Below, piece after piece: positions 1-64,000 of a DNA stretch of 64,000 bases. The stretch is from Nitrososphaeraceae archaeon (GTDB lineage Archaea; Thermoproteota; Nitrososphaeria; Nitrososphaerales; Nitrososphaeraceae). The DNA is taken from positions 64,001-128,000 of the forward strand of contig JBIOZG010000005.1 of the NCBI GenBank assembly GCA_044870765.1, given 5' to 3'. Position numbers and translations under genes: made by a program. Positions within the stretch are counted from its first letter, which is position 1. Each line of letters begins with the position of its first letter. Below the pieces are notes generated by a model. It did no database searches and was not told where the DNA came from. It was given only the letters and a program-made list of their open reading frames with translations.

Positions 1-942
1 GTAATGTATTTGGATGAACTTATTCAGAAAGGATGGGGTCTCGGTTCTGGTATCAGTCTTTTCATTATGGCTGGTGTAGCTCAGGGAATTTTGTGGAGTA
101 TATTCAGTCCACTTCCAGTACCTGGCGCTACTGAACCATCGGGAATACTTCCATACATTATTGATTCTGCCATACATGGAGATCTTTCTAATGCATTTTT
201 TAGAAGTGGTCAGCTGCCAAGTATTTTTGGCCTAATAGTTACTTCATTGGTGCTATTGGCTCTTGTTTATGTACAAGGTATTCATGTAGACATACCAATA
301 GTGTCTACCAAGTATAGAGGGTTTACTGCAGTATATCCTATAAAATTACTTTACACATCTAATATTCCTGTTATCCTAGCGTCAGCTTTACTCGCAAATG
401 CTGTGTTTATGGGGCAGATGCTATGGGCAAACTATAATCCTGACAATTCAAATCCATTTTTTAACGTGATAGCTCAATTTGATCCGCAGCAATCACAGTC
501 GCCGACTGGAGGAACTTTGTATTATATTACTGCTCCGAGAAGCTTTGAACATTCGCTTCAGGATCCTGTAAGAACTGTCGTCTATATTATATTTCTGACA
601 GGAATTGTTACTGTATTTGGTCGTCTGTGGGTTGAGCTAGGTGGTCTATCTCCAAAAGCAGCGGCGAAAAACTTGTTGGATGCAGATGTACAGGTCCCTG
701 GTTTTAGACGAACGCAAAGCTCTGTACAAACTCTGCTTAACAAGTACATACCGGCTGTGACAATAGCGGGTGGAATCATAATTGGATTACTGGCATCAGT
801 GTCAAATGTTTTGAGCGTTTTTGGTACTGGAATTGGTATCTTACTTATGGTAGACATTTTGGTTAATTATTATAACTTGCTCATCCGAGAACAAGTAGAT
901 ATTCATATGCCCAAACTGGCGGCACTCCTTGGAAGAACCTAA
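1..942 (+). CDS. secY: Preprotein translocase subunit SecY (3' part; gene starts before the window)
   Basis: LDELIQKGWGLGSGISLFI, YPIKLLYTSNIPVIL, QVPGFRR and GTGIGILLMV motifs; reading frame open from base 1. Confidence 0.97.
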   Translation, partial: VMYLDELIQKGWGLGSGISLFIMAGVAQGILWSIFSPLPVPGATEPSGILPYIIDSAIHGDLSNAFFRSGQLPSIFGLIVTSLVLLALVYVQGIHVDIPIVSTKYRGFTAVYPIKLLYTSNIPVILASALLANAVFMGQMLWANYNPDNSNPFFNVIAQFDPQQSQSPTGGTLYYITAPRSFEHSLQDPVRTVVYIIFLTGIVTVFGRLWVELGGLSPKAAAKNLLDADVQVPGFRRTQSSVQTLLNKYIPAVTIAGGIIIGLLASVSNVLSVFGTGIGILLMVDILVNYYNLLIREQVDIHMPKLAALLGRT

Positions 943-1519
943 AGGAACTAAAGTTATAATTGTTGGTATTCCCGGTGTAGGAAAGAGTACCATAATTTCC
1001 AATGCGACAACTGAGTTACAAAATATGGGAACATCTGTCACGACTGTAGTTTTTGGATCAGTAATGTTCGAAGAAGCTAAAAAATTGGGAATAACAGATA
1101 GAGATCAGATGAGAAAACTTTCAATTGATGTGCAACAAAAATTACAAAACATGGCAGCCGATCTTATCTCAGGTCGAAGAGAATCGATAGTTGTCATTGA
1201 CACGCATCTTTTTATAAAGACATCATCGGGGTATTATCCTGGATTACCTATGAATTTAATTTTAAAGTTAAATCCTGACAGATTGATTCTAGTCAGCGCA
1301 AAATCGGAAGAAATTCTCAGGAGAAGAAATGATGATAATACTCGAACAAGGGATGTGATATCTGATGATGAAATTAAAAGGGATATTGAAGTTTCCCTGT
1401 CAATGATTTCATCTCTTTCTATTTTGACAGGGGCGCCCTTTGAGATTATTCATAACCATGATAACATGATAGATTCTGCTACTTCTCAAATGGTGGAATT
1501 ACTAAAAAAATCTACTTAA
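929..1519 (+). CDS. adkA: Archaeal adenylate kinase
   Basis: GIPGVGKS P-loop, IDTH..GYYPGLP motif; follows secY. Confidence 0.95.
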   Translation: MEEPKGTKVIIVGIPGVGKSTIISNATTELQNMGTSVTTVVFGSVMFEEAKKLGITDRDQMRKLSIDVQQKLQNMAADLISGRRESIVVIDTHLFIKTSSGYYPGLPMNLILKLNPDRLILVSAKSEEILRRRNDDNTRTRDVISDDEIKRDIEVSLSMISSLSILTGAPFEIIHNHDNMIDSATSQMVELLKKST

Positions 1520-1596
1520 CTGATAAATATCAAAACATGAGCTCCATATATATGAATATTGGGCCGACAATATCAGAGTAGACTAAGGGAAAAGAT

Positions 1597-2178
1597 TTGA
1601 AATTAAATGATATTCGGGATATAAGTCTAGTAATATCCGGAAGCGCTGCTGTTGGCAAGACTACACTGGCTGATGCTCTTGCAAAGGAGTTTGGATTTAA
1701 ATTGTATAATGGAGGAGATATTCTAAAGGAAATTGCACGTCGACAGGGTCATACAATATCTGGAAATGATTGGTGGGATTCCGATGATGCAGTAGGATTC
1801 ATGAAAGAAAGAAAGAAAAACCCCGCCTTTGACAAACAGGTAGATGAAAAACTAATTAAAATCGCTCAAAAAGGTAACGTTATCATTACCAGTCATACAC
1901 TTCCTTGGTTAACTTCCGAACCAATTACGTTTTGGCTCAGTGCATCCCAGGAGAAGAGATCTGAAAGGATGTCAAAACGTGACAACATTTCAATATCGGA
2001 GGCTCTTGATATTGTGAAGATGAGAGATAGAGAAAATAACCAGATATACAAGAATATTTATGGTTCACAATTCGGAGAAAACAAGGATGTTTTTGATTTC
2101 ATAATAAATACTGAGTTATTGACTCTTGAATCACTAGTTTATTTGTGCAAGGAAATCATAAAGAAGATGAAAGTATAG
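1597..2178 (+). CDS. cmk: Cytidylate kinase (archaeal type)
   Basis: ISGSAAVGKTT P-loop, FDKQVD; position between adk and cbf5. Confidence 0.9.
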   Translation: MKLNDIRDISLVISGSAAVGKTTLADALAKEFGFKLYNGGDILKEIARRQGHTISGNDWWDSDDAVGFMKERKKNPAFDKQVDEKLIKIAQKGNVIITSHTLPWLTSEPITFWLSASQEKRSERMSKRDNISISEALDIVKMRDRENNQIYKNIYGSQFGENKDVFDFIINTELLTLESLVYLCKEIIKKMKV

Positions 2179-2198
2179 TAGTTTAGAGGGGGCATGTT

Positions 2199-3200
2199 AT
2201 GACATTAAAAATTGATACCTTGGAGATAATAAACGATGACGTTACTAGCGAGAAGTATGGACATTATCCTGAAAAAAGACCCATAGACGTTCTATTGGAT
2301 AATGGCATTATTTTATTAGATAAGCCTTCTGGTCCAACTAGCCATGAGGTAGTTGCTTGGACTAAGAGAATTCTGGAGATTCCAAAAGCAGGTCACAGTG
2401 GAACTCTTGATCCAGGTACTACGGGTCTCCTGCCCATTGGGCTTGGTGATGCCACAAAGGCACTATCAATACTTCTATTGGGACCAAAGGAATACTATGC
2501 TATTGCAAGAATTCACAATCAAAGCAATGTTGCTGAGATAGATAGAGTACTTGATAAGTTTAAAGGAGAGATTTACCAAAGGCCTCCCCAGAGATCCTCA
2601 GTCAAGAGATCTACTCGCATTAGAAAAATATACGAGTTAGAAAGAATGGAAAGTGCTGATAACATTCTATTGTTGCGCGTATTATGCGAAGCAGGTACGT
2701 ATATTAGAAAATTGGTGTATGATGTCGGTGAGGTACTTGGAACAGGAGCTACGATGTTCGAATTGCGGAGAACAAGAGTAAGCTTATTCTCAGAATCCTC
2801 GGATAAACTGATAAGATTGCATGATTTGGTAGATGCATTTGAAACTTATAAAGAGTCAAAGGGAGAAGAAAAAATTCGTTCAATTATAAAGCCAATTGAG
2901 ATAGCACTAGATGGAATAGCCACAGTTGCAGTAAAGGACTCTGCAGTTGATGCATTGTGTCATGGTGCACAAGTTGCCATTCCTGGGATCGTAGCTTTTG
3001 ATAAAGGTGTGAAGAAAAGGACCTTGGTTGGAATTTATACATTAAAGGGAGAAATTATCGCATTGGGTGATGCGAATATGGACGCAGAAGAAATACGACA
3101 AAATGATAAAGGTATAGCCTTCACAATTAAGCGATTGATAATGAAACCTAATATTTACCCACGTGGCTGGAAGACCAATAAAACTTGGAATGAAAAATGA
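2199..3200 (+). CDS. cbf5: H/ACA RNA-guided pseudouridine synthase Cbf5 (TruB family with PUA domain)
   Basis: LDKPSGPTSHEV, GHSGTLDP (catalytic Asp), CEAGTYIRKL, PUA domain AVDALCHGA. Confidence 0.96.
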   Translation: MTLKIDTLEIINDDVTSEKYGHYPEKRPIDVLLDNGIILLDKPSGPTSHEVVAWTKRILEIPKAGHSGTLDPGTTGLLPIGLGDATKALSILLLGPKEYYAIARIHNQSNVAEIDRVLDKFKGEIYQRPPQRSSVKRSTRIRKIYELERMESADNILLLRVLCEAGTYIRKLVYDVGEVLGTGATMFELRRTRVSLFSESSDKLIRLHDLVDAFETYKESKGEEKIRSIIKPIEIALDGIATVAVKDSAVDALCHGAQVAIPGIVAFDKGVKKRTLVGIYTLKGEIIALGDANMDAEEIRQNDKGIAFTIKRLIMKPNIYPRGWKTNKTWNEK

Positions 3201-3289
3201 AAAAATTGAGTTCTACTCGCCTTGGTTCTTTACTTTTGATTTATTTCGTAGTTTGATATTCTATCATACCTATTAGAAGATTACTCATC

Positions 3290-4219
3290 TTAGCCGTTAT
3301 CTTCAGGATTATTGTTCTCGTCTGCTGAGTCAGTAGAGTTTAACATACTGGTAACGTTGGTGGTATTTAGAGATTCACTAGGAGTTTCAGCAGCTGTAGC
3401 ATTGGCAGGACTTGTGTTAGTCTCTTCCTCTCCTGTTTGCTTTAGTTCTTCTCCTGTCATTGCTTGTTCTTCTTCGCCTTCAGCTTGTTTTTGTTCTTCT
3501 CTTGTCTGAGCTGGTTGTTCTCCACTAGTAGCATTTGTCATGTTAGTCTCTTCCTCTCCTGTTTGCTTTAGTTCTGCACCAGTAACATCTGTAGCATTCG
3601 TACTTGTTGCATTAGCATTTTCTTCTTCAGCCGCTGCTTGATCTTCCTCTTCTGATGTTGAGTTAGATACTGGGACTTCGTCATCTTCTTCAGATGGTGC
3701 ACTTGTAGTATTTACTACAACGGATTCAATTTCTTTAACTTGTTCTGGAGTTGCGAGTGATAATATTGATTTGTTATCATTAGCGTTAGATGTCAACTTT
3801 TCCAGCACATCAGTTGGAGCAAGACCAACGCCGGTGCTATTCTTCAGGTCATCATCAACAAATTTTATGATTTTTGTGGAATTTGCAGGAAGTACTTCTA
3901 ATATTTCCGTTCTATTGCCAATTGAAAGTGCGTCACTATCGGGATCTTTGACCAATGTTTCTTTTGGTAGGTCAGCTACTGTTGTAGCATCTGCTGGCGG
4001 AGGTGGAGGAGCTGCTCCATCTTCACTCTTAGGCGTAAAACCTGGAGTTTGACCATCAAATGCGGGAGTTTCTGAATCCGTTGTATTAGTTGTATTTGCA
4101 CCTTGACCAAAAATTACTTGACTTTGCGTTGGGACTACGATAAATAACGCTGATGCCAGTAATAATAAACTTACAAAACCGTATTTTAGGAGCTTCATTT
4201 CAAGACATACTTTTAACAT
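3290..4219 (-). CDS. Secreted or surface acidic low-complexity protein
   Basis: N-terminal signal peptide, poly-Pro stretch, E/T/N-rich C-terminal half with many N-x-S/T sequons. Confidence 0.8.
   Translation of the reverse strand: MLKVCLEMKLLKYGFVSLLLLASALFIVVPTQSQVIFGQGANTTNTTDSETPAFDGQTPGFTPKSEDGAAPPPPPADATTVADLPKETLVKDPDSDALSIGNRTEILEVLPANSTKIIKFVDDDLKNSTGVGLAPTDVLEKLTSNANDNKSILSLATPEQVKEIESVVVNTTSAPSEEDDEVPVSNSTSEEEDQAAAEEENANATSTNATDVTGAELKQTGEEETNMTNATSGEQPAQTREEQKQAEGEEEQAMTGEELKQTGEEETNTSPANATAAETPSESLNTTNVTSMLNSTDSADENNNPEDNG
3415..3575. repeat. 35-bp exact direct repeat inside the secreted-protein gene (3415-3449 and 3541-3575; encodes ELKQTGEEETN)
   Basis: tgttagtctcttcctctcctgtttgctttagttct occurs twice. 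Confidence 0.9.
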
Positions 4220-4410
4220 GTTAACGATAATTTAAACAATGCTAATAAGATTTGTGGATTTGGAAAATATATTAATTCACTAGAGGGTCTCTACAGCATT
4301 CAAAAAATCAGCACCCATAAGTAAAGTTAGGATACAGGTCTAATTACTTATCTGTAAATAAAAAGTAATTTTTGTAGTGAAATGAAAAAAGATTGAAAAA
4401 GATTAAAAAT

Positions 4411-5142
4411 TTAGAAATCTTCGCAATTTGATTTCTTTGTGTCTCCTCGAGATGGATGGTAATCTAGGATAATATCGTCTCCACTACCACAATCAAATTT
4501 ATCCGCTCCCGAACCTCCTCTCAGTACATCATCATCTTTTCCACCAAAGAGTTTATCATTTCCTTTGCCGCCTGACAGTCTATCATCTCCGCTTCCTCCA
4601 GCGATGTTATCCTTACCTGCAAAGCCTTTTAGTTTGTCATCACCCTTTTCTCCATAGAGCCAATCATTTCCTCTATTTCCTCCAATCCAATCATCTCCTC
4701 GACTTCCAAAAATGAAATCATTGCCTCTATTTCCTTCTATTATGTCATTTCCTTTTCCTCCTGTTATATCATCTTCCCCGCTATTACCTTGAATCACATC
4801 GGTATTTCTTCCACCATAAATGGTGTCATCACCGCCATTTCCTTCAACTATGTCTTCATCATCTCCTGCCAATATGAAATCATCGCCAGAATTTCCAATA
4901 ATATTGTCATCTCCATCATGTCCATACAGGTTATCTTCTCCAGATTTTCCCCACATTACGTCATCACCTTCCAATCCCCAAATACTATCATCATCATTTG
5001 TTCCCGGGAGAATGTCGTCATCATCACTTCCTACTATATTGTCCGCCCATGCACTAGAAATAACTGCTGGAGATAGCGCAGCCATGATCACCGCAATTAA
5101 AGCAACAAATATTTTTTTACCGTTGATAATCTTATAGTACAT
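4411..5142 (-). CDS. Secreted hemolysin-type (RTX-like) calcium-binding repeat protein
   Basis: Signal peptide then about 20 GxxGxDxI/L nonapeptides; C-terminal DCG...NCE Cys pair. Confidence 0.92.
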   Translation of the reverse strand: MYYKIINGKKIFVALIAVIMAALSPAVISSAWADNIVGSDDDDILPGTNDDDSIWGLEGDDVMWGKSGEDNLYGHDGDDNIIGNSGDDFILAGDDEDIVEGNGGDDTIYGGRNTDVIQGNSGEDDITGGKGNDIIEGNRGNDFIFGSRGDDWIGGNRGNDWLYGEKGDDKLKGFAGKDNIAGGSGDDRLSGGKGNDKLFGGKDDDVLRGGSGADKFDCGSGDDIILDYHPSRGDTKKSNCEDF

Positions 5143-5916
5143 CTCTTATCTACAACTAGTAGAATGTCCACTAATTTAAGCAGTACTTTTTTTTATCTAA
5201 ATTCAAATTAAATTTAATCTCTTTTTTTGCAGGGAAATCCAAATTGGACCATAAAAAATGCCCGTATAGGGAATTTGACTTCATGTATACATCTGGACAA
5301 AATTCACAGTGGCTAGCCTCATTGGTGATATTTATCCAGAATTGGATCCAATAAAAGACAGTGATGTTAAATATTTTCCATCAAAATTTAATTGAATTTG
5401 GACGTTACCAAGTGATTTGAATATGCACAAGAATCTGCTTTATTCAAAGGGATTAGTCCATACACTCTAAGCTATGCTATACTTGACTCCGGCAATAACA
5501 ATCCCTTTTGTATTTTAATTCCCACTAATGGCTTGGTGGTAAGTTGAAGATTTTGCGCTTTTGCATCCCTGAGCAATAGCTATTCATCACTTTTGATCTC
5601 TAGCATCTTTGCTTGTGGAGCAACAATGTATGCGTTTTCAAGAAATTTCAATAGCGGATATTTTAATTCCATTCTTAACTAAACAAACTGTTTGTCTAGT
5701 TCGTCTACAAATGTAATTATCTATTCTCATCGACCGTTGATCACACTATCTATTTAAAAATAGAATGCAGATATTGATTCTTTAAATTAATTACTCACAA
5801 ATTTGGTTTATCATAAATGTTGCTAAACAATACAATTAGATTTTTATTTTTTCTTTTCAGGCATTCATTGTATTGACATGGTTCTGAATAAATAGCAAGT
5901 TAAGGGATGGATTAGG

Positions 5917-6066
5917 ATGAACTTTATTCGCGATGATGGAATAAAATTGCAGGCTTTTTTTACCATTTATGAGAGCGATACTGGATATACGATTGCCAAA
6001 CTTGATTTGCTTACTTCGTCAGAACTCTTGCATTATACAGATGGAGTTAGATGTTTGGACGAGTGA
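5917..6066 (+). CDS. Small ORF or gene remnant (49 aa, MNFIRDDGIKLQAFF...)
   Basis: Manually translated; an in-frame TAG lies just upstream, so it may be a decayed gene. Confidence 0.3.
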   Translation: MNFIRDDGIKLQAFFTIYESDTGYTIAKLDLLTSSELLHYTDGVRCLDE

Positions 6067-6081
6067 GCACCTGGATTAAAG

Positions 6082-6181
6082 CGCCGGGAGAGGGATTTGA
6101 ACCCTCGAGACCTTCACAGGTCACAAGCTTTCAATATGATATATTCCAGGCTTGCGCCCTACCAGGCTAGGCGACCCCGGC
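6082..6181 (-). tRNA. tRNA-Ser(GGA) with a 14-nt intron at 37/38 (6130-6143)
   Basis: GCCGGGG acceptor stem, CAAGC/GCTTG anticodon stem, long variable arm, GGTTCAAATCC T-arm, discriminator G. Confidence 0.92.
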
Positions 6182-6276
6182 TCAGATTCTACTCAATTTT
6201 TTCTTTATATTAACTATTAATTAACTAATTAATTGCAATCATTGTATTCTGTTCTTATAATTTAAATTATGAGAAA

Positions 6277-6459
6277 TTATTCTTCATCACTTAGGAGTTT
6301 TCCGGACATCATATCATATTCATTAATGTTATTATGTCCTAACTTCTCCACATGTTCTTCAACATCAGAACGAAATGAAAATGTAGATCTACAATCTTTA
6401 CAAATCCAAATCGATCTTAGATCATAGTTTTTCATTGGTGAATTTGAAGTATAAAACAT
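6277..6459 (-). CDS. C2H2 zinc-finger microprotein
   Basis: WICKDCRSTFSFRSDVEEHVEKLGH. Confidence 0.75.
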   Translation of the reverse strand: MFYTSNSPMKNYDLRSIWICKDCRSTFSFRSDVEEHVEKLGHNNINEYDMMSGKLLSDEE

Positions 6460-6617
6460 CCAATTTAAGCAATCAGGTAGGAAGTTACATATTATTGATT
6501 AAATAAAATCTTTCTAAAGTATTAAGTAGTCGATTCTTTCGTAAAAAGAGAAAAAAGATGAAATCCGCAATTCACTCACGTAAAGTCTATAATATCCATC
6601 AATATTCTCAATATTAA

Positions 6618-6776
6618 TTGAGCACTGCATCCATCTCTGTTGATTGCAAAAGTAACAGGCACTTAGAATGTGCAGATTGTATGTGTAAATGCCATATTCC
6701 GGGGACTATGGAGAATTTAGCTAAGAAAATTGCCAAACTAGAAAAAGATACTCCTGGGGTAGGAGAAACACTCTGA
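6618..6776 (+). CDS. Cys/His-rich metal-binding microprotein (52 aa, not in ORF track)
   Basis: TTG start; MSTASISVDCKSNRHLECADCMCKCHIPGTMENLAKKIAKLEKDTPGVGETL. Confidence 0.7.
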   Translation: MSTASISVDCKSNRHLECADCMCKCHIPGTMENLAKKIAKLEKDTPGVGETL

Positions 6777-6816
6777 TTTATCACGAAACAATATTTGATT
6801 TTGCTACCTTTACGTA

Positions 6817-7425
6817 CTATTGACTAAGTCGTTTTCCATTGTATGACAAACAAACTAGATAAAATTCACTACTTTTCTGTCTGCTTGCCTTGGGCTTACT
6901 CGTTGTAACCTTAGAAAAGACCTTGGAAGCCTCTTGTTTGACTATGCTAGAATTGTTTCCCTCAAAAATCTTGAACACCGCGTGTCCACCATTTTTTAAG
7001 AGCTTTGTTGACATTTTCAATGAAATTAAAGTTAGTGAAATTTGTCTCTCATGATCGAAATGCCAGATTCCACTAACATTGGGAGACAAGTCAGATAATA
7101 CTACGTCAAAAGAAAATGGAGATATGTTATTTATGATCTGAATGATATTCGGATCTTCTATGTCAGCTTGAATTATGGTAGTATCCGAAATTGGTTTAAC
7201 TGGATCCACGTCTATTCCAATAACCTTTCCATCCGGTCCCGCAAATTTCGTTGAAACTTGCAACCAACCACCCGGAGCACTACCAATATCTAAAATGGTA
7301 TCATTCAGTTTTAGCAAATTGTATTTTTTGTTAAGCTCTATTAGTTTGTATGAGGACCTACTACGATATCCTTGTTCTTTTGCTAATTTTCTATATTCGT
7401 CCTTTCTGGCGAGATCTATTTTCAT
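6817..7425 (-). CDS. rlmE: 23S rRNA Um2552 methyltransferase RlmE/FtsJ
   Basis: GYRSRSSYKL, LDIGSAPGGW, DVVLSDLSPN, KPKASRQKSSEFY. Confidence 0.96.
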   Translation of the reverse strand: MKIDLARKDEYRKLAKEQGYRSRSSYKLIELNKKYNLLKLNDTILDIGSAPGGWLQVSTKFAGPDGKVIGIDVDPVKPISDTTIIQADIEDPNIIQIINNISPFSFDVVLSDLSPNVSGIWHFDHERQISLTLISLKMSTKLLKNGGHAVFKIFEGNNSSIVKQEASKVFSKVTTSKPKASRQKSSEFYLVCLSYNGKRLSQ

Positions 7426-7449
7426 ATGCCAACATTCATCCGATTTGTT

Positions 7450-7563
7450 TCATAGAGACTTTTTAGATTTTGGTGTTCTTGGAACATGCTTAGCACCAGT
7501 CATTAATGTCCTGAGTGAATTTTCATTAATTGATTTAGTAAAAACAGCAATTATAACTCCCAA
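7450..7563 (-). CDS. Small basic protein (37 aa, not in ORF track)
   Basis: TTG start; MGVIIAVFTKSINENSLRTLMTGAKHVPRTPKSKKSL; fills the gap between the Zn-finger gene and rlmE on the same strand. Confidence 0.5.
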   Translation of the reverse strand: MGVIIAVFTKSINENSLRTLMTGAKHVPRTPKSKKSL

Positions 7564-7566
7564 TTA

Positions 7567-7713
7567 CTAGGTAAAATATTTTTTCATAATATTTTCCATC
7601 TTTAATTTTTCAATATCTTTATCGCCCAAAGTTTCTGGATGTTGTTGTTTCAAGTGCCTTAATGTAAACCTAACACTTTGCCCACAAAGTTTACACTTCG
7701 CTTTTCCAAACAT
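7567..7713 (-). CDS. C2H2-like zinc-finger microprotein (48 aa, not in ORF track)
   Basis: MFGKAKCKLCGQSVRFTLRHLKQQHPETLGDKDIEKLKMENIMKKYFT. Confidence 0.8.
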   Translation of the reverse strand: MFGKAKCKLCGQSVRFTLRHLKQQHPETLGDKDIEKLKMENIMKKYFT

Positions 7714-7916
7714 TTAGGATAAGGTATCATAAAGAGTAATAAAAATTGCTAGTATTGCAAAGAACGATTCAAATTGGTAAATTATTAACTCAAGTATTAG
7801 CACCCATCACGTTACTTCAAATTACAATACAAGACTTACGACATCTTTTCTATTATATTTCTCTCAATAATGAAGAGGTCTATGTGAGCCATGTAAAGCA
7901 GCAGTTTTGAATAATC

Positions 7917-8069
7917 TCAACCAATTCCAATTGGGGGCCTTTTGTGTTCACTGTGTTCCAGAAGTGTATGATAATTTAACGTTTCAACATTCTCAAACGA
8001 CTTTCCACAAATTTTACATTTCCATGTGTTCAGCCCTTCAGCAGTTTTACTCGACTGCCCAGTTGACAT
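7917..8069 (-). CDS. C2H2 zinc-finger microprotein (50 aa, not in ORF track)
   Basis: MSTGQSSKTAEGLNTWKCKICGKSFENVETLNYHTLLEHSEHKRPPIGIG; classical CxxC-x3-F-x5-L-x2-H-x4-H. Confidence 0.85.
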   Translation of the reverse strand: MSTGQSSKTAEGLNTWKCKICGKSFENVETLNYHTLLEHSEHKRPPIGIG

Positions 8070-8253
8070 ATTATTATTATAGGGGTCATCGCAGATAAGG
8101 TTTTCATCATAAAATCGTCAAAATTCATCAATTATAATCCAACTGGCCAAATGAGTCATATTTGATGGAGTTAGGAAGTCCAAAATTAAGATTTGAATGA
8201 TGAAAATAATGATTCGAAAAACAAAAATAGGAATGGAAAAAACTCATCTCTGC

Positions 8254-8421
8254 ATGCCGATAACTGATCCTAACAAGAAACAAATTGCTCAACAGAGAAG
8301 ACTATTTTATAAAATATGTTTTGACTGCGGGGGAAAAAATCCCATACTTGCTTCAAGATGCAGAAAATGTCATGGAAAAAATATGAGACTTAAAAACAGG
8401 GCATTGGGAGCAAAGAAGTAA
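8254..8421 (+). CDS. rpl40e: 50S ribosomal protein L40e
   Basis: KICFDCGGKNPILASRCRKC..MRLK; start re-placed at MPITD. Confidence 0.95.
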   Translation: MPITDPNKKQIAQQRRLFYKICFDCGGKNPILASRCRKCHGKNMRLKNRALGAKK

Positions 8422-8498
8422 GACATTATTTTTTTCGTAAAATTTGTTGATTTGTTTAAGAATATATAAATATTATCAAGCTGAATTCTAATTATACT

Positions 8499-10010
8499 AT
8501 GCCGATTAGGACAGGAGAAGAGTATATTCAGAGCTTAAAAGGGCGTAAAATGAAGGTTTACCTGTTTGGTGAACTGGTAAAAGAACCAGTTGAACATCCA
8601 CTGATAAGACCGTCAATTAATGCGGTAGCTGAAACGTACGATCTTGCTGACAGAGATCCTGAATTGGCATCAGCAGAATCTTCACTTTCCGGTAATAATG
8701 TAAACAGATTTTTACACATTGTAGAAAATGCTGATGATTTGGTTAATCAGAATAGAATGCAAAGAAAACTCGGGCAACTTACAGGAACCTGTTTTCAAAG
8801 ATGTGTGGGAATGGATGCCTTAAATTCATTGTATTCAACGACATTTGAAATTGATAAAAAATTCGGAACACCCTACCACGAACGTTTTAAAAAATTTGTA
8901 AGGAAAATGCAAGATGATAATCTTGTTATCGGCGGTGCCATGACCGATGTTAAGGGCGATAGAAGTCTAAGTCCGTCACAGCAAGAAGACCCGGATCTAT
9001 TTGTACATATTTCAAAGCGAGATGAAAAAGGTATTTACTTATCTGGTGCAAAAGCACATCAAACTGGTTGTATAAATTCTCACTGGATACTGGTTATGCC
9101 TACGATGAGACTACGGGATGAAGATAAACAGTATGCAATTGTAGGAGCAATTCCAGCTGATGCAGAGGGTATAACGTATATCTACGGAAGACAATCCTGT
9201 GATACTCGCAGTATGGAAGGTGGCGAATTGGATGCTGGAAATTCAAAATTTTCTGGACAGGAAGCAATGATTATTTTTGATAATGCGTTTATTCCGAATG
9301 AATTAATTTTCATGGATGGAGAGTTCGAGTTTGCTTCAATGTTGGTTGAGAGGTTTACCTGTTACCATAGGCGTAGCTATGTTTGCAAGACAGGCCTGGG
9401 TGATGTTCTAATTGGGGCAGCCGCCTCAATAGCAGACTATAATGGTATCTCCAACGCCTCGCATATCAAAGACAAACTTGTTGAAATGACCCACTTGAAC
9501 GAAACTATCTTTGGTGCAGGTATCGCTTCGTCATATCAAGCGCATAAAACATTGTCAGGAAATTATCAAAATGATGACATGTTGGCAAATGTTTGTAAAC
9601 ACAACGTAACAAGGTTTCCTTATGAAATAGGTAGGCTTGCGCAGGATATAGCCGGTGGCCTAATGGTAACTATGCCTTCTGAGAAAGATTTCCGTAGTCC
9701 TGATACAGGACCACTTCTTGAGAAATACTTGAAAGGCAGGAAAGGTGTTTCGACTGAAAATAGAATGCGTATTTTGAGACTCATTGAAAATATGACACTT
9801 GGACGAAATGCAGTTGGATATCTTACAGAGTCGATGCACGGCGCAGGTTCTCCCCAGGCACAAAGAATCCAAATTGCAAGACAGATGCAGCTAGGATATA
9901 AGAAAAAACTTGCCAAAGATCTGGCCGGAATTGATGAAGGAGAATCCGCACAGGTAATCCATGAGCAATCTGAATATTTTGATAGAATATTTGGAATAAA
10001 TTCGACTTAG
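8499..10010 (+). CDS. abfD: 4-hydroxybutyryl-CoA dehydratase (3-HP/4-HB carbon fixation cycle)
   Basis: TGTCFQRCVGMD, GAMTDVKGDRS, CYHRRSYVCK, TESMHGAGSPQAQR. Confidence 0.96.
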   Translation: MPIRTGEEYIQSLKGRKMKVYLFGELVKEPVEHPLIRPSINAVAETYDLADRDPELASAESSLSGNNVNRFLHIVENADDLVNQNRMQRKLGQLTGTCFQRCVGMDALNSLYSTTFEIDKKFGTPYHERFKKFVRKMQDDNLVIGGAMTDVKGDRSLSPSQQEDPDLFVHISKRDEKGIYLSGAKAHQTGCINSHWILVMPTMRLRDEDKQYAIVGAIPADAEGITYIYGRQSCDTRSMEGGELDAGNSKFSGQEAMIIFDNAFIPNELIFMDGEFEFASMLVERFTCYHRRSYVCKTGLGDVLIGAAASIADYNGISNASHIKDKLVEMTHLNETIFGAGIASSYQAHKTLSGNYQNDDMLANVCKHNVTRFPYEIGRLAQDIAGGLMVTMPSEKDFRSPDTGPLLEKYLKGRKGVSTENRMRILRLIENMTLGRNAVGYLTESMHGAGSPQAQRIQIARQMQLGYKKKLAKDLAGIDEGESAQVIHEQSEYFDRIFGINST

Positions 10011-10133
10011 TTTTTACCAAGTTCAGAAATATTCAATTTAAGTTGTACGCTTGTATAGATCTTTTTTTGTGTATTTCTTGATCTTTCGGAACGTTAATTA
10101 TGTAGAAGGACAGGATATGAAAAACAAGCGATT

Positions 10134-10664
10134 ATGAACGATGCAGAGTTTATAAATCTAGTTAGAAGTTGGAATGACTTTCCCACAAAAGGAATTTCAT
10201 TCAAGGACATAAATCCGCTACTAAGAACCCCCGATTCAATGTATTACCTTAACGAAAAGTTGTCCGACATATGTGCCAATATTCAAACAAACAAAATTGC
10301 AGCTATCGAATCAAGAGGATTTGTTGTAGGTTCTCTTCTTGCAACAAGCATGAGCAAGGGATTAGTCCTAATTAGAAAAGAAGGTAAATTGCCAGGGCCT
10401 AAGATTAAAGAATCCTATAGTATAGAATATGGGACTAGGGTTATGGAAATTCAAGAAGATGCTATTTTGAAGGGTGAAAAAGTTCTGATAGCAGACGACT
10501 TGCTTGCAACAGGAGGCACTGCGGTTGCGGCAGCTTCGCTTGTAGAAAAATTAGGAGGCACAGTAGTTGGATTTGTGTTTATCATTTGTTTGAATTATTT
10601 GGACGGTACGGATACATTGAAGAGTAAAGGTTACGATGTTAGATGCATTATGGAGTTTGAATAA
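10134..10664 (+). CDS. apt: Adenine phosphoribosyltransferase
   Basis: DFPTKGISFKDI, AIESRGF, IRKEGKLPG, ADDLLATGGT. Confidence 0.95.
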   Translation: MNDAEFINLVRSWNDFPTKGISFKDINPLLRTPDSMYYLNEKLSDICANIQTNKIAAIESRGFVVGSLLATSMSKGLVLIRKEGKLPGPKIKESYSIEYGTRVMEIQEDAILKGEKVLIADDLLATGGTAVAAASLVEKLGGTVVGFVFIICLNYLDGTDTLKSKGYDVRCIMEFE

Positions 10665-10665
10665 T

Positions 10666-11466
10666 ATGCAAAAGTATCATGCCGAAATTGGTATAATAGG
10701 CGGAACCGGTATCTATAACACTGAATTACTGACTAATGCAGAAACAGTAAAGATCTTTACTCCTTACGGTAGTACATCGGATCTAATTACTATTGGTGAG
10801 TACAACGGTAGATCGGTAGCTTTCATTCCTCGTCATGGTAAAGGGCATACTCTTCCTCCACACAGGGTTAACAGTAGGGCAAACATATGGGCTCTACATT
10901 CATTGGGTGTGTCGAGAATCATTGCTCCATCCGCGGTGGGAAGTCTTCAGGATGCCTATATGCCTGGTGATATTGTACTCCCTGATCAATTCATTGATTT
11001 TACTAAACGAAGAGACTATACGTTTTATGATGAGGGGAAAGTATGCCACATATCATGTGCAGATCCTTTTTGTAATGAATTGAGAGAAATGTTGCTAAAA
11101 GTGGGTAAACAACTAAATACTAATGTGCATAATGGCTCTAATTATATTTGTATAGAAGGGCCGCGCTTTTCAACACGGGCAGAATCAAAATATTTTAGAG
11201 AGATATTACGTGGCGATATAATTGGAATGACACTGGTACCCGAATGTGTACTGGCACGTGAAATGGAAATATGCTACGTATCAATAGCTACGGTTACTGA
11301 TTATGATGTTTGGTACGAAAATCCTGTTTCCTCCAAGGAAATTCTTGAAGTGTTAACCAAAAATGCCAATAAAATAAAAGAATTACTTGCAGCGTTCATC
11401 CCGTCAATTCCAGATTCTCGAAACAAATGCAAATGCGGGAATGCATTAAACGATGCTATGGTTTGA
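10666..11466 (+). CDS. mtnP: S-methyl-5'-thioadenosine phosphorylase
   Basis: IGIIGGTG, PRHGKGH, EGPRFSTRAES, IGMT, TVTDYD; start placed at MQKY. Confidence 0.94.
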   Translation: MQKYHAEIGIIGGTGIYNTELLTNAETVKIFTPYGSTSDLITIGEYNGRSVAFIPRHGKGHTLPPHRVNSRANIWALHSLGVSRIIAPSAVGSLQDAYMPGDIVLPDQFIDFTKRRDYTFYDEGKVCHISCADPFCNELREMLLKVGKQLNTNVHNGSNYICIEGPRFSTRAESKYFREILRGDIIGMTLVPECVLAREMEICYVSIATVTDYDVWYENPVSSKEILEVLTKNANKIKELLAAFIPSIPDSRNKCKCGNALNDAMV

Positions 11467-11761
11467 ATTGATCTTTTGCCCCCGGATCGACTAGGACTAT
11501 TTCTCCTTCAACAAGTTTTCGTTGTAATGTTAGTTGGAAACTTTCGGTTTCATAACCAAATTCCTTCAGTTTGGCGAGAGTTTTTTTGGTCAAATTCAGA
11601 CTAATGTTATGACCCCCAATCCTTCCAAAGGCAATTGCATTGAATTTAAATTTCGTATTTCTGACAATAAAGTAACCCTTTAATTTACTTGCATACTGCC
11701 CTCCCTGAGCTTTTTCTACAAATATTTTCAGGTCGTCAGAAGGGTATGAGTCGCGAATCAC
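11456..11761 (-). CDS. Hypothetical protein
   Basis: Protein-like ORF coupled (4-nt overlap) to the upstream gene. Confidence 0.75.
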   Translation of the reverse strand: MIRDSYPSDDLKIFVEKAQGGQYASKLKGYFIVRNTKFKFNAIAFGRIGGHNISLNLTKKTLAKLKEFGYETESFQLTLQRKLVEGEIVLVDPGAKDQFKP

Positions 11762-12171
11762 TTTGGATGAGCCTCATCCGTTATTTCGATACTGCGATTT
11801 ATATTCTTGGAAACCAGAAAACTCCACCAGTTGTCATCTACAATCTTGTAATCAGAAACATCTACACTTACTGTGGTTTCGTCATCAGTGTCAATAAAAG
11901 AGAACTTGCCATCTTTAATTATTCTTGTTAGTTTCCACCGTTCTTTACCGACCCTATTTCTATTTATGGCAACAGCCCATTCTTGACCTTCTTCAATAGA
12001 TGGCATACCGATGTAGTCTACGATTTCCAAAATACCCAATCTTTTCTCTTCGCAAAACATTTTCTTGTTTACTACATTTCTCCAAATATCAACGGCTCCT
12101 ATTGTCTTGTTATTTTCATTAATATTAATAACCCCAAAATATACCACCTTATTGTCCGGAACGGTCGACAT
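11758..12171 (-). CDS. Hypothetical protein
   Basis: 137-aa ORF in a co-oriented run of genes. Confidence 0.8.
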   Translation of the reverse strand: MSTVPDNKVVYFGVININENNKTIGAVDIWRNVVNKKMFCEEKRLGILEIVDYIGMPSIEEGQEWAVAINRNRVGKERWKLTRIIKDGKFSFIDTDDETTVSVDVSDYKIVDDNWWSFLVSKNINRSIEITDEAHPK

Positions 12172-12195
12172 TCCACATTATTGATTCTAATTGCC

Positions 12196-12540
12196 TTATT
12201 TAGTTCTTGCAGATTCCTGCATTCTTTCCAGAGACGAGGCAAGACTATCAATTTGAAGGTTCTTTTTAAATTCTATACCGATTTCTTGGCAGTGCCGACG
12301 ATAAGCGTTTATTATTGAAAATTTTGGATGGAATGTCTGATACTTACCAGACAGCTCAAGTATTAGCCCTTTTTCTATTAAATTAAAGAGTTCTTGCTCA
12401 GATTCTACCAAAGAGAGTTTTAGCGCTGCGGAAATCCTTGCTACTGTTGATTCCCCATTGATTATTAAAAATAGGAAAATTTGTGCTTCCTTGTCTGTTA
12501 GATTGATCTTTGAAATTAGAGCTTCCTTTATGTTGTCCAT
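12196..12540 (-). CDS. TrmB-like winged-HTH transcriptional regulator
   Basis: LTDKEAQIFLFL..TVARIS..LFNLIEKGLI. Confidence 0.8.
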   Translation of the reverse strand: MDNIKEALISKINLTDKEAQIFLFLIINGESTVARISAALKLSLVESEQELFNLIEKGLILELSGKYQTFHPKFSIINAYRRHCQEIGIEFKKNLQIDSLASSLERMQESARTK

Positions 12541-12655
12541 CCAGCATCAGGTCAAATTTATTTTTCATTTGATACTCTCATATTAACATTGTCTGTCACA
12601 GAGGTCATAATTGATTGGCAATAACAAAAGGTCAAGTATCCATGATAAGAAAATG

Positions 12656-13552
12656 TCATAGTGATAAAATCTCTTTATATTTTTCGTACCTCTGTTTGAT
12701 GTCTTTATTACCAATATTGACTAATCTTTGAATTCCATAATCTTCAATCGCAAATGAACCCATAATGTTTCCATGAATCATCGCATTTTTCAGGGATTTT
12801 GAATTTATTTGTCCTTGTGTGCACAAATATCCAATAAAAGCGCCGCCAAAAGAATCACCGGCACCGGTAGGATCTTTTATAGTTTCAGTCGGATATCCTG
12901 GAATGGGATAGAATTCATTTTCATAAAAGAGTACTGATCCATTTTCTCCCTTATTTATCAAAGCAAAAGAAGGACCATTTGACACTATTAATCGGGCACA
13001 TTTCAAGATGCTATTTTCTTTAAATAACAATCTAGCCTCTGATTCGTTTAATATTATTCCATCGACTTTATTTATCATCTTGATTACATCGTCTCTCTTG
13101 TTCAAGATCCAAAAATCCATAGTGTCACAAATTACTAACTTTGGATGGGAAACTTGCCTTAACAGATTCATATTTTGAACAGGATCATTATTTGCAAGAT
13201 ACACATATTCTGAATCAACAAATGCTGTTGGTACAGTAGATTGGTAATTTGAAATTGCATTTAACTCCGTTTTGTTAGTGGTCCTCTTGTAAAGATCATA
13301 ACCAAAAGATGAATCATAATGAAAGGTCTTATCCGTTTCACTAATTGACAATCCTCTGATATCAAGACGATTTTTCAATATCTCCATATACGATGCTGGA
13401 AAATCATTACCTACAATACCAACTATCGATGTAGGTACGTAATTTGATGCCGCAATTGATGCAAAAGTAGCAGTGCCTCCCAGAGTTCTTTCAACAGTAT
13501 GAAATGGGGTACGAGTGGTATCTAGTGCAACAGTTCCAAATACAGTTAGCAT
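12656..13552 (-). CDS. PfkB-family sugar/nucleoside kinase
   Basis: LGGTAT, NESEA, KGENG, DPTGAGDSFGG. Confidence 0.93.
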   Translation of the reverse strand: MLTVFGTVALDTTRTPFHTVERTLGGTATFASIAASNYVPTSIVGIVGNDFPASYMEILKNRLDIRGLSISETDKTFHYDSSFGYDLYKRTTNKTELNAISNYQSTVPTAFVDSEYVYLANNDPVQNMNLLRQVSHPKLVICDTMDFWILNKRDDVIKMINKVDGIILNESEARLLFKENSILKCARLIVSNGPSFALINKGENGSVLFYENEFYPIPGYPTETIKDPTGAGDSFGGAFIGYLCTQGQINSKSLKNAMIHGNIMGSFAIEDYGIQRLVNIGNKDIKQRYEKYKEILSL

Positions 13553-13597
13553 GCAGTTCAATCTATAACAACAATAAATAAGTGTTCAACAATATTT

Positions 13598-14182
13598 TTG
13601 ATGTTGGCATCAGAAGCAAGATATGATAAAATAGTGATTGGATTTTCTGGAGCATCAGGTATTATTTATGGAATTAGGCTCTTGGAGGTTCTGCATTCCA
13701 TTAATATTCAGACCTATCTTATAATCAGCGAATGGGCGAAAAAAAACATAGTTATTGAAACCCACAAAACACTAGAGTACGTGAAATCTCTTTCTTCAGT
13801 AAACTATGATAATTCTAAACTTGATGCTTCTGTGTCAAGCGGCTCATTTTTACATGATGGAATGGTAATAGTACCATGTAGTATGAAATCACTTTCGAGT
13901 ATCGCAAATGGATACGATGATACACTCATTTCCCGTGCTGCCTCAGTTACTTTAAAGGAATCAAGGAAGTTGATCTTAGTTCCACGTGAAACTCCTCTCT
14001 CCAGAATTCACCTTGAGAACATGATCAAAGTACAGGAGGCCGGTGCAATTATCCTTCCGGCTATGCCGGGCTTTTATCACAATCCTTCATCCATTGATCA
14101 AATTGTCGATCATTTGGTTGGAAAGATTCTTGATCAACTAAAAATAAAACACGAATTGTTCAAGAGATGGAAAGATCAATAA
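13598..14182 (+). CDS. ubiX: Flavin prenyltransferase UbiX
   Basis: GFSGASG, SSGSF, PCSMKSL, PRETP, PGFYH. Confidence 0.95.
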   Translation: MMLASEARYDKIVIGFSGASGIIYGIRLLEVLHSINIQTYLIISEWAKKNIVIETHKTLEYVKSLSSVNYDNSKLDASVSSGSFLHDGMVIVPCSMKSLSSIANGYDDTLISRAASVTLKESRKLILVPRETPLSRIHLENMIKVQEAGAIILPAMPGFYHNPSSIDQIVDHLVGKILDQLKIKHELFKRWKDQ

Positions 14183-14243
14183 AAATCAAAAATAACTTTG
14201 GGTAGATAATATTTACTCTTAATGAAAAATTACATGTAAATAT

Positions 14244-14813
14244 CTAATTTTCCCACAATTGTAATTTTTCAATTTTTGCTCGTCTCTTTGCTTGATAGAG
14301 CATCTCGTATACTGTTTTGTGAGATCTCCCATTGATTAGTAACATTATTGCATCGATAGCGAGTTTTGTTTCTTCATATTCGCCTATCAGCCCTACCGTG
14401 TGCCCATATATTGAAATAAACGTGTTTGTTAATTCCTCTAGATTCTTTCTTGCTTTGCCCTTTTCGCCAATAATTCTTCCTTTGACCCTATTTGTAGAAT
14501 TGGTTGTTGTTGTAAAATTACGCAGATCCAAAATTTGAAACAATGTTTCCTCTTTTAAAATTCTAAAAGCTCTTTCCGGCGAAAAACCACTAGAAATTGC
14601 ACTGATAATATCGCGTGCCTTGAGAGCACCATACTCATCGAAATCTTTAGAGGTTGAAGATATTGTTATTTCGCCTGTTTTGCTTTCAATTTCAATCTTC
14701 ACATTGCACTTTTTACAAATTTCATTTTTTATTTTTCCCTTATTTCCTATTACTATGGGAATCCGTTCTTCTAGTATGTGTAATGTTAAACTCAGATGAT
14801 CTTTATTGTCCAA
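14244..14813 (-). CDS. KH-domain ribosome biogenesis protein Dim2/Pno1
   Basis: Two KH motifs (IGNKG, RIIGEKG), GFSPERA, GRSHKTVY. Confidence 0.92.
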   Translation of the reverse strand: MDNKDHLSLTLHILEERIPIVIGNKGKIKNEICKKCNVKIEIESKTGEITISSTSKDFDEYGALKARDIISAISSGFSPERAFRILKEETLFQILDLRNFTTTTNSTNRVKGRIIGEKGKARKNLEELTNTFISIYGHTVGLIGEYEETKLAIDAIMLLINGRSHKTVYEMLYQAKRRAKIEKLQLWEN

Positions 14814-14894
14814 TAAGAATACCTATACAAAATTTTGATGTTTAATTATTTATTCATTTATTTGCTAAACTATGAGTAACTTATCGAATTTGAA

Positions 14895-15233
14895 TTAATA
14901 GGATTGCGTGAATCTATAAATCATGAGAAATGGAACATCTGAAAAGTACTTGACACTTGCCCTCTTTGCTAAATTCATTTCAATTGCTTTGTTCACCGTA
15001 TCCTTACCGGCCAAGTTTGAAATTGATGATTTTTTCAGGTAGGATTCAATTTCATTTTCATCTGCAATTTTATCCATCCAGTAATTTTTTTTCATATTTA
15101 TCGTGATTTCTCCATGATTGATCTGTTTATCTATGAGATAAAGATCGCATACATTTACCATAAGAGAGTCTTGGTATTTTACAGTTCTAATTGCATACCT
15201 TAATGACTGGTTTTTAGAGCTACTGGTCTCCAT
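14895..15233 (-). CDS. DUF424 family protein
   Basis: MVNVCD..LI, NLAGKDTV..AI, VPFL; start placed at METSS. Confidence 0.8.
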   Translation of the reverse strand: METSSSKNQSLRYAIRTVKYQDSLMVNVCDLYLIDKQINHGEITINMKKNYWMDKIADENEIESYLKKSSISNLAGKDTVNKAIEMNLAKRASVKYFSDVPFLMIYRFTQSY

Positions 15234-15410
15234 TATCAAACAATATTCAACAAGATAAATTAGATAAGTTTTTTTATTTATTTTTTTTGCGGCAGGTAAA
15301 TTATAGGAATTTGTAAGATACATCATAGAATGTTAGCTATTATTCTTTCAATCATTCTTACTAAAAATTAACACTATTATTGGACCATCAGATTAATTAG
15401 ATGCACTTAC

Positions 15411-15452
15411 ATACTTAAGGAGTAGAAAAGATACTTAAGGAGTAGAAAAGAT
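15411..15452. repeat. Perfect 20-bp tandem duplication directly upstream of the DUF373 gene
   Basis: atacttaaggagtagaaaag x2 (15411-15430, 15431-15450) followed by at. Confidence 0.95.
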
Positions 15453-16615
15453 TGTCAAAGGATCTGGAATACATTCGGGACAAGAAAAGCTTGGATTATC
15501 GTTCTTTATCAACTCATTATAGGAGAGTTCTTGTTGTTTGTATTGACAGGGATGACGACCTAGGTAAAAACGCTGGCGTTGAAACTCCTGTCTTTGGAAG
15601 AGATCAATGCATAAGTGCAGGCACTAGATTGGCAATTGAAGATCCAGAGGATGCTGATGCCAATGCAATTTTTGGCGCTGTCAAAATATATGAAGAGCTT
15701 GTAACAAAGGGCTATGAAACTGAGGTTGCCGTAATAACGGGCGCCTATAATCGTGGTATAGAGGCAGACGAAAAAATATCCTCAGAGCTCATAACAGTGT
15801 TGTCAAAGTTTAAGGCAGATGGAATTGTCGTAGTATCAGATGGGGAGGACGATGAGACAGTAATACCTCTATTACAGGCCATGGTACCTGTGATCTCTAT
15901 TCAGCGAATAATAATGAGGCATAGTAGGAGTGTAGAATACTCATATGCTGTTTTTGGCAAGTATGTGAAGATGTTAGTTTACGATTCAAGATATTCAAAA
16001 TTCTTTTTAGGTGTACCAGGGGCGCTACTTATCGCAAGTGGGTTCGCAACCATTTTTGGCTTTACGAAAGAAGCGTTGGCCATAGTTCTTAGTGTATTGG
16101 GTGTTGCATTTATTATCCGAGCATTTGATATTGACAAGTCACTTGGATCCCTAAATAGGACTACGCCATCAACATTCATCAGAATATTTTCGGCGTTTGC
16201 AGGAATCATGATAATATTGGTTGGTATATCAAATGGGATTTCGAGTATCCCTGATGGCGCCATACCAAAGGATGCTAGCATTTCTCAGATTATTACAAAT
16301 AGGACTGTAGTAGGATCCTTTGTTCACGGTTCAATTACTCTAATTTGGATTGGATTGGCGACTATATTTGGCGGAATATTCCTTAGCAACTGGTTCAAAG
16401 GAAGCATTACGATTCTATCAGATATCCTGAGATTGGTTGTGCTGGGATTGATTTACATTCCAGTAATTCAATTTACTTCAGTCTTGACGGAAAAAACAAA
16501 TCCTTTCAATCTTATCTCTTCTTTATTTATTGGTCTAGCTATTACGCTTGTCGCGACAACATTTTTGTTTCAGTATTTCAGAAACAAAAAAGGTGGAGAA
16601 CACCTAAAGCATTAG
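15452..16615 (+). CDS. DUF373 family membrane protein
   Basis: LVVCIDRDDDLG, DPEDADAN, VSDGEDDE, then several TM helices. Confidence 0.9.
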   Translation: MSKDLEYIRDKKSLDYRSLSTHYRRVLVVCIDRDDDLGKNAGVETPVFGRDQCISAGTRLAIEDPEDADANAIFGAVKIYEELVTKGYETEVAVITGAYNRGIEADEKISSELITVLSKFKADGIVVVSDGEDDETVIPLLQAMVPVISIQRIIMRHSRSVEYSYAVFGKYVKMLVYDSRYSKFFLGVPGALLIASGFATIFGFTKEALAIVLSVLGVAFIIRAFDIDKSLGSLNRTTPSTFIRIFSAFAGIMIILVGISNGISSIPDGAIPKDASISQIITNRTVVGSFVHGSITLIWIGLATIFGGIFLSNWFKGSITILSDILRLVVLGLIYIPVIQFTSVLTEKTNPFNLISSLFIGLAITLVATTFLFQYFRNKKGGEHLKH

Positions 16616-16669
16616 CAATTGTGTTCACAGAGTTATTATATGATTTAAAATCATTTACTTTGAGGGCAA

Positions 16670-17461
16670 ATGCGCGGACTTTTTTATTATCTAATCAATA
16701 ACGATTGGTTTTATCGATTCTATGAAAGAAAATTGGAATCACAGATTAGAAAAGATTCGCTTCCAAATCATGTTGCAATTATATTGGATGGCAATAGGCG
16801 ATGGGCTAAATATAATTTCCTGGCAAGCAAAGGCGTACATGCAATGGGTGCTGACAAGGCCGAACAGTTACTAACTTGGATTTATGACCTTAAAATAAAA
16901 ATAACTACTCTTTATGTATTGTCCATCGAAAACCTCGAACGCGACAAGAAGGAATTGGAAGACATCTATAATCTTCTTGGAATAAAACTTGAAAAATTAT
17001 ACAATGATTCACGAATACACGAAAGGGAAATGAAAATAAAGGCCATTGGAAATATCGATGCTCTCCCACAATCAATAAAAGATATTTTGTTTAAACTTGA
17101 AAGAGAGACAAATCATTATGATCTGACTTTTCTAAACATCGCTATAGCTTATGGTGGGCAACAAGAATTAGTTGATGCGATTAGAAAAATTGCTCATGAT
17201 GTAGAAAGAAGAGAACTAAAAATTTCAGAGATCACAGAGCAGTCAATTGATTCATATCTTTATACTTCCCACTTACCGCAGCCAGAGCCTGACCTTATAC
17301 TGAGAACTTCTGGTGAAAAGAGGCTGAGCGGTTTTTTATTATGGCAAAGTGCATACAGTGAACTAGTTTTTATGGATGTATTTTGGCCCGAATTCCGAAA
17401 AATTGATCTTATGAGGGCGATTAGAACATTTCAAAGACGACGTAGAAGATACGGAAAATAA
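16670..17461 (+). CDS. uppS: cis-prenyltransferase (undecaprenyl/dolichyl diphosphate synthase)
   Basis: HVAIILDGNRRWA, AYGGQQE, LRTSGEKRLSGFLLWQ. Confidence 0.96.
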   Translation: MRGLFYYLINNDWFYRFYERKLESQIRKDSLPNHVAIILDGNRRWAKYNFLASKGVHAMGADKAEQLLTWIYDLKIKITTLYVLSIENLERDKKELEDIYNLLGIKLEKLYNDSRIHEREMKIKAIGNIDALPQSIKDILFKLERETNHYDLTFLNIAIAYGGQQELVDAIRKIAHDVERRELKISEITEQSIDSYLYTSHLPQPEPDLILRTSGEKRLSGFLLWQSAYSELVFMDVFWPEFRKIDLMRAIRTFQRRRRRYGK

Positions 17462-17499
17462 GAAAATGTTGATATGTCTATCTTGCATGTATAAAACAA

Positions 17500-17649
17500 A
17501 TGCCACAGCATGGTGATTACGATCAAAAAAGTGCTAAATGGTTTTGCAATATCTGGATAGATAAGAAAGAATGGCTGGAAATTCATGGATATTCCCCACT
17601 AGCTACTAATCTTGATACAGATGAAGAAGAAGTCGTAGAGAGCGGTTAG
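17500..17649 (+). CDS. Small Trp-rich protein (49 aa, not in ORF track)
   Basis: MPQHGDYDQKSAKWFCNIWIDKKEWLEIHGYSPLATNLDTDEEEVVESG; fills the uppS-Nudix gap. Confidence 0.7.
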   Translation: MPQHGDYDQKSAKWFCNIWIDKKEWLEIHGYSPLATNLDTDEEEVVESG

Positions 17650-17676
17650 CAACTATCGAGTTAGTAGAAATTTGAA

Positions 17677-18114
17677 ATGATGACAGAAAAATCTGCTGGG
17701 TTTATCCTCATCACAGATGATTTTGAAACTGATGACTATTGTGTATTACTACTTCATTACACATCAGGTCACTGGGACTTTCCTAAGGGAAATATAGAAA
17801 CTAATGAAACTGAATTAGAGGCTGCTACAAGGGAATTGCAAGAAGAGACTGGTATTGAAACCTTTAGACTGATACCAAACTTTAGATACGTACTAGATTA
17901 CAAATACACTAGAAAGACTATGTTAATCTCAAAACAAGTAACTTTATTTCTTGCATCTACAGGAGTAAGAAAAGTAAAGATATCTCATGAGCACATAGGT
18001 TATAGTTGGGTGAAAAAAAGCGATGCAACTACTCAGTTGACATACAAAAATGCTAAAAATGCATTAAAGCACGCAATAAATTTCTTGGAAAAACCATCGT
18101 CCAATATCCAATAG
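17677..18114 (+). CDS. Nudix hydrolase, Ap4A hydrolase-like
   Basis: GHWDFPKG, Nudix box AATRELQEETG, ISHEH. Confidence 0.92.
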   Translation: MMTEKSAGFILITDDFETDDYCVLLLHYTSGHWDFPKGNIETNETELEAATRELQEETGIETFRLIPNFRYVLDYKYTRKTMLISKQVTLFLASTGVRKVKISHEHIGYSWVKKSDATTQLTYKNAKNALKHAINFLEKPSSNIQ

Positions 18115-18243
18115 TAATATGTGTGACTGCTCAAGCAATTTTTGGAATTTTTGTCAAAACAACGCATATCAAGTAAAATAAACATGGTATGACAAAGTAA
18201 AGGATATAAAGATGTGTTTGAAGCCTACAACCAGTAATGAAAC

Positions 18244-19014
18244 TTATTGTGTAGCTTGTGATGATGCTTCGGAATTTATAATGTCAGATACGGTCTTTCG
18301 TTTGTTTTTTGAATTTAGAACAGTGCGACCTATTATGAGATAATCACTTCCACTCCGCATGGCACTTTTTGCGTTACCTCCCTGAGTACCTATACCAGGC
18401 GAATAAATGGGGATACTAGAAATCGATGAGATATGTTTCAAAGTTCTCAAGTGTGTGGCACCCACTACAATTCCATCGACTTTGGTCGTGTTGGCGTATT
18501 TCAAGAAGAGCTCAAATAGAGGAACGACCTTACTTTCTTTTGATCTCCTTTGAACTGTATTCAAACCATATCCTTCATTGACACTTTCGTGGCTCATATA
18601 GACAAGGGATATTATACCCATGCCGATTTTGTGAGTAAATTGAACTAGAGACGCCAATTGTTTCTGTCCGATAATCGGATTTACTATAACTGAATCAAAG
18701 CCCATTGAATGCAAATGCTGTACAGTTACTTGGTTCGTATTTCCTATATCATTTAACTTAATATCAGCAATTGAAAGCAATCCATGGGAATGTATAACTC
18801 TGTTGATGCTTTGAATATCTTTCTTGGCAAATGGCAATATCAGATGAAAGTTAATTTTAATTGCGCATAGAAACGGGTAAAGATTTTTTACTAATTTTTC
18901 AATATACTTGAGATTAGAATGTTGTGAATCCAAATCCAGGGCTAGTATTATGAGGCTTTTATGATTACTTGAAGCACGAGCAATTCGTTCTCTATATGAG
19001 ATTTTATTCATCAA
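18244..19014 (-). CDS. pyrF: Orotidine 5'-phosphate decarboxylase
   Basis: ILALD, ADIKLNDIGNT, SPGIGTQGG, IIGR. Confidence 0.92.
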   Translation of the reverse strand: MMNKISYRERIARASSNHKSLIILALDLDSQHSNLKYIEKLVKNLYPFLCAIKINFHLILPFAKKDIQSINRVIHSHGLLSIADIKLNDIGNTNQVTVQHLHSMGFDSVIVNPIIGQKQLASLVQFTHKIGMGIISLVYMSHESVNEGYGLNTVQRRSKESKVVPLFELFLKYANTTKVDGIVVGATHLRTLKHISSISSIPIYSPGIGTQGGNAKSAMRSGSDYLIIGRTVLNSKNKRKTVSDIINSEASSQATQ

Positions 19015-19684
19015 CCTTCACTAAGGGATGTGAACTGGATAATTTTATTAGTTTGATATAGATGTAACCGTGCTCGTCAATATTGTTTGTAAAGGTCGGA
19101 TTGTCAGATTTCAAACTAGAGTATTTTATGAAACAATTTACTGGATTATCTGGAAGAGTTGCATAGTAAAAATATGAGACTCCATCAGATTCGGCCATAT
19201 TTAACGCTGTCCCTACAACATATTTAGAGTTCTTGGTGCTATTAAAGACAAAAAGAGGCAAGGGTGATTCTTCATAGATCATTTTGTACGATGCAATCTT
19301 TACTAGGCTTTGGAAATTGGCTAATTTTATTGGTGCATAATTTGAATTCTTGACGCCTTTTGGTCTGCGCCAAAATATTTGTGGAAACTTTTCAACAGAA
19401 ATTATCGGAGAATACATAACCGAAGGATTTTGTATATTAGCGACTATCGCCACATCTTCGTAGCCGCCGGTATTTTTATATGCAAGATATTGACCAGCGC
19501 TTGAATATTTGACGTAGTATATCACAGGAATATTGTTCAGAAAATCAATTTGCGTTGCCAATAAATTTTCTTTGCCAGACTTAAATGAAAACGTCAAAAG
19601 TGGAGTTCGTTCAAAAGCGCAGACAAGTCTACCAAAATCTTGAACCGTGGAAACCTCGATAAAGAAAGGGGATTTAATTTGCAA
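19004..19684 (-). CDS. Conserved hypothetical protein
   Basis: 226-aa ORF between purA and pyrF, overlapping the pyrF start. Confidence 0.8.
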   Translation of the reverse strand: MQIKSPFFIEVSTVQDFGRLVCAFERTPLLTFSFKSGKENLLATQIDFLNNIPVIYYVKYSSAGQYLAYKNTGGYEDVAIVANIQNPSVMYSPIISVEKFPQIFWRRPKGVKNSNYAPIKLANFQSLVKIASYKMIYEESPLPLFVFNSTKNSKYVVGTALNMAESDGVSYFYYATLPDNPVNCFIKYSSLKSDNPTFTNNIDEHGYIYIKLIKLSSSHPLVKVDE

Positions 19685-19759
19685 TGCTCTACATTTTAAA
19701 ACTACATTATTAAAATCATGCGAAAAGGCTTGTCTGGAAGAAAATATTTCTCTTCAAAA

Positions 19760-20770
19760 CTAATTTTCTTCCCTACGATCGATTATTTGGTTAATCTCAG
19801 CCCCAGTACCTATGAGAACAACTTTAACACCTAGATTGGCCTCCATGTTCTCAATAAATTGCCTTGGTTTAGAAGTCAATTTAGAATATTCCGTTAGTCC
19901 GGCACATTCCGGAAATACTACGTCTAGTTTGGTAACGGCTAATTGGGTGGCGCTGTTTATTTTTATCGATTTTTTGGCTAACTCCAAGTTAAAAGGTGAT
20001 GCCCTTCTTTGTCGGCCAGTTACACTTCCGTATTCTACCCAACCTAATTTAGCGGCTTCATCAGAGCTAATTTCATTTTCCAGTGGGCCACCACCTACGC
20101 GGGTAACATATGCCTTAAAGACTAAAATAACATCGTCGACCTTCTTGGGTCCTATTCCAACGTCTGAACATATACCCGAAGCAGTAACATCTTTAGAAGT
20201 CACAAATGGATAATCGCCGTGGTACAAAGACAGAAATGTTCCTTGTGTTCCTTCTATGAGTACTGATTGACTTTTGTCGATAGATTCATTGACAATATCG
20301 GAAACATTGCCAAGATATTTCTTTAGACCATCCACATTTTTTGCAAGATTCAAGATCCTCAATGCACGATCCGAATTTGCCGGGCCAGTACCAGTTCCAG
20401 TGGTTCCAACAATATTCTTAAGGTGTAAATTCTCTTTATCCCTTGTTATATGTGACTCATCAATTATCCCGCAATGATTATCTATTTTTGTTCTATTTTC
20501 AGCATTATACTTGCGAGACTCATCTAGCAAGACTTCCGGTGTTATGAGGACTCCTGCTCCAATTAATAGCTGGGTTTCAGGATTTAAAACAGCGCTTGGC
20601 AACATGCGCACTTTGTAGGTTTGATTGTTGTGAACAAAAGTGTGACCGGCGTTTGCACCAACGCCCCCCCTTACTGCTATTTTTGGATTGTCCTTTATAG
20701 ATAGATATGCGATTATCTTTCCCTTTCCTTCATCTCCGTAAAAGCCTCCGACTATTACTTTACAGGTCAT
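19760..20770 (-). CDS. purA: Adenylosuccinate synthetase
   Basis: GDEGKGK, NAGHT, EGTQG, YPFVTS, VTGRQRR. Confidence 0.97.
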   Translation of the reverse strand: MTCKVIVGGFYGDEGKGKIIAYLSIKDNPKIAVRGGVGANAGHTFVHNNQTYKVRMLPSAVLNPETQLLIGAGVLITPEVLLDESRKYNAENRTKIDNHCGIIDESHITRDKENLHLKNIVGTTGTGTGPANSDRALRILNLAKNVDGLKKYLGNVSDIVNESIDKSQSVLIEGTQGTFLSLYHGDYPFVTSKDVTASGICSDVGIGPKKVDDVILVFKAYVTRVGGGPLENEISSDEAAKLGWVEYGSVTGRQRRASPFNLELAKKSIKINSATQLAVTKLDVVFPECAGLTEYSKLTSKPRQFIENMEANLGVKVVLIGTGAEINQIIDRREEN

Positions 20771-20979
20771 TTCCAGTTCACATTAAATTCCAAGTAAATA
20801 TAAGGATAATCTAGTAATACTAAATTTCCAAGGATAAACTATTGTAGTTGATCATGAAGCTTTTATTCTATGTGCCGGACATCGTCATACAGGCAAGGTT
20901 TATGCTGCTGTACTAAAAAACAATGCCACTAATTGACACAATTTTATATAGTCGATTTTGATTAAAGATAATATTTAAA

Positions 20980-21330
20980 ATGGATTATGAAAACTTATGC
21001 AAAGGGATATTAGCACTAGATCCAAAAATTCGCTTTGCCGGAGTATGTGACGAGACAGGAGAAATAAAATATGGTGGTCAGCGTGATGGGCTGGCTAATT
21101 TGTTGACTGCTGAAGAAACGAAGAGATCTAATTTGCAAGCACTTGCGAGATGGGGATTGCGGAATTCCTTGGCATCCAAAGTTGGCAAAGGAAAGTATGC
21201 CATGGCAGAGTATGAAAAGATTAAGCGAATCACTGCTCCTCTGGATAACGATCATCTCCTGCTGGTTACAACAGAAGTGGATGCGGACCACCAGAATGTA
21301 ATAGCCAAGGTTCTAAAATTAATTCAATGA
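20980..21330 (+). CDS. Roadblock/profilin-like thaumarchaeal protein (DUF6659-like)
   Basis: LDPKIRFAGV, GKGKYAMAEYEKIKRIT, LLVTTE pattern. Confidence 0.75.
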   Translation: MDYENLCKGILALDPKIRFAGVCDETGEIKYGGQRDGLANLLTAEETKRSNLQALARWGLRNSLASKVGKGKYAMAEYEKIKRITAPLDNDHLLLVTTEVDADHQNVIAKVLKLIQ

Positions 21331-21386
21331 TTATCTTAGTCTTTGTTTTTTTGGCGCTTACTAAGGAAGTCGACTGAAACTAGAAA

Positions 21387-21785
21387 TCACTTTATCCATC
21401 CATGTTCATGCTCTCTATGATCATGTGATGCTCCTACGCCAGTGACTCCTCCCATGTAATCACCATACACAGCTACGACATCTTTCAAATCTGAGAGTTC
21501 TTTGAGAAATTCCAGTGTTAATTTATCGTTAAATGCGTAATGGGTACCGCTATCATGTATTGTAGGATTCATCCCAGTCTTGCTAATTATATAAGTCCGC
21601 ATTTCTTCTGAATTAATTTCTGGTTTGGTAAACACTTCAATTAAATAAAAAGGGTCTTTATCAGGGCTATTACGTTTTCTCATCAACAAATCATGAATGA
21701 GTTTTGGATGAATCTTTGGAAGATGAATTTCATACAGAGTATTCAGACCCTCAAAGACTCTTTTAATTTCACTCAATTCTGACAA
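21387..21785 (-). CDS. Hypothetical protein with His-rich C-terminus
   Basis: 132-aa ORF ending HDHREHEHGWIK. Confidence 0.75.
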   Translation of the reverse strand: MSELSEIKRVFEGLNTLYEIHLPKIHPKLIHDLLMRKRNSPDKDPFYLIEVFTKPEINSEEMRTYIISKTGMNPTIHDSGTHYAFNDKLTLEFLKELSDLKDVVAVYGDYMGGVTGVGASHDHREHEHGWIK

Positions 21786-21982
21786 TTTTTAATCAATAAT
21801 AATATGTGATTATAAGTATATGAGCATTTTTGCATATCATTTTTGCAAAGCTTACTATCGTATGATTGCCCAAATTACTAGCATATCATCAATCACTACC
21901 AATTTATTGGGATAGAGTGAACCCTGTGGAAGAAGAAATAACATATTAAATGCACTATAAATATTTCATATTGATAATCAAT

Positions 21983-22444
21983 ATGGCTGGCTTCTCAAGT
22001 GACGGGGATATCGAAAACTTGATTTTTATAATAGCCAACCTTCCAGAATTTCTAAAAACTTCGGTTTGCAGAACTAAAACCAAGGAATTGATCGAAATGT
22101 CTGAGTCTGAAAAAAAGGAGACTATGATTAGGAGCTTGAGTTCTCTAAATTTGGTAGATAATAACAAGTTGATAGATTTAACAAAAACATGGATGAAAGT
22201 GATCTCAGAAATTGAACCTGATAAGCTTACGGAAATTTTGCATTGTTATCTAATGACATTAAGTAGTGTCAAGCTCTTTGACAAAATAGATCCAAAATTG
22301 ATTTTGGATATATTCTCTTCACTTGAAGATAATCAAAGGAATAAATTGATGGTCTGTTTAAAGGAGGCACTATTTCTTAATCCAAACAGAGACGGGGTTT
22401 TGAAAAATATTCCAACGAATCTAGCCAAAGTAATACTCAATTAA
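21983..22444 (+). CDS. Hypothetical alpha-helical protein
   Basis: ORF with ANLPEFLK; start placed at MAGFS. Confidence 0.75.
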   Translation: MAGFSSDGDIENLIFIIANLPEFLKTSVCRTKTKELIEMSESEKKETMIRSLSSLNLVDNNKLIDLTKTWMKVISEIEPDKLTEILHCYLMTLSSVKLFDKIDPKLILDIFSSLEDNQRNKLMVCLKEALFLNPNRDGVLKNIPTNLAKVILN

Positions 22445-22692
22445 GGCGTTCCAGGATTTTCTGGATTTTTCTTTAATTCCTCCACTTTATCCAAACCAAA
22501 GAATCCTCTTTCATATTTTCTTAACGCTTTCCTGTGTTCTGGTAATGACATGTCTAAATGCATTTCATTAATTACCATTACTCCGTATGTGGTCCATTCT
22601 TTCCAGCAATCATTACACGATGGATATTTCAATGCTGACGGGTCTTCAATTTCTTTTTCCTCAAAATCTTTTCCGCATTTTAAGCATTTCAT
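22441..22692 (-). CDS. YggX-like Fe(II)-trafficking / oxidative damage protection protein
   Basis: CNDCWKEW..MVINEMHLDMSLPEHRKAL..FF, plus an N-terminal CxxC. Confidence 0.82.
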   Translation of the reverse strand: MKCLKCGKDFEEKEIEDPSALKYPSCNDCWKEWTTYGVMVINEMHLDMSLPEHRKALRKYERGFFGLDKVEELKKNPENPGTP

Positions 22693-22758
22693 TAAAAGCT
22701 CATGAAACCTAAGGTTATTTTATTGTTTTATTCCACAAGCGTAATTTGGCCATTTACG

Positions 22759-22965
22759 CTACTTTTTGTAACTATGATTTTTTCTAATGTGATCCCGCAT
22801 TACCTCCATTCCTTCGAACTTTGCATTACATTTCTTACATTCATATGTCTTGTTATCGTGAGTTATTTGAAAATGATGCATAAGTTTCTCTAATGTCCTG
22901 AAATTTTTTCCACAAAAATCGCAAGTATTTTTATTTAAAAAACTAAACTTGTGAAATTTGAACAC
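22759..22965 (-). CDS. Double C2H2 zinc-finger protein
   Basis: CDFCGKNF..LMHHFQITH and CKKCNAKF..MRDHIRKNH. Confidence 0.85.
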   Translation of the reverse strand: MFKFHKFSFLNKNTCDFCGKNFRTLEKLMHHFQITHDNKTYECKKCNAKFEGMEVMRDHIRKNHSYKK

Positions 22966-23093
22966 AATTCCAATATCTATTTTTTGGTATTTATATCATT
23001 ATCAAATTCATCCTGAAATGGACAGTACCATTGATATTCGACTTTATCTATTAATGAAAATCTTATTATTTTCATTTTACATTTTGTAGCACA

Positions 23094-23675
23094 ATGGGAT
23101 TGTTTGATCCTGCGTTTTATTCCAAAAGTACGAAAGAAGTTGCAAGGGACCTCCTAGGAAAGAAGCTTGTCAGAATATTTGATAATGGCTCAGGTAAGCT
23201 AATACGTTTATCTGGAATCATATCAGAAACGGAAGCATACGGTTCAAAGGACGACCCCGCAAGCCATGCGTTTAATGGTATGACGAATAGAAATTCGGTA
23301 ATGTTTGGAGAGGTTGGTAAAGCCTATGTTTATTTTATTTATGGGGTGCATCATTGTATGAATGTTACTGCACATTCACCTGCTCATGATGCAGGAGCGG
23401 TGCTGATAAGATCATTAATACCAACAGAGGGAATAAGCTCAATGATGAGTCGATGTAATGCGCAGAATAAATTAAACCTAACAAACGGGCCTGGGAAATT
23501 AACGAGGGCTCTGGATATTAACAGATCTCATAATGGATTTAGCTTATCTGATAGGCAATCATTATTGCACATTGAAGATGGGATAAAGCCTAATAAAGTA
23601 GTCAGTACTGCTAGAATCGGTATAAGTAGGGCTAGGGAAAAACATTGGCGATACCTGATCGTAGACGACAGGTAA
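23094..23675 (+). CDS. mpg: 3-methyladenine DNA glycosylase (MPG/AAG family)
   Basis: ETEAYG, YVYFIYGVH, AVLIRS, NGPGKL, RIGI. Confidence 0.95.
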   Translation: MGLFDPAFYSKSTKEVARDLLGKKLVRIFDNGSGKLIRLSGIISETEAYGSKDDPASHAFNGMTNRNSVMFGEVGKAYVYFIYGVHHCMNVTAHSPAHDAGAVLIRSLIPTEGISSMMSRCNAQNKLNLTNGPGKLTRALDINRSHNGFSLSDRQSLLHIEDGIKPNKVVSTARIGISRAREKHWRYLIVDDR

Positions 23676-23718
23676 ACAGGATAAAACAAAAGAAATTTGG
23701 CCGTGTTTTCTTGGACCA

Positions 23719-25443
23719 TTACCAATATCTTGCTTTTATTTTCTCAATTACCCTTTCGTGTTCAGGGCCCCTTCTTCTAGCATATCTCTCCATTGCACCT
23801 AATGGAACTCCGCCTAATGTTCGAGCGAGTCCTGCAAAAAAGACATTCTTTATTGGATTATCTCGGCCTACTTTATGCATAAATTTCTGAATTCCGTATT
23901 TGAAATTATGTTGCCATGTCTTGTACATCACTCCCAATTTAGGAGGATCCATGGTATTCCCAATATCAAAGAAATCTGATTTTTCTAACAATCCTATTGG
24001 AACAAATGTCAGTGGAGTAGTGGTGAACTTTGAATCTGGTTGTTCCGTTTCCAAAGAATGAATTAATTCAATTGTCTCCCAACTGTCTTCGACAGTTTCA
24101 TCATTATCCAGTCCCATTATTAGTGTAAATGCAGGTACCCAATAGTTTTCATTTAATGTCTTTATTCCATTTTTTACTACCCAGTGCCATTCGGATGGTT
24201 TGAATGGAGATAGCTTTCTATCTGCATATTTGCCGATTAATCGTATGCTGCCAGTTTCAAAACCGCATTGAATACCTATCATATTGTCAGGTGACGCCCT
24301 AATTATTTTGGATATATTTGGTATTAATCTCTCGTCAGCAATAGCTCCTGCAAGAGTCCCATGGGTGGGATTAGTATGTTCAATTCCAGTGGACATTATT
24401 CCTGAAAATAATTCTTCTAGAGCTTCACGGTTAGGTTGCATGTTTTTAGTCGTTCTGGGATTCAAACCGTATACAAAAATATCATCGCTGTGAACCCATG
24501 CATTCTTCAATCCACCATATTTCATGTTGATTTCAATTTCTTTTACGACTTTTTCCACCGGGTAGTATCTTAACGGTCTTAGAGTTACATCGCAAAACTT
24601 GCAGCCACGTCCACAGCCTCTCATTACCTCAATCATTCCATGCATACTAGGATTAATTATAGTTGGGATTTCATCAACGCTAGGTTCGTTCCAGTAATGA
24701 ATGAATCTGCCATGATAAGTGTTACCACCTCTTTCAAATTCTTTTATCTCAACTTTGAAAGGATTCTTCTTAAATGGATTTGCTGTATCTAGCTCATTGT
24801 TGATCAAGGCGTCAAAAAACTTCGCTCCAGCACCGTCAATTTCTGGACCTATTCCCCCCAAATCGCCCTCAACGATTCCGTATAATCCATATTCTTCTAT
24901 TTTTGCAGGATCATAATTATACTGCCATGTACCGGAGGCACCTGCAATCACTTTTGCTTTACTTCCATTTTTTTCTTTTGCTCTATTAATCTTCATGTGA
25001 AGATCTTTGTTGTAAAATTCATCATACGATATCTGCTTCCGCCCATAAGTAAATGTCATAGTTACGGGTCCCATGCCAAGCGGATCCATTTCATATGTTC
25101 CTACAATCTCAGTTTCAGGACCAATGAATTTTTCTACATAATCAGGGTGTGCGACTACAACATCCTCCCTACTATATCCGTCTCGAACCAGTGAAGCTTC
25201 TACCTTTCTAAGCCCGTAGGGGGCGTAATCTGCAATACCGTTGTGATGAGAAATAGGATTACAAATAAAATCAAACAATAATCTTGGTGTAACTTGGTTG
25301 CCGAGTATTTTGTACAAAAATGTATCATGTGCTCTGTTTGGATCGATAGCTGGTGCACAACCGAAAAATGATGCTAACGAGATACCTCTATACGGTGACA
25401 TGAGCGTGCGATCTGCTGTGAGAACGACCTTCGGATGTTTCAA
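23719..25443 (-). CDS. B12-binding-like radical SAM protein, GDGT ring synthase (Grs) family
   Basis: VVLTADRTLMS, APYGLRKVEASL, DPLGMGP, RGCGRGCKFC, GFETGS resemble Sulfolobus GrsA/GrsB-type proteins. Confidence 0.8.
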   Translation of the reverse strand: MKHPKVVLTADRTLMSPYRGISLASFFGCAPAIDPNRAHDTFLYKILGNQVTPRLLFDFICNPISHHNGIADYAPYGLRKVEASLVRDGYSREDVVVAHPDYVEKFIGPETEIVGTYEMDPLGMGPVTMTFTYGRKQISYDEFYNKDLHMKINRAKEKNGSKAKVIAGASGTWQYNYDPAKIEEYGLYGIVEGDLGGIGPEIDGAGAKFFDALINNELDTANPFKKNPFKVEIKEFERGGNTYHGRFIHYWNEPSVDEIPTIINPSMHGMIEVMRGCGRGCKFCDVTLRPLRYYPVEKVVKEIEINMKYGGLKNAWVHSDDIFVYGLNPRTTKNMQPNREALEELFSGIMSTGIEHTNPTHGTLAGAIADERLIPNISKIIRASPDNMIGIQCGFETGSIRLIGKYADRKLSPFKPSEWHWVVKNGIKTLNENYWVPAFTLIMGLDNDETVEDSWETIELIHSLETEQPDSKFTTTPLTFVPIGLLEKSDFFDIGNTMDPPKLGVMYKTWQHNFKYGIQKFMHKVGRDNPIKNVFFAGLARTLGGVPLGAMERYARRRGPEHERVIEKIKARYW

Positions 25444-25512
25444 GAGTCTTTATACATACCTCAAAGACGTAGATTTTAAGTTTTCCAAATTCAAGGTATC
25501 ATTTAGATACCC

Positions 25513-26613
25513 TTATTTTAATATTATTCTCAAAACATCATTGTCTTTCAAAACGTGATCCAATCCTACCTTTTGGGAACTAAATTTAACACTACTGCCC
25601 CAAACATAAGCATATTTGAAATCTTTAACAAAATTCCTGTGGATTTTTTGGCAAACATCTCTAATAGTGCAGTTTTGATTCATTATGAGGGGTTCATTAT
25701 CAATTTTATCGCCTCTTGGTTTAAGGAAGACCCGAATAAACGCAAGTTTTTCATAAATCATTCTTTTCAAGTCTTCAATGTTTATCTTGAGGTCAGCTGA
25801 GATAGGAATAAAACTTTGAATCTTTTTTTCGATCTCCAAAACAAATTTACTATCTACAAGATCGATTTTATTCAACACAACCAGCGAGGGTAGATAAATC
25901 CTATTTCCAGAAACAACATCTATCAACTGCTCTATCGTCAAGTTTGGTTCTTTGATCATTATGCGACCATTGCTTATCCCATGAATTCGGAGAACCTCTT
26001 TTATCAGATCATCTGGAATGCTAGAAACTTGGTTATGGACAGAAAGTCCTCCGATATGTGCTTTTTCTATATGCACTTGCGGAAATTTTTTATTGACTCT
26101 AATACCCACTTCATGTAGCTCTCTTTCCAGCATCTCTAATAATTCTGGTTGAAAAACATCCAGTACCATCAGAACCAAATCTGCGTTTCTTGCGACAGAA
26201 AGAACTTTCTTTCCTAAACCCCTTCCCTTCGATGCACCTTCAACTATACCTGGGAGATCGAGTATCTGAATTTTAGAACCATTGTACTGCATCATTCCTG
26301 GCACAGCTGTTAGTGTTGTAAATTGATAAGAACCTATACGAGAATTTGCGTTTGTTAATGCGTTGAGCAACGTAGACTTTCCAACACTGGGCAATCCTAC
26401 CAGAACTACCGACGCATCTCCAGACTTTCTAACATTGAATCCCTCGTTTTCCTTACCAGAAGAAACTGTCTTGCCATGTCTGTTTTCGTCTAATTCTCGT
26501 CTAAGTTTTGCTATTTTTGCTTTAAGAATTCCAATATGAAATTCTGTCGCCTTGTTTATTTGCGTCCTATGGATCTCTTCTTGGATGGCTTTGATTTTTT
26601 CAGGAATTCCCAG
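25513..26613 (-). CDS. DRG/OBG-family GTPase with TGS domain; probable CTG start at 26613
   Basis: GIPEKIKAIQEEIHRTQINKATEFH N-terminus in frame upstream of the track ORF; GLPSVGKST, FTT, DLPG, NKID, KVGLDH. Confidence 0.93.
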   Translation of the reverse strand: MGIPEKIKAIQEEIHRTQINKATEFHIGILKAKIAKLRRELDENRHGKTVSSGKENEGFNVRKSGDASVVLVGLPSVGKSTLLNALTNANSRIGSYQFTTLTAVPGMMQYNGSKIQILDLPGIVEGASKGRGLGKKVLSVARNADLVLMVLDVFQPELLEMLERELHEVGIRVNKKFPQVHIEKAHIGGLSVHNQVSSIPDDLIKEVLRIHGISNGRIMIKEPNLTIEQLIDVVSGNRIYLPSLVVLNKIDLVDSKFVLEIEKKIQSFIPISADLKINIEDLKRMIYEKLAFIRVFLKPRGDKIDNEPLIMNQNCTIRDVCQKIHRNFVKDFKYAYVWGSSVKFSSQKVGLDHVLKDNDVLRIILK

Positions 26614-26751
26614 GAATAAAACCCCCTAGGTTTATTCGCTCATATTCGATAAATATCTGTTTAGATTGAGTAGATGAATTGAGCATATACAATAACAAGT
26701 CGTAACCCAAATCAAAATATCACCAAATTATCTGTAGTGGACTGATGACTA

Positions 26752-27300
26752 TTATTTTTCTCCTGAAATGTCCATTATGTTTGAAGAGCTTTTTTTCCTT
26801 CCATAGAAAAATATGACCACTGCTATAACAGAGATTGTCGTTGCAAGTAGGATATAATTAATGGGTGAAACCAAAAGTATCCCAATTTGTGGAATTACCA
26901 GTTTGACTTTTCCAATGTAATTCTTACTGTCTACTGGGAAATCAATACCTGGAATAGATACGGGACTAGCGTCTCCTTTAGTTATAATTATCCTTTTACC
27001 GTTCTCCGACGTTATTTCGGTAATTCTGTGTACAATTATTCGGTCTTCCCCGGCAGGCTTGTTAAACACTATCATGTCCCCCACTTTAGTAGTGTTAAAC
27101 ATTTGTCCGTCCCCAATGAATATTAGATCGTTTACATTGAGTGCCCGAGCCATAGTGTCATCATGTATCACGAAAAATGGCTGAGGATTGTCAAATTCAG
27201 TTTCAAGATAATGGTAAAGTGAAACAACTATTAAAACTCCCAAGACAAAAACTATTACGTTCTTGATAATAGTTGGAAGGCGAGATCTTTCATCTAGCAA
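26752..27300 (-). CDS. Signal peptidase I (S26/Sec11 type) paralogue
   Basis: TM helix, GDMIVF, IIVHRI, TKGD, YIGKV..IPQIG, TM helix. Confidence 0.85.
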   Translation of the reverse strand: MLDERSRLPTIIKNVIVFVLGVLIVVSLYHYLETEFDNPQPFFVIHDDTMARALNVNDLIFIGDGQMFNTTKVGDMIVFNKPAGEDRIIVHRITEITSENGKRIIITKGDASPVSIPGIDFPVDSKNYIGKVKLVIPQIGILLVSPINYILLATTISVIAVVIFFYGRKKSSSNIMDISGEK

Positions 27301-27394
27301 ATTATGAAAAATTATTTATTTAGATAAGATAAATCTTTAGATTTTTTGAATTATTGGCAGCTCAGTCTAATGCCTTTTCATCATTAATTGAGTC

Positions 27395-27841
27395 TTAGTA
27401 TAACTCTGAATCTTCACTGCTGCCACTTTGTATTTTACTTTTTTGATATTTAACATAATCGTCCACAGCAGAATTTGCTTGTAAATCTGCTTCGTGATTT
27501 TCAGCTCTCATAATGTGCTTGTATTCAACAAGATCAAATGACTTTTCAAGATTGGAGATTTCCATTGACATTGTTTTTAATTCACTGTTTCTTATCTTGT
27601 ATTTTCTAGACCGTTGGTTGACCAACAATATACTGTCTGATTTGATTCTGATACATCTAGTATGAAAATTGGTTATCTGCAATGCCCTTTTTAATGCAAA
27701 GTATTCTGCCTGATTGTTTGTCTTGATTCCAATAAATTCCCTATAGCTAAAAATCCTCTTGTTTTCCTTAAATGCTATTACACCTATGCCAGAAGGACCC
27801 GGGTTTCCTCTACTTGACCCATCAATGTAAATCTCATACAA
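27395..27841 (-). CDS. rnhA: Ribonuclease HI
   Basis: DGSSRGNPG, TNNQAEY, SDS, RAENHEAD. Confidence 0.94.
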   Translation of the reverse strand: MYEIYIDGSSRGNPGPSGIGVIAFKENKRIFSYREFIGIKTNNQAEYFALKRALQITNFHTRCIRIKSDSILLVNQRSRKYKIRNSELKTMSMEISNLEKSFDLVEYKHIMRAENHEADLQANSAVDDYVKYQKSKIQSGSSEDSELY

Positions 27842-28005
27842 TAAAACTCACTGTTGGTGTCTATAATATAATATTAACAATGATTTGAATTGATTAAAAA
27901 ATGGTATTCCTTAGATCCTTACTCTAATTAGATAGATATAGACAAATTTTGACCTTTTTCAATTATATTAAAGTACATTTTTATGATTCTTATAGGTGAC
28001 AATGT

Positions 28006-28560
28006 GTGCCTAAAAGAAAAATTAAAGAAGATAAACCAAGGAAAAAAATGGGAAAAAAACAAATCTTAATACCGCCAGTAATTGTCGGTGTCGCAACACT
28101 ATCCGGATTCCTTATTATACAATTCTTTCCTGCTCCATCCCCAGTTCAGGTTTGCCTCAAATCACATAATGATACATTTAACGTTCACTCAAGGATCGAT
28201 CTTGAAGTTGACGGACACAAGAAACTATTACCTGATACGGTGGGACAAACTAAAGAAGGTAAGGAATGTCTTAGAGTTATACATACCGATAGTGTTGGCG
28301 ATCAAATCCATATACAATTTGTCCGTCCTGTGAGACTTACATTAGGAGATTTCATGAAAATATATACAAACAACAGCACAATTGTTCAAGTAGTAGATAA
28401 TTCAACCGGCAAGGACATATATCAAAACATTACTCTCGCTGATTATAATATAGATTATTCATATTTTTCTGATGGCGGATTTGTCGAAATTAGTAATCTG
28501 ACAAGTTCACCTCCACTAAGTGATTCATTCTTTGGAAGAATATCAATGATCTCCAAATAG
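28006..28560 (+). CDS. Membrane-anchored hypothetical protein
   Basis: Basic N-terminus, TM helix, CLRVIHTD..IHI and TLGDF motif. Confidence 0.8.
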   Translation: MPKRKIKEDKPRKKMGKKQILIPPVIVGVATLSGFLIIQFFPAPSPVQVCLKSHNDTFNVHSRIDLEVDGHKKLLPDTVGQTKEGKECLRVIHTDSVGDQIHIQFVRPVRLTLGDFMKIYTNNSTIVQVVDNSTGKDIYQNITLADYNIDYSYFSDGGFVEISNLTSSPPLSDSFFGRISMISK

Positions 28561-28592
28561 ATATAAATAGACAGGATCATTTTTGATAAGGA

Positions 28593-29612
28593 TTGAGTAA
28601 ATCAGCTGTAATTATAAAGGGCGATGGAACTGGTCCTGAACTTGTAAACGCAATGGTTCATGTTCTTGAGGAATGTAACTCAAAAATCAAGTTAATTCCA
28701 TGTGAAGCTGGATCTGAATGGTGGACGAAAAATGGCGGCACTTCTTATATTTCAGAAGAGGTGTGGAAACTTTTGGAAAATTCTGATGCATGCTTTAAAG
28801 GCCCGACCACGACTATACCAACTTCAAACGCTCCAAGAAGTGTAGCAGTTAGTATTAGACAAAAGTTCAACCTTTACGCAAATGTTCGTCCTATTAAAAC
28901 ATACAAGAATTCTACACATCAATTAGATTTCATTTGTGTTAGGGAAGCAACTGAGGGACTTTATTCTGGTATAGAGTTTAAGATAGGTGATGATGCAGCA
29001 ATAGCTGTAAGGAAAATAACACGGAAAAAATGTGAAGCCGTCGTTGGACATGGATTTAAGTTGGCTGCCGAAAAAGCATTCAAAAAAATATATGTTATAA
29101 CCAAAAGGAACATTTTGAAAGAAACTGATGGAATTTTTTGGAACGCTGTGCAAGACATACAATCCGAATTCAAAGAGATAGCCATAGAGGAATATTATAT
29201 AGATAATATGACTCAGCAATTGGTAAAAAATCCGGATCGGTTTAACAAGAGCATATTACTAAGTACAAATTTGTTTATGGACATTGTCTCTGAATGCGCA
29301 TCTGGGCATGTAGGTTCTATTGGTAATGTCTACTCTGGGAACTATGGAGACAACTATGCAATGTTCGAGCCCGCACATGGCAGTGCTCCAAAATATGCAG
29401 GACAAGATAAAGTTAATCCTGTAGCCACTATTCTATCAGGTGCCCTTATGGCAAAATATCTGGGAGAAGGCGAAATATGCAATGCAATCTTCACTTCAAC
29501 TGAAGAAACAATAAATGAAGGAAAGCGTCTTACTTACGATTTAGGTGGCTCGTCTTCTTTGAGTCAGATGGCAAATGAAATTGCAAATAGATCCAAAACG
29601 TATTTATCCTAA
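28593..29612 (+). CDS. Isocitrate/isopropylmalate dehydrogenase family protein
   Basis: GDGTGPE, FKGPTT, LYANVRP, REATEG, FEPAHGSAP. Confidence 0.93.
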   Translation: MSKSAVIIKGDGTGPELVNAMVHVLEECNSKIKLIPCEAGSEWWTKNGGTSYISEEVWKLLENSDACFKGPTTTIPTSNAPRSVAVSIRQKFNLYANVRPIKTYKNSTHQLDFICVREATEGLYSGIEFKIGDDAAIAVRKITRKKCEAVVGHGFKLAAEKAFKKIYVITKRNILKETDGIFWNAVQDIQSEFKEIAIEEYYIDNMTQQLVKNPDRFNKSILLSTNLFMDIVSECASGHVGSIGNVYSGNYGDNYAMFEPAHGSAPKYAGQDKVNPVATILSGALMAKYLGEGEICNAIFTSTEETINEGKRLTYDLGGSSSLSQMANEIANRSKTYLS

Positions 29613-29646
29613 TTGTAGTAACATAGTGAATAGTGGTGTTACTAAC

Positions 29647-30168
29647 TTATTTACTCAATTCAATAATCTGTAGTGTTTCATAAAATAGTTCTTTTTGAGC
29701 TATTTTTTTTACCATAATATTATTTTTTGACAAAAAACTATCTAATTTGCGGGTATCCGAAATACTCGATACTATTATTAGGATTTTACCGCCAATTTCC
29801 AATCTGTCAATTGCATCTTTTAGAAAGTCAATGGTAATTTCAACACCGGCTGGTCCTCCATCTGTTGTATTATCAATATACCCTGTGGCATTTGGGAGAT
29901 AGGGTGGATTAGTTACTATGAGATCAAATTTGATACCATGTAAAGCAGTGGCGGCATAACAACAAATCACTCTTTGATTTCTTGACATTTCTAGCAAACG
30001 CTTTAAAGAACAAAAATCGATGTCAGTTCCTATAACAGTTTTAAATTGCTTTGCCAACTCCATTAGCACGATCCCACTACTGGTACCAATTTCTAATGCT
30101 AATGTGCCACTATATCGATTAACCGTATTGGCCAAAAATATAGTGTCATCAGATGGCAAATACAACAT
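29647..30168 (-). CDS. HemK2/PrmC-like protein glutamine methyltransferase
   Basis: YLPSDDT, LEIGTSSG, NPPYLP, DGG..G. Confidence 0.9.
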   Translation of the reverse strand: MLYLPSDDTIFLANTVNRYSGTLALEIGTSSGIVLMELAKQFKTVIGTDIDFCSLKRLLEMSRNQRVICCYAATALHGIKFDLIVTNPPYLPNATGYIDNTTDGGPAGVEITIDFLKDAIDRLEIGGKILIIVSSISDTRKLDSFLSKNNIMVKKIAQKELFYETLQIIELSK

Positions 30169-30219
30169 ATTTGTATATCTCGACCAAATTTATAACTGTA
30201 CAATTTAACCGTCTATCAT

Positions 30220-30945
30220 TTAAGCTGTTTTCTTGCGATACTGTAGGTCATTGGTAATTTTTATAAGGGTCTCTGCATCCAACTGGTCAATTTTCTTATT
30301 GCCATAATCCTTAATTTGTAACAACGACTCAGGGTTTTTGTTTCTGTTACTAAAAAGGTACTCTAACCAGGCCATAACATCTTTTGTAATTTTACTTTTC
30401 TTTCTTTGCATCCTTATAACCCTAGATTCAATTTTTGGGGGTGGCAAGAAAGAACTTTTCTCTACATCAAATAATGAATCAATTTCAAAACAATATTGTG
30501 AAATTACAGAGACGACGGAATAATTTGTACTTCCAGGAGAGGCCAACATTTTTTCAGAAAACTCCTTTTGTACCATTACTACTGCCTCTCTAAATTCGTG
30601 AGAAGCCATCCACTTTACTAAGTCTTTTGATCTTGAGTAAGGGATGTTTGACAGAAAATAGTCAAATTCAAAATGCTCTTGAACAAAGAAATCTTGGTTG
30701 AATAATTTGACATTCGAATTATTCGCTAGGTATGTTCTTGCTTTGTAATACAATTCCTTGTCTATTTCGTAAGAATATACTGTTTTGGCAAATGACGAAA
30801 TCTCCTTTGTAAGATAACCAAAACCCGTACCAAGCTCCAATACCACATCTGACTTTGAAATAGTACATGAATCTGCTATCTTGGAAATCGTCCTAAAATC
30901 TATTAGAAAATGTTGACCCAGGTAGACCTTCTTATCATCTTCCAA
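30220..30945 (-). CDS. rsmA: 16S rRNA dimethyladenosine transferase KsgA/Dim1
   Basis: LGQHFL, LELGTGFG, SNIPY, MVQKEF, FLPPPKIES. Confidence 0.94.
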   Translation of the reverse strand: MEDDKKVYLGQHFLIDFRTISKIADSCTISKSDVVLELGTGFGYLTKEISSFAKTVYSYEIDKELYYKARTYLANNSNVKLFNQDFFVQEHFEFDYFLSNIPYSRSKDLVKWMASHEFREAVVMVQKEFSEKMLASPGSTNYSVVSVISQYCFEIDSLFDVEKSSFLPPPKIESRVIRMQRKKSKITKDVMAWLEYLFSNRNKNPESLLQIKDYGNKKIDQLDAETLIKITNDLQYRKKTA

Positions 30946-31543
30946 CGAATAACGTCATCCTAGTCTCTTTGGTTATTTCCTCATCTATCCTCTTTGCTAT
31001 TAGCTTGTGTATGTCTTTTAGCCCAATTCTGGTTTGGATGTCAGTAAAGGATGTAAATTTTTGTTTTTCTCTTTCATTAATTATACTCATCATATAGGTT
31101 TTACCAATACCAGGTATCAATTCTAAAGAATGAATTCGAGGTGTTATGGGTTGAGCAGCGTTGATATAGGTAACAAACCGTTCCTCATTTGCCAGGACAA
31201 TCTTTTCTATGATAGATGGGAGTTCATTTTTTGCAGATTGTGAAATGGAATCATATTGTAATTTTCCAAGAACGCTAATTATCTTGTTCCTTCCTTCTTT
31301 ACCTATATACACTCTTTCACCTAGATCAAAATTAATGTTTTGAACTCCCAGCAATTCCAATAATGTTAAACGACTTTCTCCTATTGCTTGAATAATTATT
31401 CCTTCTCTGCCCCTTATAGTCTGAGATTTACCTCTAAGGGAAAAGTCTAACACATATGCATACTCTTCAAACTTGTGACTATGAAGAGCATAATCATGAC
31501 TAGTGTGTCTGCTATGAAAGTTATTTTGACTAGTAGAATCCAA
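30935..31543 (-). CDS. DUF655 RNA-binding protein (HhH)
   Basis: EEYAYVLDF, QAIGE, HSLELIPGIGK; conserved rpl21e-rpo4-DUF655-ksgA order. Confidence 0.92.
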   Translation of the reverse strand: MDSTSQNNFHSRHTSHDYALHSHKFEEYAYVLDFSLRGKSQTIRGREGIIIQAIGESRLTLLELLGVQNINFDLGERVYIGKEGRNKIISVLGKLQYDSISQSAKNELPSIIEKIVLANEERFVTYINAAQPITPRIHSLELIPGIGKTYMMSIINEREKQKFTSFTDIQTRIGLKDIHKLIAKRIDEEITKETRMTLFVGR

Positions 31544-31571
31544 TTACTTGCAATAATGTACTGCGTACTTT

Positions 31572-31904
31572 TTAAGTTTCATGCACAGACTTAATTTTCT
31601 GCAATATGTTTTCTGATGTTGATGTCAGTATTAATTTCTTCCATCCAAATGTGAATGCCCTAATTTCTTCTAAAGAGCTTGGGAGTATGTTGACAACCTC
31701 CACAGCCTCCTCCTCAGTAAGACCGCATTGGCCCACTAGTTCACTTACTAGTTTTTGTGCGTCTTTACCTTCTATTTTTGAGAATTTATTGACATAATCA
31801 TATGTCCATCGCTGAATTTGGTCCATTTCATCAACCTTCTTTGTTTCCAATATCTCCTTTACATCAGGGAGTGTTATCATTTCTTTTTTTGTAATTTTTG
31901 TCAA
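31572..31904 (-). CDS. rpo4: RNA polymerase subunit Rpo4 (RpoF)
   Basis: YDYVNKFSK, AVEVVNILP..EEIR; synteny. Confidence 0.92.
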   Translation of the reverse strand: MTKITKKEMITLPDVKEILETKKVDEMDQIQRWTYDYVNKFSKIEGKDAQKLVSELVGQCGLTEEEAVEVVNILPSSLEEIRAFTFGWKKLILTSTSENILQKIKSVHET

Positions 31905-31917
31905 TCTACAACATCTT

Positions 31918-32199
31918 CTATTTTATGGGCCGAATGTGATTAAATTTAGTCTGTAAGAGCTTTTGTTTTTCTCCGACAAGTATGCCAACTTTGACAGTTC
32001 TTCGTCCAATTTCTTTTATTTGACCTACTCTTCCTTGGAACCTTCGATGCGGTGTTGTATTATGCTCCCTGGGATCGATAACTACTACGACTTTATCGCC
32101 TACTGAATAATTAATGAGTAAATGTGAAAGACCTCTTGACATATTTCCCTTAGTTAGAATATGTCTGGATTTTCTTTGTTTACCATGGGACTTTGGCAT
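31918..32199 (-). CDS. rpl21e: 50S ribosomal protein L21e
   Basis: SHGKQRKSR, PHRRFQGRVG, HIRP. Confidence 0.95.
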   Translation of the reverse strand: MPKSHGKQRKSRHILTKGNMSRGLSHLLINYSVGDKVVVVIDPREHNTTPHRRFQGRVGQIKEIGRRTVKVGILVGEKQKLLQTKFNHIRPIK

Positions 32200-32311
32200 G
32201 GTGGATTATCACATTCCTCCTTAATTTAATATTATCTGGTAATATTGAAATTGATAGATTGTATCGAATAGATTATACAGAGATCCCAATTTTTACTATT
32301 TATTTGAATCA

Positions 32312-33289
32312 TTATTTTTGAGGGTCTCCAATTCCCTGGTCATTCAGGGCAAATAATATCTCTCTCTCTGAATGATAGGGGCTGTCAACCATCCTAGCTA
32401 TTCTATTTTTACCAGCTTTTTTCAGGTAAATTCTATACGTACTGGTGTGTGCCATGACGTTGCCGCCGGTGGCTTTGTTGGGGTCACCAAAAATGGCGTC
32501 TGGTGAAGATTGAATTTGGTTTGTTATCACCACTGCTATTTTGCACGTTTCGGCAATTCTTAACAGGATGTGTAACAGCCTGTTGATTCTTTGCTGTCTT
32601 TCTGCCAGAACTGATCTTCCTATAAACTCTGCTCGATAGTGCGATACTATCGAATCTACAATCATGATTTTTATATTGTGCAAATTAATGATACCTGGTG
32701 ATTCCTGAATAATCACCTCCTGATGCGAGAAATTGTATGCTTTTGCAACAATGACATTCTCAAGAGCAATACTGGGATCTATTTTTCGTGCGGACGCAAT
32801 ATCTGAGATTCTCTCAGGTCTAAACGTGTTTTCTGTATCAACGTAGAGTGCTTTAGACAAATTCCCATGTTTTTCATTTTGTTGAGCAGTAACACAAAGT
32901 GTATGACAGATCTGGGTTTTTCCAGTTCCGAATTCTCCATATAATTCAGTAATTGCTCTAGTTTCTATTCCACCACCAAGCAACTCATCTAAATTTTTTG
33001 AACCAGTGGTTATTCGATACTCTGATTTCCTCTTTTCATAAATTTGATTTGCGGTAATAAAGGGTTTATCAAAAACCCCAATTTCTTCCAATATCTCCCT
33101 TGCCTTATTACACATTGTTGTACATTTATCCATGGCTATTCCAGTGGCCTCAGCAATATCCGAAGGACCTCTAATAACAATATCCTTGATGGTTTTGAAT
33201 CCCGCTTGCCTTAATGAGGTCTTAGTTGCAGGACCGATTTCACTCATTGTATCAATATCGAATAACTCTTCATTACCATCTTCGGACAA
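32312..33289 (-). CDS. radA: DNA repair and recombination protein RadA (or close paralogue)
   Basis: N-terminal HhH, FITA, GEFGTGKTQ, DTENTFRPER, RAEFIGR, GGNVMAH. Confidence 0.92.
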   Translation of the reverse strand: MSEDGNEELFDIDTMSEIGPATKTSLRQAGFKTIKDIVIRGPSDIAEATGIAMDKCTTMCNKAREILEEIGVFDKPFITANQIYEKRKSEYRITTGSKNLDELLGGGIETRAITELYGEFGTGKTQICHTLCVTAQQNEKHGNLSKALYVDTENTFRPERISDIASARKIDPSIALENVIVAKAYNFSHQEVIIQESPGIINLHNIKIMIVDSIVSHYRAEFIGRSVLAERQQRINRLLHILLRIAETCKIAVVITNQIQSSPDAIFGDPNKATGGNVMAHTSTYRIYLKKAGKNRIARMVDSPYHSEREILFALNDQGIGDPQK

Positions 33290-33372
33290 TTGCCTTTATC
33301 AAGTAATATCTAATAATCTCGTTCAATAAACCTTGTTGTTAAACGTATTTTTGGAAAGGAGATGATTTGTGA

Positions 33373-34188
33373 TTAGTCTGTAGAAAGAATTCTCTTAGCT
33401 AATCGAAGTGTTCCGTTAATTGTATGCTCTTTGGATTCAATTGCAGACACATTTCTTGAGATTAACTCTTTTGTTGTGTTAGGGCCAATACTTATTACCG
33501 CGTCAATACTCTGAAAGTATTCCCTGAAATTTGAAAGTACTTGCTGCATTATTGAAAAAAAATATCGAACTGCCGAGGGACTAGTAAATATCATAACGTC
33601 TACCCGCTTGTTACTTATTTTTTTGGAAAAATCTATCCAAATCTGATCTATTGTTTCTATTTGAGGATAGTATATATGAAATTCATCCAAGATAATCCCA
33701 ACTAAATTTAGTTTTTCCTTCATAAATGAATTAGAAGCACCACTTCTTGGTGATAGTATGCGAGTTCCCGGCTTTGGTGAAAGCTTTCTCATAAGTTCCA
33801 AAAGACCTGACGATGAATAACTATCTGGCATCCAAGAAACTGGAATATCATTTGCTTCTAGTTTTTGTTTTGTTGATGGACCTATGGCAATTACTTTACT
33901 TTTCATTAATTGTTCGTCCAGAATGTATCTCAAATTGTTTTCCTTAACCATTTTGAGGAACACTTCAACTGAGTTAGGACTCATGAACATGTAGTATTCA
34001 TATTTTTTGGAAGAAATATCGGAGAATTTTTGACAGAAATTATGTGAGTCGATAGGAATCAATTTCATTGTTGGTAAAGAAATTGGAATGCCTCCTTCTT
34101 GCTTCACTTTGCGTATAAATTCATTATTATTTTTTTCACCTCTAGTTATAGCTACTACCTTGTCAAGGAAAATTTTATTCAATGTCAT
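33373..34188 (-). CDS. hemD: Uroporphyrinogen-III synthase
   Basis: FMSPNSV, AIGPST, FTSPSAV, SIGPNT; hem cluster. Confidence 0.92.
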   Translation of the reverse strand: MTLNKIFLDKVVAITRGEKNNNEFIRKVKQEGGIPISLPTMKLIPIDSHNFCQKFSDISSKKYEYYMFMSPNSVEVFLKMVKENNLRYILDEQLMKSKVIAIGPSTKQKLEANDIPVSWMPDSYSSSGLLELMRKLSPKPGTRILSPRSGASNSFMKEKLNLVGIILDEFHIYYPQIETIDQIWIDFSKKISNKRVDVMIFTSPSAVRYFFSIMQQVLSNFREYFQSIDAVISIGPNTTKELISRNVSAIESKEHTINGTLRLAKRILSTD

Positions 34189-34251
34189 TATAAAATTTGC
34201 TTCTCATAAAAGTATTAGGATTACCATTTTAGGATTGATATTTCTCGAATT

Positions 34252-35025
34252 CTAAAGATCTGGAGGAAACCATTCTATCTTCTTTCGAATCCCCACGACA
34301 TTGCCTACAATAATTATGGATGGTGATTGAATTTTTTTCAGTTTGACTTTACTTTCAATATTATGTAAACTACCTGTTATTACCTGCTGGACACTTGATG
34401 TAGCATTTTGAACAATTGCAATTTTGGTATTTTTATTTAAACCTGCTTTGGTCAGATTTGAAATAATGTGTCGTAGCTGTTCTAGTCCCATGAAAATTAC
34501 TATTGTGTCAGCCGCCCTGATTACGGCATTCCACCTTATCGACGACTTATTTTTGTCTATTGCTTCATGACCTGTAAGTATTACGACTGAAGAAGAATAA
34601 TCACGATGAGTTAACGGTATTCCTGAGTACACGGAAGCCCCATTAAGCGAAGAGACTCCCGGGACTATTTCGAATCTTACGTGATTTTTTGATAAAAATT
34701 CAGCTTCTTCACCACCTCGTCCAAAAATAAACGGATCACCGCCTTTCAGTCGGAGAACTTTTTTGCCATCTTTGGCAAACTTTAACATAAGTTCGTTTGT
34801 ATTGAGTTGATTAGTAGTTGGATCTCCCGATTCTCTGCCAACATACACCTTCTTTGAGCGTTGCGAAGCCATCTTTAAAGTTCTTTTATTTACTAATCTG
34901 TCGTAAAGAATAACATCACAAGTTGACAATAGTTTGGCTGCTTTAAGAGTCAACAAGTTCGGCTCGCCAGGCCCTGCGCCGCAAATATACACCTTGCCTT
35001 TTGGTATTATTATTGGACGGTCCAT
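34252..35025 (-). CDS. cobA: Uroporphyrinogen-III C-methyltransferase
   Basis: GAGPG, YDRLV, RLKGGDPFIFGRGGEE, PGVSS. Confidence 0.95.
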   Translation of the reverse strand: MDRPIIIPKGKVYICGAGPGEPNLLTLKAAKLLSTCDVILYDRLVNKRTLKMASQRSKKVYVGRESGDPTTNQLNTNELMLKFAKDGKKVLRLKGGDPFIFGRGGEEAEFLSKNHVRFEIVPGVSSLNGASVYSGIPLTHRDYSSSVVILTGHEAIDKNKSSIRWNAVIRAADTIVIFMGLEQLRHIISNLTKAGLNKNTKIAIVQNATSSVQQVITGSLHNIESKVKLKKIQSPSIIIVGNVVGIRKKIEWFPPDL

Positions 35026-35963
35026 TTTTCTAGTGCCTCTCGCCACTCATGAGCAAAATCTCCTGCTCCACATGAAAGTAAATCATTTGCCACCTCCTTT
35101 CCAATTTTAACTGCGTTTGATATAACATCAGATTTTTTTAGGTTTATCGATTGAGAACCATCTGCAGAGAATACAGATGCATGTAACGTAATTCTTTTTG
35201 TTCTTAAATTTGGTATTGCTATGGCGCCAACTGGAAATCTACAGCCTGCGTTCAAGTATTGTATCAATGATCTCTCAGCATCAATTGCATATCTTGTTGA
35301 CTTGTCTTCAATCTTTTGCAATATTCCAAGTACCTTTTTGTTATCTTTTCTGCAAACAACTCCTATAGCTCCTTGTCCCGGTGCGGGAACAAACTCCAGA
35401 TAGCTAAACTTTTGAATTATTTGGTCACTTAGTTCAAGTCTTTTTAATCCAGCTTCAGCAAGGACGAGGGCATCGAAAGTACCATTGATGCATTTTTTTA
35501 CTCTGCTTTCAACATTACCTCTAATCGGTATCACAGTAACGTCGGGATTCTTCCTTTTTATTTGTACAGCCCTCCTTAAACTGCTGGTTCCAACACGAGA
35601 ATTTTTTGGCAGTTGTTCGAGCTTAATTTTAGATTTTCCAATTAATACATCGTTTGGACTTTCACGTTTTAGTATTGACGCAATAACTAAATCACCATCC
35701 AGTTCAGTTGGTATATCTTTGATACTGTGGACTGCAAAATCTGCTCGTTCATCTAGGACTGCCTTGTCTACCTCCTTTTCAAAAATCCCCTTTTCATTGA
35801 CTGAGAATAGGAATTTATTCTTCTTAATATCGCCCATCGATTTTATTCTGATAATATCACAATTCATTGATGGGAATATGCTGCGCAAGCTACGGCTCAA
35901 TATTTCAGTCTGTATTAATGCCAGTTTGCTACCTCGGGTAGCTACCCTATAATTATCATTCAA
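35010..35963 (-). CDS. hemC: Hydroxymethylbilane synthase
   Basis: ATRGSKLA, AVHSIKD, GTSSLRR, RGNV, GCRFP. Confidence 0.96.
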   Translation of the reverse strand: MNDNYRVATRGSKLALIQTEILSRSLRSIFPSMNCDIIRIKSMGDIKKNKFLFSVNEKGIFEKEVDKAVLDERADFAVHSIKDIPTELDGDLVIASILKRESPNDVLIGKSKIKLEQLPKNSRVGTSSLRRAVQIKRKNPDVTVIPIRGNVESRVKKCINGTFDALVLAEAGLKRLELSDQIIQKFSYLEFVPAPGQGAIGVVCRKDNKKVLGILQKIEDKSTRYAIDAERSLIQYLNAGCRFPVGAIAIPNLRTKRITLHASVFSADGSQSINLKKSDVISNAVKIGKEVANDLLSCGAGDFAHEWREALEKWTVQ

Positions 35964-37224
35964 TCTCTTTCACTTTTTTCAATGCCTTGGCAAACGCTTC
36001 CATTGTCTTGTCTATATCGTCATCATCATGAGAATAGGAAATAAAACAGGTTTCAAATTGTGAGGGTGGTATGAATATCCCTGATTTTAGTATCTCGCTG
36101 AATAATTTCTTGTACTGTAGTTGATTTGATTTTCTAACGTCTGACGCATTTTTGATCTGTTCATTTGTGAAAAAAAGTTGGAACATGGAGGAGATGTGAT
36201 TTACACTTGCTCCAATTTTTAGATCTTTTATGTGATCCTTAATTCCAATTGTTAGTGTATCAGAGAATCGTGAAAGCTTTGGATACAAATCATTTTTCAA
36301 GTCCCTTAACTTCTCCAGAGTTGCTATACCTGCAGTTACAGAAGTCGGATTTCCTGCGTATGTACTTCCCTGAAATACCGTTCCTTTTGGTGATAACAAT
36401 TCCATTATCTTCTTCTTTCCAACAATGGCCGAAAGTGGAAAACCATTCCCTATTGACTTTGCAAGGGTCATGATGTCTGGAGTTACGCCAAAATATTCTG
36501 AAGCACCTCCGGGGGATACTCTAAACCCAGTCACAACTTCATCAAAAATCAACACAATTTCCTCTTTTTCAGTTATTTTCCTTAGTTTACTGAGATAATC
36601 AGCCATTGGTAATACAAGTCCCATATTAGCCAATACCGGTTCTACAATTATGCATGCGATATCCTCATTTTGTTTCACCACATCTTCTATAGCGCCAATG
36701 TCATTGTATGGCAATAACAAAGTCTCTTTCATTGAACTTTGTAAATTGCCTTCATCAGAAGCGCTTGAAGCGCTAGAGCCAGGACTAACCAAGACGTAGT
36801 CATATGCGCCGTGATAACATCCGTCAAACTTAATAACCTTTTTTTTCTTTGTAAAACCTCTTGCCAATCTTATTGAGTGCATGGTTGATTCTAATCCTGT
36901 ATTCATCAGCCTCACCATTTCCATATTGGGAATCATTTCAATAATTAACTCGGCCAATTTGGTCTCCTTTTCTGTAGGAACACAAAATATGTTGCCCTTA
37001 TCCAATTGCGCTTTTACAGCATTTATCACATCAAGATATGCATGTCCCAATAATACTGATCCGTATCCAAGGCAATAGTCAATAAGCGTATCATGCTCTT
37101 CAGTAATGATTTTAGAACCCTTTCCATAAGAGGCGAAAAAAGGATACGGTTCGTAGAAACGAACCGGACTATTAACACCACCAGGAATTATTTCTTTTGC
37201 TCTATTAAACAGAGAAGCCGACAA
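35956..37224 (-). CDS. hemL: Glutamate-1-semialdehyde 2,1-aminomutase
   Basis: PGGVNSPVR, GCYHG, FDEVVTGFR, PSQFE. Confidence 0.96.
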   Translation of the reverse strand: MSASLFNRAKEIIPGGVNSPVRFYEPYPFFASYGKGSKIITEEHDTLIDYCLGYGSVLLGHAYLDVINAVKAQLDKGNIFCVPTEKETKLAELIIEMIPNMEMVRLMNTGLESTMHSIRLARGFTKKKKVIKFDGCYHGAYDYVLVSPGSSASSASDEGNLQSSMKETLLLPYNDIGAIEDVVKQNEDIACIIVEPVLANMGLVLPMADYLSKLRKITEKEEIVLIFDEVVTGFRVSPGGASEYFGVTPDIMTLAKSIGNGFPLSAIVGKKKIMELLSPKGTVFQGSTYAGNPTSVTAGIATLEKLRDLKNDLYPKLSRFSDTLTIGIKDHIKDLKIGASVNHISSMFQLFFTNEQIKNASDVRKSNQLQYKKLFSEILKSGIFIPPSQFETCFISYSHDDDDIDKTMEAFAKALKKVKEIE

Positions 37225-37263
37225 GCACTGATTGATTGTCTCGTAACTGTTATAATTGTATCT

Positions 37264-38271
37264 TTAGATACTGTTCAATAATTCGCCAACTCTTTTGGCA
37301 TAATATGATACTATAATGTCAGCCCCTGCTCTTTTAATACTAGTCATAAATTCCATCACTACTTCGTCTTCGTTAACCCAACCTTCCATGGCAGCAGCCT
37401 TTACAATGGAGTACTCGCCCGATACGCTGTATGCACATACTGGTAATAATGTAGATTGTCTTGTCTTGTAAATCAGGTCAAGATATGGCAATGCTGGCTT
37501 TATCATTACTATGTCAGCACCTTCTTTAACATCCATCATTATCTCCTGTAGTGCTTCATTTGTATTATGAAATGGCATTTGGTAAGTTTTCCTATCGCCA
37601 AACTCCGGAGTGGAGTGAGATGCATCTCTAAAAGGAGTATACAAATTCGACGATAATTTAGCCGAGTAACCGATGATTCCTACATTGATGAAATTGGCAT
37701 TGTCCAGTGCATTTCGAATGCTTTTTACCTGCCCGTCCATCATTGCAGAAGGGGCTACAAAATCTACTCCAGCTTCGGCGTGGCTGGTTGCTACCTTGTC
37801 TAGAACTTTCAAACTTGTATCATTATCCGCAACTTTGTTCTTAATAATCCCGCAATGACCATGTGAGGTGTATTGACAAAGGCATACATCTGTTATAGTT
37901 ACAATTTTTTCGCCAAAGTTCTGTTTTAAGGATTTTACAGATTGTTGAATAATTCCATCCTTGCTATATGCGCTAGTGGCTTTATCATTTTTGATTTTTG
38001 GAATCCCAAAAATCAAAAACGTCCTTAAACCAAGATCATACAATTCTTGGATGTCCCTATCTAGATTCTTTAATGGTACCCTAAAAATTCCGGGCATCAA
38101 CTCAATTTCTTTCGGCTCATCTATTCCTTCTTGAATAAAAACTGGGCATACAAGATCTTTTACTGATAACCTTGTTTCCTGTAACAAATCTCTTATAGCT
38201 GGTGTCCGTCTTAATCTTCTTAATCTTACTTTTGGAAATCCATCAGATTCAGGTGCTTCATTTTGGTTCAT
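37264..38271 (-). CDS. hemB: Porphobilinogen synthase
   Basis: DVCLCQYTSHGHCG, PSAMMDG, MIKPA, YSVSGEY. Confidence 0.97.
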   Translation of the reverse strand: MNQNEAPESDGFPKVRLRRLRRTPAIRDLLQETRLSVKDLVCPVFIQEGIDEPKEIELMPGIFRVPLKNLDRDIQELYDLGLRTFLIFGIPKIKNDKATSAYSKDGIIQQSVKSLKQNFGEKIVTITDVCLCQYTSHGHCGIIKNKVADNDTSLKVLDKVATSHAEAGVDFVAPSAMMDGQVKSIRNALDNANFINVGIIGYSAKLSSNLYTPFRDASHSTPEFGDRKTYQMPFHNTNEALQEIMMDVKEGADIVMIKPALPYLDLIYKTRQSTLLPVCAYSVSGEYSIVKAAAMEGWVNEDEVVMEFMTSIKRAGADIIVSYYAKRVGELLNSI

Positions 38272-39532
38272 AATTAAAAATCCTTGATACTATGTTGAGT
38301 ACATCTTCATTCTTTTCTGTATTCCCAATTTCTTTTCTAAAGTTATTCATGGGTGTAGAAAGAATACCTTCAACTATTGCAAATGATAATTGCTCCATTA
38401 TTTCATATTCTTTCATTCCTTTCTTAATTCCGAGTAATCTAACTGCTTTTGACAGTTCCCTATTTCTAACTTCATCCACAATTTTGAATATTGATACCAC
38501 AAAAGGTTCTGCTTTGATTTTTCTAAATAGCAGATCCATATTTTGCATTCCGCCCTGGATCATATCTTCAGCCAATCTAACTTCTTCTCGCCTGCGGTTC
38601 AAATTTCGGTCAACTATTTCTGCAATTTGATCTATGTTGACTAATTTTACTCCCGATATTGTTGCAATCTTGTCGTCCACAGTCCTAGGATTTGAAAGAT
38701 CAAATATCATCATTCCACTATCTTTCTTGGCACAATTGAATATTCTCTCATAGGTTATCAAATTGTAAGGAGCTGTTGTAGAAACAAAAATGATGTCCGT
38801 CTTTCCAAAATTATTGAGAGCATCTTCAAAATTTACAGGGTTTCCACCAACAGTTCTGCAAAATGATTTGGCCCTTTCAAAGGTCCTGCTTGCAACTTCA
38901 AAGTTTACTTGTCTCTTTTTTAGTGATTTTGCAACAAGTGTAGCTCCCTCACCAGTACCAATTAGTAGAACCTTTTTATTCTGAAAATCATCAAAATATT
39001 CTTCAGCCAGATTAACTGCCATAGAGCCTACCGATACACTCCCTTTATTCAAACCAGTATTGGTCCTAACTCTACTTCCAACCTTTATTGCATGTTCAAA
39101 AATTATCGGGAGAAAAGAATCAACATAGCAGTTTTGACGAGAATATTCGAAAGATCTTTTAACCTGTCCCAAAATCTGATCCTCTCCCACCACCAATGAC
39201 TCAAGCCCTGATGTAAGCCTAAGAAGATGATTGATAGCGCCTTTATCTTGATCTACTTCAGCATATTCAAAAGACAAATCTCTGAATTCGGTATTCTTTC
39301 TCCATGTCTCAAAAATATTATCAGTATCAATCTTTTCTAGTGCGAGAAATAGCTCTACTCTATTACATGTTTGTATAATAACACATTCTCTTATCCCATT
39401 GCTGGTGAGGAATTCACGATATGCCTTGCCTATATCTTTGAATGTAAATTTTTCAAGAACATGAATCGGAGACTTTTTGTGAGTTACCCTTAAGTTTAAT
39501 AATTTCAGTTCATCAGTAATTTCTGGACTCAT
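38258..39532 (-). CDS. hemA: Glutamyl-tRNA reductase
   Basis: TCNRVE, SGLESLVVGEDQILGQ, IGTGE, DLSNPR. Confidence 0.96.
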   Translation of the reverse strand: MSPEITDELKLLNLRVTHKKSPIHVLEKFTFKDIGKAYREFLTSNGIRECVIIQTCNRVELFLALEKIDTDNIFETWRKNTEFRDLSFEYAEVDQDKGAINHLLRLTSGLESLVVGEDQILGQVKRSFEYSRQNCYVDSFLPIIFEHAIKVGSRVRTNTGLNKGSVSVGSMAVNLAEEYFDDFQNKKVLLIGTGEGATLVAKSLKKRQVNFEVASRTFERAKSFCRTVGGNPVNFEDALNNFGKTDIIFVSTTAPYNLITYERIFNCAKKDSGMMIFDLSNPRTVDDKIATISGVKLVNIDQIAEIVDRNLNRRREEVRLAEDMIQGGMQNMDLLFRKIKAEPFVVSIFKIVDEVRNRELSKAVRLLGIKKGMKEYEIMEQLSFAIVEGILSTPMNNFRKEIGNTEKNEDVLNIVSRIFNYEPK

Positions 39533-40200
39533 TTTTTACTCGCTTCTCCCCAATTTTTCAACATATATGATGCAGTCATTTTTGCTTCGTCTAGCTTGTT
39601 TGATCTTAACAAATACTGGATATTTTTATCTTTTATTAATGAATATAAGAATTCCTTTCGCTCTTTTACTGTACTTATTTTTTCCTTTGCCATCTTCCGC
39701 GCAAATTCCTGTAATATTATATTGCTAATATCTGATTCACTAATAACCTTGTTCAGCATCCTTTCCGCCTTCATCCGAATTTTTCTTGCCATTATCGGAC
39801 TTTTGCCAGAGGTCGATATTGCCACCTGTACTAAACCATCAATGTTAACAAGAGATGTATATGAAAAGTCGCTCATAAGTGGATCATCCGCAGCATAAAC
39901 AAATGCTCCCATCGTCCTGCCCTTCTCTACTAGTTTTCTGTTTAACTGTCTATCATCAGTTGCAGCCAAGATCAAGAAAATATCGTTGAATTTATCTAGG
40001 ACTGTGGCGTCCTTTATCCTCATTTTTATTAGTTTTATTTTTCGATGATGGCTCATGCTTCTGAGTGCCTTATTGAATCTGGAAGTAATTACGGTTATTT
40101 CGCATCCTTGATCTAACAATCCGTGCACTTTGCGTAAACCTTCGGTACCACCTCCTATCACAACAGCTTTTTTGTTGTTTACGTTAAGGTCTACTATCAA
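39529..40200 (-). CDS. Precorrin-2 dehydrogenase / sirohydrochlorin ferrochelatase (SirC/Met8-like)
   Basis: VIGGG, AATDD, ADDP..DF, AISTSGKSP. Confidence 0.92.
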   Translation of the reverse strand: MIVDLNVNNKKAVVIGGGTEGLRKVHGLLDQGCEITVITSRFNKALRSMSHHRKIKLIKMRIKDATVLDKFNDIFLILAATDDRQLNRKLVEKGRTMGAFVYAADDPLMSDFSYTSLVNIDGLVQVAISTSGKSPIMARKIRMKAERMLNKVISESDISNIILQEFARKMAKEKISTVKERKEFLYSLIKDKNIQYLLRSNKLDEAKMTASYMLKNWGEASKK

Positions 40201-40360
40201 TTAGCTGCACCAGATACGAACAATGGATTTGAGGGATTATCTTTATTTAATCATTCCATGCAATGATTTGTATCAAACAGTCATCTTATTAGGGACGAAC
40301 AATTTCGCATTATCTGAAATATCATATAGTATATATACAATAACGACGTTATAATTTGTA

Positions 40361-41758
40361 ATGACCTCAGATCTGAATATGGACTACAGCAAATATGACT
40401 TCAAGGATTCTACTGAACTTTACGTATATTTGAGTAAAAAGGGACTTTCAAGGGGAACAGTAGAGGAAATTAGCAAATTAAAGGATGAACCGGACTGGAT
40501 GCGAGAATTTAGATTACGAGCTTATGAAGTTTTTCTCAGTAAACCCATGCCGAATTGGGGTGGCGATCTATCTCATATTGATTTTCAGAATATTTACTAC
40601 TACGCAAAGGCATCTGATAAGCAAAGCAAGAATTGGGAAGATGTTCCGGAATCAGTAAGGAACACGTTTGAAAAATTAGGAATTCCTGAAGCAGAAAGAA
40701 AGTTTTTGGCAGGAGTAGGTGCACAATATGAATCAGAGGTTGTTTATCATAATCTCCGCGAAGATTTAGAAAAACAGGGAGTGATTTTTACAGATACTGA
40801 CACGGCTGTCAAGAAATACCCTGATATTTTAAAGAAGCATTTTGGTAAGGTTATTCCTCCAGAAGATAACAAATTTGCTGCATTAAATAGTGCTGTGTGG
40901 TCCGGTGGATCTTTCATATATGTTCCAAGAAATGTAAAGGTTGATCTTCCACTCCAAGCATATTTTAGAATCAATGCAGAAAATATTGGCCAGTTTGAAA
41001 GAACTCTTATTATAGCCGATGAAGGTGCAGAAGTGCACTATATAGAGGGATGTACGGCACCTGTGTATACAACTGAGTCCCTTCATTCAGCGGTAGTAGA
41101 ACTAATAGCAAAAAGGGGAGCGAAAATAAGGTATACTACTATTCAAAATTGGAGTAAAGACGTTTACAACCTGGTCACAAAAAGAGCATATGCATATGAG
41201 AACGCTACGGTTGAATGGATTGATGGAAATCTTGGTAGCAAATTAACGATGAAGTATCCAGGTGTTTACATGCTTGGTAAACGAGCACATGCGGAGGTAA
41301 TTTCAATTGCCTTTGCAGGAAGCGGACAACATCAAGATGCTGGTGCAAAAGCAGTACACCTTGCTCCGGACACAACTTCCAGGATTACGAGCAAATCTGT
41401 CAGTAAAGATGCGGGACGAACTACATATAGAGGATTGTTACATGTCGCAAAAGGCGCTACAGGTGTAAAATCTAATGTCAGATGCGACGCGTTACTTCTT
41501 GACAAGAACTCGAGAACTGATACATATCCCTATGTTGAAGTTAACGAAGATGATGCTACAATATCTCACGAAGCTACCGTGGGTAAGATTGGTGAGGATC
41601 AGATATTCTATCTGATGAGCAGAGGATTTTCAGAATCTGACGCCCTGTCATTGATAGTCGGTGGCTTTATGGAGCCATTTACAAAAGAGCTACCAATGGA
41701 ATATGCAGTAGAATTGAACAGGTTGCTAAAACTAGAGATGGAAGGTTCAGTAGGTTAA
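40361..41758 (+). CDS. sufB: Fe-S cluster assembly protein SufB
   Basis: [44 protein letters not shown]. Confidence 0.97.
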
Positions 41759-41953
41759 AACGAAAGCTGTAACTGCCTATACATTCAGTAGAGAAAAATA
41801 ACATTTCTTCTTGATTGTCAAAAATCATGTCACTTTTTTATTTTCTTTAAATCTCAACGATAACTTATTCCTACTCTTATTAAACTGAAATCCTTATAAG
41901 CCCCTTCTAACTCATTTGTTTTTGAATCATATAGGTTTAATGGAGAATTCTGA

Positions 41954-42553
41954 ATGGATTTTGGCTTGATCATAATGCAGCTGTGGAGTACGCACTATAA
42001 TGAAAATGCACCATTACCATTTTCATTTTCCTCGATGATTATTGCTGCGCTTATAGCCATTGGTTTGAACATAGCGTTTGCTATGCTTAGAAAGAAAACC
42101 ACTGATATTGAAAAAATGAGTAAAATTATGAAAGAGTCAGTTGAGTTTAGAAAACAGATGATGGCCGCTGTTAAGAAACAGGACAAGGCTCTGATTGCTG
42201 AACTAAAGAAGAAACAAGCATACGTCAATAAAATGAATCTAGAGGTTCAACAACAGCAAATGAAGCCAATGTTCATTTACATGATACCTTCCTTTATGTT
42301 ATGGATTCTTGTTTTTCCTTATATTTTCGGAGGAGTAGTAGCGCTTTCTCCAGTACATCCAGTAATTCCGTTTATCACTTGTAACGAAAATAATGTAAAA
42401 AATGACATACAAAAAAACCCAGACGGAACGCATAAGGGAGTTTGTAGGCAAGTAGGACAGATATATTTGTGGGGATGGTTTCTAATTGTGAACTTTGCAT
42501 TTAATGGAATAATTTCGAAGATTACCAAAACAGCTCTCCCAAGCATTACATAA
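41954..42553 (+). CDS. EMC3/TMCO1 (DUF106, Oxa1-superfamily) membrane protein
   Basis: TM helix, coiled coil, MKPMFIYMIP, GWFL..F..IISK. Confidence 0.85.
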   Translation: MDFGLIIMQLWSTHYNENAPLPFSFSSMIIAALIAIGLNIAFAMLRKKTTDIEKMSKIMKESVEFRKQMMAAVKKQDKALIAELKKKQAYVNKMNLEVQQQQMKPMFIYMIPSFMLWILVFPYIFGGVVALSPVHPVIPFITCNENNVKNDIQKNPDGTHKGVCRQVGQIYLWGWFLIVNFAFNGIISKITKTALPSIT

Positions 42554-42616
42554 TCGCTTATTCTGTTTACAAAAATTATCAAATACTTTAGATTTGTATT
42601 CAACTACCTTCCATTA

Positions 42617-43252
42617 TCATATGACATTTGTTATCCTGGAGATTAGATGAGAAAGTCTGTTAGTTGGTTGAGCTATGATTCTTTTAAAATCATCCATTGT
42701 ATCCAGATCTTCTGAAAGGTTTACAGAATTAATTATGATCGTTCTCTCGCTATTCTTTTTTGAAGATTGAATATGCTTAAAGTAGCTGTTGTTATCATAT
42801 GAAGTCTCGTACAAGTTAAAAGGCTGTCTTAACAATATGTTGGTACCATCCATTCTCATAGAAGGAACTATAATAGAACAATTTTGATATTTTCTAGCCA
42901 TTGATAACAATAGTTCAATCTCATATGAATTCATGAAAATAAGATCTATTGGGATGATGATGTTTGATTGTATTTGTTTTTCTTTACAATATTCATCACC
43001 TACTTCAATCGCATAATTCACACCTTTTTCATTTGAGTATACGTATTCAATATTGTAATGATTGGAAATCTCTCTAACCCTTTCGTCTGCCGATATGGTT
43101 ACTATGGTTGAGATACTTTTACATTTTGTCAAATTAACAATTGTATTTTTTAGCATTAATTCCGTCAGTACAATCTTCTGATTTTTAGTGAGCTCCAATC
43201 TAGTCTTGCTTGATTCAAATCTCTTGACAGGAATTAACGCTACTACTTTCAT
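42617..43252 (-). CDS. cofC: 2-phospho-L-lactate guanylyltransferase (F420 biosynthesis)
   Basis: IPVKRFESSKTRL, DGTN, DLDT..D; adjacent to cofD. Confidence 0.9.
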   Translation of the reverse strand: MKVVALIPVKRFESSKTRLELTKNQKIVLTELMLKNTIVNLTKCKSISTIVTISADERVREISNHYNIEYVYSNEKGVNYAIEVGDEYCKEKQIQSNIIIPIDLIFMNSYEIELLLSMARKYQNCSIIVPSMRMDGTNILLRQPFNLYETSYDNNSYFKHIQSSKKNSERTIIINSVNLSEDLDTMDDFKRIIAQPTNRLSHLISRITNVI

Positions 43253-43260
43253 ATGTCCAT

Positions 43261-44184
43261 TCAAGCACTGTTGAATTTGTTGATGATGTAATTGCACAAT
43301 TGGATCTCATCTTCTACATTTTGCATAACTATATTGGTCTTGTGTGTCTGAATTCCTAGGCTGTGAATTTTCTTCTCATACTCCATGTCTAATTCAGAGA
43401 TTATGAGATTCGAGGCAATATCTTCATAATGCAAAGCGACTCCGTAAGGAGATGATTCAATACCCATTGCCTCCATATATTTTGAAGCCGGGCCACTAAG
43501 AGCTGTATTTCCAATTATGGGACTAATTGCCACAACATCACGCTTTCTTGATTCAAGTTCCTTTCGAATTGATGGCATTGAGATAATCGGGCCAATACTG
43601 GAAATTGGATTTCCAGGTGCAATTACGACTAGGTCCGAATTTCTGATAAGCTCCACGGCCTTGGTGTTTGCATTTGCTTCCTTAATGCCATCGTACCTTA
43701 TTCCCTTTATCTCAGGTTCCGCGCGATTTTTGACCCAATATTCTTGAATATGCATATCCCCCTGTGTAGTCTCTATCCTTGTCTCAATGTGACTATCCGA
43801 AGCAGGCAAGATAACAGTCGATATTGAGAAACTTTTTCGAATCCATTCTGTAATTGATGATAATGATTTTCCCTCTTTTATTAAGTTGGTTCTAACAAGA
43901 TGTAGGGCTAGATCACGGTCTCCAATCCTAAACCAATGCTCTTGTCCAAGTGTTTTCATTTGTTCTAAAAACATAAATGAATCACCTTCTATGCCCCAAC
44001 CTCTTTCTTTGTCCAATATGTTGGCCAGACCGTATGTTATGGTATCAATATCAGGACACACGTACAATCCATACAACCACAAGTTGTCTGCGATATTTGA
44101 AATGATGGCCAAGTCCTCCGAAATCTTGGAAAGTCCTCGAGCAATCTTTACCGAACCTGTCCCTCCTGCTAATAGTGTGATCAA
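43261..44184 (-). CDS. cofD: 2-phospho-L-lactate transferase (F420 biosynthesis)
   Basis: LAGGTG, VCPDIDT, WFRIGDRD, HIQEYWV, PGNPISSIGPI, SGPA. Confidence 0.95.
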   Translation of the reverse strand: MITLLAGGTGSVKIARGLSKISEDLAIISNIADNLWLYGLYVCPDIDTITYGLANILDKERGWGIEGDSFMFLEQMKTLGQEHWFRIGDRDLALHLVRTNLIKEGKSLSSITEWIRKSFSISTVILPASDSHIETRIETTQGDMHIQEYWVKNRAEPEIKGIRYDGIKEANANTKAVELIRNSDLVVIAPGNPISSIGPIISMPSIRKELESRKRDVVAISPIIGNTALSGPASKYMEAMGIESSPYGVALHYEDIASNLIISELDMEYEKKIHSLGIQTHKTNIVMQNVEDEIQLCNYIINKFNSA

Positions 44185-44356
44185 TACAAAAGAACACTCT
44201 TGTTGTCTTTGCAACTTTTTTAAATTTTCCTAAAAACCAGTCCGTCAAATTTGAGAAATAATGTACTTGAATGACTACTTTTGTTGCAACAGTGAACACT
44301 AGAGATGCCGATGAATTCGATAAAGATTATAAGCAGGTTGAATCAGTCTCTACCCT

Positions 44357-45406
44357 GTGAATAGTTTCAGATTCATTATAGTTATTTTCTTGATAACATT
44401 CACAGTTTCTTCTCTTGTATCAAATTCTCATGCTGTTCAAATGACCACAGTCTTATCACCTAAATTAAATCAAGCTGAACCAATATTCACAGCTAATCGA
44501 TTTATTACAATACAATTCGATCAGGGAAGCGAGTTGGCAAAAAAATTGTCCACAATTAATGAAAATGTGAGTTTTAAAGCAAATGTTTCAACTCCCGGGA
44601 TGGCAGAATTAATTTCTGGAATAAATAGGGATATTTTTACGGAAAAACAAAGTCCTATTAACATCGAAAATGCTACAATTGACTATACGGGAACGCTGAG
44701 GGGCAGCAGCGACCGGTTGATAATGTCATACAAAATAGTATTCACACCTGTCATAACGGGATTTACACTGCCAAGCAATAATTCAGGTTCTACAAATTCT
44801 CTGGTTGATTTGGACTGGAGAGGATTTCATACTTCAAGACCTCTTACACTTCAGGTACCAGACATTGGTAATGTCAGTATTAATTATCCAATGAGTCTAC
44901 TTCAAGTTAAACTTCCCGAAATAGCACAGCAGCTTAATTCATCAGAGGCCGCCGAAATATTCCGAACACCATTGTTTAATTTTGAAGATATTTCCACACC
45001 GATGGAGCGTTGGCACTTTTTGTTTGACCCAACTGGAAGTCAGGCTTCTTCAGCCGGTTCAGGCTTTCAAGAATTGGGAGGTGCCAGGGTTGTTTCAATT
45101 TTCTCGCTAGGTGAGAGCAGTTTCAGAGAAGGAGTAATGGAAGCAAAGGAATCTGATGCTACTGCATTAGTTGATGGAGCAAATTTACGTATCCATTCTA
45201 GTACTCCACCTCCAAGTGGCCAAGTACAAATTGCTGGATTTGCATCTGTATCTAAAAATGGGAACTCTGAAATTGCTATTGTTTCAGAAAATGCTCCCGA
45301 GGGATCTTCAACTTCAACAGGTAGCTTTCCAATCCAGGTACTAGTAATACTTGGAGGTATGATGGCAGCCATATCAGTATTGGTCTTGTGGAAAGCAAGA
45401 AAATAG
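44357..45406 (+). CDS. Secreted, C-terminally membrane-anchored hypothetical protein
   Basis: Signal peptide, WHFLFDPTG, C-terminal TM helix followed by KARK. Confidence 0.85.
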   Translation: MNSFRFIIVIFLITFTVSSLVSNSHAVQMTTVLSPKLNQAEPIFTANRFITIQFDQGSELAKKLSTINENVSFKANVSTPGMAELISGINRDIFTEKQSPINIENATIDYTGTLRGSSDRLIMSYKIVFTPVITGFTLPSNNSGSTNSLVDLDWRGFHTSRPLTLQVPDIGNVSINYPMSLLQVKLPEIAQQLNSSEAAEIFRTPLFNFEDISTPMERWHFLFDPTGSQASSAGSGFQELGGARVVSIFSLGESSFREGVMEAKESDATALVDGANLRIHSSTPPPSGQVQIAGFASVSKNGNSEIAIVSENAPEGSSTSTGSFPIQVLVILGGMMAAISVLVLWKARK

Positions 45407-45429
45407 TCAATTTGCGTCTCATCTAATTC

Positions 45430-45620
45430 TTATTTTATTCTTCTACGGTTACCTGAGCCCATTATTTTTTTGAAAGATAATTGTGATTCCGTTTGTCCAA
45501 CGATCGGTTCATGATCAAGTTTCTTTGTATCTTTTGCGAGTCTTAGATATGTCCATACTCTCTCATAAACATAATTCGGATGACGTTATGATTTAACTTG
45601 CGTTTCCTTGGAGAGACCAA
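45430..45620 (-). pseudogene. Possible small basic gene split by a 1-nt frameshift
   Basis: MVSPRKRKLNH, then in the shifted frame RHPNYVYERVWTYLRLAKDTKKL...MGSGNRRRIK*; span of 191 nt is 64 codons minus 1. Confidence 0.4.
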
Positions 45621-45650
45621 ATGCGTCCAGTTGATATTAAAAAAATGTTT

Positions 45651-45924
45651 GCTAGCTGTAACCCTCCTTTTGTTTTAAGTGGGATTCCACTGAGCGGTCA
45701 ACCTGGGATCATACAGGAATGTTCAACCCTTTTTGTCCTTGCTCCACTCAGGTCGGCGGTTTCATTCCAGTATTGACATCTTCAGGCTACTCACCATCAT
45801 CATCATCTATATCAACTGGATTCCTTTCTGTTCCGTTGCCAGGTGTCTCCACCTAATTATCGCTAATTTGAGTGCCTGTTACGAGGGAGGAGTTTCCTCT
45901 CTTTCGAGTAACCCACACGCTAGC
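45651..45924 (-). ncRNA. rnpB: RNase P RNA
   Basis: P1 GCTAGC ends, CR-I GAGGAAACTCC, ACAGAAA, TGAAAC, GAGCAA, CR-V AAAACAAAAGGAGGGTTA. Confidence 0.95.
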
Positions 45925-46099
45925 TAACACATTAAGGTGAGCAAATATGATTAAAAAATCTTTTTTATGTGATTTCCGAGGGCGCACATTTCTTTATTAG
46001 AAAATATATTTCCGGCACCATATCATATGAAAAACAATGCAATTACAGTTGGTTGGCTTACATATTCATCTATTTTTTACTTTGTTTTCTTGAGCATAA

Positions 46100-47143
46100 T
46101 CATCCGAATTGTTTTACAAGCAAATCTCGTTTCTTGCTTATCTGGAAGAGAGAGTCAGTGTGCTCATACGCCTGTTTCTTTGATTTGCCCAATGCCATCG
46201 ATTGAAACAACAGGTGGTTTTCTGGAATCACAATACCAGTTTGATCATCTGAATAGAGAATTTTTAGAGTATCGTCACTTTTTCTCATTGTTTCTTCATG
46301 AATGTGAACCATATTGGTATCGTCATGTTCAAACCCTAACTCGCGGGCTTTAAGTCGAATGTCCGCGGTACCCTTTGCATTAGCAAGTACAGCAACTCCG
46401 AATTCATCATGATAAATATCAGATATTGAATCAAAGTATGGCACTTTATCTTTGAACCTAATTATCATTTGGTGAAGATGCATCATCCTTGAAGGGACCT
46501 TGTAAGCTTCAACGTATAGTTTTACTGATGGCAGGAACGATTTAACATCGTCTTGATGATGTGGATTCTTATCCCATTCTATAGAATCCTTGACTTCCTT
46601 CTTATCCTCCAAATCTGCCCATCTTCTGATTAATGTGACATCATATCTCTGAATTTTATCCCCAAATTTTTCAATCATTGGCTGCATGATTCTACCCATA
46701 CCTGAAACATTACAGCTGCCCTGGATGACGTACTTTTGATTTGTGACCTTATCAAAGTTGATCCTCGAATTGTGAATAATATCAGCCACTTTTTTTTCAC
46801 CAGTTCTATCTTCACCGCCCTGAAAAATCGCCGGCTTATTCAAAGGAATATAGAAATTTATTTTGTTACTATAACCAAATCCATCTTTGGCAGCATCTAT
46901 TACAAGATCAGATTTTTTAATAGCATCTGTAATAGTGCCAGATATGTCGTACCCCTTTCCTTTGAATTCGGGTACTTTCTCATCAGGTACGTATACCGGA
47001 AATTTCTTTGAAAATGCCTCGTCAACTTTATTGTCTATAGAATATTTTCCTATGCCAACAAATTGAATCTCTTTGTCATGAGAAAACGCAGATGCAAGTC
47101 TCCTACCAATATTTCCATATCCGTTTATGAATACTCTTACCAT
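46100..47143 (-). CDS. gap: Archaeal type II glyceraldehyde-3-phosphate dehydrogenase
   Basis: NGYGNIGRR, FQGGE, SCN, RRWAD, PHHQDDV, VIPEN. Confidence 0.94.
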   Translation of the reverse strand: MVRVFINGYGNIGRRLASAFSHDKEIQFVGIGKYSIDNKVDEAFSKKFPVYVPDEKVPEFKGKGYDISGTITDAIKKSDLVIDAAKDGFGYSNKINFYIPLNKPAIFQGGEDRTGEKKVADIIHNSRINFDKVTNQKYVIQGSCNVSGMGRIMQPMIEKFGDKIQRYDVTLIRRWADLEDKKEVKDSIEWDKNPHHQDDVKSFLPSVKLYVEAYKVPSRMMHLHQMIIRFKDKVPYFDSISDIYHDEFGVAVLANAKGTADIRLKARELGFEHDDTNMVHIHEETMRKSDDTLKILYSDDQTGIVIPENHLLFQSMALGKSKKQAYEHTDSLFQISKKRDLLVKQFG

Positions 47144-47341
47144 TTCTCAATGTTTTTAGTGGAATAAATGGATTATTTAATGTATTATAAAATCGCGTTT
47201 AAATAAGCCACTGTATGAATGAATCCTACACTGCAAATTGCCATAAGGAGATAGCAAATTTGTGATTTTTTATAAACATTAAATATCAATAGTGTTGAAA
47301 ATTAACATCAAGAGATAATCAAGAATAATGAGTGCTTTGGT

Positions 47342-47932
47342 ATGAAAAAGATTTTGATAATAGATAACTATGACTCGTTTGTATATAACATTGCTCAATT
47401 ATTTGGAAAGTTGTCTACAGACCCAGTAGTATTCCGCAACGACAAGATCAGTCTCAAAGATATTAAAAAAATGCAGCCTGATGGGATAGTTTTGTCACCG
47501 GGGCCCGGTCACCCTGCTGATAAGAAATCGTTTGGGATATGTGGGGATATTATTCAAACCATTGGGTCAATTACCCCTGTTCTAGGAGTATGCCTTGGTC
47601 ATCAGGGAATAGTTCACGTTTACGGTGGCAAGGTTATTAACGCACATGTGATTAGACATGGAAAGACAAGCAAAATAAAATATCGGGATGATGAACTATT
47701 CGATAAACTATCAAATCCGTTTATTGCAACAAGGTATCATTCGCTAGTAGCATCAAGAGATAACTTTCCTGATTGTCTAGAAATTACCGCTGAATCGCTT
47801 GATGACTCGGAAATCATGGCTCTGAAACACAAGAAACATCCCATATTTGGAGTACAATTTCATCCAGAATCAGTGCTAACAAAGAATGGCTATCGTATCT
47901 TGGAAAATTTCATAGATATCCTGAAAAAGTAA
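47342..47932 (+). CDS. trpG: Anthranilate synthase component II (glutamine amidotransferase)
   Basis: IDNYDSF, SPGPG, GVCLGHQ, RYHSL, QFHPES. Confidence 0.93.
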   Translation: MKKILIIDNYDSFVYNIAQLFGKLSTDPVVFRNDKISLKDIKKMQPDGIVLSPGPGHPADKKSFGICGDIIQTIGSITPVLGVCLGHQGIVHVYGGKVINAHVIRHGKTSKIKYRDDELFDKLSNPFIATRYHSLVASRDNFPDCLEITAESLDDSEIMALKHKKHPIFGVQFHPESVLTKNGYRILENFIDILKK

Positions 47933-49002
47933 TGTCCACAGAATACTTGCAACAACAGACAAGAAGAATTCTATTAAATGATGATATTGACGAATTTGAA
48001 TTTAGAAATGCTATAGACCATTTATTCTTAGAAGACATCCCTGACAGTACTATCGCCGCATTTATCAAAGCTCTAACTATTAGAGGCGTTAACTACAACG
48101 AATTAAAAATAATTAGAGAAGTGATCTTGGGTCATTCTTATTGTATTACCCCGAAAGTTACAGGTTCCTTGATTGATAACTGTGGCACTGGTGGTGATAA
48201 GGTTAATTCTTTTAACATTAGCACCGCTGCATCGATAGTTACATCAGCTTCTGGTATCAATGTTGCAAAGCATGGGAACAGATCTGCCAGTGGCATGTGT
48301 GGGAGCGCAGATTTTTTTGAACATGTTGGATTTAATTTGGACACGGAAGAACGAACTCTTGTTGACGCTTTAGAAGAAAATGGGTTCTCATTTTTATTTG
48401 CCCCTAAATTTCATCCTAGTCTGAAAAGGTTATCTGTAATCAGAAAACAGTTGGGCTTCAAAACAGTATTCAATATTATTGGCCCTTTATGTAACCCATG
48501 CACAAATATTACAGGGCAAGTTATTGGCATATCCGATCCGAAAATTTTTGATCTTATCTCGAACGCGATGATAAAGTCTCATCTAAGGAAAATTATTCTT
48601 GTCCATTCATCAGACGGCATGGATGAGCTTTCTAATACATCAAGCAATATGATGTTAAGTATTGAATCAGGTAAAATAGAAAGACAGGAAATAGATCCAA
48701 CACTCTTAGATATGAAGATCGTAAAAAGAGAACAGATTCAAATTAGTTCAATTGGGGATTCTGTGAAGAGCACGCTAGAAACAATTTACGGAAAGTCAAC
48801 GGAAGCAAAACAAGACATTGTGTCTCTTAATGCAGCAATAGCCTTAATTGCAGGGGAAAAAGTGACAGAGATTAATGAGGGAATAAAAATGGCACGAGAA
48901 TTAGTGAAATCCGAGATTCCAAAAACTAAGTTGCGTGAACTAATATCCTTTTGTGGGAACGTTCAGAAGTTATATATTTTAGAAGAGAAATTCTCACTAT
49001 AA
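47932..49002 (+). CDS. trpD: Anthranilate phosphoribosyltransferase
   Basis: DNCGTGGD, FNIST, KHGNRS, GSAD, DGMDE. Confidence 0.95.
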   Translation: MSTEYLQQQTRRILLNDDIDEFEFRNAIDHLFLEDIPDSTIAAFIKALTIRGVNYNELKIIREVILGHSYCITPKVTGSLIDNCGTGGDKVNSFNISTAASIVTSASGINVAKHGNRSASGMCGSADFFEHVGFNLDTEERTLVDALEENGFSFLFAPKFHPSLKRLSVIRKQLGFKTVFNIIGPLCNPCTNITGQVIGISDPKIFDLISNAMIKSHLRKIILVHSSDGMDELSNTSSNMMLSIESGKIERQEIDPTLLDMKIVKREQIQISSIGDSVKSTLETIYGKSTEAKQDIVSLNAAIALIAGEKVTEINEGIKMARELVKSEIPKTKLRELISFCGNVQKLYILEEKFSL

Positions 49003-49078
49003 TAAAATTATGATTCTAATTCATTAGGATGATTCTACAGAAATTTAGTTCAAAAAGATAAAAAAGGAATATAGGATT

Positions 49079-49324
49079 TTATCGTTTTTTTGATTTTGAC
49101 TTTGATTTCGGTTTCGGTTTTGACTTTGATTTCGGTTTCGGTTTCGGTTTCGTCTTACCTTTCACCGTTTTACTGGGACCCCCACCAATTCTGAACATCT
49201 TCGTTCCACAAACTGCACATGTCCCCTTTGTCGCGGGTCTTCCATTTTTCATTACGACCTGTGTTTCGCCTTTAATCTGTCTTTTTGCTTTACATTTTAC
49301 ACAATAACCTTCAGTTGCCAACAT
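49079..49324 (-). CDS. DUF5679 Zn-ribbon protein with Lys/Pro/Ser-rich tail
   Basis: YCVKCKAKR..MKNGRPATKGTCAVCGTKMFRIG followed by KPKPKPKSKSKPKPKSKSKSKKR. Confidence 0.85.
   Translation of the reverse strand: MLATEGYCVKCKAKRQIKGETQVVMKNGRPATKGTCAVCGTKMFRIGGGPSKTVKGKTKPKPKPKSKSKPKPKSKSKSKKR
49094..49152. repeat. Coding tandem repeat (24-bp unit x2 plus tttcgg hexamers)
   Basis: ttttgactttgatttcggtttcgg at 49094-49117 and 49118-49141. Confidence 0.9.
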
Positions 49325-49477
49325 ATTCAAGTTTAAAGCGGTACCTTATAAGAGTAGCTGTCCGATTCAATTAGACTATGCAGAGTAAGGTACAGAGTCT
49401 TTAAAGTTTGTTTGTTCTCTTAGTGGGGTATCTATTTTATTGCGTTAGATGAACGATGATTTCTATTTTATAAAATC

Positions 49478-50248
49478 CTAAATAATTTTTCTACCGAATA
49501 AAAGATAGGTAGTATGTCCTATCATTCGCATAGATGGCCTTGTTTTTCCTTCCCTTGCCTCTATATTGCGGATCAAGATCTCAGTGCTCTCAATGTCAAT
49601 GAATCCTATTTCATTCATGTGTTTTGACGTTTTTTCCAATTGATTCATTGTAGGACATATTATTGCAACAGAACCGCTGCTCTTGAGGCATTTATGAACA
49701 ATATGTAAAACATTCCATGGATCTCCCAGATCTATAATTGCAACATCAATTTCTGAAAGTTCAAGGCCTTCTTTCATTATGTCGCGATTGAACATCGAGA
49801 CATTTTTTTCCATATCTGATTTCTTGAGATTCTTTTGGGCAATTTCCATAAATTCTTCATTAACATCGTATGTAAAAACATGTCCTGAGGGCCCTACAAG
49901 ACTGGCAAAAAAAGTAGTGAGCGAAGCACTTCCAGTACCTATTTCAAGAACATTAGATCCACTTTTTAATCCCGATCTAATTGCAATATAGCCCAGATCT
50001 TTGGGATAAACTATCTGTGTTTTTCTGTCTGATTTCATTACAAAATCAAAGATTGTTGGCTCCATCAAGTACACCCTTTTTTGTTTTGGTGTGACTATAG
50101 AAGAACCGTACTCCAATCCTAATACCTGGTCAAAATCTATAATTCCTATATGCGTGTGAAGTTTCTTACTTTTTTCTATTTTGGTTAGCCAGTTCTTGCT
50201 TGCTTGATAAAAAAACAAAACATAGGCACCGTCTGTTATTTTCATCAA
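49478..50248 (-). CDS. trmI: tRNA (adenine-N1)-methyltransferase TrmI
   Basis: RKTQIVYPKD, EIGTGS, DLGDPW, RPSMRMIGHT. Confidence 0.95.
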   Translation of the reverse strand: MMKITDGAYVLFFYQASKNWLTKIEKSKKLHTHIGIIDFDQVLGLEYGSSIVTPKQKRVYLMEPTIFDFVMKSDRKTQIVYPKDLGYIAIRSGLKSGSNVLEIGTGSASLTTFFASLVGPSGHVFTYDVNEEFMEIAQKNLKKSDMEKNVSMFNRDIMKEGLELSEIDVAIIDLGDPWNVLHIVHKCLKSSGSVAIICPTMNQLEKTSKHMNEIGFIDIESTEILIRNIEAREGKTRPSMRMIGHTTYLLFGRKII

Positions 50249-50356
50249 GACAATGAGTTTGCACCGAGGTAAAAAAATCTTACAATGGCGAAATCGAATT
50301 GTTTAGATTAATGGATATAAGAGACTATTGCATCATTCATTATAATATCATAAAAA

Positions 50357-51046
50357 TTGAAATTAGCTTCGCTGTATTCTGGAGGAAAGGACAGTAACTA
50401 TTCTATTTTTGAAATTAATAGATGTGGACACGATGTTGTCTGCTTGGTATCCATACTACCAGCAAAAAGTGATAGTCTGTTATTTCACTTTCCGAATATT
50501 AGTCTCTCTGCCGTGCTCGCCCGAGCTATTGATTTGCCGATAAGAGGTTTTCAATCTACAGCACGTACTCTGAGCGACGAAACACTTGTCCTGCAAAACG
50601 CACTTGCTAATGTTATGGATGAATTCAACGTACAAGGAATAGTGCATGGAGGGTTATGTAGCAATTTTCAAAAAAAGAATTTTGAAAAAGTGTGTCAGAA
50701 ATTAGGATTGTCAGTATTTTCTCCATTGTGGCATGTGGATCCAGCTAAATATCTACATAAAATGATAGATGAAAATTTCAAAATTGTTATCGTAGGGGTC
50801 TCTGCATTAGGGTTGGGAAGAGAATGGCTTGGTAAGACGTTGGATCATGAAAACGTAAGGGAATTAGAATTACTATCATCAAGATACGGATTTAATCTTA
50901 ATTTTGAGGGGGGCGAGGCGGAAACTATAGTTGTTGACTGCCCCATGTACAAGAAAATATTTCGGATTAGAGAGGGACTCGTAAAATGGTTTGGAGACAA
51001 TGGAATATTTGAAATAACAGACTATCAATTAATAGACAAGCATTGA
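50357..51046 (+). CDS. dph6: Diphthine--ammonia ligase (Dph6)
   Basis: LYSGGKDS, PLWH, FEGGEAET..DCP. Confidence 0.9.
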   Translation: MKLASLYSGGKDSNYSIFEINRCGHDVVCLVSILPAKSDSLLFHFPNISLSAVLARAIDLPIRGFQSTARTLSDETLVLQNALANVMDEFNVQGIVHGGLCSNFQKKNFEKVCQKLGLSVFSPLWHVDPAKYLHKMIDENFKIVIVGVSALGLGREWLGKTLDHENVRELELLSSRYGFNLNFEGGEAETIVVDCPMYKKIFRIREGLVKWFGDNGIFEITDYQLIDKH

Positions 51047-51080
51047 ATAGCAGTTAATAAAGGTCAAAATTAAACATATT

Positions 51081-51272
51081 TTGTGCTCAATTCTAAGGAA
51101 AAGCAAATATCGAGAGAAATTCAACTACAACAACGAGGTGGATGAATATGGTTTGGGTTTGGCATTAGGATGCTGTAGACGATTGAAATTAACTCAAGAC
51201 AATGCCCCTGAGATAGTTCATTATTTGAAGGCACTTGGAAATGAAATTAATCTTTCTGACAATTACAGATAA
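51081..51272 (+). pseudogene. Probable N-terminal remnant of a tyrosine integrase
   Basis: DNAPEIVHYLKALGNEINLSDNYR* resembles, from memory, the N-terminus of Nitrososphaeraceae integrases; stops immediately with no catalytic domain. Confidence 0.45.
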
Positions 51273-51562
51273 AAGTGGCGCTTGGTTGACTCACATAACA
51301 TTGATTATCAGTAATTCATTCCCATTGATATTTAAAAGGCAGACCGTCAGCGTTATTTATGTCGACGTCGTTGTTTATCGCCTTGTTGGATTCAATAGCG
51401 TTACTTGATCCCTGGGCATCGAGGAAGGTCCGTTCCTACTGCCAGTAACTGAAGTGGAGTATATTTTTGATTTCGGAAAGCATCTAGAGAAGATGCAGCC
51501 AGTTCTGTATCACAAAATGATTGGCTCGAGATTGAACAAAGAGTAACTGAACTATCACTAAA

Positions 51563-51807
51563 TCATTTGATATAGGATAGTTGTATTTTAATTTCTTCTT
51601 TGCTATTAGTTTCGCTGTACTTTCTTCGAGCGCTTTAACCATGTCATCTAAAAATGCTTTTAGTGCCACTCTGTGTTCCTTATTATTATGATATTTATTT
51701 ATCAATACTGCCTTGGTTTCTTTATCTTCTATCCATCCAAATATTTTATTTAATCCATCTAACTTCAATTGTTCTTTTTTGTCGTGGTTATTATTATCTG
51801 TAGACAT
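51563..51807 (-). pseudogene. Small helical protein gene with a probable 1-nt frameshift near 51612
   Basis: MSTDNNN..LDDMVKALEESTA continues in the shifted frame as TNSKEEIKIQLSYIK*; 245 nt is 82 codons minus 1. Confidence 0.5.
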
Positions 51808-51825
51808 TTTACTTATTTCATCTCT

Positions 51826-51975
51826 TTAATTACTTAAACATCGAGGATCAAAATACCTTTCATATTTTTTGTCCTTGTATTCTGGTATGTAGTCATCGAA
51901 ATGTTGGCTTAAAATTTTAATTGATTTTTCGATATAAGCACAATAACATTCCTTCAAATCCTGATTTTGAACCAT
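51826..51975 (-). CDS. Small hypothetical protein or fragment
   Basis: MVQNQDLKECYCAYIEKSIKILSQHFDDYIPE... Confidence 0.35.
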   Translation of the reverse strand: MVQNQDLKECYCAYIEKSIKILSQHFDDYIPEYKDKKYERYFDPRCLSN

Positions 51976-52099
51976 AGCAATTAACCTAAATTGCATCATT
52001 ATAAATATAATAAAAACTGTAACAGACTTTTTCATAATAAAACAAAACTTTATCCTGATTAGACCCACTTTATAAGAGACGGACATCAATTCTCATGAA

Positions 52100-52681
52100 A
52101 TGAGTTTACCTCTGATTATGACGGCACTAGTGGCTATCAGCACGAATGTAGTATTATTACTATCTTTAACAGATGTCAACGCAGTAACTGTAAATAACAC
52201 AGATTTCTCTGTGGACGTGCTAGATAACTGGGCATATAGAGAGACTAATGATCCTATATCTGTTGCATTTGGTAAAGGCCCGGAACTTGGACTGGTCCCA
52301 TCCGATTTCAATGACTTCCTTCTAAATACTAGTAAGGTTTTGTCAGGAGAGGAGATTCAAAATGAGGGTGCTTATTCGATAATATCCCTTGACACCGACT
52401 ATCCTTATAGGAACGTTCCTTTAGAGACATACACCCAATATAACATTAATCTGTCCAAAGTTAAAATATTCTCTAAGGAAAATACAACCATTGATGGAGA
52501 ACCAGCAGTTAAAATTCATAGAACTGCAAGAAATAATTTAACTAATTTGGAGGTAACGGACTATTATATTGTCCATAATAGCAAACCTTACTTTTTGCAA
52601 TATGCTGCAAATGTAAATGACTTTCAAAAATACTTACCACAGTTTGAACAGATGGTAAAGACGTTCAAGTTTGTAAAATAA
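52100..52681 (+). CDS. Secreted PsbP-like domain protein
   Basis: Signal peptide, FSVDVLDNW, TTIDGEPA, YFLQY..FQKYLPQFEQMVKTFKF. Confidence 0.82.
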   Translation: MSLPLIMTALVAISTNVVLLLSLTDVNAVTVNNTDFSVDVLDNWAYRETNDPISVAFGKGPELGLVPSDFNDFLLNTSKVLSGEEIQNEGAYSIISLDTDYPYRNVPLETYTQYNINLSKVKIFSKENTTIDGEPAVKIHRTARNNLTNLEVTDYYIVHNSKPYFLQYAANVNDFQKYLPQFEQMVKTFKFVK

Positions 52682-52779
52682 AATAGAAAGTTTATTTTTA
52701 ACAAGGCTCAAAATACAAGCGTGCCTAAATTTAACGGACATGAAGTTCGTATCCGTAATCGGCGAAGGATAACCAAAAA

Positions 52780-53085
52780 ATGAAGGAAGAATTTCCAATA
52801 AGAGGCGAGAACAAGGAACGGATTGTAAATGATTTTAGATTAATTAAATTTCGATGTATCAGATGTGGTTCAAAAAATATACTAATAAATGAGATCCAAC
52901 CTTACGCTGATGGAATTAATTTTCATGGTCGTGGTCAGACTGCAAATCCGGAGAATGAAATTGAATTGACATTTTATGTTACTGCTCTTTTATTCTGTAA
53001 AAGGTGTAACCACAGATTTCACATGAAAATATTAGACCAAGGAACTCGCAATACAAATGTTTATTTCGACAATATGTTAACTTAG
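52780..53085 (+). CDS. Zn-ribbon hypothetical protein
   Basis: CIRCGS ... CKRCNHRF. Confidence 0.7.
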   Translation: MKEEFPIRGENKERIVNDFRLIKFRCIRCGSKNILINEIQPYADGINFHGRGQTANPENEIELTFYVTALLFCKRCNHRFHMKILDQGTRNTNVYFDNMLT

Positions 53086-53089
53086 AAGC

Positions 53090-53233
53090 GTGCCAAAGTT
53101 TACCTCTTCAGAAAGGATACTAGTTAAGAGTATTGTTGGGAGTTTATCTATAAAGAGAATATCCGATGAAGATATTATCAATGATATTTTTGCCAAAACA
53201 AAGAAGAGCATATTAAGGACAGGATTAGTTTAG
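53090..53233 (+). pseudogene. Truncated HTH-like 'MPKF' gene (47 aa); a second 5' stub lies at 52721-52783
   Basis: GTG start, MPKFTSSERILVKSIVGSLSIKRISDEDIINDIFAKTKKSILRTGLV*. Confidence 0.5.
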
Positions 53234-53248
53234 GTTGGCCTCGCTTAG

Positions 53249-56200
53249 TTGAGCGTCTTGATCTATGGACTAATCTTTTTGGGCTTATCCGTTCTCGTTT
53301 CATTTTCGATTCAAGATGCTTTCGCGACAACATATACCTTAGATGGGCGAATAGCCTGTGAGTCAGCGCCCTTTAACGGAGCCTGGGGTTCCACAGCTTC
53401 GGAATGCAGTGTTCTGGATGTAACCATAAGCTCTACCAATGATGTAATTATTAATTCCCCTGTTCGTCTCGCGGTTTTACAAGGTGGCAATCTCACTATC
53501 AATAATGGCGCTACAGTCACCAACAACGCCGGCATAGTCATTTATGGCCACCTGATCAATGATGGCACTCTAGTCAACGCTGAAGCCAGCACGTTTAATA
53601 TTTCTACAGCCGGCCCGAAAGGAAACCTCACCAACAACGGGAGTATCAAAAATGACGGTGCGTTTACGAACGGGGGCACTCTTGATAACACAGGGACAAT
53701 TACTAACGGTAATGGAGGGGTACTTACCAACACAGGTACCCTTTCCAATTCGGGTACTCTGACCAACGAAGGGACGATTGACAACAACTTGGGTACTATT
53801 AGCAATTCTGGAATCATCAACAATTCAGGTGCAATTAGCAATCTTGGCACAATCAACAACAGTGGCACAATCGACAACTCTGGTGTTATTGATCTATCTA
53901 CGAATGGCAACGGCAGCACGATTAACAACCTTCCCGGCGGGACACTCTCTAATTCTGGGACAATCAACATCAATCACGCCGGCCTCATTGACAACAAACT
54001 TGGCGCTGAAGTCAACAATACTGGCGATCTAATCATTTACGTCGGCGGATTCATCAAGAATGCTGGAACGATCACCAACTCTGGTGACATAAACAACGCA
54101 AATGGTGAAATTACAAATGACGGGACCATCATCAATGTCCTTGGTGAAGGAACTATTACAAACGGCGGCACGATCTTCAATAACGAGATCATCAACAATT
54201 TCTCTCAATTCACCAACACCGGTACAATAGTTAACAAGGGGTTCATTAACAACCATTCGAACTTGACCAATTCAAGAGGGACCGTCACAAACTCTGGCAA
54301 AATTAGTAATTTCGCGGGAGCAACAATAAGGAATTCGGGCGTAATCAACAATGCTGCCATGATCAATAATTATTGTGGCGGTGTACTTACCGGAACAGTT
54401 CCCAAGGGCGAGGCAGTCAATAACATTCTATGTTCATCTATCTCCATTGATGATGCGACAGTCACAGAAGGTAATTCTGGAATTAACCTTGTCTTTACAG
54501 TAACCAGGACAGGCGATCTGACCGGAACATTTAATGTAAACTATGTAACTGAAGGCGGAACCGCAACTGAAGATGTCGACTATGACCGAACTTCAGGGAC
54601 ACTAACTTTCATGGCTGGGGAATCATACCGCCTGATAACAGTAGCCGTAACCGGTGACACTGATCTCGAACCCACCGAGAAACTTAATGTGAATCTCCAG
54701 AGCTGTGTCGTATGTACCATCAGTGATGGCACCGGAGTCGGGACAATCGTGGATGACGACACTCCAATAATTTCCATAGGCGATGTCTCGATCAATGAGG
54801 GCAACGCGGGAGATACGAACTTTGACTTTAAAGTAACAAGAACAGGGGGTCTCGGAAGTTTTTCGGTCAATTTTGAAACCCAGGGCAACGCGGCAACAGC
54901 CACTGCCGGGACTGATTACCAGGCTGTTTCAGCTGGAACAGTAACGTTTGGAGCTAATGCATCAGAACAGACAATAAGAATCCTCGTGAAAGGCGACAGC
55001 ACGCCAGAGCCTAAGGAGTATTTTGGAGTGGCTCTTACCAGCTGTGCGACGTGCACGATACTTGACGGTCTAGGAGTGGGATGGATTGTAGACGATGACA
55101 CATTACCAAGAGTATCGATTAGCGACCCCTCACCAGTGTTGGAGGGCAACTCTGGAACAAAGAGCATTTTCTTTGCAGTATCAAGATCAGATACGTCAGG
55201 TAACCCATCTGTCAACTATAAGACAGAAGATGGAACGGCTGATGGAAATGACTATCAACCAGCGGGTGGAGTTGTGAACTTTCCAAATGGCATAACCAAA
55301 GTAAACGTCGAAATGTTTCTAACCGGTGATACGGCAAAAGAGAAAAATGAGCAATTCAACGTGAATCTTTCAAATTGTGTTGGATGCACTATCCTTGACG
55401 GCACTGGAGTGGGTACAATCGAAGATGACGACTTTCCATCTATCACAATCAATGATGTCGCAATGGATGAAGGAGATAAAGGGCTTATCAATTTTGTCTT
55501 TACATTAACAAATACTGGCAACCTCACAGAGGAGTCTTCAGTGAACTGGGCCACACAGGACGGATCTGCTAAAGCGGTCAGCGACTATGTGCAACTGAGT
55601 GGTATTGCAAAATTCAAACCGACGACCAGAACAACGACCCAAACAATGACCGTTGCAATCCCCGTTGTTGCTGACGAAGTAGCCGAATTGCCACCGGAAA
55701 CCTTCAATGTGATTCTTTCGAATTGTATTGGTTGCATCATTAAGGACGGAACCGGTGTGGGAACAATAAATGACGACGATACTCCAAAGGTTTACATTAA
55801 TGACGTTACTAAAGTTGAGGGCGATTCGGGAATTACTGACTTTGTCTTTAAGTTGACAAGGTCTGGCATTCGAAACGCAAGCCCGACAGTAAATTATGTA
55901 ACGCAGAGTGGCACGGCCTTTTCAGGCAGTGACTTTCAACAAGCATCTGGAACAGTTTCCGTACTTGGTAAAGCTTCAAACACATCAAACACTATCACGA
56001 TTCATGTTAGCGGAGACTCGGAAGTAGAACCGAACGAAGGCTTCAGCGTGAATCTTTCGGGCTGCAGTGGTTGCATCATTGCAGATCCTGTAGGCTTGGG
56101 AACAATCAAAGATGACGACTTTTCAGGAATCTCCATAAAAGATGCGGGGATTTGGGAAGGCAACTCTGGACAAAAGGACTTGAACTTTACGGTGACTAGA

Positions 56201-56842
56201 ACCGGCTATACCGATGGAATAGCGGCTCTACCCTGGAATACGAACGACGGAACGACTGATAGAAGCAATGACTACGTGCAGAAATCTGGAATAATTAATT
56301 TTGCAAAGGGCGAGACGGCAAAGACTATCGCGATACTTGTAAACGGTGATACTAGATTGGAAAGTCATGAGACGTTTAATGTGGAACTCGGCCCGGGTTG
56401 TACTGGATGCACCTTGGTTGACGCCAAGGGAGTGGGAACAATTCTCGATGATGACTCTCCAAGGATTTCGATACTTGATCTATCTATGAGAGAGGGAACC
56501 CGCACAACTCGTAGTTCGACAGGTGTGACAGAATTTGATTTCGTCATAGAAAGGTCAAATCTTGCAGGAGCGCCTTTGATGTGTGTTCATACTAACGATG
56601 GAAGAGCACCAAGTGCACTGGGGTCTTACTTAACTACTGTTGCTGCGGACTACTATCCTCGGGGCGACTGTCCACAGCAGAGTCCATTCAATTCCAACTC
56701 GCTTACAGCAACCATCCCTGTGTATGTTCTTAAAGACTCTGTGCCTGAAAATCCTGAGACATTCTTCGTGTGGCTTGACTCCTGTAAAGGCTGCATGTTT
56801 TACGACAATGGCGCTGTTGGAACAATCATCAATGATGACTAG
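53249..56842 (+). CDS. Large secreted adhesin-like protein: beta-helix (NxGTIxN) repeats plus 7 Calx-beta domains
   Basis: Signal peptide; Asn/Gly/Thr repeats; seven SIxD..EG..GTA..DY..E.F.V.L..GVGTIxDDD modules. Confidence 0.92.
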   Translation: MSVLIYGLIFLGLSVLVSFSIQDAFATTYTLDGRIACESAPFNGAWGSTASECSVLDVTISSTNDVIINSPVRLAVLQGGNLTINNGATVTNNAGIVIYGHLINDGTLVNAEASTFNISTAGPKGNLTNNGSIKNDGAFTNGGTLDNTGTITNGNGGVLTNTGTLSNSGTLTNEGTIDNNLGTISNSGIINNSGAISNLGTINNSGTIDNSGVIDLSTNGNGSTINNLPGGTLSNSGTININHAGLIDNKLGAEVNNTGDLIIYVGGFIKNAGTITNSGDINNANGEITNDGTIINVLGEGTITNGGTIFNNEIINNFSQFTNTGTIVNKGFINNHSNLTNSRGTVTNSGKISNFAGATIRNSGVINNAAMINNYCGGVLTGTVPKGEAVNNILCSSISIDDATVTEGNSGINLVFTVTRTGDLTGTFNVNYVTEGGTATEDVDYDRTSGTLTFMAGESYRLITVAVTGDTDLEPTEKLNVNLQSCVVCTISDGTGVGTIVDDDTPIISIGDVSINEGNAGDTNFDFKVTRTGGLGSFSVNFETQGNAATATAGTDYQAVSAGTVTFGANASEQTIRILVKGDSTPEPKEYFGVALTSCATCTILDGLGVGWIVDDDTLPRVSISDPSPVLEGNSGTKSIFFAVSRSDTSGNPSVNYKTEDGTADGNDYQPAGGVVNFPNGITKVNVEMFLTGDTAKEKNEQFNVNLSNCVGCTILDGTGVGTIEDDDFPSITINDVAMDEGDKGLINFVFTLTNTGNLTEESSVNWATQDGSAKAVSDYVQLSGIAKFKPTTRTTTQTMTVAIPVVADEVAELPPETFNVILSNCIGCIIKDGTGVGTINDDDTPKVYINDVTKVEGDSGITDFVFKLTRSGIRNASPTVNYVTQSGTAFSGSDFQQASGTVSVLGKASNTSNTITIHVSGDSEVEPNEGFSVNLSGCSGCIIADPVGLGTIKDDDFSGISIKDAGIWEGNSGQKDLNFTVTRTGYTDGIAALPWNTNDGTTDRSNDYVQKSGIINFAKGETAKTIAILVNGDTRLESHETFNVELGPGCTGCTLVDAKGVGTILDDDSPRISILDLSMREGTRTTRSSTGVTEFDFVIERSNLAGAPLMCVHTNDGRAPSALGSYLTTVAADYYPRGDCPQQSPFNSNSLTATIPVYVLKDSVPENPETFFVWLDSCKGCMFYDNGAVGTIINDD

Positions 56843-57040
56843 CCACGCTTGACCATTAATAGCTCAATCGTGTTAGAAGTATTTTGTGATCTATTTTTTT
56901 TAGACGGTTTGTTATACGTGATCATAAGTTAAAAAATTCTAAAAAAAATCGGCATATTAATAAATAAATACGGTTGGGCTATCAATTATTAGTATCGAAC
57001 TCAAATAGAGGCGTTAATTGGTTAAAAAAAATAAAAAAAA

Positions 57041-57550
57041 TTAAGGTTTGGAGTCGAATACTTTCTCCACACATACTTTTGCGTCAGCGTTATTGACACC
57101 CAATATTACTGTCTTTATCGCTTCGACTTTTGTTGCATTGGTCTTGGCAACGCCAATCATGTCATTTACTTCGGCATCTCCGTCTTCATTTAGTTTTGAA
57201 ACACAATTCTTGTCGTCTAGGACTACTCCATGTGAGTGCCATTGAGTATCGTTAGCCACTTCTGAACTATCCTCGGTTCCATGCGATGTCACAGCAAAAA
57301 TACCCTTATCGGTAACAAAAACATAGGCAAAAATCTGACTTGCATTTTGTGGTGTAGATGCTCCGGCCTTTCCTTCGACGCTTAACCATGGTTTTCCATC
57401 TTTAATGCCGAAATCTTTAATCTTAAAGTCCGCTTCGTTAAGACCGCTTTGGGCTAATGCACTATTTGCTCCTGCGATTAGAATAGCGCTGATAGCGATG
57501 AGAGTTGCTGTTAAAGGCAACGTTTTCTTCGAGTTTAGAGAATTCTTCAT
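57041..57550 (-). CDS. Secreted hypothetical protein
   Basis: Signal peptide, YVFVTDKGIFAVTSH..EDS..WHSH, Cys pair. Confidence 0.82.
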   Translation of the reverse strand: MKNSLNSKKTLPLTATLIAISAILIAGANSALAQSGLNEADFKIKDFGIKDGKPWLSVEGKAGASTPQNASQIFAYVFVTDKGIFAVTSHGTEDSSEVANDTQWHSHGVVLDDKNCVSKLNEDGDAEVNDMIGVAKTNATKVEAIKTVILGVNNADAKVCVEKVFDSKP

Positions 57551-57726
57551 GTCTAAAACTTCGTAATTACTATACTATAAGAAATTTACTTATTGCTTGA
57601 TCAGTTATTGGTCGATAAGCAATAAATAAACTCGATAAGTTAATTGCAAAAGTATAATTATTCTGCGATTTTTTTCATAAATTTCTAACTGTAAATTTAA
57701 ATATATTAGTGTTCGTTACTCTTGCG

Positions 57727-58062
57727 TTGAACAAAATATCAACGTACATGTTTGCGTCAATAACCGTCTTGGCAATAATGGCCATAGTGTCATCGCCGAT
57801 CGGTATTGCTAATGCAGCAGACCCGAAAAATGGATGGGGAGAGGCAACTTCAGAAGAGGCAGGAGAGGAGAAGCAAGGTAAAGAACTAGGTGAACATGCT
57901 TCAAATCCAGATGGAGACTCGACAAAAGGAAATGATAACAATGTGGATGACGGCGAAAATAGTCATCGTTCAGGACTTGGTAATTTGGCCAATCCTGATG
58001 ATCTAGGCAAATTCCTTGACTGTGCTGACCAAGACGACCCAGACGACCCAGCCTCCTGCTAA
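57727..58062 (+). CDS. Small secreted acidic protein
   Basis: Signal peptide, NGWGEATS, LGEHAS, RSGLGNLA, C..C terminus; start uncertain. Confidence 0.75.
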   Translation: MNKISTYMFASITVLAIMAIVSSPIGIANAADPKNGWGEATSEEAGEEKQGKELGEHASNPDGDSTKGNDNNVDDGENSHRSGLGNLANPDDLGKFLDCADQDDPDDPASC

Positions 58063-58363
58063 AGAATACGACACTTCCTAATTTTTTTCTTAAGGTTTAA
58101 CTGTTAAGATAACTCAAACTGACTTTGCAATATCCGAGCGACAAAAAATAATCATAACTACTAATATCCGAAATGTTACACGTTTATGAGTGCCGAAGCA
58201 TCGACATAATGGGCATCGACATAGTGGACAGAATGCAAAAAAGTTAGACTTGGACAAATTACTGTAGCAAATGCAATCATTGACTCAGCGATAGAAGTTC
58301 TAACCTAGAAATCTTAGCATTAATAAATAAATACGGTTTGGCTATCAATTAATAGATAAATAA

Positions 58364-59722
58364 ATGCTAGACAATCTTCGCACTAGTCTCGGAGCAGCTT
58401 TAAAGAAACTAGTGGGCGCTTCTGATGTAAATGAGGAATTAATAGATTCTTTGTGTAAGGACGTGCAAAGAGCTTTACTTCAATCTGATGTGAATGTTAG
58501 GTTGGTTCTAAGTATAACTCAGAATCTGAAAAAGAGATCTATGGAGGAGACACCTCCCAAGGGATTGTCACGAAAAGATCATATCGTTTCGATACTATAT
58601 GATGAACTTTCTAGATTGATGGGAAACACAGGAGATATAGCTGCCCAAAATAAACAACCTGAAAAACAAGTCATTTCATTCACACCAGGAAAAATGAATA
58701 TCGTACTGATGTTTGGTATCCAAGGAAGTGGAAAAACAACGGTTACTGCAAAGTTGGCAAGATGGTTAACGAAACATGGGTATCATGTTGGTGTAATTGG
58801 AGCCGATACGTGGAGGCCCGGGGCACTTACACAGCTTAAAATGAATTGTGTTAAAATAAATGTTGAGGTATTTGGAGATGAATCAAACAAAGATGCTCCT
58901 TCCATAGTAAAGAATGGAATTAATTATTTTAAGGAAGCAGGATCAGACGTCGTGATTATTGATACCGCTGGCAGGCACAAGGACGAAGCAGAACTATTGG
59001 AAGAAATGAAAAGTATGTATAATATTTCAAAACCAGACCTAATCCTACTGGTAATTGATGGAACCATCGGCCAACAGGCTTTTAGCCAAGCGAAGTCGTT
59101 CCATGAAACAGTTCCAGTAGGAGGTATCATCATAACAAAGCTTGATGGGACTGCAAAAGGTGGAGGGGCTTTAGCCGCATCTGCTGTAACAGGTGCAAGG
59201 ATTTTCTTTATTGGTAACGGTGAAAGGATCGATGATCTTGAAGAATTCAGTCCCACAAGATTCGTGGGACGACTCCTGGGAATGGGAGACATAAAAGCAA
59301 TCTTAGATTTAGCCAAAGATTTGGAAATGCAAGCAGACGAAAATCAATCCAAAAGAGTCCTTAGCGGCAAAATGACTATAGAAGATTTTTATTCACAAAT
59401 GGAAAATGTGGGTAAAATGGGATTTAGAAATATCATCGATAATTTACCTGGTTTATCTGGAGTAGTGAAGGAAGATCAAATAGATGTTATTCAGGGAAAA
59501 TTGGAGAAATGGCGATATATTATCCAATCAATGAGTAAGCATGAGAAAAGGAATCCTGAAGTAATAAACGACTCGCGCAGAAAAAGAATCGCAAGAGGCT
59601 CCGGTGTTGCTGAGCATGATGTGAAGGATCTTATCAAGAATTTCAATAATTCAAAGAGCATGATTAAACAAAGCAAAGGTAGACAAATGCAAGGTATGCT
59701 CAGAAGACTTGGCATGGGATAA
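58364..59722 (+). CDS. srp54: Signal recognition particle protein SRP54
   Basis: ALLQSDVN, GIQGSGKTT, DTAGRH, TKLDGTAKGGGALA, RIARGSG. Confidence 0.97.
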   Translation: MLDNLRTSLGAALKKLVGASDVNEELIDSLCKDVQRALLQSDVNVRLVLSITQNLKKRSMEETPPKGLSRKDHIVSILYDELSRLMGNTGDIAAQNKQPEKQVISFTPGKMNIVLMFGIQGSGKTTVTAKLARWLTKHGYHVGVIGADTWRPGALTQLKMNCVKINVEVFGDESNKDAPSIVKNGINYFKEAGSDVVIIDTAGRHKDEAELLEEMKSMYNISKPDLILLVIDGTIGQQAFSQAKSFHETVPVGGIIITKLDGTAKGGGALAASAVTGARIFFIGNGERIDDLEEFSPTRFVGRLLGMGDIKAILDLAKDLEMQADENQSKRVLSGKMTIEDFYSQMENVGKMGFRNIIDNLPGLSGVVKEDQIDVIQGKLEKWRYIIQSMSKHEKRNPEVINDSRRKRIARGSGVAEHDVKDLIKNFNNSKSMIKQSKGRQMQGMLRRLGMG

Positions 59723-59741
59723 AAAAGAAAGATTCCACTAA

Positions 59742-60818
59742 TTGAAACGAAATTTTGAGTACAAGTTATGTAACTGGTGTCTAGAAAGACAGAATGTAAA
59801 GAGTTATTCTCCTAACGGAATAGTTGAAGATTGTCAAATATGTCATGGATTTGAATCCCAAATTGAAAAAATATGTAAAAATGTTCTTCAGGCAACAAAG
59901 GATTATCGATATGATACTTTTCAAATTGGATTAACTTTAGATCACAGCTTTTATGATAATGAAGACAAGTTTAGATCACGGTTCAAAATAAGAGGAAAAG
60001 AGAATATCAAAACCAGCATACTACGAGATATTAGAAAAAAATTCAGTAAACTTTCCAACAAGCGAGTTGATTCGAGTTCTCCGGATATTACAATTAACCT
60101 ACAGATCGGCAAAAAATTTGAAGCTATTGTTAACATGAGCTCAAAAACTATTGTCTTGAGCGGACGATACATGAAAACAAAAAGATTGAAAATCACGGGC
60201 ACAGATTCACGAATTGGTGACTGTCTAGAGCTCAATCAACACCACATTGAAAATGTACTGAAAAGAAAATTGTCTGATTTACTTCAATCTGATTCCATTA
60301 CGTACTGGCCTCTTGGTAAGGAAGAACTTAGAAGTTTGGTCCTTGGCAACGGTAGACCTTTTTACGTGTCTATTAAGAATTCAAAAATATTTAATTTGAA
60401 GGAAAATTTTTCAATACGTTCAAGCGGACTTGTATTTAACATCAAAGAAAGACTACCAACTTACCCGGTGGCTCCGCCATTTTACTTTAAGAAAGTCAAA
60501 GCTCTTGTCTCGGTAAGCGACAAAATAGTAACATTAGATTTTGATTTCATCCATAATGCAGGGATTATGTTGGTAGAATTTGTAGCCCAGAGGGGCAAAA
60601 ATTGGAAATTTGTTTATGACATGCAAGGAAAGTTGAAAAGCCCGAGAAAATTTGAGCTTACAATGAAATGTGATAATGGATTTCCAATAAGGGAATTTAT
60701 AGATGGGAGAGGTAGCGCATCTCCTTGTTTATCTGATCTAATACATAAAGAGTGCAGTTGTGACTATTTTGACATAATGAACATAGTAAGCGAGGACGAT
60801 TGTCAAGTATGGGAATAA
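59742..60818 (+). CDS. pus10: tRNA pseudouridine synthase Pus10-like protein (divergent)
   Basis: LCNWCLERQ..CQIC Zn site, THUMP-like region, GRYMK, LVLGNGRPF, GFPIREFIDG..PCLS; follows srp54. Confidence 0.82.
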   Translation: MKRNFEYKLCNWCLERQNVKSYSPNGIVEDCQICHGFESQIEKICKNVLQATKDYRYDTFQIGLTLDHSFYDNEDKFRSRFKIRGKENIKTSILRDIRKKFSKLSNKRVDSSSPDITINLQIGKKFEAIVNMSSKTIVLSGRYMKTKRLKITGTDSRIGDCLELNQHHIENVLKRKLSDLLQSDSITYWPLGKEELRSLVLGNGRPFYVSIKNSKIFNLKENFSIRSSGLVFNIKERLPTYPVAPPFYFKKVKALVSVSDKIVTLDFDFIHNAGIMLVEFVAQRGKNWKFVYDMQGKLKSPRKFELTMKCDNGFPIREFIDGRGSASPCLSDLIHKECSCDYFDIMNIVSEDDCQVWE

Positions 60819-60852
60819 ATCAGATAGATTTCAATTAGTAACTAACTTGAAA

Positions 60853-61038
60853 TTATTTTGACTTTTGTTTAAATTCGGTAAAACCGCATTTGCCACAGGT
60901 ATTCCTATCTTTGTGCTCTGCCATGAAAACTCCTTTTCCACATCGAGGACAATCCCTCTTTTTTCGGGTAACCTTATCACCCGAGATGTCATAGAAGGAG
61001 TATATTTGAGATTTAGAATCCTTTTTTTTATCTACCAT
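60853..61038 (-). CDS. rps27ae: 30S ribosomal protein S27ae
   Basis: CPRCGKGVFMAEHKDRNTCGKCGFT. Confidence 0.96.
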   Translation of the reverse strand: MVDKKKDSKSQIYSFYDISGDKVTRKKRDCPRCGKGVFMAEHKDRNTCGKCGFTEFKQKSK

Positions 61039-61046
61039 TTCTACCA

Positions 61047-61418
61047 CTATTTCTTTGACTTGCCCTTTTCTGCACTCTGTTGTTTTTCCTTCAGTTTCTT
61101 AGCTTTAGCTTCATCAAAGATTTTTTTTCTTACTGTCTTTTCGATCAGTCTCATTGATACGTATTTTGGTAAAGTTTCATTTGCGCTTTTTTCATCTTTA
61201 TAGATATGAAAGAAACCTTTAACATCGGTACTTCCTCTGTTGCATTTGATTTCTATTGGTATAACTGTCTTTGAATCAACATTATTTGACTTTGATATTG
61301 TTTCAATAGCGTCTTTCTTGTTAATATTTCCGGCTACATTTCTAAATATAACTTGTAATTCTCTCCTGTTCATTAATTGATTATTATAATCACGTAGTAC
61401 AACCAACTCGGTGCTCAT
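61047..61418 (-). CDS. rps24e: 30S ribosomal protein S24e
   Basis: NQLMNRREL, G..HIY; upstream of S27ae. Confidence 0.9.
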   Translation of the reverse strand: MSTELVVLRDYNNQLMNRRELQVIFRNVAGNINKKDAIETISKSNNVDSKTVIPIEIKCNRGSTDVKGFFHIYKDEKSANETLPKYVSMRLIEKTVRKKIFDEAKAKKLKEKQQSAEKGKSKK

Positions 61419-61491
61419 GTTAGTGTGAATCGAATGAATTTTTTACTCATATAAGGATTTCCAATTTTATTTCTGGAATAATACAAGAAAG

Positions 61492-61581
61492 CGGGTCCGA
61501 TGGGCTTCGATCCCACGAACTCTGGCTTCGGAGGCTTATGCTTAAAAAATCAGCACCCTGTCCTGACTGGGCCACGGACCC
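61492..61581 (-). tRNA. tRNA-Arg(CCG) with a 15-nt non-canonical intron at 29/30 (61536-61550)
   Basis: GGGTCCG/CGGACCC acceptor stem; CTG|GC pairs with GCCAG after intron removal; loop CT-CCG-AA; BHB central helix GTGC/GCAT. Confidence 0.93.
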
Positions 61582-61734
61582 ATTGAGTATTGAAATGGTG
61601 AAATATTTAATCGTAAACGTGTAGCGTAAACCAATGCACGGATGACAGATGCTTATTGACATTTGGTATCGTGCATCGATGTTATATTTAGAAAAGTTAA
61701 TGATACGCGAAATTCAAAAGAATTATTCATTAAA

Positions 61735-62448
61735 ATGCCTTTGTCTAGCAATGATCTCAGGGTCAAAGCCTTCGCAGTAGATATTGATGGAACTTTGACA
61801 GAGAACGGGAATGGAATGATATATCTACCCGCAGTCTCAAAAATGAGATTCCTTGAAAAAATAGGTTACAAAGTTTTCTTTGTTACAGGTCGATCTTCGG
61901 TAGAGGCATACGTATTATCAGTATTTTTAGGCATTACTCGGGTCGCCATTGGAGAGAACGGCGGTGTTGTTTCCAAGGGACCTTCAGATCATACAATTCT
62001 GGGAAATAAAGAATTGTGTTTGAAAGGATACGAAATATTAAAAGATCATATGAAAAATGTTGATGTTAAACCCGTATTTCCTAGGATGTCAGAAGTTGTC
62101 CTGCAAAGAACTTTTGACATAAACGAAGGTAAAAGAATACTAAGAGAGAGAAATTTAGATCTGGATATAGTAGACAGTAAATATGCATTTCATATCAATG
62201 AACTAGGTGTCAATAAAGCAAAAGGACTGGATCTTGCACTAAAGTTCCTGAACATTGGCCCTAAAGAAGTTGTGGCGATTGGTGATAGCGAAACTGATAT
62301 TCCCGTTTTTGGTATTTGCGGATTGAGTATTGCATTGGGCCACTCTGATGATACTGTAAAGAAACACGCAGACCACGTTGTAAACGGCAAGGAGGGAATA
62401 GGATTGTGCGATGCTATAGACTATGTAAGCTTAAATTATTTGAGATAA
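61735..62448 (+). CDS. HAD-superfamily phosphoglycolate phosphatase (Cof/SPP-like)
   Basis: DIDGTLT, TGR, ENGG, VNKAKG, GDSETD; start placed at MPLSS. Confidence 0.9.
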   Translation: MPLSSNDLRVKAFAVDIDGTLTENGNGMIYLPAVSKMRFLEKIGYKVFFVTGRSSVEAYVLSVFLGITRVAIGENGGVVSKGPSDHTILGNKELCLKGYEILKDHMKNVDVKPVFPRMSEVVLQRTFDINEGKRILRERNLDLDIVDSKYAFHINELGVNKAKGLDLALKFLNIGPKEVVAIGDSETDIPVFGICGLSIALGHSDDTVKKHADHVVNGKEGIGLCDAIDYVSLNYLR

Positions 62449-62451
62449 GAA

Positions 62452-64000
62452 ATGAGCTTTAAGAAATTTATTAACGAAGCCAATGAGGCAATAAAATTTG
62501 CACTAAAACATCTAGATATTCAAAATGAGGGTTATACTCTCACTGAACCGACAAAAGAGAATTTTGGTGATTTGAGTTGCAACGTTGCATTCTTGCTCAC
62601 AAAGCGATTACAAAAATCACCATCTGAAATAGCATCAATACTGGCTGAACAATGTAGATGTTATATTGATGCTATACAAACAAAATCACAGTCGTACGTT
62701 TTATCCGTCGTTGCACATGAGAGCGGATACATTAATTTCAAAGGAGACTTTGGTCTCATTGGTAAAGAAATATTATCTGATATTTTAGAGAACCACCTCA
62801 ATTTGGATACGGGCAAAAGAACTAAAGTCATTATTGAACACACCAGCGTCAATCCAAATAAAGCATTACACGTAGGTCACCTGAGAAATGTAGTAATTGG
62901 GGATACTTTGTATAGGATACTGAAAAAAACAAATCATGATGTAACAGTTCTAAACTATGTGGATGATTCTGGTTTACAAGTGGCTGATATTCTGGTAGGT
63001 TTTTTATTTCTTAAGTTTCCAGTAGAACCATCAGACAAGAAAATTAAATTTGATCAGTATTGTGGTAACGAGGTTTATGTGAAGGTAAACGAACTTTATG
63101 AAAAGGATCCTTCCCTAATCGAAAAAAGAAAATCGTTATTAAGAAAATTAGAATCCGGTGATACTGAAATAGTTTTATTTGCGTCTAAAATTACATCAAA
63201 AGTACTTAGAGATCAGTTGCGAACATGTTGGAGAATGAAGGCTCGATATGACCTGGTAAATTTTGAATCTCATATAATTAGATCCAACTTATGGGCTAAA
63301 ACATTTGAAAAAATGAGAAATGAAAAAATATTACTCAAAGATATCGAAGGTGAAAATATTGGCTGCTGGGTTTTTAATTCTATTGAAGAGGGAACCAAAA
63401 TCATTGTCCGGAGTGACGGAACCGCAACGTATATGGCAAAAGACATCCCCTATGCATTATTAAAGGTTGGAACAATTAAAGACCCATTTAGATATAGAAT
63501 ATTCATCAAACAATGGGATGACACAGATCTTTGGAGTACTACATCTGATGATTCAAAAAATGGTGATCATCCAATTTTCTTCCCCGCCAAATATTCTGTG
63601 ACCGTCATTGATAACCGCCAATCAAGGTTACAAAAAATAATTAAGGAAATATTGAGTAAATTTGAGTCAAAACCTAACAAGTATTTGCATTTGTCATATG
63701 GTTCTGTGCTTCTTTCAAGCAGAACCGCGACTAGTCTGGGGATTAATACGGACAATCAAAAATCAATACAAATGTCTGGAAGAAAGGGGATTTTTGTTGA
63801 TGCTGACTTTGTACTTGATACTTTGTATGGTAAAGCCAAGGATGAAACTATGAAACGTAATCCGGAAATTAATGAAAACGATCTTGATAGAACCTCCGAG
63901 GAAATTGCTATATCTGCTATGAGATACAGTTTAATTAAAAGTGACCTTGAAAAGGAGATAAAATTCGATTTAAATGATTCATTAAGCCTAGATGGAAATT
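62452..64000 (+). CDS. argS: Arginine--tRNA ligase (5' part; runs off the window, absent from ORF track)
   Basis: MSFKKF.., FGDLSCN, GYINF, EHTSVNPNKALHVGHLRN, RSDGTATY, MSGRKG. Confidence 0.96.
   Translation, partial: MSFKKFINEANEAIKFALKHLDIQNEGYTLTEPTKENFGDLSCNVAFLLTKRLQKSPSEIASILAEQCRCYIDAIQTKSQSYVLSVVAHESGYINFKGDFGLIGKEILSDILENHLNLDTGKRTKVIIEHTSVNPNKALHVGHLRNVVIGDTLYRILKKTNHDVTVLNYVDDSGLQVADILVGFLFLKFPVEPSDKKIKFDQYCGNEVYVKVNELYEKDPSLIEKRKSLLRKLESGDTEIVLFASKITSKVLRDQLRTCWRMKARYDLVNFESHIIRSNLWAKTFEKMRNEKILLKDIEGENIGCWVFNSIEEGTKIIVRSDGTATYMAKDIPYALLKVGTIKDPFRYRIFIKQWDDTDLWSTTSDDSKNGDHPIFFPAKYSVTVIDNRQSRLQKIIKEILSKFESKPNKYLHLSYGSVLLSSRTATSLGINTDNQKSIQMSGRKGIFVDADFVLDTLYGKAKDETMKRNPEINENDLDRTSEEIAISAMRYSLIKSDLEKEIKFDLNDSLSLDGN

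Follow-up and report, generated by a model that had tools for sequence, protein, structure and literature searches.

A cysteine-pair branch of Calx-beta domains in ammonia-oxidising archaea and a candidate disulfide brace in a seven-module exported protein

Calx-beta domains of exchangers and surface proteins

Many surface proteins of microbes have arrays of Calx-beta domains as their stalks, and the stiffness of these arrays is ascribed to Ca2+ alone. The prototypes of the domain are CBD1 and CBD12 of NCX1 (2DPK, 3US9) and CBD12 of Drosophila CALX (3RB5, 3RB7); no PDB sequence matches to the modules described here were found besides NCX and CALX. According to a study of NCX1 (PMC3386913), CBD1 contributes its Ca loops and CBD2 its F-G and B-C loops to the CBD12 interface, in which the linker also takes part and an Arg residue pairs with terminal Asp residues.

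The window (the whole 64,000-nucleotide stretch of archaeal DNA analysed here) codes for a protein with seven tandem Calx-beta modules. Like the domains of NCX and CALX, these modules keep the acidic Ca-ligand columns and the terminal DDD, and their B-C loop, of R-x-G type, resembles that of the exchanger domains. Unlike the latter, they are extracellular and archaeal and form a seven-fold tandem, and the long, flexible F-G loop of the exchangers has as its counterpart a tight turn bracketed by two Cys residues. The AF2 model of modules 3 and 4 (pLDDT 94) is a seven-stranded beta-sandwich, which Foldseek matches to NCX1 CBD12 (E 1.8e-13) and to the single CBD1 chains 2DPK, 3EAD and 3E9T (target-normalised TM 0.78-0.81). 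In both modeled modules the first Cys ends strand F, and the second belongs to the two-residue turn that leads to the following strand.

A further comparison is offered by ordinary bacterial surface proteins with Calx-beta domains in tandem; the 119 nearest of them in the database are 31-42% identical to the window protein and supplied a comparison set of 1369 domains. Module length, consensus, tandem arrangement and exported multidomain architectures are common to both, as are the L-S-N before the turn and the G-x-G-T-I-x-[DN]-D-D behind it. The ordinary domains carry P (673) or A (468) in column 93 and A (1103) in column 96, i.e., a turn of the form P/A-x-N/G-A, together with a Leu residue that mostly occupies column 27, whereas the window modules show C-x-x-C and Arg, respectively. 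The initial annotation had assumed that the ordinary turn is usually free of Cys and had proposed a count at the corresponding HMM column. This count, carried out on the 119 nearest proteins, agrees with the assumption: CxxC is absent (0/1369), and any Cys at all occurs in this stretch in only 10 of the 1369 domains.

Modular architecture of the window protein

The gene occupies positions 53249..56842 of the forward strand, as an open frame of 1197 codons which begins with TTG and stops directly behind module 7; its 1197-aa product is predicted to be exported. In the database copy of the protein (P0002) the start is placed 10 codons downstream of the listed TTG. The signal-like hydrophobic N-terminus (aa 1-26, 53249..53326) ends in A-F-A, the putative cleavage site being read from sequence only, and is modeled by AF2 as a low-confidence helix. 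The flanking genes are housekeeping genes and genes for small exported proteins without family matches. In one RNA-library run, two 151-nt contigs (with 0 and 4 differences) lie across 55629-55904, the remainder of the gene being without cover; these are contigs and not proof of transcription.

The signal-like segment is followed by a beta-helix of six-residue N-x-G-x-I-x-type repeats (about aa 52-395, 53402..54433), bracketed by the Cys pairs C37/C53 and C376/C395. The beta-helical tip proposed initially is thus reproduced by AF2 and Foldseek: the N-terminal 396 aa are modeled as a long beta-solenoid (pLDDT 83), with 4-residue strands at 6-residue spacing. The best Foldseek matches are the adhesins Ag43 (4KH3/7KOH), TibA (4Q1Q) and EtpA (8CPK), with an E of 1e-4 and low TM values (0.2-0.3). 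These are adhesin passengers, whereas the host of the window protein is an archaeon. Classification as an autotransporter or two-partner-secretion adhesin was rejected, since the protein has neither a barrel translocator nor a TPS domain and the resemblance is structural only; the Fil_haemagg model scores 18.3 bits, under its cut-off of 21.5.

The Calx-beta modules, all on the forward strand, occupy the remainder of the protein. Module 1 spans aa 397-504 (54437..54760, CxxC at 54704-54715), module 2 aa 505-617 (54761..55099, CxxC at 55043-55054), module 3 aa 618-728 (55100..55432, CxxC at 55376-55387), module 4 aa 729-843 (55433..55777, CxxC at 55724-55735), module 5 aa 844-957 (55778..56119, CxxC at 56063-56074) and module 6 aa 958-1069 (56120..56455, CxxC at 56399-56410). 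These six were delineated by HMM, alignment and DNA pattern, and modules 3 and 4 by AF2 as well. Module 7 (aa 1070-1197, 56456..56839, CxxC at 56783-56794) is diverged, with insertions, and contains an additional Cys pair (C1112/C1141) that is kept in the orthologue too. Pfam Calx-beta (PF03160) matches the protein in 6 stretches with 250.2 bits (cut-off 27), and a scan of the whole genome returned 7 Calx-beta matches, six above the cut-off and the seventh, module 7, with an E of 7.8e-4. As had been remarked from the sequence, there is no C-terminal anchor: the protein stops right behind its last module, and so does the metagenome orthologue.

The motif itself is present as first described, i.e., in 7/7 modules, in the identical two columns of the MAFFT alignment and with the flanking letters as originally read. 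C-x-x-C occurs exactly seven times (C486/489, C599/602, C710/713, C826/829, C939/942, C1051/1054 and C1179/1182), and all 20 Cys residues of the protein fall into local pairs (37/53, 376/395, the seven CxxC and 1112/1141). Its position before a G-x-I-x-[DN]-D-D strand was likewise recovered when C-x2-C-x3-D-x2-[GA]-x-G-x-I-x-[DN]-D-D was written as a degenerate DNA pattern, which has 7 matches in the window, all within the modules, versus 0.00 expected from 100 shuffles. Columns E13, D51, D77, E81, E84, D110 and D111, which by the alignment and the NCX1 numbering would be the counterparts of the acidic NCX1 ligands in the A-B loop (Glu), the E-F loop (Asp/Glu) and the C-terminal DDD, are invariant in all 7 modules, and the modules are predicted to bind Ca2+.

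Several known settings of CxxC were compared with the modules and rejected. In a thioredoxin-fold redox site the motif heads a helix; here it lies at the strand end and two-residue turn of a beta-sandwich, and there is no thioredoxin-family match. A zinc ribbon or rubredoxin site needs two CxxC knuckles, hence four Cys, in one domain, and the modules have exactly two Cys. An HMA or Atx1-CopZ Cu(I) site, in which M-x-C-x-x-C stands at a loop-helix junction of a ferredoxin-like fold, is contradicted by the beta-sandwich fold, the lack of an HMA match, the lack of a conserved Met column and the residue ahead of the first Cys, for which CxxC domains have N, S, T or G. The c-type haem motif C-x-x-C-H is excluded by the absence of His behind the second Cys in any of the seven modules, the residues there being T, T, T, I, I, T and M in modules 1-7.

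Distribution of the CxxC/Arg27 branch

The subfamily is marked by CxxC together with Arg at column 27, and 101 distinct domains of the CxxC type were collected. Besides the two Cys, R27 is its strongest subfamily-specific column: Arg is found there in 43/47 CxxC domains and Leu in 1466/1692 others, and in the pooled set R27 occurs in 96/101 CxxC domains versus 79/1693 of those without the pair. Its domains come almost exclusively from ammonia-oxidising archaea, to which 16 of the 18 genome loci belong, and from low-GC metagenome contigs. The modules from Nitrosopumilaceae and from soil and sediment metagenomes (L015-L032, L035, L063-L121; proteins P0149-P0196) share with the window modules the identical two Cys columns, R27, and membership in one clade when the Cys columns are left out of the tree; under that treatment all archaeal CxxC domains still group together, with an SH-aLRT of 98. 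By sequence comparison, the pair is therefore a lineage trait of the Calx-beta domains of ammonia oxidisers and not a peculiarity of the window protein.

Most of the Nitrosopumilaceae and metagenome proteins carry 1-5 modules on enzymes or lectin-like domains; the longest arrays encountered are the 7 modules of the window protein and the 8 of its orthologue. The fusion partners comprise at least 9 unrelated kinds of exported domain, including proteases, deacetylases, propellers and lectin-like domains, and in one metagenome protein (L069) a cupredoxin domain is joined to four CxxC modules. Three loci (L017, L098 and L107) have an N-terminal beta-helix in common with the window protein (36% identity), and orthologues of the latter were identified in L088 (93%, aa 1-532) and L074 (72%, aa 591-1197). 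The window genome belongs to a different family of the order than the Nitrosopumilaceae. Within its own family, several genomes of which are incomplete, Calx-beta is present in only 2/238, and the whole window protein was not found in 36 genomes of the same genus, several of them also incomplete.

Some clade members lack one or both Cys residues, namely the neighbouring modules in L022, the P-x-G-C modules and P0106. The P-x-G-C module, with a lone second Cys and an odd Cys total, occurs in P0149, P0150, P0159 and L114. The nearest bacterial relatives, the R27-type modules of P0106, show A-T-G-A at the turn; two small residues next to each other were replaced jointly. An Acidobacteria genome has C-T-D-C at the identical columns in domains that lie outside the CxxC clade; on this placement, the pair there is of independent origin.

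Literature searches on Calx-beta with CxxC, ammonia-oxidising archaea, Nitrosopumilus and disulfide or cysteine returned no Cys-bearing Calx-beta turn, and the CxxC/Arg27 branch is apparently undescribed in the literature searched. In a paper on the sponge aggregation factor (PMC11670116), the Cys passages treat other domains. The branch represents a new turn variant of a known domain, concentrated in ammonia-oxidising archaea, the surface and matrix proteins of which are poorly known. It is coherent, and adds a Cys pair and an Arg residue at the module end that, by analogy with NCX1, would face the preceding Ca site. Its two-Cys signature and the DNA pattern make it easy to find.

A putative disulfide brace and its alternatives

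The CxxC pair is probably an intradomain disulfide that staples the F-G turn as a structural brace. The window protein would then be an exported, unanchored, adhesin-like rod, its beta-helix head carried by a stalk that consists of seven Ca2+-binding Calx-beta modules. In their subfamily Cys takes the place of both small residues that bracket the tight F-G turn of ordinary modules (P/A and A), and Arg occupies column 27, where the B-C loop starts. Conditions outside the cell of an aerobic archaeon are oxidising, and each module would there join its two Cys in one disulfide, closing a 14-atom ring over the turn. By analogy with NCX1 CBD12, the F-G and B-C loops would lie at the interdomain face, at the module end that packs onto the acidic, Ca2+-loaded tip of the module before it, and the Cys staple and Arg27 would make every module, and every junction along the stalk, stiffer. 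The motif, its rarity, clade and conservation, the fold, the pairing pattern of the Cys and the even-Cys bias of the genome are observed, whereas we infer that a disulfide forms, that it lies at the junction and that it has a stiffening role. If correct, the pair would provide a simple, portable brace for a Ca-dependent rod and a marker of exported proteins in ammonia-oxidising archaea.

This reading is favoured by the combination of two Cys per module, local pairing, the lack of a His or Met column and the retention of the Ca ligands. Only 5 Cys beyond the pair occur in the 101 distinct domains, and no His or Met column of the CxxC set reaches 20%. In the same set E13 is kept at 99%, D51 at 100%, D77 at 95%, E81 at 100%, E84 at 97% and the terminal DD at 93-96%, so that the Cys pair adds to the Ca machinery rather than replacing it. 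Ahead of the second Cys, 76/101 CxxC domains have G, and ordinary domains have N or G at this place, as suits a tight turn that contains a left-handed residue. An independently acquired pair in Acidobacteria is to be expected of a site geometrically suited to a disulfide, and fusion to so many unrelated exported domains is to be expected of a generic structural spacer.

The genome points in the same direction. Using a crude classifier of our own, which left the target gene itself outside the secreted class, an even Cys count was found in 110/145 secreted-like versus 471/1050 cytoplasmic-like ORFs with at least one Cys (Fisher p 1.5e-12), and in 110/121 versus 471/819 of those with at least two; such a bias of exported proteins is a signature of disulfide bonding. 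The genome also codes for an exported DsbA-like oxidase, a Thioredoxin_4 protein that has a signal anchor at its N-terminus and contains a CQYC site. A VKOR homologue, which would reoxidise it, was not found in the genome (96.65% complete); this counts against the reading, but we do not take the missing match as the lack of an oxidation pathway.

Other observations fit a disulfide less well. In idealised hairpin geometry the Cbeta-Cbeta distance is ~6.6 Å in the DSSP register, too long for the bond, and 5.5-5.8 Å with the Cys bracketing the turn, so that some distortion would be needed. The lone-Cys P-x-G-C modules count against it, since a purely structural pair does not predict them; they show instead, in favour of a metal site, that the second Cys can persist without its partner. 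A CxxC at a strand end and turn, as in the models, also resembles the geometry of a metal knuckle. The module thiolates may bind a soft metal, Cu(I) or Zn, whether in linear two-coordinate form, with carboxylates from the acidic tip of the preceding module, or, in the manner of the Rad50 zinc hook, with the CxxC of another chain; the stalk would then carry a periodic metal array or act as a metal-dependent zipper. The location of the motif, by homology, at the module end facing the preceding Ca site would suit such a site, as would the concentration of the subfamily in ammonia-oxidising archaea and the cupredoxin-bearing L069, and it would bear on extracellular copper handling by copper-dependent nitrifiers. 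We nevertheless consider metal binding unlikely. The initial annotation had proposed a string of Cu/Zn sites or redox switches, and this finds no direct support: each module has only two Cys and conserves neither His nor Met nor a third Cys, the motif sits in a hairpin turn of a beta-sandwich rather than in a thioredoxin, HMA or zinc-ribbon context, and no match to these or other metal-site families was obtained. The classical metal knuckle consensus has Gly behind the second Cys, where the CxxC domains have T, N, I or S. Free exported thiols in an obligate aerobe would be expected to oxidise, in line with the even-Cys signature of the genome, and the modules are mostly fused to proteases, deacetylases, propellers and lectin-like domains rather than to copper proteins. 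The more elaborate proposal, in which seven Cu(I)/Zn thiolate sites beside the preceding Ca2+ clusters would make the subfamily an extracellular copper-capture or metal-dependent zipper module, seems highly doubtful. A buried structural disulfide without metal or redox response, which the initial annotation had named as the outcome contrary to its proposal, appears the more likely.

The distortion required for bond closure could alternatively indicate a strained, redox-labile hairpin disulfide, which would open and close with the ambient redox state and thereby alter the stiffness or adhesion of the stalk. Short-range disulfides over tight turns or neighbouring strands are often strained, and a small change in each module would be amplified along a series of seven identical sites. 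There is, however, no thioredoxin-like context (helix dipole) to tune reactivity and no dedicated reductase or partner in the gene neighbourhood, and the module recurs as an unspecialised spacer across exported enzymes of many kinds; we therefore give this switch little credence. Least of all do we favour a historical accident, in which a pair without function of its own arose once and spread as modules were duplicated and domains shuffled. All but one of the seven window modules group in a single clade (SH-aLRT 85) and are therefore internal duplicates, one origin explains most copies, and a few members of the archaeal clade have lost one or both Cys. Yet pairwise identity among the window modules is only 31-54% (mean 42%), and both Cys are among the mere 20/111 columns invariant in all seven, the others being signature residues of the fold and of the Ca ligands. 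The Cys codons vary synonymously between TGT and TGC, the inner residues of CxxC differ in the orthologue and a soil variant while the Cys are unchanged, and both Cys are kept in 95/97 domains of metagenome proteins, a count biased upward by the choice of loci by pattern. The identical pair in Acidobacteria also argues against accident. Retention of CxxC by selection, as initially suggested, is thus the reasonable reading of a pair that is absent from the 1369 ordinary domains and kept through divergence: the Cys are as strictly conserved as the Ca ligands among the window modules, and they are also kept in the orthologues and across a clade of ~100 domains.

Layout of the protein and of its seven cysteine-bearing modules

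The protein is encoded on the + strand by one long frame of 1197 codons at 53249-56842 in the window, whose GC content is about 0.36. Its hydrophobic N-terminus ends in A-F-A. Two Cys pairs, C37/C53 and C376/C395, then bracket a stretch of about 340 residues built of six-residue N-x-G-x-I-x repeats. Alignment of the seven Calx-beta modules places them at residues 397-504, 505-617, 618-728, 729-843, 844-957, 958-1069 and 1070-1197, and the last one terminates in N-D-D, with the stop codon immediately after. The Pfam Calx-beta model scores 250 bits against the protein (cut-off 27), while the NCBIfam exchanger and SVAGG matches are all sub-threshold. In a scan of the whole genome (2.02 Mb, 59 contigs, 96.65% complete), all seven Calx-beta matches fall in this ORF. 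The genome also encodes an archaeal AmoA (395 bits), and the host is therefore an ammonia-oxidising archaeon. Positions 55629-55904, in modules 4-5, are matched by two 151-nt contigs from a soil metatranscriptome library, one differing at 4 positions and the other at 0, which weakly suggests transcription of this gene or of a close variant.

Each module contains one C-x-x-C, immediately preceding a G-x-G-T-I-x-[DN]-D-D strand, and the two Cys residues occupy model columns 93 and 96, at the F-G turn. The initial annotation, which had placed the motif at the same position in every module, is thus correct for 7 of 7, with both Cys in shared alignment columns. A degenerate DNA pattern covering the motif and its surroundings gave 7 matches in the window, versus 0.00 expected (100 shuffles). 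The modules share 31-54% pairwise identity (mean 42%); 20 of the 111 columns are invariant, and these include both Cys columns alongside signature residues of the fold and of the Ca ligands. The Cys codons of the motif are TGT in some modules and TGC in others. Local pairs account for all 20 Cys residues of the protein; module 7 has one pair (C1112/C1141) in addition to its motif.

A new variant of the Calx-beta domain

The Calx-beta part has 2778 database relatives, and the best 120 of them served for comparing the motif with ordinary Calx-beta domains; the window's own record (P0002) excepted, they show at most 42% identity to that part. With an HMM built from the seven modules, 119 of the 120 proteins yielded 1369 domains that extend over the C-terminal part. 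A C-x-x-C at the site or up to four columns away from it is present in 0 of the 1369 domains of these nearest relatives, and a Cys of any kind in that stretch in 10. Column 93 is occupied mainly by P (673) or A (468), column 95 by N (814) or G (387) and column 96 by A (1103), which bears out the earlier expectation of a Cys-free P-x-N-A turn in ordinary modules. The literature searched yielded no description of a CxxC Calx-beta variant. The CxxC module is a new variant of an already known domain.

Examination of 47 distinct CxxC domains versus 1692 others shows that columns 93 and 96 are the most discriminating, followed by column 27, at the start of the B-C loop, where Arg occurs in 43 of the 47 and Leu in 1466 of the 1692. 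Arg27 is found in 0 of 17 archaeal non-CxxC modules. Among 1794 pooled distinct domains, 101 carry both Cys, 96 of these together with Arg27, versus 79 of the 1693 that lack the pair. Cys residues other than the motif pair number 5 in total in the 101 CxxC domains.

A tree was built, after removal of columns 93 and 96, from 137 domains (the 47 CxxC, 17 archaeal non-CxxC, three with a P-x-G-C turn and 70 drawn at random from about 1,650 bacterial ones). One clade (SH-aLRT 98) takes in all 38 of the other archaeal or low-GC CxxC domains and six window modules, the latter as a single sub-clade (85), together with the three P-x-G-C modules, two Cys-less neighbours in locus L022 and one bacterial Arg27-type module from protein P0106, whose modules of this type have an A-T-G-A turn. 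Module 7 of the window lies on a long branch outside this clade. The Acidobacteria modules (loci L024 and L031) have C-T-D-C at the same two columns; since the two fall elsewhere in the tree, outside the archaeal clade, their pair indicates an independent, apparently convergent origin. In the database proteins P0149, P0150 and P0159 and in locus L114, the third module is of the P-x-G-C type, with a lone second Cys and hence an odd Cys total per protein; such modules may represent an intermediate or decaying state of the pair.

Distribution among genomes and metagenomes

The same DNA pattern was sought in one genome per species across 185,579 species. It occurs at 18 loci, all with a Calx-beta domain bearing Cys at both columns: 16 in nine Nitrosopumilaceae assemblies (labelled Nitrosopumilus, Nitrosarchaeum, Nitrosotenuis or Nitrosopumilaceae) and 2 in one Acidobacteria assembly. 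A single-module search among longer proteins revealed CxxC domains in 9 of 85 proteins (20 of 388 domains), and those with a named source are all from Nitrosopumilaceae. The metagenome scan gave, among the matches listed, 60 stretches under 59 locus identifiers, 56 with Calx-beta; both Cys are present in 95 of 97 domains, a proportion biased upward by the choice of loci by pattern. The contigs have a GC content of 0.33-0.44, except L070 (0.49), L092 (0.64) and L089 (0.68), and a few bacterial carriers therefore exist. L092 has four CxxC modules, which in a second tree are nearest to the low-GC ones.

In a Pfam-based census independent of the pattern (401 genomes of the window's order, 30 loci read), Calx-beta occurs in 17 genomes, 15 of them among the 112 of the family that includes Nitrosopumilus. 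Among the loci read, CxxC modules are present in 3 of the 16 other Calx-beta genomes (G158, G489 and G493); the remainder show P..A, V..A or A..A turns. CxxC is a lineage trait and not a one-off. The gene itself was likely acquired laterally, since its GC3 is foreign (0.444, at the 99.6th percentile of 1118 genes of this genome, which have 0.315 +/- 0.034), a search of 36 genomes of the same genus did not recover the whole protein, and just 2 of the family's 238 genomes contain Calx-beta, the window's own and G158, which has one module, of the CxxC type.

Predicted structure and role of the cysteine pair

Modules 3-4 were modelled from a 15-row alignment (pLDDT 94, pTM 0.67). In both, strand F has the first Cys as its last residue but one, and the two-residue turn leading to the next short strand consists of Gly and the second Cys. 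The best Foldseek matches are NCX1 and CALX CBD12 (E 1e-13 to 1e-10), with TM 0.78-0.81 against single CBD1 chains; by sequence, too, the PDB relatives are NCX and CALX only. In the NCX1 CBD12 crystal structure (PMC3386913), CBD1 contributes its Ca loops to the interface and CBD2 its F-G and B-C loops, with the linker as a further component, and an Arg of CBD2 pairs with the Ca-coordinating D499/D500. By homology with this interface, the turn Cys pair and Arg27, the two features specific to the subfamily, would lie at the module end that meets the Ca site of the preceding module. The N-terminal 396 residues are modelled (10-row alignment, pLDDT 83) as a regular beta-solenoid, structurally closest to the adhesin beta-helices of Ag43, TibA and EtpA (E 1e-4, TM 0.2-0.3). 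This beta-helix is common to loci L017, L098 and L107 (36% identity), where a single CxxC module follows.

The most economical mechanism, and in our view the probable one, is a putative intradomain disulfide in each module, which would staple the F-G turn of a predicted Ca-binding stalk unit. In this regard, the Cys content of the genome was assessed with a crude ORF call (1836 ORFs of at least 100 aa) and a hydrophobicity-based signal test, which classed the target gene as membrane and hence outside the secreted set. The secreted-like ORFs are strongly biased towards even Cys numbers: when at least one Cys is required, these occur in 110 of 145 secreted-like versus 471 of 1050 cytoplasmic-like ORFs (Fisher p 1.5e-12), and when at least two are required, in 110 of 121 versus 471 of 819. 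Contig C54 encodes, at 72293-73040, an exported DsbA-like protein of the Thioredoxin_4 type that has a CQYC site and a signal anchor; VKOR was not found in the 96.65% complete genome.

The initial annotation had suggested disulfide switches or Cu/Zn sites as possible roles. A thiolate metal site at each CxxC appears doubtful; in the 47 CxxC domains, neither His nor Met attains 20% at any column. A redox-labile bond is quite improbable, and the genes neighbouring the target in the window include no redox or metal partner. The pair as a neutral legacy devoid of function is very unlikely. The C-x-x-C is a trait under constraint: orthologues (L088, 93% identity over residues 1-532; L074, 72% over residues 591-1197) keep every CxxC and the C1112/C1141 pair, with differences inside the motif (C-T-G-C versus C-I-G-C, C-K-G-C versus C-G-G-C). 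A rhizosphere contig (96% identity over 1.9 kb) has one synonymous and one A-to-V change inside two motifs and no Cys-codon change among the differences listed, beyond which there are 102 more. The metagenome contig L074 (L074:3-2177) has an additional eighth module with its own C-N-S-C and a degenerate acidic end; the module that follows contains an in-frame TGA, so that the locus could be a pseudogene or a strain variant, or the sequence could be in error.

In other proteins, CxxC modules occur in fusions with subtilases, polysaccharide deacetylases, NHL/DUF5128 propellers and HYR, MAM, laminin-G-like, DUF11, Ig-like and CHB_HEX_C domains. Among these architectures, a copper-protein fusion was seen once, in a 1945-aa frame on a metagenome contig (L069:1-5835, GC 0.43), in which four CxxC modules are joined to plastocyanin/azurin-type cupredoxin, CHRD and Ig-like domains.

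The target gene is flanked by housekeeping genes (anthranilate-synthase-type amidotransferase, phosphoribosyltransferase, tRNA methyltransferase, diphthamide synthase, SRP54, Pus10 and ArgRS). Three small ORFs beside it (52100-52681, 57041-57550 on the - strand and 57709-58062) have signal-like N-termini and no Pfam match, and together with the target they form an islet of predicted exported proteins amid the housekeeping genes. A 101-aa ORF at 52780-53085, also without a Pfam match, contains two C-x-x-C pairs separated by about 55 residues and resembles a small zinc-ribbon protein.
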